A stretch of 60,722 nt of DNA, counting the filler, from Bipalium vagum (lineage: Eukaryota): the NCBI GenBank assembly GCA_037834085.1. It is 3 parts of 3 records of this genome, joined end to end, with 100 filler letters (N's around TTAATTAATTAA, not from the genome) between each part and the next. Parts side by side here need not be neighbours in the genome. Positions count along the whole stretch, not along the records: positions 17,554 to 43,691 come from JBBMKC010162370.1; 2 more parts are not named here. One strand, given 5' to 3'. The notes under the pieces are model-generated. The model worked only from the letters and a program-made list of their open reading frames with translations, had not been told where the DNA came from and made no database searches. Below are positions 1-60,722 of the stretch, one piece after another (the first letter of the stretch is position 1; each line of letters starts with the position of its first letter). The translations under genes and the position numbers were made by a program.

Positions 1-3000
1 TATATATGCAATAATAAATAACACATAGTTCTTGGTACATAGTTCATAGCATTTGTTTTATTGTATGTTCAATATTAGTTTTCTTATTAAAGAACGATAT
101 CAGTATTAATTTATTAGTTTTCCCATCAAATAGCTATTAATACCCGATTAAAAGCGTACGAAACTTGTAAGAGAAGGTTTCATGCAAGAAAGCATCCACA
201 GGACACCGATATGAAATTACAGATGTGGTGCTTAATCAAAGATCGTGGCTATGAAATAAAAGCACTGTGCAAGCCAAATGACTATGAAATGCAAAGAAAT
301 TTTGCAGAGTTAATTATAATATGACCCTTATTTCTGCTACAAATATAAACAAAAAATTGATAGTTTTATAAAAGATATATAGCAACTTAAAAGATGTGAG
401 ATAATTTGGTGAATTCAACATTACATTGTTGGCAATTTCATGTTTAATTTATGTTTGAAGAAAGTCAAAGGAAGCATATTATCGATACTGTATTTCCTAC
501 CATACATAATGGTAGATTTTGTCAACTGATTCACAAAATATTGCATAATAAAATAACTTCTGAATAAATAATCAATTATTTTAAATGATTAGGTTCTTCC
601 AGAAATCCAATCTGCCCCAAAAGGGTTATATCATCGTGCTAGACGAAATCTCTCTAATTCATAATGTCAGTGTTATGAAAGTTTGATTTAAAGAGTGAAA
701 ATAAAGTTCAACATTTTCTTTTGAAAATCACAATTATCAGATAGAATATCTAATTGAAAATGATATAAATTATGCAGAGGTTACATTGAAAATTGAATGT
801 TTCGAATTTTGAATTATTCCTCAATATAAAAATATAATATAATTATATTAATATATTAATATTCAGTTCAAAATATAAATTATATAAATTTCAGCTTAAT
901 TTTTAATAAAATTATAATAATACATTATAATTAAATAAAAATTAAAAATATTTTCTTGGATGACCCAAGAAATCTCTATATTGAATCTTTTTATTTAATA
1001 TTTCTTTTATGAAAAATTTTATCGATTTATAAATTTTTAATATTTACGTTTTACTAAAATCGTGTGTTAATTTTTTTGAAATTTCATTTTCCCAACATTA
1101 ATTAATTTTAGTGAATTAATAATTTAAATGTCTTGAAGATAATTAATGACAAATCAAAATCTTATCAGACTGTTTTAATAAATCAGAGAATTTAAATAAG
1201 AAATGTCAGATTTTAGAATTTGGGACAAAATATTTTTAATAAAAGAATAAATGAAGAGTGATAGTTTAATTTTAACGAACAGAAACAAAATTTTCTTAAA
1301 TTTTAACATATTTTTTTCAATATTTAACAAAAAATTTAATTCTTAAAATTTTCTTTGATTTCGTTATTAAATTATTATTTTTAAAAATAATTTTAAAAAT
1401 TGTTTGAATATTAATTTTAATAAGTCAGTAGTTAATATTCATTGGTTTAAAATATTGTTCAAACATGTGACCTTTTTGAATAAAATTTATATTATTATTA
1501 GTTTCTTATTTCCATTAAAAATAACCCTCAATTAATTAAATTTTCATCTTTAAAAGTGTAACCAATCTTATTTTCAACTCTAATTTTATTTCATTTTACA
1601 AAGTAAATATTGATCTGTTAAAACCTTTTAGGTTTTATTGAAATATTCTTTTACATGTTTTCCTCGAAAAATGTAAATTGTTTATTTATTCTAAATGCTT
1701 TGAAATGGTTTAATTTTTCATTTCAAAAAAGAACTTTTATTTAAAATTAAAATTAAATGGCCTCGTTGAGAAAATTTGGGTCTCTTGTTTCTTATTTTAA
1801 GGGACTATATATTTTTATGATTTTTTTCGTATTTTGAGATGATAATGTTAAAAATAAATCGTTTTACAAAATCCGGGGAATTATTTTAACCATTTAAACA
1901 ATAATTGTTTTGCTTGAAAATTATTTTTATATTTTCCTTGAAGAAAAATATATCTGAAATCAAAAAATTTTCAAATATTGCAAAATATTTTCGTTTATAA
2001 GTCGCTAAAAATTATTTAAGGTTTGAGATAGATAGGCACTTAACAAGGAAAACGAATTAGCAGGTTGTCTAACATAAACTTACTGATTTTGGTTGAATTA
2101 TTTCAAAGATTTTTTAGTCAACCAATTTTTATGATAACAACTGTTTTAATATTGAAAATTAAAGCGCCAATTTCGCCTTTTCATATAATTTTTAAAGTAA
2201 GCAGTTCAACTTAAAATTACACTTCATTTTTAGCATTTTCTAAAACATGATTGACCGTCAAATTGGAATACATTTTTTATGAATACAAACTTTATAATAT
2301 TGTATCAGAAGCAACTAAAAATATTATTTTCGCATTGGGTGACGGTTTTTTAATTATGAAACCTGATAATTATCAGAAAATTTTGTGTGCGCAACGATTG
2401 AGAAAGCATAAATTTTGAGATATTCAAATCAATATTTAAAGTACAATCAAATCACCAAATATTTTTAATATATATATTACATATAATATAATATATTATA
2501 TATAGAACTTTAAATCTATGAAAGTGAAAACACTGAATCGCATCGAAAAATAAAAGAATTTGTAAAAGTTTCGAGTAATAACTAATTACTTAGATAGCAA
2601 ACTTTACCAAAGCATATTTTTATCAAATTTTTTTACAAATAATAATGTATAATATCATTTAAGGACTAACCCTGTTAAGAAATTGAAAAGAATAAAATAA
2701 AGAAAGAGAGGTCTCTTTTAAGGTACAGATCCCTCATCAAAAATTTTGTTCTCCGTCCTACTTGACTTGAAAAAACAAAAAAGTTTGATGATTGATGATT
2801 GATTATTTCTATTATATGAAACACGTTCACCGGTTTCTACCTCTTATTTAATTTATTTAATAAACTAATTATTATTATTAATTTGTAATTGAATTATGGT
2901 CATAGGAGTTATGGATTTTTATTTTTTTTATTTATCAGATGATACCAGAAATTTTTCTCGAATTTCATTTTACATAATAATGTAAAATAAAACTTTTATA

Positions 3001-3995
3001 TTCACACATATTTTTACATGTACACTATGAAAAGAGATGTGAATATAGATTGTTATAAACTTTTGATTGTTTTTAGTAAATAAAGGTTTATATTTGGGGA
3101 GTATTCGCACAATACTTACAACATTATTTTTTATATAATCTAAAATATGTTATAATTACTATTATTATTTTAGTAATGTATTACAACAAAATAGTTTTTA
3201 TAAATTCGAAATAGGCACTTTATAGAAAAAGGTTAATTGAAAGAAAGAACTGGGTTCCTATGAAATTCAATAACTTATACCATAATAATAAGTAGTAATC
3301 TTATTTGGTTTTAATCAAATTGAATTATTTAAGTTTAAAAATCAATTATTTTAAGATTTTGATTATACACAGGGGTTATAATTCTGACATATTTTATGAC
3401 GAATCTTATTTAATGTGACTTTATTACGAAATAAAAATTTATTTCCTCAGTCGTTAAAATAGAGAGAGGAGAAAGTTTGAAAAAGGAATTAAATGATATT
3501 ATTTTATTTTTGTATTAAATCAAAGATAATTTATTACTATTTTTCATAAAGAAATCTATTTTATAAAATCAGTGTTAAAAATAAATAATTTATTTTAAAA
3601 TGACATTATACTGTATTTATATTTTGTTTAAATTTATTATTAAAATAACCTGAGTATTCAGAAATAAACCAATATAATGCATTTAATTTATCATTATTTC
3701 AATATTATAATAAAAGAAAGTCCAATCAATTTAATAATAAATAACAAAAATATTTATAAACAAATAAGATTTATATATAGATAATTTTGAAAACTGGAAA
3801 TATTTCTTGATGGAAAGATCAGCTGAGAAGTCTTAACATCTTTCATATATATATATATTTTTCCTTATTTGTAAAATGTCAATTTATTTATATATATATA
3901 TTTGACATCAGAAATTTTCTACATTTTTATGTATTATTATTTCATTAATATTAATATTAATAATAAAAATTATTATTATTATTTATTATTATTTA

Positions 3996-4028
<33 letters not shown>

Positions 4029-5459
4029 TATTATTATTATTAATTTTAAATTTTATGACAATCCGTATTCTAAAAGGCAGGTTAATGTTGATAAAGACTA
4101 ATTACTAAAAAAACAAAAAAAATTAATAAATTTTTAGATCCAAGATTGACAACAAAAATATGATCAATATATAAAATTATATTTCAAATAGTTTTTGACT
4201 CTACAAAACCTTTGGATCTTTGAATAAATGTCTGAATCATATTGTTATTAAACTTTTACTCTGCAACATTCTTTGAAGGTAGAATATGCAAATTAATCGA
4301 GCTTTTAATATATACTTGATCAAGTTCTATTCAAATAAGAATATCAATGTGGAAAGATGGTTGATAGAGTCCAGCTGGAATAAATTTGAAATTAAATTAT
4401 TACTTAAAAATAATTTTATCAGTAAAATATTTCTTCTCGATTTTTAATTAAGAACAGAAAAAAAGGAAAATATTCCCAATAATCAAAAATATTTAGATCT
4501 ATTTTTATTATTGTTTAATTTTTACACTTAATGTGTAGGAATTAGTTTCCAACATTTTTTAAAGACTAATGTATACAAAAAATTTTGTGTATTTGCCAAC
4601 GAAGATAATATTCAATCTTATGAAGCAGTTGTAAAATTATAAGGCTTCCACTTCTCATCTTAGAAAACTTTGAATTAGGGTTGGTGGAATATTAGCTTCC
4701 ATAGATATTCTTCGAACAGACGGTTTACCGACAGTATCATCCGATGTATCTTTAATAACCGTTTTAAGTTCACTGACCAAAGAAAGCATTTAATGAGGTA
4801 CATACAGTACATTGCCAGTTGTCTCAAATTTCCGAATAAGTTTGGTTACTGCTGAGCAGGTGCATGGGTTTTTGATTAATTTCTTTCCCTCTTGATTTTC
4901 CTAATTGCAGTTGTATGAGAAATTTAATTTATATAATAACATCAAATGATTTCAATTTTTAAATCGAGATTAATATGCAAATCTATCATATTTTTAATAA
5001 ATATATTATTCAAACAAAAATGTGCTTAATCAATTTAATATAAATTATTAAAATTGAAATAAAATTTAGTTTGCCAAAAATTTGATAGTTAAAACAACTT
5101 TGTCCTTGGTTTTGGAACAACCTGTATATAATATTGTAATTTACAAGCTTACGCCAAAAACGGGCTATCTGAAGTTACCTACAGGGAATGATTTTGTCGA
5201 TTAATACTAGTGATTACAGTGTAACTAAAAACATTCAAGCTAACTAATCCAAGAAATTCACTGCAAAACTCTTAAAGAAATTGCAATTGAGTATTGACAA
5301 ATCTACAGTTGGTAAAATTTTACTCGGAATTAGAATGAGACAAAAGCAAGGAAAAATGATTACCTTGTGTATTAAAGTTTTATTTGTTTAAATAAATTAA
5401 TAAAATAAAAATGCGGAACGTTTTTTTAAATGGAAAATATTATTATTCAGTAATTTTTT

Positions 5460-5720
5460 GAGATTTAGAAATGCACCTATCAAAAAACCATTTGCGATAC
5501 TTATACTTATTTCATTTTAAGAATGGTAAAAACGTTCAAATTAAAACCAATAAAATTTGAGAAGTTTATGAAAAAGGTGTTGTATCAACAGATACGGTTC
5601 AAATCTGGTTTCTAAGACTCAAAGGCTATAATTTCAATCTAGAAAATAATTCTTGATCTAAAGGCCAACCTAATTATGATCGTGATATTTTTCAGAAGAT
5701 CATAAATCAGATTTCAATAT
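5460..5720 (+). mobile_element. mariner transposase N-terminal remnant
   Basis: Reads HLRYLYLFHFKNGK...VYEKGVVSTDTVQIWFLRLKGYNFNLENNS*SKGQP, resembling the mariner HTH (TVQRWF.RF.SG.F.LED..RSGRP); contains stops. Confidence 0.65.
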
Positions 5721-5884
5721 GTTTAATTATTATTCATATAAAAAAAAATAGAAAATTCGTATACCCCTTAAAAAAATTATGAATGCTTTAATATATAAAG
5801 AAACAGAGATATCAATCTATTTGTTTCGAACTAATCGAGTCAAATTCATACTAAATTTAAAATTTATGGACAACAAATAAATAC

Positions 5885-6068
5885 CAAGAAAAGCTGTTGG
5901 AGAAATTCCTCCTTCTCTCAGAGCCACTATTATGGCGATCCCAGTTTGTAGGAAAGGAACACTGAAATCAATTTGTTCGCTTCTGTTAGGGGTTATCTTG
6001 AATGAAGTAACGGCCATATCTGCAGTATTATTTCGTAATACTTGTACAAGACCGTTCCACCCATTTGG
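5885..6068 (-). CDS. NMDA receptor GluN2-like subunit, internal exon (S1 to pre-M1)
   Basis: ttaag acceptor and G|gtattt donor; 184 nt, phase 0/1. PNGWNGLVQVLRNNTADMAVTSFKITPNRSEQIDFSVPFLQTGIAIIVALREGGISPTAFL; DFSVPF..TGI.I.VA.R.G.ISPTAFL is typical of invertebrate GluN2. The next exon was not recognised in 1-5884. Confidence 0.93.
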
Positions 6069-6280
6069 CTTAAAAAGTGTAATAATGATATTTTACTTTA
6101 ATTTTTGGACAATGATAAAAGTGAAAAAGTAATAAAAACTATAAGGAAGAAAACAATTTATTTAACTCTTTATAATCAAATGAAACTGATTATTATTTAA
6201 TAAGTAATTAACGAGATGTACTGTATTGATTTACAGTTCTTAAATAATTTCATTAATAAATTTATTATATAAATTTTTAC

Positions 6281-6523
6281 TGTCCATCCTCCCCATTTTC
6301 CATCTGGAACTTCAAACAAATCCACATCAAATTCTAAATCTTTCATAAGTTCTGAAAGCATATCCATTGTTAATCCTGAGCAACAAGCTGCGACATAAGG
6401 ATGATCTGATGTAAGGTTTACTTGGAACAAATTGTAACTGGTATTAAATTGACTATCTCGAGAAAATTGTCTGCTAAGATCTCTGGTCCAGCATTTAATA
6501 GAGTTTGCATCACAGATCCCTGC
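6281..6523 (-). CDS. NMDA receptor GluN2-like subunit, internal exon (S1, cysteine loop 1)
   Basis: ttag acceptor and ACA|gtaaaa donor; 243 nt, phase 0/0. AGICDANSIKCW...AACCSGLTMDMLSELMKDLEFDVDLFEVPDGKWGGWT contains the GluN2-type C..C..CC.G..D.L and DGKWG motifs. Confidence 0.92.
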
Positions 6524-7074
6524 CTAATGTAATTAACTAGAAATGTAATGTCCTTTATTTTCAGAAATCTGTTTAAATTATTTCCATATTAATTTTAATA
6601 TTCTCATTTTATTACAAATACCAGATGTTTCAATTAATGATCAGACTTGTAATATACTGATTACTAAAAATTAACATCAGCAGATTCAAATAATTTATAT
6701 ATAAATTATATCAGCTATAATTATGAAAAATATAAAATCTGATATAAATACTCGGTACGATACATAAAAAAATCAATGAGGAAAATTAAAATTAAATTTT
6801 TGAAATTCATCAGTTAGAAATTTACAATACATCAATAGAAAATTATTGGAGCTTGAGAGCTTTCCATAAGCTTTAGCCTCAATCTTTTTGGAATGGGCTG
6901 ATAGAAGAGTATAGAAATCAACATTTATGTGAAATTTAAGTAATAATAACAATATAACATCTAGAAATTTTCATGTTGTTTGATTGATTAACAAACAATC
7001 AATATTGATTGTATTGATTATATTTATAACATTAATTTGATAATTGATTGAAATTTACCAATTCATTTGCAGAA

Positions 7075-7250
7075 ATTATAATAAAAGTAGATAACATGCA
7101 TATTCGTCACTGCATGTTGTTTTTGTTTAATCAGAGCAAAACATTACCCAAAGCAACTCGTGTCGTTTGCAATACATAGCCGAAAGATCATGTCGTCAAT
7201 GGTTTTGAGGATTCAAAAGCCGTGATTTTGATTTTAACGATAAATAACTC
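7075..7250 (+). mobile_element. mariner transposase N-terminal remnant
   Basis: Reads MHIRHCMLFLFNQ...CRQWF*GFKSRDFDFNDK; decayed. Confidence 0.6.
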
Positions 7251-8295
7251 ATTGTTAATGTTAAGTTTCAACATCATAAATTCGGGATTTCCTTTCCAGA
7301 AGCCATATAAAGATTACAAGAAGAATTTGGAAATTTGGAATGCTGAGGTAGTTATCGAATCCTTCAAAACTTAAGGATATTTACTGAACTGGAACAATAC
7401 AAGTATATTAACATTAATAGATCTTCTCCAAAGCTTTACATTTCTATTGAAGTTGAAGATAATGTAATGAACTCAAAAAGCCTTTTCGAGTCTTTTTCTT
7501 TTATTGTTAATAAACTGATCATTTTTCCTTTTCAAGATATTTTTTGCCAGTTCTTACAGAGTTTTGGTTTTTCCAATTTTCTTTTTGGTGTTTTCTTAGA
7601 AATATGACTGTCTGAATTCTGTTCATTTCAGGAATCTTTTAAATTGAACAGATCTTGTACCTGCTGAAAATCATTCATAAGCAGCTAATTTCTCTTTCAT
7701 GTCAATCGTTTTCTCTGCAAAAGACATTTTTCTATATTTTTGGTATGTCATTTTAACAGATAAAGTCGCAACTTTTCAGATTCTCAAGATTGCCGCAGTT
7801 ATTTGGGATCGAATATATTATCTCTTTTGAAGTCTGTAAAGTTGCGCAAAGCATCTGGTGAAGAAACAAATAAATTAATATTGAACTTTATGAAGAAATT
7901 GTCTATAGCGAAAAAAGAGATCTAAAAATTTAGTTATTGGATAATGTTCATTAAAATTAAACTTTTTAATATGATACACATAATAAAAGATGAACCCTTT
8001 CTATTCCATAGATATATTAAAGTGTTAAAAAATTAAAAAATGTAAAACTTCTGGACATTAAATGAGAAACAATTAAGTTTGAAAGAATTTAGAACAAATG
8101 ACGATCATTCACCATCAAACAATGTAAACTTAAAATAATAGACCAATTAAGAAAAGGAAAATTCTTTTATTTTTTATCGACGGCATTAAAACTTTAATGT
8201 TGTAAAGTGAGAAGAGAGTATAAAAGAATAATTATGTAATTTAAGTGAAGAAAATGATTAAAATAAATGAAATTATTTGTCAAATTGGAAATTAC

Positions 8296-8469
8296 TTCAG
8301 ATTCCGTAAATCGTACAAATGGAACTTCTTGAATAGTCGTCACTTTCAAACGGAACTTATCTGGTCTCCCTCGAGGAGGCTTAATTTCATTTCCAGGCCA
8401 CGTAACACCATCAATTCGCAAATTAGATTTCTTCTTTCCCCATTTACTACTCATTGACCATGAACCAAC
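8296..8469 (-). CDS. NMDA receptor GluN2-like subunit, internal exon (end of amino-terminal domain / start of S1)
   Basis: tatag acceptor and GAA|gtaatt donor; 174 nt, phase 0/0. Encodes VGSWSMSSKWGKKKSNLRIDGVTWPGNEIKPPRGRPDKFRLKVTTIQEVPFVRFTESE; VG.W...WPG....PP.G.P...LKV.T..E.PFV is the NMDA-receptor ATD/S1 junction. Confidence 0.9.
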
Positions 8470-8614
8470 CTATATTTATAAAAAAATAATTTTAACTACA
8501 CCAATTAAAGAAAAAAATTTCCAAATTTCTACGTGATTATTTACTATTTTAATATTATTATTTTGAACACCTTTTCCAATTTATTAATTTTAAATTAAGA
8601 ACAATAATTTAAAT

Positions 8615-10627
8615 CAATGATGAGCAATCCGCAGCACACAGCTTACATTTTTGTAGTCCATTATACTATATAGCAGAAAATAAATTTATTAATTTCCAGG
8701 TAGTGTTATAAGTTGTTTTAATATTCAATAGTGAATTGTTGCTGGCGCATTTATTTAAAGTCTTGATTTTAAATTAGTTTTCATTAGAATATTTAAAATT
8801 TGTAAAAATTTATTGTTTATTGAATTGATTTAGTAACTAAATTTTATTGCTTCATTAATTTTTCATAACAGAAATGATTAAATTAGATTCCAATAAATGA
8901 AAAGTTGAAACCAATAAACTCGAGAGTTTAATGAAAATTGTACATGTGCAATGTGGATCAAATCTTATTCCTACAGAAATAAACTTTAGAAGTTGATGAA
9001 ATTTTCTACATAAAACATTTAAATATGCAAAATTATGTGTACGTTCTTTATATTAATTATGCTCGCTCCAAAACGCTTGCTTGTTTGACTAAGCATGTCC
9101 ATTCATAATGACCAAAAGCAGGACATCACCGGAAGTTAAAAAACATCATATGTAGTTTATCATTTTGTGTTCTCATCAGGCAATTTTAAACTATCTGAAT
9201 ACAAATCATCAAGGACCCACCAAAATTATTATAATCATGTTTTTTCCTAATCCATTTATTACAAGCTTTTATTTTAACCCACCGCATTTGATCAAGTATT
9301 TTATCTAACCCAAGTGGGTTGAAAACTTAACATGGTACGACATTTTCATAAAATTTAATTAATTTTTTTAAAATTTGAACACTTTCCAACTTTAATAAAT
9401 AAAAACCCAATTAAAACGAAAATATATGCATAGGAAATATATAATTTAAAAAACTTTACTTAGAGCTTTAAAAATTCTCTCGAAAAAAATTTAATAAACT
9501 TTCGTGTCTTTTTATCATTTGAATATAGAAATTGAAGAATTTTCTGAAAATTTTCAAAAGGAAATAATTGATTTACAATCGAACACAAATTAGCAATAAA
9601 TTTAAGAATGTTACTCTTGTGAAAGTGTATTGTTACTTTCCTGGTGATAAATTTCCACTACCAGCTAAACGCCCCATTCAAATGTTGTTTATTCTGTAAT
9701 GATCATATATGCGAACAATTTATGTTACTTGTGCTTTAAATCACTAGAGTTTTTCTGATAGATAATTTTTACAATTTTACTTTTTATTGATGAATTTGTG
9801 ATTATTTTTATTGATTTGTAAAGTTTATTTTCATTAGTAAGAGACAAAGAAACTACTGTATGATTCTTGCAAAAGTGAGGGTTACTTCACATTCCACAAG
9901 TCTGTAGAAATAATTACACGATGAATCTATTCTTAACCGGTTCTCAAGATTTCTGGCATTGTTTTATGCAAAGATATCAGGCTATGAGCCTTAACTCGTA
10001 CCAAAACTCAAGGAATCGAAAGGACTTAGAAAGCTGTAGAGGAACGAAATAAAGGTCACTGTGGAATAAATCGCAGCATCTTAGATTCGTACATGTGAGA
10101 TTATAATGGTGAATTGCTTAAAAAAGAAATGGTACTTTGTCTGATACAATGTTGAAAAAAATAGGGGAATTTGGTCGCCTGCTCGATAGTTTATTGTTAT
10201 TGTTAAACTAATTTTGAAATTTTCAGTGAATTAAATCACAAGGACTCAGTTGTTTCCAAAAATTAAAATAATGATTAATGACCATAGAATGCGCCTGGAC
10301 GATGGCAACCTGGAAGATTGTATTAGAATTGTAATTTTAAATATTCTTCCAAACACTCAAAAGCTGGCTGATAATAAACAAAGCCAAATTTCTCATGAAT
10401 TATTATTGCAAATAATAAAAAATAATTGTAGTTTATTAAATAAATTAATTGTACTGCCTGAACAAATTATATATTTCCATAATTATAAATAACATTAAAT
10501 TAAAATAAAATCAGTAATTACATTTATTAAGAATTACATTTTAATATGTAATTTTGTACTGGGGGCAATCTAGAAGTTTTAGGTTTCAAATCTTGACCCA
10601 TTGAAGTAAAATGGTTGCTCATGACTG
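8615..10627 (+). mobile_element. Internally deleted hAT (Buster/Charlie-type) DNA transposon
   Basis: Imperfect TIRs (CAATGATGAGCAATC versus reverse complement CAGTCATGAGCAACC). Identical 8-bp TSD ATTTAAAT at 8607-8614 and 10628-10635 (nnnTAnnn). C-terminal transposase remnants FQKEIIDLQS...DKFP...YICEQ and LF...RMRLDDGNLEDCIRI...KQSQISH. Confidence 0.88.
9721..10246. mobile_element. MITE-like insertion nested in the hAT transposase remnant
   Basis: Splits the CEQ|LF motif. Imperfect inverted ends (CTTGTGCTTTAAATCACTAG versus reverse complement CTTGTGATTTAATTCACTGA). Flanked by CAATT / CAGTT. Confidence 0.65.
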
Positions 10628-11599
10628 ATTTAAATCATAGTTGATTTGTTTAGGGAATTTTTTATGTTAATCAATATTATTTATTGATCTAACTTAAAAA
10701 TATTTCATGACAGTAAAGTCTGGGTTTAAATGATCACGGAGAAGGAAGGAAATTCAAATTTCTCATTGTATATTTTCATGAAGATCAAAGCTTGATAAGC
10801 TCATTAAATGCATTATGAATACAGTTTCCATTGGAGTTCACTGATTTAAACTTAATAAAATTGATAGACTAAAAAATAGGAATTTGTTTAAAAATATTTT
10901 TTTATTATTCCGTTAGTACTAAACTTAATTATATATTTCATATTTCTCTTAAAGGAAAATTGGTTTGTCAATAACCAAATGTTGTTTTAATTAATCTAAG
11001 AAAATAAATAATTTTTATTTTATTAACATCAAAGGTTCAATGGATACAAATAAGAAAATAATAATATTATTAAGAAGACATTGATAAAAGTCTAACTTTT
11101 CAAGTCATATATTGATCCAAGCATCAATACTGGATTAGAAATCTTCAGAGAGATTTTTTTATTTTTCTTAACAAGAAATGATTCAAGACGAAAGATTTTA
11201 TGGAATAATCTGGAATACTTAATATTGATTTTTATTGAAGTCTGTAAACCATTGTAAAGAAGATTCATGAAAGATAAGAATTTCAAGAATTCTTTAAAAA
11301 ATAGTAAAATTTATATTGTAATCCTATCAATATTCGTTTAAACGTTGAAGTAATTTTGAACAAATATCGTAATTATGAATTAAAAAACAAATTAATAATA
11401 TTTCTTCATGACTAATTGTATTAGTGCTATTGTATCTTATTCTCAGTAAAAAAGATCACAAATGTTATTTAACAAACTATTGAAAAAAATCAAAAATATT
11501 GAAAATGTTTTGATGAATCAAGGAATATTTGTTTATACAAATAACGGAAAGTTTGGATTTAAAATTTAAAATTTTCATATTTTTCATTCAGGTTCTCTA

Positions 11600-12790
11600 T
11601 ATATTTACATAGAGTATGTGTAGTTTAAAATATTTCAATAAATTTTAAAATAACCAATATAATAAGTAGTGTGAATGTCAAAAGGAAAGCAACCTGAACC
11701 GACGGAAAGTGGAATCAAAATATCATTGAAGGAAAATGGTGTTTTCAATTCTGAAATTGCTCAACATTTATATCGTAGTGAAGGAGTAATCCAAAACTTC
11801 ATCAAAAAGGTGAGAAATATGGTATTAAGAAAAAACCCAAATGTAACACGAAACTTTCATGCCTGACAAATGTCGTATTCGAGAAGAAGTCACAAAAGAT
11901 CACTTGAATTCCAAACAAATTGTTGATAAATTGAAACTTTCTATAACGAAAAAGCAAGTATCTAAGACTTTACGATCAACAAGTAATGTAAAATGGTGGG
12001 AAAAGCTTATTAATTTGCGTTTATCACCTATGAATATTGTGAACCGTATAAATATATATAAATATAAATATATATAAATATAAATATATATAAATATATA
12101 TAAATATAAATATATATAAATATAAATATATATAGACTATATAAATTTCAGGAAAAAATCATTGGAGGAAAGATATTATTTTTTCGATGACATGAAATTC
12201 AACTCGGATGATCCTGGTTTTAATAGGTGTTATTAGTATGATTTGTCAGACAACAATATCACTAAATAAAAGCGTGATTTTGTTGGAAGTAATCTAACTG
12301 CACTTCCTATATGTTCGATTTCCACTCTTAATGCCATCTTCAAATTATTCAAAACTATTGGAATATGTTTCGTTGATGAAAACGAACACAAATACATTTC
12401 ACCTTTCAACAAGGCAATGCATTGATACACGTTTCCAAAGAACTTTAAGTATAGTATTCACGCAAGGAAATACTTATCATGAATTAGCTTTCATGCAGTC
12501 CAGATTGTAATCCGATGGAAAATCTTCTGGGGATTTTGAGAGAAAAAGTATATGTCAATGGAAGGCAATTTGACTTTGTTAAAAACCGTTATGATGTGTT
12601 GGAAGGAAATCAGCTCCGAAGTTATGGAAAACTTCGTAACATCAAGACCTAACAGAATTTTTGAAGCTATCAAACGTCATGGAAAGCCAATGAAGTATTA
12701 AAATCTAAATAAGAAAACCGTAACGTTTGTAATTTCATATATTTTCTCTTTAAAGTAACTACTCGTATCAACGAAACTTCACACGTTGTG
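11600..12790 (+). mobile_element. Tc1/Tc3-like transposon remnant
   Basis: MSKGKQ...EIAQHLYRSEGVIQNFIK resembles the Tc3 HTH; WRKILFFDDMKFNSDDP resembles W..VVFSDEKKFNLDGPDG; C-terminal RIFEAIKRHGKPMKY. Frameshifted. Boundaries approximate. Confidence 0.8.
12047..12133. repeat. AT-only simple repeat (ATAAAT/ATAT units) inside the Tc3-like element
   Basis: Directly visible. Confidence 0.85.
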
Positions 12791-15049
12791 TTTCTCATTA
12801 AAATTTCAAGGAGTATTGTTTTCTAGTATAATTTAGTTCATTTTGTTATTTTTTTCCAAATCATTACCGTCCACAGATTTCCATTATTATAACATGACAT
12901 AATCTATGAATAAGGAAAAAAAGACCTCGTATAAACCAATATTTAGTAGTATAATACTCATTTATCTCCAATTTCTTTTCAATTATTATTTTTTTTCATG
13001 TTAATATGCACACAGATCCGATGCATTCAATATGCTGAGGATGTAATCAATCAACCAAATCAGTTTCAATAATCTTTTGAAATTCTCAGACCTTAATTAA
13101 TTCTGATTATCTGACGTAGACAATGTAAAATGAGAAAGAAGGACAATACGAAAATTATTTCAATACTCTTTTCTATCACAACCAATATTAAAATCAATTT
13201 TTCATAGAAAATAAAGCAAGATACTGAAAACCAACATATTTTGTTTATTTATCTCTTCAGTATATCCTATAAATAAGCAAAACTGAGCACGGATTACATT
13301 TTCAACTATTGATGTAAAATAATTAATTCTCTCCTCCACGCTTGATCAATCATGTAAAACGGAATTGAAATTAAATTAGAATAAACAAAATCAATTTGTA
13401 TACAAGTCTGGAAAGCTAAACATGATCAATTAATTTTATTCCAAGGATAAATAAAAAATTAATTGACTAATTATATAGCCCTCGTTCAGTTCATTGAACG
13501 ACATGAATGAAGAAGGATCAGATGAAATACTTTAAAGAATTAAAATAAATGTGCCACTTTTATTGAAAGTCATTGAAAAAATATTAATTATTTTTCAGTA
13601 ATTTTTCATTATTATTATTATTCCCGAATTTGATGTTAAAAATTGTGTTTTCAATTACTTACAGAAGAGTTTATTTTAATCTATTGCATTCTTCTGACAA
13701 CTGAAATTTTTAAGCAATTAATAGAGTTTCTTGCAAGATTATATATTAATTATCAAGCATATTTTTCAGAAATCAGAACAATTCTTAGATACATTACCGC
13801 GTTCAGAAGGCTCACTGTGGAATAGTGTCTTGAAGATAACGATATAAGAATTTAATATACAGTGACGGAAAAAAGTCATGTCCACGTCATAAGTATTTTT
13901 AAAAATTCAATTTAGTTTTGCCAGAAACACAAAAATCACAAACAAAATTTTTTATAAGATAAGTTTTTAAATAAAATAATAAAATAACACAATTAAAAAT
14001 GTGTCTTTATTATGAAAAAATTAAAGTGAAGTAACAGTTTAAAATTAGATGGAAATTTTAAATGTCACCAAAGACATCTAAAATTTAATAAAACATTGTT
14101 TTAATATTGGGCTCTTTGTAGATATTTAAAAATTCTAAAACCTGTTTAGATACTCAGAGAAAAGAAATGATATTATTTCAAAATATAATGAAAAATAAAA
14201 TTCGACATAATTCTTATTTAATAAATAATCGTTTCATGAGTCAGCTGATTTGTTATTTTCTTTCTCTTTTTTTCCATTTGACGAGATTTATGTTTTGTTT
14301 TAAGCTTATTTTTCCAATGGTGTATCTGTGAAGTCCATTATATTTATCTTATTCATTTATTTCTTCTGTCTTATACTGCCTGTTTTTCAAATATTCAACT
14401 TTAGCTTATTTAGTAATAGAAATTTTTTATAAATATCTTTCGACTTTTAAGCATCTGTACAACGATACTATTACTGCGTTTAAAGGAAGGGAAAATAAAC
14501 GTAGAATAGTTATATAAATAGAGATATAACATGGTACTTGTAGTTTAAGGAAAATAATAATCTTAAAGATAAACAATGAGAAGAAACATAAAGGAAATTT
14601 TAAAACATAACATAATTATTAAAATAAATTTACTAGAATTAATAATATTTTTAATAATATTATTACAATTAAATCATTAAAATAAGAAATCATTACTTTT
14701 GATTAATTTATTGTTTTGTCAACAGCTTTTGGAAATTGATATTAATTAGAAATAATCTAAGCCTGGTCTTAGCTCTAATGTCAAAAAACTTCAAATATTT
14801 TATAAAGAAATTTGTGATACTCAAGATATACATAATGTCTCAAGAGAAAGATGAAAATAAGACCGCGGTGGGGGAGATTCTTTATAAGAAATTTTATTAT
14901 GTATGCATAATATCTGATTATGATCAAAAATTTCAGAAGTCTTGTTTGTCCATTTGTTGATATTTTTAATGACTATTTTTAGATTATTACTAAAATTCAT
15001 TAGGAAAACCAATAAATGTCAAGTGTTATCCTAAGTTTGATAAGAGAGC

Positions 15050-15600
15050 ATTCATGCAAATGATTAAAGGTGTTTATTGTAAAGATATATAAAATCTGAA
15101 GGAATATACTAAATGCGTATTCAACTTTCAGATTTAAGAGAGAATATTCTAAACTATCATACGCTGGCCTCTTTTTTGACCAAACCGATTAAAGAAAAGG
15201 TTCAAAGAATGTCGAAAATTTGCAGAAATTATTAATTTGTTCACCAAATAATCATTAATGAATATTGAATATGATTAAAATATTTCAAGGAAAAGTGTAA
15301 GCCACAGAAAATTTGGTTAAACTGAAAATTTTCTCGAGGTTTTTAGCTGATAGGTGATAGGTGATTAAGACACCCAGAGTATTCTTTTGTCTTGACATAA
15401 AACAAATAGTTAATTAAAAATTCGTTGGAAGCATTGTGACTGCTGAAGAAACGAGGTATTTTCAGTATAAGCCACCGACAATAAACCAAGCCCAAGAATG
15501 GATTCTTTCAAAGTTTTGTTCAGACGATCTTTACTCACAAACTGAAAACTGAAAGAGAAAAGTAGTTTTGATCTTTTCTTTGATTAGCAAAAATCCATCA
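15050..15600 (+). mobile_element. mariner remnant
   Basis: IVTAEETRYFQYKPPTINQAQEW resembles IVTGDETW...Y.P.TK.QS..W; heavily decayed. Confidence 0.55.
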
Positions 15601-17453
15601 CTTAATATTCCTAATACAGTTTGATACCTGCAAGGGATTTATAAAAAAACTCATTTTTGATAATATTATTTTAATTGGATTTTTAATAGAAGGTTTAAAC
15701 TAAATTAAATTAACGTAAGTAAAAAACCATTTAAAATAAGATTAAAGAGATCTCAATGACAAAAAATAATTAAGTATTCTGTATATTTCTTTATCATGCC
15801 TTATGAATATTAAGGGATGAAAGTTTTTCTTTTTTCTCTACTAATTGGTCTACTTTAAGTAGATTTTACTAAAAGAATGTCGTGGGAAAGTATTGGACAA
15901 TAACATTTGTTTTCAGATAAATTTTTTAGAGCAGTTGAGGGAGATTTAAAATTCATTTCTGAAAATTTTTATTTAATCTTTATAGATTATTTAATGAATC
16001 TTTAATGAATGAGAAGGAAACTTTCATACATCACAAAAATTGGTCGATGGCTTAATAAAAAACTTTTGGTCATCCGCTACCATATTATTTTTTCAAAAAA
16101 ATCAATTGAAAAAAAGTCAGATGATATCTAGATCAAAGGTCGGTTTCGTCAGATTTATCTTCAAAAATTAAAGAAATAACCGAAAGAAAAAAGTGCAAAA
16201 GATCTATTTACTTATCCCCATTTCTGAATTCGATAATTTGTGTTTTAAAAGTTAAAATTTATTTTTTCGATAATATCGATTTTTTTTCATAATTTACAAA
16301 ATGTTAAAAAGAGATTAAAACTTAATTAATTTAAAATTTTTCTAAAGTTAACTTAATATTTAAAACAAAATATATTTTCCAATTGCACTTTTTGTAATTA
16401 ATTAAAGGTATTAGGTCTAATTAAAACAAAGTGAACTTAAATCTAAATGATGATAAAATCAAATTTTAACATAAATAATTTGTCAAAAATCCATTAAACT
16501 ATGATAAATAGAAAAATGTTCTCTATCATTGTTAATCATTATTGACAATTTTTTGTTTTAATTTACAGATTTTTTCAAACAATGTATAAATTAAAAAAAG
16601 GAAATATTAACATTACTATGTAAAATTTAAATTTTTTTAATTTTCATATACATATTAATTTCATTTTTTATTTCGGTTGTGATTTATAATTGAAAGGTTT
16701 TAAGCTCTCGGAATGGATTTATAATAATCAAAACTGACTATTTAGAATTACTAATAATACATTTTTTATGTAAAGAAAATATTTCAGAAATAAATAATAA
16801 AAATGAATGAAGAAGTAATTATCAAGAAAAATTTTTTTTTAGTAGAACACAATGTAAAGCAAATAACTTATCACAATATTTGAAACATTGATTTTATTAT
16901 TTTTAATATGAAAAATAACGTTATAATCAATGGAGTTCTAAAATCAAGAAAATGCGGACAGAAAATAAAACAGGCCATTTATTAAAACAAATAATTTACA
17001 TTATTTGTTTTTTATATTGTTAAGACTTATCGATTTTAATCACTTAACAAATTTTCTGATTATATAATAAATATGAAAAAAAATTTCAAATTTTTTTAAA
17101 GAAAAATTAAATTAAATCGGATTTTTATATATACTTTTGAAAATTTATCTATCTTTTCGAAACCTCAATGCAACATTTATAGGTTATTATATATAAATAA
17201 AACTTAGTTATAATATTAAATTTCAGTTTTCATTATTAAAATAAATATGATTTTTAATTGCATATTTATAAAGAAATAAACATTTTAATTTTTCTATTAT
17301 TTATCAAGAATTTAAAATTTAATATTAATTTATATTTTATGAAATTTTACGTTTTACTGAATATTTTTAATTATACATCATTGTAATTGTATTATTAATT
17401 TGTTTAAAAAGATATTTCAGGTCAGATAATTCTAGTTTATATAATAATATAAT

Positions 17454-17553
17454 NNNNNNNNNNNNNNNNNNNNNNNNNNNNNNNNNNNNNNNNNNNNTTA
17501 ATTAATTAANNNNNNNNNNNNNNNNNNNNNNNNNNNNNNNNNNNNNNNNNNNN
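17454..17553. other. Artificial scaffold spacer (44 N + TTAATTAATTAA + 44 N)
   Basis: Exactly 100 bp with a palindromic six-frame-stop linker; identical structure at 43692-43791. Confidence 0.95.
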
Positions 17554-17941
17554 GAACAAAATTATGTTTAGTGATGAAAAATCTTTTGATGCAGATGGTC
17601 AGTTTAATCCACACAACGACGTCGTTTATGTTGTGTCTAGATAAGATGCAAATTTTTTCCCAAGAGAAGGTATCCTTTGAAAGTGATGGTATGGGTTGGA
17701 CTGACATATCAGGGTCCGACGAAACCTGTATTCTTAACGATATATATATATTTATATTAAAAATATAATAAAAAAATAAAAATTAGAAATGAAGAAATAA
17801 TAATACATAAACTGATGACAGTAAAAAGATTGAACTGGGAAGGAATTAAGTCACTTAAAATAAAAATTACGCCAACACGAGAAAGTAACTAAAGTAGAAA
17901 ATAGTATAAATACATAGCAGAAAATCATAAATTCGCCTTTT
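17554..17941 (+). repeat. 388-bp duplicate of 27187-27574
   Basis: Appears identical by eye at offset 9633; the ORF track gives the same 65-aa peptide at 17571 and 27204. Confidence 0.92.
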
Positions 17942-18300
17942 AAACTTTTTAAAGCTTAAGTGAATTATTATATTCTGAATACTTAATTTAAAAATATTTC
18001 CTGTATCTGCTTTTGATAAAGTAAAATATCCATTTTTTTCTGTTGGTCTATTTAAATTATCATAAATATTCAGTGCTCTATTTCGAATAATGTTTTTATC
18101 TATGGGTATTTTTTGGATTTGCAATCTTTTATCCATATCATTATACCACTTTTCATTTTTTCATTTTTTAAGTATCTAAATTAAAGGTGGAGTAGGTTAA
18201 GAGCTTAACGGTAGAAGATTTTGTGCGTTAAAAGTAATGAGCTAAATGTCAAATGAAAAGTAACTAAAACACAAGTTTTATAAAATATATGGAAATCAAA
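17900..18300 (-). mobile_element. pogo/Tigger-like transposase remnant (CENP-B-type HTH)
   Basis: MDKRLQIQKIPIDKNIIRNRALNIYDNL...FKKFKRR resembles the pogo HTH (P+....I+.KAL.+Y..L...WF..FK.R). Confidence 0.6.
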
Positions 18301-20019
18301 TAACATATGTATAGATATATATGATTTACAACAATCAGAGTGATTGGTGCAACAACAATCCACAGAAGAAAAATTACCCAAAGATTTTTTTAATTAATTA
18401 CAGTTCAGAATTCTTTCGTACTTATATAAATACCAGTATCTCAAAGGTCATCAATGAATTGTAATTCACTACTCTAATTGATATGTGAAATACGAACAAA
18501 AAAAGAATTGCTACTGAAATGAAGAAGAAAAAAATTTTGATTTTAGGGTTGAACCCTAACATTTATTTTCAAGAGTTATTTATAAATTTTGCAACCCGAG
18601 AGAATTGTCAATTTTATAATAATGTAATTATATTTGAAAAATGTGTATAATCATTAAAAATAACAATATATGTAATATAATATTAATATAAAAAAAACGC
18701 TTTCTATAGGGCATAAAAAAGTAACTAATTTTCTGGAAAACATTGCTTGCTTTTATATGACTGCTGATTCGTGATGTCTATCTGATCCGTTCGTGATTTT
18801 CTCGTATTATTTTGTTTATGCTTATTGGTCCAATTCTGTTATGAGTATACTTTTATTTATATTATAAATTTTAACATTACTTTTATTAATAGTAATGCTT
18901 ATTTTCCTTAAATAATAATTTAAGATATTTTTTTGTATTTATTACTAAAAATATTTTTGATGTTTTTTAGTTTTACTAATATTTTATTTTTAGAAATTTT
19001 TATTAAAATTTTATTTTTTGTAACATTTTTATATTATAATAATGATAATAATAATTTTTATTGTTTATGGTTGGGGTTTTTTTACAATTTCAAAAAAGTA
19101 ATCAAAAATATTATTATTTTTTTTATGCAAAAAGGATTATTGTCAATTTTGAAACTTATTTAGTCTCCATAAAATTATTACTGGGCGTATGACAGCAGTA
19201 TTTTTTTTACTATTGGACGATTCGCCGAACTTATGGATCTAATTTTATTTTCATTTGAATTGTTCTAACTGTTGCCTCATTCAAAATTATTTTTTCTAAT
19301 AGTCTATGGAATCTGGAATAATAATCTTTTCTGTGATGTGTTCTTTTGAATTTTATCCTTAACGTTCAAAATTTAATATTCTTTATGTAATATCTAATTA
19401 AAATCCTGAGTTTTAACAATTGACTCAAATTTAAAACATTTAAATGACAAAAAAACTTATTGCAATGTATTATTCACAATTTTTAAATATTTGACAATTT
19501 GAAAATTTGTTAATTTTTAGTTCATTAATTGATCAGTTATAACAAGATTATATTCTTATATCAATTGAAATAGAAATTTCACAACTTTTGTTAAATCCGT
19601 GTTATATAAAACGTGTTGTAGACAACTATGTCTCAATTTATAAATCATTTTATACGAGGCCCAAGTGTATTAACTTTTAAAATCTCATCTTCAACCAACA
19701 GGAAGTCATTTATAGAAATTAGGTAATTATCTTTATCATTCAAATGATTAAATTAAAATTATATCAATGTTCCCAGAAACTATTGTGGCAAGAAAGTATG
19801 ACACGGGGATCTACAAACAAGAGTTACAATCTCGGTTTCTATGAAAAAATAATATTGTTTATTTGAAAAGTTAAATTCAATAAATAGTTAATAACACAAG
19901 ACTTTGTTTAAATAATACATAAATTCAAAATATCCATTCTTTTTCTAAAAAAAAACAATATTTACAGAAGTCATTTTACATTACTATATAGCGAGGAAAA
20001 CCGCAGGCGAAACACGCCT

Positions 20020-20460
20020 ATTATTTATTGAAAACAATGATGTGTTTCAAAAATAAAGATTATGAAACGAACATAGTAAGCCGCATAAAGTCTTTGTAGA
20101 CAAAAATTTTCCAATTTTACTATATGAAGACTCACATGAAAGACATTCCGAACTGGTCACTGTATTAACCGTGACTCAACTTCCTAGAAACATGAGAATA
20201 TTAGGATATCGTGTTATATAGATTGAATGAAAGATATTTGTTTTCTTTTTCAGAGACATAAAAGAACAATATTTTGCCTAAGATTTTCAGGGAAGAAAAG
20301 AAAATGGTTCATAATAATAATTATAAATGCGCAGCATCTTAGGTGAAACCTGTTGAACCCGGTTCATCAAAATCAAAAAAGAATATTCATGGATCTAAAG
20401 TTATGCTGTGTATTTGGTGGGATCAAAAAGAAAATGCTATTATAAAGTGTTATAAAACAA
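20020..20460 (+). mobile_element. mariner remnant
   Basis: SKKNIHGSKVMLCIWWDQK is the classic mariner motif. Confidence 0.75.
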
Positions 20461-20809
20461 TCAGAAGCTATAATTTGTTAAATAGTACGTTTTTCCTCAT
20501 ATATTTAAGAAATTGTAATTAAAAAATTTATATTAAATTCCTTAAAACTATTATACATTAATTTAAGACTTCAAAACTTAGCTTTATTAATATGCTTACT
20601 AGTACAAATTCCAAATTAAATAATTAATTTTTCTAGAATTCTCTAGTAGTGATTAAGTTTTCTTATTCTTCTTTCCTTTTTAATGAATCAACGGATGTCA
20701 TGTTATTTGATTATTTGATTTATTTAAAGTTTTAAATAAAAATTTTTTTCACTTCCAGAACATATAATAACCTAATATTATGATTTAATAATAATCTTTA
20801 ATCTTATTA

Positions 20810-21354
20810 CAGTCGAACCCGTTGACTTGTACTTTAATTTTGAAAATAATGTTAATATTGATCGAGCTATAGTGTGCGTGGAACCATTATACGATGCAGA
20901 TATTGTAGCAGTTATTTTAGAGAAGAAGGGTAAGACTTTTAAAAATTTGTTTGATAACAACGATTCAGAGTCAGAAACTTCTAGAACCTAAATATCACCA
21001 AACAAATAGCTTTAGAATCTTTAGAAAATATTCAAAAATTTTTGTCAAAGAGTGAATTTTCAGATTTGAAACACTTTAATTAAATAGAAAATCAAATTCA
21101 TCAAACGATTTTTTAAAAATTCACGAAAACGCGCCAGTTAACACTTGACAAGTGGTTTTAGATGTCTTAATAAAATTTAGTTGCTTTTATAATTTTTCTT
21201 CTCAGTATCAGTTAGTATCAAAAAACACAACATTAACTTATATCGGTTATTATCCCGAAACATGATATTAACCGTTTTCCTGTTAATATCATGAACCGCT
21301 TATTATCATTGTTTTCTGTGTTACGGATGACATAATATTAAGCGGGTTCGACTG
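20810..21354. mobile_element. Non-autonomous pogo/Tigger-type element (545 bp)
   Basis: TIRs CAGTCGAACCCG ... CGGGTTCGACTG with TA on both sides. Confidence 0.85.
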
Positions 21355-21552
21355 TAATAATAATAATATTTAATAACTAGCTTATTTATTAGGCTCATGT
21401 ATCTTTGACAATGGATGAAACTTTTTATAAGAGAACATTCAGAGCAAAACTGATAAAAATTTAGGATAGAAAGAAATTAACATTAATAGATAAATATTTA
21501 ATTGCCAAGAGAAATCAAAAACATAATTTTTTCTTTTTTCAGACAAAAAAAT

Positions 21553-21762
21553 TTAGTAATCACATTCTGTCAGTGCTGATCTCTTTTCTTGTTCCAACTG
21601 TTTGCTTGTAATTTCTAACTTGGAGCGCGCAAATTCATCAATTTGTAAATGCTCCACAATGTACCAGTGTCCTTTCCTTATTGTTACAGGAAAACTAAAA
21701 AATACATCTTTTGGCGCATCATACTGACCTTTGCTGTGGACAATCATTGAGGTCCAGTCAGA
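21553..21762 (-). CDS. MDH1-like protein, terminal exon
   Basis: tttcag acceptor, phase 0. SDWTSMIVHSKGQYDAPKDVFFSFPVTIRKGHWYIVEHLQIDEFARSKLEITSKQLEQEKRSALTECDY* matches the cytosolic MDH C-terminus (SM...G.Y..P....SFPV). Confidence 0.93.
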   Translation of the reverse strand, partial: SDWTSMIVHSKGQYDAPKDVFFSFPVTIRKGHWYIVEHLQIDEFARSKLEITSKQLEQEKRSALTECDY

Positions 21763-22379
21763 CTGAAATCATGAATTAAATTAATCTTTCAATATCTTAC
21801 TAATATATCGTTTTTAATGCACGTTTTAATACAAAATTAAATTCTCTACAGATTAATGGGCTTTCTATTATTAATAATAAGATTTTCTCACATGTTGAAA
21901 AATTTAAGAATTCTACCATAACATTATCTGGCTAATATTTTTCCACATCTCCATAATTCTTTACATTCTCTACTGATTGTTTGCTATTGGTCGATTGAAG
22001 TGATATTCGAAAGGAGTGAAGACTATATTAGGTTTCTACAAGATGAGGCTAGACGTTGTTATGCAAAAATATCACTATTTCCTGTCTGACAGATTTTTCT
22101 GGTTGACTTGTTGTGGTTTTGAATAAACTACATTATCTTAAGAACTACTAGTAACTTTTTTTCTAAGATTCAATAGTTCATGGTATATAATACCTTTTTG
22201 ATCCTATTATAAAAACAAAAAAACTTCAAAGGAAAATTGGGTTTATTGATTAATTTATAAGTTAGCTAGAATTAAACCATGGTCTTTCATGTTTAAAATT
22301 GTTAACACAAATCCACTTTATTCTTCATAATTTTACATAAAACTATTTTTATAAATAATAAAATATTCTGAATACTAAC

Positions 22380-22673
22380 AGTTCCATGCCAAATATCATT
22401 AGAATGGTCCACAATTGCTTTTGCTAAGGACATATAATAACCGATCATCCCGGGCCCACGAAAATTATTATCTGCAGATCTGCTTTGAATACTGCGAATA
22501 AAATGGTTTTTAATCCAGTTGTCATTTTTAATAGCTTGACGGATTGGAATTTCTTTATGGTCAGGTAGTTTAACCAATGCATAAGATATGTCTGGAAATT
22601 TAGTATCACTATGATTACCCCATATAATCGACCTTCTCACATTATTACAAGGTACACCTAATTGAGCTGCCAG
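22380..22673 (-). CDS. MDH1-like protein, exon with catalytic His (WGNHS)
   Basis: gtag acceptor and ACT|gttagt donor; 294 nt, phase 0/0. LAAQLGVPCNNVRRSIIWGNHSDTKFPD...MSLAKAIVDHSNDIWHGT. Confidence 0.93.
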
Positions 22674-23049
22674 CTACTTTTGAAACAGTATTACGAATTA
22701 TATTACGATTCTTATAATTAAAATTTCAAATATATAAATTTGTACAAAAATAAAAAAATTTGGTCAATTCAATCTGCTTAATCAGAATATTTCTTTCATC
22801 GGTATTTAATTTTTGAATCATTTATGGTTTCTTAAAAATGTAACTAAAAGCTTCATCCGAATTCTTTTTAATACGAACTAAATTTCATGACCAATCGTGA
22901 TTAAGTGTACAATTAACAGTTCAAAATGAAACTAATGAAATCAAAAATGAAACTTATTAAATTATACAAATAAAACCAAATTGATATTACATTATAATGA
23001 TGAAATTAAAATTAAAAGCTCAAAACTTTATAGAAAATCTTCAACGAGG

Positions 23050-25070
23050 TCTTTCCATTGAAACATAGAATAATAATAATTTTCTACGCGATTGGTGAAT
23101 CCAATATTTTTTTAGTGGTCACAGTTTATTTTGGACTATAGGCAATTATTTCAAGTGCCATCATTCGGAATTCTGTTGCCGGCAGTCCCCCAATTATTTT
23201 CATATATGCCATCAAGTGTGGCTTTCTTAATGAAGCTTATCCTTCACCACAGCTTTAAAAATACTCCATTCAAGGTCTATCTGGTTCAATAAGTTGAAAG
23301 AATACGGTGCAAAGCAAATAACTTTAACATCTTCGTTTTCTTCGACAGATATCTCCAACTGACTCTGCACAGGAGCTTTGTCAATAACAAATGTGGCTGA
23401 CTTAATGTCTTCTGCATTGCATTCAGATATTGATTGCCTGTAGTCTTCCCCCTTATAAAACCCCAGTTTACATTATAAATTCAATAGTCTTTCATTATCT
23501 TTATTTAGGACTGTAAATGGTATAGAGTTTAACTATTCAGATTTCATTATCATCTTCGAACCGCTTAAATGAGAATGCTTAAAATAATACATGTATATAT
23601 CCATTTAGAAAATGAAGCTGACCAGAATGATGTTATAGTGATAATAGTAATTATTTTTTGATATTTATTATTCACGTTTTCTTGTATAAAGAAACTGGTG
23701 GACAGGTAAATATACCTTACTACAAAAGTAAATATATATAATAATATATTATAATATAATATATATAATAATGATAAAAATTATAAATAATAATATTAAT
23801 AACATAAATGCTTAGAACTAAAAATTACAATCAACAGGAAATGTGGTTGATTGGCTGCAGAATTACATAAATCGAAATATTGATGGTTATAAATTAGTTC
23901 CAGAAAACCATCGAAGAATACCGAATTCTGAAATCTTCAATTTTATTGTTTCTTTAAGTTAATATTTGTGCTCCGTATATGTTTTACTTTAAAAAGTACC
24001 TTTCTTTATTATTTATGATTTCATTTTTTTTATTTAATTGTAGTTACTGTGGTTGTTGAATAATTCAATATATATAATTAAAGTAATTAATATATATAAG
24101 ATTTTCAATTAGATAAATAAAATTAAGCACCGAGTAAATATGGAATAAAAATACTAATTAAAAAGAAATGAGAAAAGTAAATAAAAAAATTGTGTCGAGT
24201 GGAAAGCATTACTACTTAATAATTGATGTATTAAAAATTGAAAATGTTCCTTTTTTTAATATTATTAAAACCATTTTCACGTAGTCTGGTGGCTCCATGT
24301 CACTTGAGTAAGCCGCACGAGGAAGAACTTTCCAACTCAAAGAGGAAAAATGGTACACGGTAGTCTTTGATATATGTGATCAGGATTGTCATTCAGAAGA
24401 ATAACATGCTTTTATCCAAAGACATTAAATTTTCTATTTTTTTAAGTGCTTATTTAAGGTGATTCATTGGCTTAAATATCTTTATGATCTGACTGTTTCA
24501 GCAACTCATAGTAGACTACTACCAGATAGTACCACCAAATGCAAAACCAAAATTTGGTTGCTTGGATATTAACTTCTACAATAACCTTTTTACCTGAAGG
24601 AACCTAGTATTTTATGTTTGAGTTATTATTGAAATATATAGATTTTTTCATGCTCCATAACTATCTGGCGCAAAACGCCCTTCTTAAATCTTGTTAGGAG
24701 AGATACACAATTTACGTAACAAATGTTATTATTCTCCGAAGTAAGACTATGGAGACACCCATCTGTAAGATTTTGAAATCCTTCCTTACTGTTTGACTCA
24801 GTGGAATATTGTCTATGTAATTCCAATTTCCTATGATTCGTACTACATGGATTTTCAATCAACAAATTGTGAACTTCTTTATCTGCAATTTTTTTGATTA
24901 AACAGGTCAATCGACAATTGAAAAATCAAGATTTTTGAATCTGAATCAGCTAAATCATTTTTGTGATAATTTATCGCTCTTCAAATCTTCATCTAAAGGA
25001 GAAATAACTATATTTCTAGCATCTAACGTTTTCTTCAATTGGAAGGCAATTAATAAGCAACGCCTTATGC
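23050..25070 (-). mobile_element. IS630/Tc1-superfamily transposase remnant, interrupted
   Basis: About 23200-23470 reads FVIDKAPVQ...CFAPYSFNLLNQIDLEWSIFKAVVK (like DNA..H...LPPYSP.LNPIE..WS..K). ORF 24626-24910 (LIENPCST...DGCLHSL) resembles the HTH. That both pieces belong to one element is inference. Confidence 0.55.
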
Positions 25071-25878
25071 ATTTTTGGGATTTCATTTGAATTTTCCCTA
25101 TTTGTTTGAAATATTAAAACAATTTTATTTATATGTATTAATTTATTTTAATATTTATTAATAAGAGATTATCTTTAATTTAAAATCATCTCATTTAAGA
25201 TTGTGACTTTGAGACATCAGCACCTTTTTAGATATCAACAACTTTTTGACATAAAAACGTATTTTAATTAATAATACATTTCATTGATTGCTGCCTGAAA
25301 TTATTATTTTTCATCATTGTTGGTAATATTATTATAGCTGTCTTAATAGATTCTCTTTTGAGCCGTGTTTAGGCTAAGTCGAGAATGGTTTCTCAATTTT
25401 GATAGGGTCCTAGTTAGCCTTCGTAGGGAATATACAGTGGTGGCCATTAAATGGTACCCAGATTGTCTTATTGTGTGACTTATTTGCCAATGAAGTTATT
25501 ACTGAACACCACTGTGATAAAAATGAAGGGGTTTTGCAACAAAATAAAACAATCATTGCAAAAATAATTACGAAAACCAGTCCGACTATCTGTTCAGAAA
25601 AAATAATACAATTCTTTTATGAGCAAAGTAATTATCTTAGCACAACTCGAGAACAAAATATAATTAAGCTCTATTAAGAACACTTCTTTCTCCGTTCCTC
25701 TTTTTAGCAAAATCAATCACTTTTAGTCCTATTAGCACAAAACGCAATTATCAATAAGGTCTTTTAGAACAAAATGTATTATTATAATTATTATTATTCA
25801 AAATCCACTAGTATGATGTATTAAATTTTACACTCTAACAATAGTTTATAGATAATTAATTAAAATCTATTGTATTAC

Positions 25879-26177
25879 CTCTGCCTGAGCTCTGTTATTA
25901 TCCAATCTTATAACTCCTGTGAAATTCTCTACTGGAATATTGGGAGCATATTTTGACATTACCAAACAATTTGTGTTTACTGGTCGACTGCACATTATTA
26001 TTTTGGCTCGCTTATCTGCATACTGATTGAGAATTTCTCCATGCCTTTTGTAGTATTTTAAATTTGTTCGAAACATGTTGATGTCATAATTAACGTTTAA
26101 GTCATTTACTGATATCATCATATAAATGATTTGTGCATCTTTGTAAGCTTCATTTTTCTTGGTCGTTACTAACAATT
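25879..26177 (-). CDS. MDH1-like protein, exon with mobile loop and RLD..R motif
   Basis: ttcaag acceptor and GAG|gtaata donor; 299 nt, phase 1/0. (E)LLVTTKKNEAYKDAQIIYMMISVNDLNVNYDINMFRTNLKYYKRHGEILNQYADKRAKIIMCSRPVNTNCLVMSKYAPNIPVENFTGVIRLDNNRAQAE. Confidence 0.92.
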
Positions 26178-26220
26178 CTTGAAATTTTTCAAAATTATTT
26201 ACATTCTTTTAAAAAATCTA

Positions 26221-26310
26221 CTATTATTATTATTAATATTATTATTATTATTATTATTATTATTTTATTATTATTGTTTTATTATTATTATTATTATTAT
26301 TTATTAGTAT
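26221..26310. repeat. (TTA)n microsatellite
   Basis: Directly visible; similar imperfect arrays at about 3965-4045 and 59570-59608. Confidence 0.9.
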
Positions 26311-27119
26311 TATAATTAGTAATACTGTTATTATTTTCATATTAGCATATAATTATATAAAAACCTTGGAGACTATTATACATTTATTCAATGCCAAGAG
26401 AAAAGTAATAGTCAAAAATATTTGAAATAGTAATTAAAATGATAAAAATAATATTTGAATAATATTCGAAAGATTTTGAAATTATTTTTAATGAAATCAT
26501 AAAATTTTATATTGTTTAGTAAGTTAATATAAAATTGATCTTTTTAAAATATTAATTGGAAATTTACTTTAAATTTTATTATATTTTCAAATAATATTAT
26601 TAACAATTAATTATAATTTAATTAAACATTTTTCAATTAAAATTTGATAATATTCTCATTTACAATATTAAATTCATTATAAGTCTAAAAGTGGAAAATA
26701 GATTTCATATGTAAATAGATTTTGAGAGTAAAGGGTTTTGCTTGAGAAGTATAAAGTGCTTTCTAAATAGCCATTTGTAAGCTCAGAAGAATTTAATCCA
26801 TGTAGTTCATTATATACAGATTCAATACATTTCTAGAATTAGAGAATATTTATAAAAACTCAAGGGATTTGTTAATATAATCTGATTTCTAAGAGAATTA
26901 AACATTTTATTTTACAGTTATAAAATTGATTATTTAATAAATATTTATATTATTTTTTATCAGAAAATGATGAAATTTTGATTTTAAGTATATATTTTAA
27001 GCAATATTAATCATCTCGTATCAGTTATTCACAATTTTTATTTTTAATTTTTGAAAAAAGAAATTATTATTTTTATTAATAATAATTACTTTTTATTGAT
27101 TGTTTATTATATAATGAAA

Positions 27120-28170
27120 AAAGATTATTCATGAGACGCAGTAGAAACGATATCAGCAGCAAAAAGGAATTTTCTTTACAGGCAGTGAACAAAATTATGT
27201 TTAGTGATGAAAAATCTTTTGATGCAGATGGTCAGTTTAATCCACACAACGACGTCGTTTATGTTGTGTCTAGATAAGATGCAAATTTTTTCCCAAGAGA
27301 AGGTATCCTTTGAAAGTGATGGTATGGGTTGGACTGACATATCAGGGTCCGACGAAACCTGTATTCTTAACGATATATATATATTTATATTAAAAATATA
27401 ATAAAAAAATAAAAATTAGAAATGAAGAAATAATAATACATAAACTGATGACAGTAAAAAGATTGAACTGGGAAGGAATTAAGTCACTTAAAATAAAAAT
27501 TACGCCAACACGAGAAAGTAACTAAAGTAGAAAATAGTATAAATACATAGCAGAAAATCATAAATTCGCCTTTTTTTTACTATTGGACGATCAGTATGGT
27601 ATGGGTTGGACTGACATATCAGGGTCCGACGAAACCTGTATTCTTACCGATAAAAACATCTTTTGATACAAGATTTTATATATCAAATGTACTTCCAATC
27701 GTTATATGGAAGGGAGTTCATTGGAAAGGATTTCATATATCAGCAGGATGGTGCTATCTGTCACAGAAGCAAAGAAACGATCACGGCTTTCAAAAAGACT
27801 GGTATTTCAATAATAGGTTCAAAGCATTGGCCACAAAATTCACCAGATCTTTGTTCTCTTGATTTTTTTTCTTTTGGGATGAAGTATCAAAGAGATTGAA
27901 AACAAAAAATTGAAAATCGTACAAAACTGATTGAAAAAATTAAAGAAACAATTGCAGAAATTCCATTAAATATGTATCGCAAAGCCATCGATTCCTTTCG
28001 ACAAAGAGTTTTGGCCATAGACAGGTACAAAGGAGGTTAAATAATAAACTGTTTTAATTAAATAAATTTTGGTTTTATTCTTTATTAAATACTTTAATTG
28101 AGTTAATTTAACATTATGCTATCTATGTCAAACATCATTCAAAGAATTATCATTCTTTATTGGCCACCCG
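27120..28170 (+). mobile_element. maT (DD37D) Tc1/mariner-superfamily remnant, 5'-truncated, with internal insertion
   Basis: FSDEKSFDADGQFNPHND; QQDGAICH...WPQNSPDLCSLD with 37 residues counted between the second and third Asp; right end ...TTCTTTATTGGCCACCCG. Confidence 0.85.
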
Positions 28171-29399
28171 TCAAGCGCCAGTTGATTATTATCATCAATT
28201 TTTAATGTACATGAATCGCAGTAAGAAAGTGATTGAGAAAAATGTGTATCACAATTCATCAAAAAGTTATTTAATAAACCATTTTTTTTAATTTTCTGAA
28301 TTTAATGGGTTACCTAAAATTCTTCCATAATTTATCCGTATTTATTTTTATTTTGATACATATCAGAAATGTTTAATTCTTATTAATTGTCTTCTTAATT
28401 ATTGGTTTTTTATTTTTCTCTTGGATTTTAATTTTTCGGTTTAAGTCTAAGGTTCTTGAAATAATTGCATTAATTTAAGCAACAAAAAAGAAAAATGTCA
28501 CATTCTCAATACATCATTATAAACATTTACTTTAATTTTACAGAACATTGCAATTAAATCTGACTTAAGCTCAATTTAAATTTAATTAATCAGATATTTC
28601 TACAATCTTTCGGAAAAGATTTTCAGTATTTTTAAACAGAAAATACTGTCGTATGATAGAACAATCAATGAGATTGCATACAAGAATCATTGTTTCCACT
28701 AATTTCACTTTGAATATTGGTCTTTTATATTTTGAACAGATCTTAGTACATTTGGCAACGAAACCACAATACGATTCACAAAGTTGATTTATTACTTCGA
28801 GTCTTGTGTTTAACAAGAAATGCAATGGATATGTCGAGATAAGTTACTTTATCAATTTATTATTTAGTTTTCCCACAATTTGTCTTTTTCTTCTCTTCAA
28901 TCAATAATATTCCATTGCTTATTACTTAATCATAATTTTATTCTATTCTAATTTTAATTCTATTTTGATAAAATGCTTTCTAATTAAATTTCGTTAACTT
29001 GAATTGAAAAGAATAAAATAGTGATATAAAATATGAAATTATAATTTATAAAAAAAAATTTTCTAAAGTATTAGGTCAAATATGAAAAAACAGTCGTATT
29101 GGAGAAGTGAACCAGTGGAGAAAAAAAATTGAATGAATTTCTTTTTCTTGGTTTTTAATTAATTAATATTTATTAATACTTAATAATCATTATTATTAAA
29201 TCGATTTTATTTTCTGTTCTCGATTTTATTTGGTGATAATTTAAAAATCTCCATTCGATTATCTTGATTTTATAATTTTTATTCTGAAAAATCATCTATT
29301 TTTACTGATTGGTATATCAATTAGTTATTGATCGCTTTTTAAATAGAAAATAAAGTTGATTGTAATTATTTTTATTCATCACTATAAGAGCACGTTGGA

Positions 29400-30400
29400 A
29401 AAATTGGTGACAGGGCTAGAAAATTTTGAGCTCGAGATTATATATAATATTAACAAATTAAATTACTTTATTAATTAACTACATGATCATCAATCCTCTC
29501 TACAATTATCCCCAAAAGTTCTAATTACGGTTCAAACCAATGCTGATATAAATCTCTTGGTTTTTCTTGGAAAAGGTCCGACTTCTTCATCAAAATTAAA
29601 CATTTTACCACTTAAACAATTATGTAAAGACGGCGACAAATAAAAATCACAAGCACAATATCTGGATAGTATGATGGATATTGGAGAGTTTTTTATCCCA
29701 ATTTTTATAGTTTTTTCTCACTTCGCACAACGCGAAGTCTTGCAAATTCTTGGTGAAAGACTATTTCATTTCGATAGTTCAAAGTCCAGCGCACCATTGA
29801 GTCAAGTGAATTACTCACAGTAGATCTCTGTCGTTATTGTTTCACCATATTGGTGGAATTCAAAATCAATAATTCCTTCCTAGTCTAATAAAATCACCAC
29901 AATACATTCATTGGATGTAGGTCAGACCTTGCGGTCTTGTATACTCTTTCCAGGTACTTTTCAATCGTAGGTTATTGTACAGAATCCTGTAAACTTTTTA
30001 TCGTGTGAGACTAATCTGCTCAAAATCAGTTTGTTTTTATTGAGTAAAGTAAATGAAATAACAAAAATCTCAAGGTTCAATTTATCTGGAACCCATCAAT
30101 CGAGCTTGAATATATATCCTAGATTTATTAGGTGGTGAAACGATGTCAAAATGTAGACATTCAGAATGTGGTTATATCAACGAACAAACCACATTCTCAT
30201 TGATGAAGGAAGGTCATCCAGAAATGGGTAGATTTTTAAAGTAAAGTCCCTACTTCGAAATCTTGCATACCATTTTTAATAGATTGGAGAGAAAAAACAA
30301 CATCTAAGTAAATGAATTTAATGTTTTTACTCATTATTCCAAGGTTCACGCAACAAATGCAAAAGTATTTGCAATTTTTCGATATTCATTTTTTATATTA
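29400..30400 (-). mobile_element. mariner remnant
   Basis: Reverse complement gives WVPDKL, SDLHPMN and GIIDFEF..YGETITTEIYCE-like motifs with many stops. Confidence 0.7.
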
Positions 30401-30519
30401 TTGTTCAAATGTTAAGCACTTAGTTAAAACAATTTTATATTATGTACCTAATACTATTGGATACAAAATTATATATTTAACGCTTGAGAGATAAAAGCAT
30501 TTCATAATAACAAATGATA

Positions 30520-31258
30520 TATTAAAATCAAAGGCCCTTGATTTTTCCGAAATTTTAGTGCATCATCTGGGTGATTAGAATCGTTCAAACGAAGACATGA
30601 AATCAAATCCTACAAAATAAGTGGCGAGTAAGATTTTATTGATGGAGATGTAGTATCAAACTTCCATATGTCAATTAATAGCAAATTAGGACAATATAAT
30701 CCAAATGATATATTTAACTTTAATGAGTTAAGAATTTTCTATAAAGAGCTGCCTGAAAGATAAAATGATAACTTTCCTGCAAATGGAAAAAAATTTGGAT
30801 CCTTTTTAGAACGAGGGCTCTTTTAGAAATGACATCTTCTTTGAAAATGCCAAAGTTTTTAAAAATATCGATGTTCAAAATACTTATGACGAAGAAGATC
30901 ATATTGAAAAAATATATATCAGATAATGTTTTCCCTATATTTCATATTCTGAAGCATTGATATGCCTTAAAAATCTTGAGATGTGGATTATTCAAAAAAG
31001 GCCCATTAAATTGGAACGTCAAGACACCGTCAAATCTCATTTATTATATTGAAAGAAGATAACCAGAAATATAATTTTGGATTACTTTCCAAGGAAGAGC
31101 TTACATTTTAAAAGAATAAATTTTTAATTTTTATGAGTCATAACTTATGATACAATCTTAGAATTATGTATTTTATCCTGTGTATGTTAAACATTTTCTT
31201 ATGTGACCAATTGTACAATTTCGGTCCCACGATCTTCAAGTTAAACAGGTTCAACTGC
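30520..31258 (+). mobile_element. pogo/Tigger remnant
   Basis: FSASSG*LESFKRRHEIKSYKISGE...YNPNDIFNF; TIR-like end GTTAAACAGGTTCAACTG. Confidence 0.75.
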
Positions 31259-31504
31259 TTGTTGTTTTATAAAAACCAAAAGATAAAAATGTTTAATGTT
31301 AACTAATTTTGTAATCAAAATAATATAGTTAATAAAAAAATTAAAAACCTAGTATCTTAATGAAAAATTTTTAGTGCACATGAAAGATTTACCAAAAATG
31401 TATTAATAGCTATAATTTGATAGTTTAATGAGAAAACTGAATTTAAAATCTTATGTATTAATGAAGGGCAATTTCAGAAATTTTTTATTTATCATTCAAC
31501 AAAC

Positions 31505-31601
31505 CTTTTAATAAAGGAAATCCACTGTCCTCAATTTCCATTTCAAAAGCCTGGACAAGAGATAAATGTTGTGACCTCTCCAAAAGATGAAGAATAATTG
31601 G
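31505..31601 (-). CDS. MDH1-like protein, 97-nt exon (beta-B / alpha-C)
   Basis: tttag acceptor and G|gtttgt donor; phase 0/1. PIILHLLERSQHLSLVQAFEMEIEDSGFPLLK aligns to MDH1 [32 protein letters not shown]. Too short for the ORF track. Confidence 0.92.
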
Positions 31602-31936
31602 CTAAAATATGCAAAAGAATACTTCTTTTTCAACATGTAAATAGATAATATTACATTTCTATCCATTTGTGATGAAAATGTTTGTCATTAATTATTCATC
31701 ACCTGTTACGCGAAATAATCTTATTTTATTTTAAACATGAAAAATATAGAAAATATATAAATGAAAAATATTTATATACAAAACAATTAAATATTCAATT
31801 TTTGAGTAAAGGATTTTATAATATTTACTTGAAGGGATAATAAATTCTGATACTTACAATTTTTAAAATTTTCATGATTTCAAAATTGTAATTTTTTTAA
31901 AAATTTTAAATACAAAAGTTAAAATATATTTATAAA

Positions 31937-34900
31937 CAGTATGAACTCTCTAAATCGACAAAAATGAAACCAGCTAAAAAAGTGGCAAATTTTAGAAAGT
32001 ATTATTATCCAATATCTTATTTACTATAATAAGTGTTTATGCGTAAAGCTTTAATTAATTATTTCAAATCTAATACAAATTGATATGCATCAAAGTCGAA
32101 ACTAAACTACTAAGCTTTATTTTTTTAAAGATCCACGTCTCTAAATGTTTGTACTTTTCATTTTGTTTCAAAGCCTTGCTTATTTTATCTATTCCAAATA
32201 TCTTATTTAAATTTATATGGCTGATTAAAATAGTTTTTAAGACTTTGCAGAGCTTTGTTACTCTTCTTTTGAGATAAAATGGTCTCTTATATTATCTTCT
32301 TGGATACTATTCTCTTCACTTTCTAATGCACAATGTGTTTCCGCTAGGTTGTTCTTTTCACAATTCTCTAAGAATATATAATTTTCATCATAACTGAGGA
32401 CAGAGAATTCATCTTCAAGAAGTGAATCTAAAATTGTAGTCTTTGAAAGAAATTCATCAGAATACAAAGATAAATCCTGAATTTTCTTCCAACCGGCATG
32501 ACTAAAACAACTTATAATTGTTTCTTTGAGATATCTTCCCATGCAAAATGCTTATTGTTATTATAAATGCTTAGAATTATTGTATCTCTGATATTTAATT
32601 TTTTGTATGCCGTAAATATGTCTTCACCACATTCAATCATTTCAATAATATCCCACAACTTTTTATTCTAAAAATGTGATTTAAAACCAAGTGTTGGATA
32701 ACAGAACTTGAATTTCATGACAAGAAAAAAATTTTGATGCTTTAAATTCGACACATTTTTCTACTTTACCAAATTGCATGACTTTTTCGGCTATTAATTT
32801 ACCAGTATGAATTGGTCCTACTTGCTCCAAGTTATCTATCAAATTTGATAAGTGGCGATTTTTTTCATATTTGATTGTTGATATTCTGCACATAGTATTA
32901 AATTTGGAATTCTCTTAAATTCTGTGTTTATTCTTTCGAATGGGATTTATTGTTCGGCTTGAAATTTCTTTCTTAAATCTCACTGGAAAGATATTTGCAA
33001 CTGTATTATCAGGTATTGTATTATGTTGAAATATCTTAAAATTTCAATTTTGCAGTTTTGGATAATTTTATATACAGTCAACTCTCATTAATCCGAAAAC
33101 TACGTAGTCCGAAAAAAAATTATTTATTTCGTCAATTTTCGAACGTTTCCAGATAAATTTGATTCATTAATCCGAAACTTCATGATCCGCAATCAGAAAG
33201 CTCTTTTTTGAATTAAATTTCTAATATTTTTTAAAAGTTTCAGATCAATGTTGTTGAAATATTAAGCTTTTTTACAATTTTAATTTACTTAAATTAAATA
33301 TCCATATGGCTAGAAAAAGAACAGAAATTACAAGTCATCAAAAGGCGAAAATTTGTGCAATAAAAGAGTTAAAGAAAATGTCGCTGAGTGAATTGTCTCA
33401 AATTATCAGAAGAAAATTAAACCTATACCTAGTAATTTCTACGTTATCAGAAATTTTGAAAAATAAAGAGAAACTTACTTTAAACAACTTCGAAAATTCA
33501 TTCTCTGCTTTTGAATTCATTGACCGAATGAATGCGATAAGTGGTTACATGACTGATGAATTATCATTACAAAACAAATGAATTTGAACAAAACTAAATG
33601 TTAATGACATGCAAATTCAGTAAAGGATGGCTAATTAGATTCAAAAATCAATTTAATCTGAAATTGAAAGTTCTACATGAAGAATCAAATTCAATAAATG
33701 ATGTTAATGTTTCAGCCCATATAAAAAAAATCGTTGAAAAATTTACAGGAATTGACCCTGGAGTTATGCTGAATATGGTTGAAACTGGAATTTTTCAAGC
33801 ATTTCGTACAAGAAGTATTTGATCAACTGAAAGAAAAGAAATAAAACAATCTAAAGTTAAGGTAACCATAGCTTCATGTTCAAGTGCTAGTGGATCAATT
33901 AAAATTACACCCTTTGTTATTAGACATAGCAAGAAGCCAAGATGTTTTAATGGATTTAATGTTGCAAGATCCTGTAATTACCACGTAAATTCTAAAGCAT
34001 GGATGACCACCAATTTGTGAAAGTTTTTATGCAGCATCTTGATGATGAATTGAGAAAATAAAAAAAATTATCTACTTCTTCATAACGTTACAAGCCACAA
34101 CCTGAAATGTTTTCAGAACATTGAAGTTATAATGCTTCCGAAAAACTCAACTGTTAATCTTCAACCCATGGGTGCAGGTATAATAAAAAATTTATTGCAT
34201 TATTACAGAAAAAAGTTAGTAGTTGATTACATGAACTCTCTTGATCAAATAAAGGCCTTTGTTTTTAATCATCAAAAGCCATATTGATACTTCAAGAAGC
34301 TTGGGTAGATGTGAAAGAAGAAACCATAAAAAAACTTGTTCAAAAAGGTTAGGATTATTTCAGGTCTTCACGGATCTTATGCTGAAGAAAACTTGTCATC
34401 AGATTCCGTTCTTTAGACACACAAGAATGAGTTGGACCGAATAATGATTGAAGAGAATATGATTCAAACAGAAGACGTCATTTACGATGATGAAATCATT
34501 ACACTGTGTCAAGAAGAATACACTGTTTAGTGCTGAAGGTGATCAGGTCGATGACAGTTACATAACTTCAAGCAATTTATTTCTTGCAATTGAAATTTTC
34601 ATCAAAATAAGCTTTAATAAAAAAATGACCAATGATAAAGTAAAAAAATTAAAAGAAGTCGAAGTTGATTTACAGAAATTCATTCAAAAGAAAACTTTAT
34701 AAAAACTTTGGATGATTCTTTATATAAAAAATTTCCTTTTTCCTAATAATTTCATCCTTTATTTAGGAATTATATAGATTTTCAATTATTTCATTGTCCG
34801 AATTAATTCACAATCCGAAAGGAAATCGATTTCTAATTTTTCGAACTAATAAATTTTCCTTTTATTAAACATTATCTAAATTTTAAATAAATTAAAACTT

Positions 34901-35031
34901 CTAAAATAAAATAAAAATTGATATATAATTTGTGTATTGTTAAAATTTATTGGCGAATTATAGAAATTTTACATATAAAGATCTGAAAACAGGCGGTTTA
35001 CAGAGAGTGGCGGATTAGAGAGGTTATACTG
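31937..35031 (-). mobile_element. pogo/Tigger element (outer), interrupted by a second Tigger
   Basis: Imperfect TIRs CAGTATGAACTCTCTAAATCGAC and reverse complement CAGTATAACCTCTCTAATCCGCC; minus-strand remnant ETIISCFSHAGW. Confidence 0.7.
33075..34855 (+). mobile_element. pogo/Tigger element (inner), near full-length decayed transposase
   Basis: TA|CAGTCAACTCTCATTAATCCGAA left end; MARKRTEIT, FSKGWLIRFK, LNMVETG, SKKPRCF, NSKAWMT, LPKNSTVNLQPMGAGIIK motifs; right TIR eroded. Confidence 0.88.
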
Positions 35032-35199
35032 TATATAAGAAAAATATTTTAGAAATCTGTTTAATAAATCTTACAAAAAAATTAATTTTTCTAAAAACTT
35101 GAAATTAATATATGATATTTATTAGGTTTTAATTAATTTCCGATTTGATAAAAACAACAGTATTTATAAAATAATATATTCTGTAAAGTTTTTTTGCAG

Positions 35200-36050
35200 A
35201 TATATACTGCTTCTTTATATATAAAGAAATCTTCGCTGAAGGCTATCGAATATTGATGGAGACCAGACGATGCTTTCCCTTCAGAAAGTGCGGGTTGAGA
35301 ATGGTTTCAGTGATTCAAAAGTGATGATTATGATGTACTGAAAAGTCAATCTCAGACCAGCCTAGAAAGTTAAAAATTCAGATTTGGAAGTATTATTGTA
35401 GGTTGACTCGACTCTCACTCTGAAGAATATGGGAAAATATTAATATCTGTTCACCAACTATTTCACATCGTTTGCGCAATGGGAAAGATGTAAAAAGAAT
35501 GAAAACGGGTTCCATTTAATTTAACAAAAAATGCAATTAAGAACCGTTTTAACACCTCAGTTTCATTTGTTTTTAGACACAAGTGAAGAGTTTTCTTTGG
35601 CGATTAATAACTGGGATGAAAACTTTATCTACCTCGAAAATCACAAACCGAAAAAGGTCATGGATAAACCTAGGTTTATAGATCCAATAGGATCAATTCT
35701 AAAATGTAATATCCACGACAAAAAGTAATGCCCTGTATTTGGTATAATCAAGGTTCTATCACAGAAAGAGATTATCACAGGAGATCAGCACAAATAGTAA
35801 TTAATTAAATTTTTTATGCAAAATAGACAGTAATTAACCAAAAATCTATTGTAATGCAATGCCCAGTCACATGTCACAATGTGTTAAAGCAGTGATGTCG
35901 GGATTTAACTGGAGGTCCCACCTCACACAGCCTAATCTCCATGACCTGACTCCTTCCGTTTGCTACCTTTTTGAAATTCAGCTTTTGCCAGAAAGATGGT
36001 TAAAAGTATTGGAAAGTGGAGGAAAATATTTTGATTGATTTATTTATTTT
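35200..36050 (+). mobile_element. mariner remnant
   Basis: VPFNLT, TGDENFIYLEN-like, NIHDKK.MPCIW and WEVPPH...SP.DLTPS-like motifs; frameshifted. Confidence 0.75.
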
Positions 36051-37221
36051 AAATGTAAAATAAATATTCTTTGTTACAAGATCGACGGAAATTAATAAAA
36101 GGCCTAATAAATCACTTAATATTATTTAATGAAAATAAGATTTAACTATTGAAATCTAACTTATAAGTAAATATTTTTGTTTTATTATTTTAAAATAATT
36201 TTAAGAATGAAAATCAATTTAATTATAAACTACAAACATTTATGAAAGAAAATACACATTTTCTATAGGATTAATGCAGCATAATGAATATATTTGATGC
36301 CTTTGGTAATTTGAAGAATTAAGTATTATTAGAGCCAGGTTTCTGAAATCTGAAGTATGCAGCAAAATTTATTCATATTACAACTGTTCTTTGAATGCCA
36401 GTGTTTATTTTATACTCTTTAATTGAAGATTATTTTATAAACTTCTATAAATTGTAAAAGATTTCCAAACAAAAGCAAAGTAATCGCAAGTTGTTATGAA
36501 ATATCAATAGAAGTTTTTGGAATCTTGAAAATTATATTTTTTTGAATATTCCTTGCTTTAATACTTATTTTGTAAACATCTTGATTCGAAAAATATTTTA
36601 GTTCCTCTCGGATTTTAAAATAAGCCAAATTCAAATGGTGATCAAGAGAATCTTGTTTTAAATATATATAAAACGGCGATTTCCCTGTTTCTATCATTTA
36701 TTTTGATGTCTTATAGTAAGAAGTTGTGATTGTTGGCTTCGAATATTGTGTAAAATTTCGGTTTGCTTAAAAAAATTTAAAATTTACTTTGATGAATGTA
36801 GTCTTATTACATTTCCTTAATTATAATCTCCATATGTATAAAATTTTGTTTGTAGACATTTAAAATAGACAGGTTTTCTTTCATCTTTATGCCGTATACT
36901 AAATCGTTAACTTTGTATAACAATATATCTTTAGATTCAAATTCAAAATCTTCCTTTTCATATTTACAATAGTTTCAAATTTTACTTACTGCACATGATA
37001 AAGGAAAAATTATTGTATTTAAGAAATAATATTATCCTTAATTATATAGTTCTTTGCATTTTGCATGAATAAATTTTCAATTAATTTTATTTTAATTACT
37101 TAACTACAATTTTTCAGGTTTTGTCTTAAAAGTAATACAATATTAAACTATTTGCAAATAACTAATAATAAATGAAAATTTAAACCTCAAAATATCATAT
37201 CAAATATTTCGATTTAATTAC

Positions 37222-37314
37222 CTGTTCAATTCCAAATATGTCACCATTTAGAATACTGGTTACTATGAATCTAGCTGAAGGATGGGACGCACCCGAAATC
37301 AATATTCTCAAAGG
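37222..37314 (-). CDS. MDH1-like protein, first recognisable coding exon (Rossmann beta-A / alpha-B)
   Basis: tttag acceptor and CAG|gtaatt donor; 93 nt, phase 0/0. PLRILISGASHPSARFIVTSILNGDIFGIEQ aligns to MDH1 [31 protein letters not shown]. The start-codon exon lies upstream and is unresolved. Confidence 0.88.
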
Positions 37315-38499
37315 CTAAATATATAATTTTTTAAATTCTAAGATAAAATACTGAAAACCAATTTTTCCATTCTATTTAAATTAATTTTCTAAGCGAACTC
37401 TTCTTTTTAGTGAATCGCTTAAACAACTAAAATTAAATTTATTATTAATGAATACTTAAAATTAAATATCTTAAAATAATTCTGTTTTGCAATTAGTGAC
37501 GTTGTCATTTGAATATCATAAAAAGTTTTTTATATATAGTAAATTTTTAAAATATTGATTGTTATTAAGTAACTTATAATAATTACTTATTAAATAACTT
37601 TGATTCAAAATTTTAAACACATTTAGCTTTTAAAGAAATCTTTACATTTTATGAGCTCAAACAAAGCAATAAGTCAGCAAAAACAGTAAACTAAAACTAT
37701 GGATATTTTTTCTCTATTAATAATTTACGTAAGATATACGTTTATAATACTATAATTGTTTGTAAACATTTTAATTCTTTTTAGAATATATTTGATTAAT
37801 ACAATTTGTCTTATATGTAATGGGAAAATAGGTATTCATATATAGATACACAAAGTGATCCGATTGTCATGACTATAGCAAGTAAATGGATAAACAAAAT
37901 CAGCAGCCAAGATCAAAAATCCAAATTCTACACACATCAAAAATTTTGCTTTATTTTTACAATTTTTTTCTTTTGCATGTTAATATGAATTTATAAAAAC
38001 AATTTAATAATTAAATAGATTAATATTAAAAGTTAGAAAAAACAAGTAAAAAGATTTTCGGTTAATATTTATTTTATGTAAAACCAATACTTAATATTAA
38101 GAATAAAAAACACAAATTGCTATTGTTTAAATAAGGTAACTATCTAATTTTTAGCTTATATTTGATATTTAGTTAGGGCATTTGATAGACATTTCAATAT
38201 GATCTGTTTAAATTAGGTAATTTTATGGAATCATAATTAATTTTGAAAAAAATGTGAATAAGATGTCTTAAAACATTGCTCATAAAGGGAAATGAAAAAA
38301 CCCTGATTGCACTGGCACTAGAATGTTGTTTCAGATGCTTGACTTTGGTAATTGATCTAAATTATTAAATTACAGACTCTGTAATCCATTGGCAATCATT
38401 TCTGATGCTTCATAATTGATAACTTATAGCTATAAAATATACGTTTTAAATGTGTTTTATACGTCAGAACCGAAAATTCTTTTCAGCGTATTAGGAGTA

Positions 38500-38990
38500 C
38501 CCATAAGTAATCAATTATTTAAGTTTCAAAAAAAATTTGAATACTTTTATTTTTAATCGATTATATAATTTCCATCGTTCTCTATGAACTTTTGCCACTT
38601 TGTTGGAAGTTTCAATTCCCCAGCCATAAAAATCTGTATCCTCTGAAGAGAAATATGATTATAGGTGAGTTCGAACATCATCGGCATCTTTGAAATTTTT
38701 ATTCTTTTTATGCTCCATGGACCGGAATAAATGAAAATCAAATGGCGCTATGTCTGGAGAATATGGGGATGTGGTAAAACTTCACCATTTCTTTGTCTGC
38801 ACAAGAGTTGTGCAAATTGTACGCCGTTGATCTTAATTCATTTCCGACATTACACATGGCACCTATATACACTGCCTGTAAGCCTTACCGATTTCTTTAA
38901 GATGTCTTTTAACTGTTGACCAAGTAGCTTGAAGAGTTTTTGCTATTCGTTTACACCAGTGCCTTTTGAGTACCTTTAACAACCATCGAT
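38500..38990 (-). mobile_element. mariner C-terminal remnant
   Basis: EVLPHP-YSPDIAPFDFHLFRSME and KLPTKWQKFIENDGNYII. Confidence 0.85.
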
Positions 38991-39099
38991 TAAAACTGAC
39001 ACTACATATTGTAATCAATTAAATCTGACAACACATAAAAACCTGAGATTAAGAAATCAAAGATCAATTTCTATCAATACATTAATTATATACTAAATA

Positions 39100-39770
39100 A
39101 TTTTAGTGTTTTACGAAATTTTTTCTTCCAGGTATCTAGCCACATGAAAGCATCTTTTTTCGTCGGTATATATTTTTGAACCAGGATGAGCTATACCCCT
39201 AACAATGTGTAGCATTGTTCCAGATTTTATCTGATATTACCTTGCAGAATTCTATGGATGGATAATTGATGTATCAACAATTGATGGTCCCCAAGTCTTT
39301 TCTCTGGGTCCTCTACCACGCTGAGGTTTAACATTGTAATTACGTTTCACCTCGAACATTGGACAATAATTTCAATTTCATCCAGTTGTATTTGGATTTT
39401 TCGTACCAATTATAAGTTATTTCAATGTTATGAATACTGGAATTGAAATAGAAACTTGACATTTCATTTGTGAATTTCATTCCATTAGACCATAAAAACA
39501 AAAGAAATGCCTGATTTTAATTTTGAAAGATATAAACCATGAGACCGAACGAATAATTATTTTTCTTTTGCGCATTTGGTATTGCTACATCACATTTCTA
39601 GACCTTCCGTTGTTTTCGTCTCAGTTAATCTCATCGTACCTTTGCACCCCAATAGTGCGTATCCATTATCAGCTTTTAGCTCACTAACCAATTGAGCATT
39701 TCATTTTAGTTGTATCAATAATATTTAATTATTGATAAATTATTTATTCAGAAATAGGAAATCTATCATA
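39100..39770 (-). mobile_element. Merlin (IS1016-like) transposase remnant
   Basis: Reverse complement: CKGTMRL...CSNTKC.KRKIIIRSVSWF, KRNYNVKPQRGRGPREKTW..IVDTS, HPGSKIYTDE. These match the Merlin motifs KRKYN.GR, VFG+VD and PGS.I.SDEW. Confidence 0.75.
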
Positions 39771-40413
39771 TCTAGAAAATTCTTATTCATTTTAGTTTAT
39801 TTCAATTATTTTGAAGTTTGTATTTAATCAATTAAATGTGACGCAGCATAATGAAAAAAACTACACAATTAAAAAAGTAGTTTCATGTTAAATTAATCTG
39901 AAATATTGAAAAATTACCTTTCCTGATACAATCAACAATTGATGAATAAAACATCTAAGAAATTTAAAATTAGTGAATTGATATAACAAAAATATTTTTA
40001 ATTAAATACATTTAAATTAATTTCACTGTTTTATTAATTTTTATTTTCATTTTTACTTAGTTATATTTAATAATAATTCATTTTATGACACTTACATTAA
40101 CAAATAGTAAAAATAAATTTTTTATTCATGTTTTTTGACATTATATAGTTAATTTTAAATTTTTTGAACACTTGACATTTCAAAGTAAAGAGTATCTAGT
40201 GTTATTACAGCTGGCTTTGTAAAAAAAAAGATTTTGTATAATTCTTATAAAATTAATCTCTTGTTTATTTGATGTATTTATTATAAGTAAATATAATGTT
40301 TGAATAATTATTTTAAGTCAAATTTATTGGACAAAAGGCTATATATAATTTTTTTTATTTATATTACTTGTTTTTTTTATGAATTTTTTTTATATTTATA
40401 ATTTAATTTAGAT

Positions 40414-43207
40414 ATGGAACCTGAAAAAGACAATTTGTATAGAAATTTATTTTCATAATACAATTAAATTTTTAAAATTTTGGATTATATAAAGATAAGA
40501 TACATGAGTTATAATCAATTTTTTTCACTTAAGTTTCTTTAAAGATAATACAATGAACCAAATAATCAAAATTAAAAAAACAAAAATGTCAACAATTTAA
40601 AAAACCCAATAAATCAAGTTTCAGGTTAAACAATTTTTCGTATTAAAATTTTTGTTTAACCAGATTATATTTATTTTTTAGTCTATACATTTATTTGAAA
40701 TCTATTTTACTTAGTAACACAACTATAGTTAAGTTATTTTGGTATATCATTTATTTTTTTTAAATCTAAAGGTTTGAAATGAAATACTAAATTGATCAAA
40801 AGAACCATTTTCAACACCTATTATTATTTTATTTTAATCGCGATAACAGAGTGGACATGAGTGACACGGCTTATGGATTTAATTCCATCAACATAAAGAT
40901 TTAAAAGAGCAGTAAAATTGCTTAAAGTCAAAGAAGATTAGAGATCAATGTCAATTTTACAGACAAATGAAGTCATATTTATGGCTAATAAGTGGAATAT
41001 AAGATGCACAAGGTGGACCAAACATAATATTTCGAAAAGGGAGTTTAATTCATGTCCAGCCATGATATCACTTTCTACATCTGGGAGGAGCAGATCAACC
41101 AAACAATTCACAATTTTGTGGAAAATAATACCTGATAATTAAAAATATTTTTAATTTTTAGAAGTTTGGCACGCTTTAAAATAAATATTAAAAGAAAGTG
41201 ATTTATCTTTTACTAAAGAGTTGAGTTCTGTTAAAGCTCACAGCCATAAACGAAAATTTTCTTTAACATAAGATTAGTAGAAACATTATTTTGTCAAATT
41301 TTTTTATAATAGAAGGTAAAAGTTGCATAAAGAATGTTTCATTAAGTATGACGCATTTTCTATTAGGAATATTAACTTTATATTTCCTTTGTTTTAAATT
41401 TTCTTTTTTACATTTATTAATATTCACCACCTTAAATATGCATTTGCTTACAGCTGAACAGCGATTATAAATAATTCAAATTTAGCACCAAAGTTTCCGT
41501 TCAGTTATGGAAGATTATTAAAGCCGACTTTTCGCGACATAATCATCCGAATAGAAGAGCAATAGGATGTCTGGTGCAAAACTTTGAGTCAACATAGTCA
41601 TTTATTAATGTTACAACTCAAATAAAACAGAGAAATGTGAGGTGTACAAAAATAGCAGCTGTTAGAATGTCAGTTAAAACAAATCAAAAAAATCAATTCG
41701 CCGGCGCTCTCAGAAATTGTGTCTCCCACATACAATTGTGACGAATTTTGTATGAGAACCTAGGTTTATTTTCATATTAGTCCAAACTGACTCAATAATT
41801 AAATGACAACTCAATGCTAATGATTTTTATCAGAAAGTTATCTTCAATCACGAGGCTGATTATTGGCTCAATGGCTTTGTGAGAAATCAAAATTGTAAGA
41901 TTTTATCAAGCTCAAACCAAGTATTGATGAAAAAGATGCTATTATATCCACAAAAAAACCATCTTCTGCGGTTTACACACTGGAGACATTGATCAGTACT
42001 TCTTCAAAAATTTTGGAAAATCGGTTATGGTAAATGAGAAAAGATATCTTTCCATGTTAAAGGAATACTTTTCTGCAATTAGATCTTCAGTTGGGTAACA
42101 AGTTCTTTCAACAAGACGGCGCTAGTGCCTCATTGATCTTTTATTCATATGTCAAAGACAAGTATTTTTATCAAAAAATAAAATGCACCATCCACATTGG
42201 AACCTCTTATATTTATTTTAAATTACAAGATATATTAATATTGGATGGATGTTTTAATTATAATTAATAATTAAATAATAATTATTATTTACTTGTAGTT
42301 TAGTTTGGTTTTTAGCATTCAATTCTTAGATTCACTGCAGGAGTAAATGAAATAATTGAACTATCAAAAGTGGTTGAAAATGAATTAAATATAATAAACA
42401 AATACCATTTTCAGAGCAAAACTCACACAAGGTAAAGTTTCATATAAAAATAAACCAACTCTAATTTATTAAATTGTTTAATGAAAAAGTCATTAGATTG
42501 CCCAATTGACTTTCTAAAAGTAAAGTCATTAGGGAATAATATAGGATTTGAAACAAGTAAAATATAAGCCAGAGAAATTCATTATTCTAAACAAATTAAT
42601 TTTTGCAAACAAAAATATATTATTAAGTGATTATAATATTATTAAAGCCCTTTATTTTAATGATAATAAATAAACTAATAAGATGTTTTAAGTTAAACTT
42701 AAAAAAAAGATTTTCGGAAAAACGATGAAACGCACAAGAGATATTATTAACATAACTGATACCAGAGGACCAAGTTAAAATAATAAAAATTCAATCTGAT
42801 GAAACAAAAATATTTTATTGTTTAATTAAATTTCTAATAGAAATGACAGAAAAAAAGCTGCACTATATAAGTCATAGAGATTTCATTATTTTTTCAATAG
42901 GTTGATAATAAAACGAAAATCCTGAAACAAAAGACTTTGTTGTAAAGCACTTACAACTTAATAAAAATAATAATATTATATTCCATATACGTAGAGCATT
43001 TCATTTATAAATTTTGGATTAAATTTTTTATAATTTTTAAACCATATTTCATTCAATTTCAATTTTTATTATGAAATTATTAATGTGCGGACATTAATTA
43101 AAAACATATTTTTCAGTCTGAGTTGGCGACAGAACTTTCAGGAGTACTTGGATCGATTGTTAATTTTACGTCTGATTTACATACAGAGCATTATGCAATT
43201 ACTTTAA
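40414..43207 (+). CDS. Putative three-exon small orphan gene (40414-40436, 42330-42431, 43117-43207; 71 aa)
   Basis: Phase-2 GT-AG junctions are mutually compatible and AATAAA lies at 43272; no recognisable homology. Confidence 0.3.
41420..42200 (+). mobile_element. Tc1/mariner-superfamily (rosa/maT-like) remnant
   Basis: IFNHEADYWLNGFVRNQNCKI, VMVNEKRYLSMLKEYF and FFQQDGASA motifs. Confidence 0.7.
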
Positions 43208-43648
43208 TTGAATATTTTCAATATTAAGCACTCGGACTCTGAATGTACAGAATCATATTTAATGAATCAAGAATAAATGATTAATTTCCACAATATAAAT
43301 ACCAAATAGTTTCTGAATTTTCTACAAGAATTTAAAGAAAAAAAAATAGAAAATATTTTTTACTTATTAATTCATTAATTGTTAATGTCACAATTTCAAT
43401 ATTTGCGAAGTTATTTAGGAAAATATTTCTAATCAAACATCAGCTCTATTATCATAATTAGTATTATTAATAAAAATAATATATTATAATATTGAAATAT
43501 AATATATTATAATAATGAAATATAATATTAATTAATTATGATTATATTATAACTTAATATTTTAATAAAAAATCAGCATTATTATTATCAATAATAGTAA
43601 TAATAAAAAAGAGTTACTACTAATAAAAAATACTACTACTACTACTAC

Positions 43649-43691
<43 letters not shown>

Positions 43692-43791
43692 NNNNNNNNN
43701 NNNNNNNNNNNNNNNNNNNNNNNNNNNNNNNNNNNTTAATTAATTAANNNNNNNNNNNNNNNNNNNNNNNNNNNNNNNNNNNNNNNNNNNN
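43692..43791. other. Artificial scaffold spacer (44 N + TTAATTAATTAA + 44 N)
   Basis: Same 100-bp structure as 17454-17553; preceded by (CTA)n(TAA)n(TTA)n repeats. Confidence 0.95.
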
Positions 43792-44447
43792 TATATATTT
43801 CTGTAAGAGCCTAAACACAACTTATAATATTAGAGAATATAAATGTTATTCATAAAATTACAGTAAAAATAAGTTGTACTATAAACAATACAATTTTAAA
43901 TTTATAAGGATACTGATAATGATTCCTGTCAATTGTGATATTTGAAAGAGTTTGTTCAATTTCTGTTCAATTCCATTTCAAGAAAGATTTGGTTGATTTT
44001 ATACTCTTTATTGAGAAACGTTTTTGAAAAGAAGCTTTTGTGTCACATCAATACTAAACCACAACAATAGGTGGTAATTTTGACTTTTTACACATAAATA
44101 ATAGAATTATAATCAACTCAAAGGATTGATAAAAGCATCATTGATTTCTCAGATAATAATTATTTTTTTATCTTCTACAAATGGCACAATAGTGATTTTC
44201 ATAAATTTCATTAGGGAAACTTTACTCCGTTTCCAATTTGGCCAAAATTAAGCATAATCTAAATGAGCTGAACGGTCATGGAATATAACGTAAGAGCTTT
44301 CTATTCATTTTCCTTTGGCAAAAATTTTTCCAATTTCCCTCTTAAAATATTTTTTAAAGATTCACAATAAATAAAACAAAACAATAAATAAAATAATGAT
44401 TTCAGTAATATTAATAATGGTAAAAATAACTACAGGCCAATTTTATT

Positions 44448-44746
44448 TTAAAAAAATACTTTTTTAACTTGTTTTATATGAATTGCAGGATCAATGGGGG
44501 CTGCGCTGAATGGATCATCGCCAAATATATTGCTAAAATTATTTTCTTGCGACTCTTTAGGAATAATACTATTATTATTGTTGTCATTATCCTTGTAAAT
44601 ATGACTATTATTGATATTGATATTATTATTATAATGGCTGTTGTTATTCTGACTGGAGCACGACTCTAAAGAAGGTGACATATTGACTGAGTTCGTTGAA
44701 ATTGATTGATCATGGTTTTCAAGACTTTCTTCTTTAATTGCTGATG
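44448..44746 (-). CDS. numb: Numb, 3' exon with Asn/Ser-rich linker and DPF motif
   Basis: ttacag acceptor in phase 1, matching the upstream NumbF exon; SAIKEES...FGDDPFSAAPIDP. The end is either the stop at 44448 or a donor at 44459 (AAA|gtattt). Confidence 0.7.
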
Positions 44747-47391
44747 CTGTAAGAAAAAAATACATAGTAAATCATAGGCCAAACATGTTAATATAATGAT
44801 TTTAGCTTTAAAAACGATTCTCTTTAGGAATTATCTCAATTTTCTCCATTTTTATTTTCAAGTTAAATTAAGATTAAATAAATCATTATAAATTTCAGTA
44901 ATATTGTGAAAAATAATTTGTAATTTACTTGCTGAAGGCTACACGTTATCAATTAATAACAGATCCTGTTTCCTTTTATATTTTACCAAAGTATTATAAA
45001 TGTAAATATATTAAATAATAAAATATTTTAGTATGCTTAATATTAATAAAGTTAAATAAATTGAAATTTTGCAATTAATAATTAAAGGAATTAGGAAAAC
45101 GAGATATTATTAGTTGAAAAACTAAAATAATAATTGAAAAATAAAATAATAAAAATTAAATTACACTTAAAAAATAATAATATGAGAGAACTGCTTTTAA
45201 AAATTTTCGAAAAAACAAATAAAAATAATAGTTCTGAAAATAAATTATATTATATTCTCCAGTTTTCCTGAAAAAAGAAAATAAATAGAAAGGCACATTG
45301 AGTAATTGGCAGTAGATACACTGAACTTAATAAATCGTTATTATTAAATGGATAAAAGTATTAAGAAATGAAAGATTTTTTGAAGTTTTATCCTTTATTT
45401 AAAATCATGTCATTTTTGTAAAAAAAAGGAAAATATTTTCTTTCTCCAATGATTCGGAGCCATTTAAAATTTTTTGAAGGATTTGTCAAAAAATATTAAA
45501 CTATTATAACATAATTCTGGAACTTGGTTATCAGTTCTGGAATCAAAGGAAATGATATTTTAGTAATCATATGATTCTGACTGGGAGCATTGTGATCGCA
45601 TTACTTTAGATCGGGAATTATTTAAATTTTGACACTGAATACACTTTCTGAAACCCAGCAGGCTTCGATGGGAAAATTTTCAAAAAAATCATCTGATGGA
45701 ATATTTCACGAAGACTTAGCTTGGCATAGTCAAAATATTTGGTTGAATAAAGAAGAAAGTGAATTAATTAATTAGCATAATGAAATTTCTTAATTAGCAC
45801 ATTTACTATTGATAAAAACTGATTGATTATCGTAAAGAGCGAAATTTTGAGAATTGGATCAAAAATAAAAATATCAGAGTTCTTTTGAAAATTTGCAAAA
45901 AAATATCAAAAACAAATGACACTTCAAAGATATCTTAGGCAAATCTCTCTAATTATTTTGATTATATATCTTAAATTCTTTATATTAGAAAAATTTTACA
46001 TTTCAAAAAATTAAAGATAATAAAAATTGAGGGAACTTTTTATATATTCTACAGAAATTCAGTCAGCGGAAAACCATGTTAATCATTTCATAATCTCAGT
46101 ATATTAATAAGGGTACCCAATTAAACGCATAGATAATAATAAATAAATAAATAACAAAGAAAACTATTTTAATTAGTTGGGAAAAATTCAATAGTTTTGA
46201 GACCAATTTGATGAAATTTTATTTCAAAAATAAATGTTAATCAAACGATATTGAAAAAAGTATCAATATCAAAATTAAAGAGTTGTTTAGCTTCATTGTT
46301 TTACACCTAAAACCACAAATACAATTTTAAAAATAATAAGAATAAAAAATTTCTTTCACTAAAAATCATAGTTAATTAGGGAATAAAAATAAAATTTAGA
46401 TTTCAGATTGAGGCATAATTATTTTCACAATCGCAGAAAAGAAAAGCAAGAGTATTCAGATAATTAAGTATAAATTGTTTTATATGAATTATTATTTTTA
46501 AAACTTATCATATAACATCTTTAGTTCTACATTGGAAAATTAATTGAACACCTNNNNNNNNNNNNNNNNNNNNNNNNNNNNNNNNNNNNNNNNNNNNNNN
46601 NNNNNNNNNNNNNNNNNNNNNNNNNNNNNNNNNNNNNNNNNNNNNNNNNNNNNNNNNNNNNNNNNNNNNNNNNNNNNNNNNNNNNNNNNNNNNNNNGTAG
46701 TATTAGTAGTAGTAAAGTGTAATTAATAAAATCGATAATTAATAATATTCAATTATTGTTGTAAAATGTAAGAGAATAATATTGAATTTTCTATTCAAAT
46801 ATTCTCAATTAAGATTTCCAATGGGATTAAATTTGCATAATAGTTCGAATGAGATAAGATTTTCAATAATTATAATTGGCGAAAATAATAAAGCAAAACC
46901 TTTACACGCACAATATTCAATTACGACATTAACTTTTGGTAAAAATATAATTGATCAAAACTTAATTTATCAAAATAAACGAATATATAATTCTCAATAG
47001 ATTTTTACCAATATTCATTATTAAGAAAATCAGAAAGATAAAGAATTTATATTTTCGAAAACATTCCTTTGGAATATTCTTTTTTAAAGAGTTTCACTTT
47101 TATTTTAGCAGAATATTCCATTTTTCGGTTGATATATACTGCACAAAGAACTACTATTATTCGGGAAAGAAAATTTAATGAAACATTACAAGAATGACAG
47201 ACATTTTGNNNNNNNNNNNNNNNNNNNNNNNNNNNNNNNNNNNNNNNNNNNNNNNNNNNNNNNNNNNNNNNNNNNNNNNNNNNNNNNNNNNNNNNNNNNN
47301 NNNNNNNNNNNNNNNNNNNNNNNNNNNNNNNNNNNNNNNNNNNNNNNNNNNNNNNNNNNNNNNNNNNAAAACTAACAATTATTCCAATTAC

Positions 47392-47494
47392 TTCTTCGTT
47401 CTGTGTTTGCCGATAAATCTGAAATTTTCACAGAGCATTCGCGTTTGAAAGGATTGTTTTGTTCCTGGAGTTTTGGAAATATTCTCATAGAGTT
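47392..47494 (-). CDS. numb: Numb, NumbF-domain exon
   Basis: tttag acceptor, phase 0. NSMRIFPKLQEQNNPFKRECSVKISDLSANTERR aligns to Numb GSFRGFPALSQKMSPFKRQLSLRINELPSTMQRK. Donor A|gtaatt, with an in-phase alternative T|gttagt ending at 47377. Confidence 0.85.
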
Positions 47495-47814
47495 CTAAAT
47501 ACAGATAATGTTAAAAAATAAACTAAATGATTGCATTGAATTTAAAATTTATTTTGTTAAATAAAATATGGCGTAATCAAATGACGAAAAAATTGATCAA
47601 CTTTCCATTCAATTTCACAAAAAAATAATTCAAGTCGATATATAAAATAAATATTAAAACAGAGAAAATGATCAATAATTTTTTTCATTTTAAAGAGACT
47701 TGGCACATGAATATACATATATCCGTCAAATTTATAAAATCCTTTTCATCAAATAATAATCATTTAGACATTATATAGTTATCAAAATATAAAGTGGTGG
47801 TTAATTTTTATCAT

Positions 47815-49002
47815 TTTTTGTCCTATAAGTCCCCGCGAAAAGTAAACTCAAATATTTCTTAAGCAGATTGAGATATTTAATCCCTTGCCTTATAAAATTA
47901 ATGACAGATCTTTTAATTTTTATTTCAGATAAAAAAATATACAACAATTATTCGAAATGACTACCTTTAACTGATAAACATAAATTCATCCCTTTTACAA
48001 TATTTAAAAATAGGCTATTCAAAGTTTCTGTGGTAACAATTTTTATTTCTTCGGTGATTTTTGTTTTCAAATCGCCCATAAATAGAAGTCAAGAGGAGTT
48101 AAATCTGGTGAACGTGGAGCATATAGAATTGAACCACATCTTCCAATCCAATTGTTCGGAAAATGAGAATCAAGATATCGTCGTACATTTGTTGAAAAAT
48201 GCGCAAAAGCTCCATCTTGCTGAAATACCAGAGGCCGTACTTTGTACATTTTCCTCACTTCAAACATAAAATAATCTTGAAGCATTGATAGATAATTTTG
48301 GCCATTAACAGTCTCATCCTCAAAGAAATACGGACCGATAATTTTATTTTTTGACAAAGCACACCAAACATTTACCTTCTGGAATTTTCTAGCAGTTTCA
48401 AAAGTAACATGTGGATTACTTCTGATCAATATCCTACGTTATGTTTATTTACTAATCCTTTTAAGTAAAACTTTGCTTCATCTGAAAAGAAAATATTTTC
48501 CTGAATATCCACATTTTCTAACACTAGGACCAGGATTTTGCACATCTCAACTATGTCTTGCAAATACTCTTTATGTAATTCCTGCGTGAAATGGACCTTA
48601 AAGGGTTTCAATGATGTTCTCTCATAACTCGATGGGTTGTTGTTCGCGAAATGAAGCATGTGGTTGCAGCAGATCGAACACTGCATTGTGGGTCACTTTC
48701 AATAACTTCACTCATTTTCTTAACTTCATTTTCAGCGATCAACCTTGGTCTTCCAGAACGTTCACGATCTTCCACCGAGCCAATCTCACAAAACGATGAA
48801 AAGTCTCTCTTATAGCACTTTCACTTGGTGAGATTTTCTCAAATTCGGCATTTAATTTCCGTTAAATCTAATTTTAAAATATTAAAAAACTTAGACTTAC
48901 ATACTTTAATATTATATAAATAGAAATTTCAATAGATTGAATTTATTAATAATAATAATAATATGTAAGTTTACTTTCCACGGGGACTTATGGAACACCC
49001 TG
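47815..49002 (-). mobile_element. rosa/DD41D Tc1/mariner-superfamily element, near full length, decayed
   Basis: TIRs ATAAGTCCCCGCGAAAAGTAAACT / AGTTTACTTTCCACGGGGACTTAT...CACCCTG|TA; FFSDEA; QQDGA...PRSPDLTPLD with 41 residues counted between the second and third Asp. Confidence 0.9.
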
Positions 49003-49039
49003 TAAAACAAATAAACTTTAAATAAAAAAAATAAAATAT

Positions 49040-50100
49040 GATCAATATTTCGCAAACATTTATTTCAATAAAACAATAAATATTAATATTTAATTTGTTC
49101 CCCATTTTTCCCAAAACAGTTTTCAATTCTTGTTGGCATGTTTCGAATGACTTGACAGTTTTTATAGAAATTCCATCCAAAATTTCTTTTATGACTATTT
49201 GTAAATGTTCCACATCTTTTGGTTGTCTTTTTCGTACCTCAATTTTCATTAGTCCTCACAGATTTTCAATGGGATTGGCGTCAGAGGAGTTAGTTGGTCA
49301 TGATGATACCGTCCAACTTTTTTCCCGAAGCCATTCAGATGTGGATTTAAATGTATGACCTATTGCGCCATCTTGCTGAGAGACAAATGATTTCGTTTGA
49401 AGAATTTTTAATGAGTTTTTAGCCTCTGCAAATATTTCCATATATTTTTGGCTGTTGACTGCACCTCTTATAAAAATCATTTTTAACTTCCCAGTAGAAC
49501 GAATAGCACCCCGTATCATTAATAATGGTACAAATGAGGTATGGTCGGAGCACATACCATAGGTCTAACCTTGAACCAGCGTTTCCTTTCATGTCATGCA
49601 GCTCAAATCTGGTCTCATCAGCAAAAATCCAATTATACCATTTTGTTCTGTTTCCTCAAACTATTTGATTCTATTCTCCTTATCCTTATTCAATTTAACA
49701 TTCTCCTAGGAGCAAATTTTGAAAATCCCGATAGATCCAGGTAATTTAAAATAGTGTTGGGATGTAATATAATCTAGGGAATCCACGAGTTACCATATCT
49801 TCACACAAATCAAATTTTATAACATGTTGCCTGAGTCTCTGTCGATCTTTTTAAAAAAAATTTATGATCCTTCTAATTCCATTTCCATTTTTTTCAAGAC
49901 TTCATTCTATTTTTTATTTTAAATACAGTTCTATCTACTGTCCTTAACCGTATTCCTGTTATTTCATATATTATTTATATTTATTTTATATTATTTTTGT
50001 ATAAAACAGCTGCAGAGCTCTTCTAATCTTTTTTTGTATAACATTTGAACTTGGTCTCCATTTTGGACAATTATCAAAATAATGGTCGTTATAATGTTAA
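49040..50100 (-). mobile_element. Tc1 (DD34E) remnant
   Basis: QQDGAIGH...S*PTNSSDANPIENL with 34 residues counted between D and E; stops and frameshifts. Confidence 0.8.
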
Positions 50101-50598
50101 ATTTTAAATGATTATGTACTTAAGAATTACTAAAAGTATCTTGGCTAGTGCTTAAAAAAACCGCCTGGTATTTCAAATATTTGAATTTTTTAAACAAATT
50201 TAATATAATAATTCTTTTATTATCAAACCCACAACTTTTTATTGTGACAACTAGAATACATGAAACGCATATTTTCAGAATAAAATCTGAAATCTATTCA
50301 AATGATTGTTCTAATATTTAAAAAATAAATTATTGGGTATATTAATTAGAAAACTTTGATTTTATATAAAAATTTTTAAAAAAATGCAATTACTTATTGA
50401 TAATAATTGAGATATTAAAGAATAAATCGGTATCCAAAGTTTATAAACTATGATAAAAATTGATCGATAATATAATTCTGGTTGAGGTATCATGCATAAT
50501 TTAACAAAGTTCGAAACAGTTTTAATAAATAAAATTGAATATAGAAAAATTGAAAAATCCATAAAATTTAAATTGATATTTAATTATTAACTAATAGC

Positions 50599-50786
50599 AC
50601 CAAAAACAAATGAATTTTAATTTATAAAATAAATTTTAAAATTATAGATATATTATTATGGAAGGGTATTGCAAGAAAAAATAGTGCATAGAAAAAACCA
50701 AAAACAAATGAATTTTAATTTATAAAATAAATTTTAAAATTATAGATATATTATTATGGAAGCGTATTGCAAGAAAAAATAGTGCA
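50599..50786 (+). repeat. 90-bp tandem duplication (50599-50688, 50697-50786)
   Basis: One mismatch (GGGT vs GCGT) and an 8-bp spacer TAGAAAAA. Confidence 0.9.
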
Positions 50787-52365
50787 GATTTTCGTATAAT
50801 GTAATGAAAGATTATACCAAAGCCAAGCGCAATTTAGAATAATGCAGATTAAATAACACCCAAACGAGAACTTGTTTGACAGAATTAAAACAATTCTTAA
50901 TATGTACTACACATCCTGTTTAACTGACAACGACGGAAATTAGAATTCAAATAATCATTCATGATAAAATTAAATTTATTATTATTACTATATTATTATT
51001 ATTATTTGAAATTTTTCGATTTAAATAATCTGGATAGAATAAAAATAAATATAAAACTAATAATTTCTCCTATTTGTTAAAATATTATATTTTTTTCGAC
51101 AATCAGAGAATGATATCCAAGTGATCATAGAATTAAATAAGAAACTTTTATTTTAAAGATGTATCAATAATTATTACATTCAATATTTAACTTTATTATC
51201 AATTTTTATTTATTTAACTCTTATCTTTTCCTTATCATTCATAAAATATATCAAATAATATTTTTTATTTATAATTAAAATTTATATATCAATTGGACAG
51301 CTGTTTCACAATTCAGTAGGAAAAATATTTCGTTTCATTATAAAATTAAAAAAATATATTTAGAAAGCATTATACTAATTTCAACAAACATAATTAAAAA
51401 ATCGAATAAAAAAATATTGTTTTAATTTATTATTTCTTAATCTATTTAAATAATAAATAATTAAGTGTTAAATAATAGATTTATAAATCATTCTATAAAT
51501 TTATATCATAGTCATTTTAATAATCGTTTTATAATTCTCTCATGACATTTTAATATTATACAATAAATATTTTATTTAGAAATTAAAAATGTGAAATGAT
51601 TATCAAAAGAGGAAATTAACAATAATAATAAAGAGATATAGGAGACTTTATCATATTTGAACTTTTAAGTTTAATAGAATGGATGTCATCACAGAATTAT
51701 CACTGTAATGTGGAAATAAGCCTGACTTTCTCATATTGAATAAATATTAGGAAAATAGCAATAGAAAACCACTTCAAATAAATATTAAATATTAAAGAGC
51801 AAAGCTGTTCGATTTTCCCTCAGAGAATTCATTTTCTATCAACCTTTTATGCAACGACAGTGATGGAAAAATTAAACAATAAGCGAAACCTAGTTAAAAC
51901 AAGAGAGAAAGCATTGACTTAGATGGGCTATTTAATCAAGTTTAAAAATAATAATAATAATAATAAGTCAAATTCGTAAAGCTGCACTCTAAATGACATA
52001 ATAAATGTTATGACATAAATGTTTACTTATCTGAGGTTTGTTGATCGTTTAAATCATTTATAATTCTAGATAAATATTAAGAAAAATCATTTCAATTATG
52101 AGAAAAAATTGATATTAATAAAGTGGAAATAAATTTGCTTTTAAGAAAATTAATGAATACTTAAAAAATAAATAAATGCTCAATATTATATTAAGAAATA
52201 AATTAAATTACGAAGAAATACTTATTTTAAAATAAAATAAATGACAATAAATATATTTTTGTATAGTCATATTTGAGTTATAAAAAGGAGAAAATAATTT
52301 ATCACTTAAAATTAAATGTTAATTAGAATATTAAGAATAAAAAATATTTGCAAAACCCTATCTTA

Positions 52366-60722: not shown

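What the first reader, a model, noticed from the sequence alone, without database searches (positions are those of the whole stretch)
21553..37314. Intact but rewired cytosolic MDH1 paralog: candidate pseudoenzyme or new-specificity dehydrogenase
Seen: five phase-consistent exons give about 330 uninterrupted codons co-linear with MDH1. Kept: catalytic Asp and substrate Arg (RLDNNR) and catalytic His (WGNHS). Lost: the mobile loop GSMPRREGMERKDLL, which reads ISVNDLNVNYDINMF here, so both loop arginines are gone. GNPANTN has become SRPVNTN, and the [21 protein letters not shown] region has become IQSRSADNNFRGPGMIGYYMSLA. Established: the loop Arg determines malate/oxaloacetate specificity, and changes there produced trichomonad LDH and trypanosomatid aromatic hydroxyacid dehydrogenase from cytosolic MDH. 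Inference: an open frame maintained among transposon debris implies selection for a non-MDH function.
Basis: partly seen in the sequence, partly recalled or inferred. Interest (0 to 1): 0.8.

Follow-up and report, generated by a model that had tools for sequence, protein, structure and literature searches.

The report
Divergent MDH1 copy, probably non-catalytic
This animal genome carries, besides two normal cytosolic malate dehydrogenase genes, a third intact but heavily altered copy that has lost the residues needed to bind malate/oxaloacetate and probably NAD, so it is most likely a non-catalytic "pseudoenzyme" kept for some other role; whether it is expressed could not be tested.

Summary
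On the minus strand, five exons (37222-37314, 31505-31601, 25879-26177, 22380-22673, 21553-21762) with AG/GT splice sites and compatible phases give 330 codons plus a stop, co-linear with cytosolic MDH1.

The five exons contain no ATG. A candidate 4-codon start exon lies 56 nt upstream, where a canonical copy has its own.

The same genome has two canonical MDH1 genes with the same exon layout. They are 70% identical to each other and 44-46% identical to this copy.

An exon-4 fragment from another organism (P0001, 71% identical) shares the same derived insertion and rewritten substrate helix. The rewiring is therefore inherited and both frames are open. Neutral simulations almost never keep the frame open.

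The locus is not MDH1B (14-16 bits against 66-81 for MDH1).

Best reading: a selectively maintained, fast-evolved MDH1 duplicate that cannot be an MDH and is probably non-catalytic. A new-specificity enzyme or a recently dead gene remain possible. No RNA data exist, and no dN/dS, fold or complex prediction was possible.

The parts
37359..37370 (-). Candidate start mini-exon, ATG GAA AAA TTG (M-E-K-L), followed by the non-consensus donor GTTTTC and a 44-nt intron
   Evidence: Read from the sequence. The ATG lies 56 nt upstream of exon 1. Canonical copy 2 has ATG TCT AAG|GTAAGT 59 nt upstream of its exon 1. This is inferred and there is no transcript evidence.
37222..37314 (-). Coding exon 1 (31 codons), the Rossmann beta1/alphaA region; GAAGQIAY reads GASHPSAR
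   Evidence: Acceptor tttag|CCT, donor CAG|GTAATT, phase 0. Aligns to MDH1 residues 4-34.
31505..31601 (-). Coding exon 2 (32 codons plus 1 nt); LLD reads LLE, and M-E-x-x-D and FPLL are kept
   Evidence: Found with the canonical copies' exon 2 as probe. Acceptor tttag|, donor AAAG|GTTTGT, phase 1. Aligns to Thermus MDH 35-65.
25879..26177 (-). Coding exon 3 (2 nt plus 99 codons), with the mobile loop without arginines, SRPVNTN, and RLDNNR kept
   Evidence: Pfam Ldh_1_N scores only 24 bits, below the 27-bit cutoff. TIGR01758 scores 75 bits against 171 for the canonical copy.
22380..22673 (-). Coding exon 4 (98 codons), with WGNHS kept and the substrate-binding helix rewritten with a 2-residue insertion
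   Evidence: Pfam Ldh_1_C scores 42 bits. The ortholog fragment P0001 is 71% identical and shares the derived state.
21553..21762 (-). Coding exon 5 (69 codons plus TAA stop at 21553-21555), the C-terminal domain and the best conserved part
   Evidence: Acceptor ttcag|. Pfam Ldh_1_C scores 42 bits. It is 51-57% identical to the canonical copies. PDB MDH E-value is 1e-13.
33306..34287 (+). Decayed pogo/Tc5-type transposon inside intron 1 (weak HTH_Tnp_Tc5 and DDE_1 fragments)
27187..27486 (.). Repeat element inside intron 2, an exact copy of the contig start 17554-17853, with a third 86% copy of an 85-nt subsegment at 27596-27680

Best explanation
The locus is a DNA-level (intron-retaining) duplicate of the cytosolic malate dehydrogenase gene MDH1. 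It evolved very fast after duplication and has since been kept as an open, spliceable gene in at least two related organisms. It keeps the MDH fold and the buried Asp159/His187/Arg162 cluster. It has lost both mobile-loop arginines (Arg92 and Arg98, both now Asp), Asn131 (now Arg), the substrate-helix residues (Gly231, Ser241, Ser242, Ala243) and the central dinucleotide-binding glycine (Gly14, now His). It therefore cannot act as a malate dehydrogenase and probably binds NAD(H) poorly or not at all. The most likely role is as a non-catalytic MDH-fold protein (a pseudoenzyme) that works through protein contacts. The likeliest contact is dimerisation with itself or with one of the two canonical MDH1 proteins of the same genome, as MDH1B pairs with MDH1 in ciliary radial spoke 3. 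Shown here: gene structure, residue changes, paralogy, the ortholog fragment, and the improbability of neutral decay. Inferred: loss of catalysis and of cofactor binding, dimerisation, and expression.
For: The gene has 330 codons with no stop and eight canonical splice sites. Its exon layout matches the genome's two canonical MDH1 genes, which keep every motif. Identity is 44-46% to those copies, which are 70% identical to each other. P0001 from another organism is 71% identical in exon 4, at E 1e-38 against 1e-16 for the next hit. It shares the 2-residue insertion, the rewritten helix and the exon end, and is open throughout. My locus is the best match to P0001 in the own genome, at 65%, with no closer copy. 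The two form a 100/100 clade on a stem of 1.25 changes per site. Neutral substitution-only drift keeps the frame open in 0 of 300 runs at 70% or 50% identity. For drift only since the split it keeps the frame in 16 of 1000 runs, and in 3 of 1000 with splice bases intact. Of 71 columns at least 90% conserved in canonical MDH1, 46 are kept. The 25 lost cluster in the P-loop, the mobile loop, the V-V-V-G-N-P-A strand and turn, and the substrate helix. Residues were mapped on 7rm9 and 9fqr. Arg102 and Arg109 (LDH numbering) are the only loop residues that touch the substrate, and Arg109 is retained even in the LDHs that evolved from MDH in that study (PMC4109310). The MDH1/MDH1B structural heterodimer is a precedent (bioRxiv 10.1101/2025.05.19.654877).
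Against: There is no transcript evidence, because the only run holding the locus is DNA-like. The start codon is not secured and the candidate mini-exon has a weak donor. Differences between the two orthologs do not avoid canonical-conserved columns, which also fits relaxed constraint. Introns are 10-100 times longer than in the canonical copies and full of transposon remains. Retention of the Asp/His/Arg catalytic cluster could mean that some chemistry survives. Loss of NAD binding is inferred from one glycine, without a structure. No fold or complex prediction could be run on the spliced model.
Confidence: 0.5

Rival explanations
1. It is a neofunctionalised dehydrogenase. The active site has been rebuilt: loop Arg to Asp twice, Asn131 to Arg, and Ser-Ser-Ala to Gly-Tyr-Tyr. 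It would then be a redox enzyme for a different 2-hydroxy/2-keto acid or a non-acid substrate, perhaps with an altered cofactor mode.
For: The catalytic His187/Asp159 pair and the carboxylate-binding Arg162 are kept, and His is also kept in P0001. The family has repeatedly produced new specificities from MDH, including trichomonad and apicomplexan LDH and T. cruzi AHADH. The frame has been held open by selection.
Against: In the precedent examined here (apicomplexan LDH, PMC4109310) the Arg109 equivalent is retained, and AHADH remains NAD-linked; here Arg109's equivalent is Asp and the central Rossmann glycine is His. The rewritten helix differs at many positions between the two orthologs, which is not what a newly optimised pocket should show. 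TIGR01756 (protist LDH) scores lower than cytosolic MDH on every exon.
Confidence: 0.2
2. It is a recently inactivated, unprocessed pseudogene. A formerly functional divergent paralog is no longer expressed or spliced but has not yet picked up a stop or frameshift.
For: No RNA evidence is available. The only candidate start exon has a non-consensus donor. Introns are very long and transposon-laden, whereas the canonical genes span about 2 kb. The former active-site segments are freely variable between orthologs.
Against: There is no stop, frameshift or broken splice site in 330 codons and 8 junctions. Neutral drift over even half of the ortholog divergence leaves the frame and splice sites intact in 0.3-1.6% of simulations. 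Exon GC is 35.5% against 25.9% for the piece.
Confidence: 0.2
3. It is the organism's ortholog of MDH1B, the radial-spoke paralog.
For: MDH1B is likewise a divergent MDH1-type protein with a structural role.
Against: Exons 3 and 4 score 66 and 81 bits against solved MDH1 chains but only 14-16 bits (E 0.08-0.5) against the MDH1B chains 9fqr_Xq and 9d2f_F. The intron layout is identical to the genome's canonical MDH1 genes. There is no coding potential for an N-terminal domain in the 6.4 kb upstream, and an ATG mini-exon candidate sits at the canonical position.
Confidence: 0.03
4. It is an ordinary, active cytosolic malate dehydrogenase isozyme.
For: Its best family match on every exon is eukaryotic cytosolic MDH.
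Against: Arg92, Arg98, Asn131 and Gly14 are all replaced. Per-exon scores are about half those of the canonical copies and cannot reach the family cutoff.
Confidence: 0.02

Closest known systems
Cytosolic malate dehydrogenase MDH1 (TIGR01758; PDB 7rm9, 5mdh, 4mdh)
   Same: It is the best match on every exon. It has the same length, the same exon layout as the genome's own MDH1 genes, and the same fold motifs and Asp/His/Arg162 cluster.
   Different: Identity is only 44-46%. It lacks Gly14, Arg92, Arg98, Asn131 and the RGAAVI-ARKLSS helix. Scores are about half of canonical. Introns are 0.6-5.6 kb and transposon-filled.
MDH1B (putative malate dehydrogenase 1B; PDB 9fqr_Xq, 9d2f_F), a radial spoke 3 strut that heterodimerises with MDH1
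   Same: It is a divergent MDH1-type paralog whose documented role is structural and exerted through pairing with MDH1. This is the working model proposed here.
   Different: MDH1B has an extra N-terminal globular domain and is far more remote in sequence (14-16 bits against my exons). The window gene is an independent, much younger offshoot of MDH1 proper.
Trypanosoma cruzi aromatic alpha-hydroxyacid dehydrogenase, and trichomonad LDH
   Same: These are cytosolic-MDH-derived paralogs without MDH activity that arose by changes in the specificity loop (PMC11461325; Steindel et al. 2016, cited there).
   Different: They remain NAD-linked enzymes. The window gene has additionally lost the Arg109 equivalent, Asn140 and the Rossmann glycine. 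TIGR01756 scores below TIGR01758 on all exons.

Membership tests
LDH/MDH superfamily (Pfam Ldh_1_N + Ldh_1_C) | C-terminal alpha/beta domain (PF02866) above the gathering score | tested here: met
   Exon 4 scores 42.3 bits and exon 5 scores 42.3 bits, against a cutoff of 22.6.
LDH/MDH superfamily (Pfam Ldh_1_N + Ldh_1_C) | NAD-binding domain (PF00056) above the gathering score | tested here: inconclusive
   Exon 3 alone scores 24 bits against a cutoff of 27, and exon 1 gives no hit. The whole domain could not be scored because the joined model was not searched.
Eukaryotic cytosolic MDH (TIGR01758 equivalog) | Whole-protein score above the curated cutoff (470 bits) | tested here: not met
   It is the best family on each exon, but exons 3-5 (266 of 330 codons) score only 74.7, 76.8 and 72.6 bits. 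The canonical copy's exons 3 and 4 score 171 and 141 bits. The remaining 63 residues cannot supply about 245 bits.
Eukaryotic cytosolic MDH (TIGR01758 equivalog) | Glycine-rich dinucleotide-binding motif G-A-A-G-Q-I-A/G | tested here: not met
   The motif reads G-A-S-H-P-S-A, aligned to MDH1 residues 11-17.
Eukaryotic cytosolic MDH (TIGR01758 equivalog) | Mobile-loop arginines (LDH numbering Arg102 and Arg109; human MDH1 Arg92 and Arg98) | tested here: not met
   Both align to Asp. Their role is taken from PMC4109310.
Eukaryotic cytosolic MDH (TIGR01758 equivalog) | Catalytic His-Asp pair and substrate Arg (His187, Asp159, Arg162) | tested here: met
   WGNHS and RLDNNR are kept.
Eukaryotic cytosolic MDH (TIGR01758 equivalog) | Asn131 (LDH Asn140) in the G-N-P-A-N-T-N turn | tested here: not met
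   The turn reads S-R-P-V-N-T-N.
MDH1B | N-terminal globular domain linked by a helix to the MDH domain | tested here: not met
   Exon 1 starts at MDH1 residue 4. An ATG mini-exon candidate lies 56 nt upstream, as in the canonical copy. Nothing in the 6.4 kb upstream resembles an N-terminal extension; it holds only mariner debris. A cDNA would settle this.
MDH1B | Closer in sequence to MDH1B than to MDH1 | tested here: not met
   Scores are 14-16 bits against 9fqr_Xq and 9d2f_F, compared with 66-81 bits against MDH1 chains.
MDH-derived LDH / aromatic hydroxyacid dehydrogenase | Retained Arg109 equivalent and intact NAD-binding motif with a changed residue at position 102 | tested here: not met
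   The Arg109 equivalent is Asp and Gly14 is His. TIGR01756 scores 61, 29 and 32 bits, below TIGR01758 on each exon.
Expressed protein-coding gene | Spliced transcript | not testable with these tools
   No RNA run holds the locus.

The most novel reading that the evidence does not exclude
The active site has not been lost but inverted. Two loop Arg to Asp changes, a new Arg at the Asn131 position and two new Tyr residues in the substrate helix, around a preserved His/Asp/Arg162 core, would create a pocket for a different (for example cationic or aromatic) ligand. The protein would then be a new-specificity oxidoreductase or a metabolite sensor conserved in a small animal lineage.
Probability: 0.12. 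Interest if true: 0.75.

Novelty: new variant of a known kind. Interest (0 to 1): 0.45.

Why it matters
Catalytically degenerate paralogs of core metabolic enzymes are an under-charted source of regulators and scaffolds. For MDH1 the only characterised case is the ancient MDH1B, recently shown to be a structural partner of MDH1 in cilia. If the reading here is right, this locus is an independent and much younger case that still sits next to its canonical parents in the same genome. It would be a natural experiment on how a dehydrogenase loses substrate and cofactor binding while keeping its fold and possibly its dimer interface. It would also warn annotators not to transfer the label "malate dehydrogenase" to such copies. 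The practical weight is limited until expression is shown.

Tried and rejected
- **RNA evidence:** The look-up of sequencing runs found a single DNA-like run and no RNA.
- **Word searches:** searches with exon 3 and exon 4 found no candidates. The third was not spent, because the index missed even P0001.
- **Metagenome scan:** a scan with the window/P0001 alignment gave only two 41%-identical canonical-type loci and no further ortholog.
- **Rate calibration:** looking for the canonical MDH1 of P0001's source among the hits failed.
- **Constraint test:** testing whether the orthologs' differences avoid conserved columns was not significant (Fisher p = 0.35).
- **Literature:** no paper pairs "pseudoenzyme" with an MDH paralog.
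- **Joined model:** Whole-protein Pfam/NCBIfam scoring, structure prediction, fold search and the MDH1 heterodimer prediction were therefore left out. Exons were joined only inside local scripts, for counting, identity, tree and simulations.
- **Readings rejected:** MDH1B ortholog, retrocopy (introns are present at the parental positions) and active MDH isozyme.
Full report
**What is there.** The piece (window 17554-43691, contig C162370 of a 440-Mb assembly in 272,664 contigs) is about 26% G+C. On the minus strand, open segments with MDH similarity lie at 37198-37314, 25870-26208, 22305-22673 and 21556-21768. The missing second exon was found at 31505-31601 by probing with exon 2 of the genome's own canonical MDH1 genes. 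Every boundary has an AG acceptor and a GT donor, and the phases (0, 1, 0, 0) fit. The exact exons are 37222-37314, 31505-31601, 25879-26177, 22380-22673 and 21553-21762. They total 993 nt, or 330 codons plus TAA, with no internal stop. Exon G+C is 35.5% against 25.9% for the piece. Introns measure 5620, 5327, 3205 and 617 nt. They contain decayed pogo/Tc5-type fragments (DDE_1, plus a weak HTH_Tnp_Tc5 match) and repeat copies; a mariner-type fragment lies just downstream of the gene.

**The start codon.** The five exons contain no ATG, and an in-frame TAG directly precedes exon 1. The canonical copy 2 solves the same problem with a mini-exon, ATG TCT AAG|GTAAGT, 59 nt upstream of its exon 1. 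The window copy has ATG GAA AAA TTG|GTTTTC at 37359-37370, 56 nt upstream. This is in phase, with a 44-nt intron, but the donor is non-consensus. It is a plausible start and remains unproven.

**Family and residues.** Pfam finds Ldh_1_C on exons 4 and 5 (42 bits each). It finds only a sub-threshold Ldh_1_N match on exon 3 (24 bits against a cutoff of 27). NCBIfam puts every exon closest to TIGR01758, eukaryotic cytosolic MDH, at about half the score of the canonical copy's exons (75, 77 and 73 bits against 171 and 141; whole-protein cutoff 470). The best PDB matches are mammalian cytosolic MDH (7rm9, 5mdh, 4mdh, 9fqr_Xp, 9d2f_E). In human MDH1 numbering from those alignments:
- **Cofactor side:** G14 to H, Q15 to P, I16 to S, G88 to I.
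- **Mobile loop:** R92 to D, R93 to L, R98 to D.
- **Turn:** G130 to S, N131 to R, A133 to V.
- **Kept:** D159, R162 and H187.
- **Substrate helix:** G231 to S, S241 to G, S242 to Y, A243 to Y, plus a 2-residue insertion.

LLD to LLE is harmless, since Thermus MDH has LLE. Against eleven diverse canonical MDH1s, the window copy keeps 46 of the 71 columns that are at least 90% conserved. The 25 losses cluster in the P-loop, the mobile loop, the V-V-V-G-N-P-A strand and turn, and the substrate helix. The fold motifs survive.

Arg102 and Arg109 (LDH numbering, equal to Arg92 and Arg98) are the only loop residues that contact the substrate. Arg109, Asn140, Asp168, Arg171 and His195 belong to the conserved first shell (PMC4109310). 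That the central glycine of the G-x-x-G-x-x-G/A motif is needed for close approach of the NAD pyrophosphate rests on my general knowledge of Rossmann folds. It was not tested here.

**Paralogs in the same genome.** Searching the whole assembly with PF02866 and PF00056 and reading the contigs shows two canonical MDH1 genes. One is on C214119. The other is split over C73856 and C140093. Both have intact GAAGQI, MPRREGMER or MPRKDGMER, GNPANTN, RLDHNR, WGNHS and RGAAVIAARKLSS motifs. Both have the same five-exon layout within about 2 kb. They are 70% identical to each other and 44-46% identical to the window copy. The window gene is thus a third, DNA-level duplicate and not a retrocopy. The genome does not depend on it for MDH activity.

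**A relative elsewhere.** The exhaustive search with exon 4 returned one outstanding hit, P0001. It is a 110-residue exon-sized ORF on an 807-bp ENA contig, 71% identical, at E 1e-38. The next hits are canonical MDH1s (fluke, flatworm, acanthocephalan, tick) at no more than 47% identity for full-cover matches (E 1e-16 or weaker). P0001 shares the 2-residue insertion, the rewritten helix, the retained WGNH and the exon end followed by GT. In my genome its best match is my locus at 65%, with no closer copy, so it comes from another organism. In a maximum-likelihood tree the two form a 100/100 pair on a stem of 1.25 changes per site. The canonical copies have branches of about 0.2. Other forks in that tree are unresolved, so I claim no parent copy.

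**Selection.** No ortholog DNA is available, so dN/dS could not be computed. I used substitution-only neutral simulations with the local base composition instead. They keep the 330-codon frame open in 0 of 300 runs by 70% identity. Drift over only half the exon-4 ortholog divergence keeps it open in 16 of 1000 runs, and in 3 of 1000 if the 16 splice bases must also survive. The exon-4 pair alone is weak evidence, because both frames stay open in 11% of runs. The simulations assume that exon 4 is representative of the whole gene, and they ignore indels, which makes them conservative. The orthologs' differences do not avoid canonical-conserved columns. Twelve of 34 such columns differ, mostly in the former substrate helix (Fisher p = 0.35). 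The old catalytic constraint is therefore gone there. This argues against a newly optimised pocket and also fits some relaxation.

**MDH1B.** MDH1B is defined by an N-terminal globular domain and forms a structural heterodimer with MDH1 in radial spoke 3 (bioRxiv 10.1101/2025.05.19.654877). The PDB holds MDH1B chains 9fqr_Xq and 9d2f_F. My exons 3 and 4 score 14-16 bits against them (E 0.08-0.5) and 66-81 bits against MDH1. The 6.4 kb upstream shows no N-terminal-domain coding potential. The locus is not MDH1B, but MDH1B is the best functional analogy.

**Verdict.** This is a real, intact, fast-evolved MDH1 duplicate, conserved in at least two organisms, that cannot be a malate dehydrogenase. 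The loss of the Arg109 equivalent, Asn140 and the Rossmann glycine goes beyond the known neofunctionalised relatives (T. cruzi AHADH and trichomonad LDH; PMC11461325). I therefore favour a non-catalytic pseudoenzyme acting through protein contacts (about 0.5), over a new-specificity enzyme (about 0.2) and a recently dead gene (about 0.2).

**Limits.**
- No RNA run exists for the locus.
- A metagenome scan found no further ortholog.

Noticed in passing
window 17554-17853 and 27187-27486 (also 27596-27680): The first 300 nt of the contig are an exact copy of a stretch inside intron 2. A third copy of an 85-nt subsegment, 86% identical, lies 277 nt further on. The ORF across it (MVWVGLTYQGP...) looks like a Tc1/mariner transposase fragment to me, but Pfam gave no hit. 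The contig probably ends in this repeat because the assembler broke there.
   Followed up: partly
G000:C214119 (L025) and G000:C73856 + C140093 (L024, L023): The genome holds two canonical, compact (about 2 kb) MDH1 genes that are only 70% identical to each other. The canonical gene is therefore itself duplicated, and one copy is split over two contigs.
   Followed up: partly
G000:C192094:310-801 (L007): An Ldh_1_C match lies inside an uninterrupted 451-residue open frame, unlike the exon-sized matches elsewhere. It may be an intronless LDH/MDH-family gene, a retrocopy or a bacterial contaminant contig.
   Followed up: no
P0122 (432 aa, JGI metagenome): This is another strongly degenerate MDH1-type protein from an unrelated source. 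It reads WGNKSS in place of WGNHS, has a rewritten substrate helix, and sits on a branch of about 2.4-2.6 changes per site. MDH1-type pseudoenzyme-like offshoots may have arisen more than once.
   Followed up: no
P0009 / P0151 (Pomphorhynchus laevis KAI0981349.1, KAI0981348.1): The gene model carries an N-terminal extension of about 175 residues in front of a canonical MDH1. It looks like a merged gene prediction (the N-terminal part was not scanned).
   Followed up: no
window 38518-39018, minus strand: Remains of a probable mariner-type transposase (C-terminal end and helix-turn-helix-like pieces, judged by eye) lie 1.2-1.7 kb upstream of exon 1, on the same strand as the gene.
   Followed up: no
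window 26198-26352: Long AT-rich triplet runs (poly-Asn/poly-Ile in translation) sit immediately upstream of the exon 3 acceptor. This may matter for splicing efficiency.
   Followed up: no
   Followed up: no
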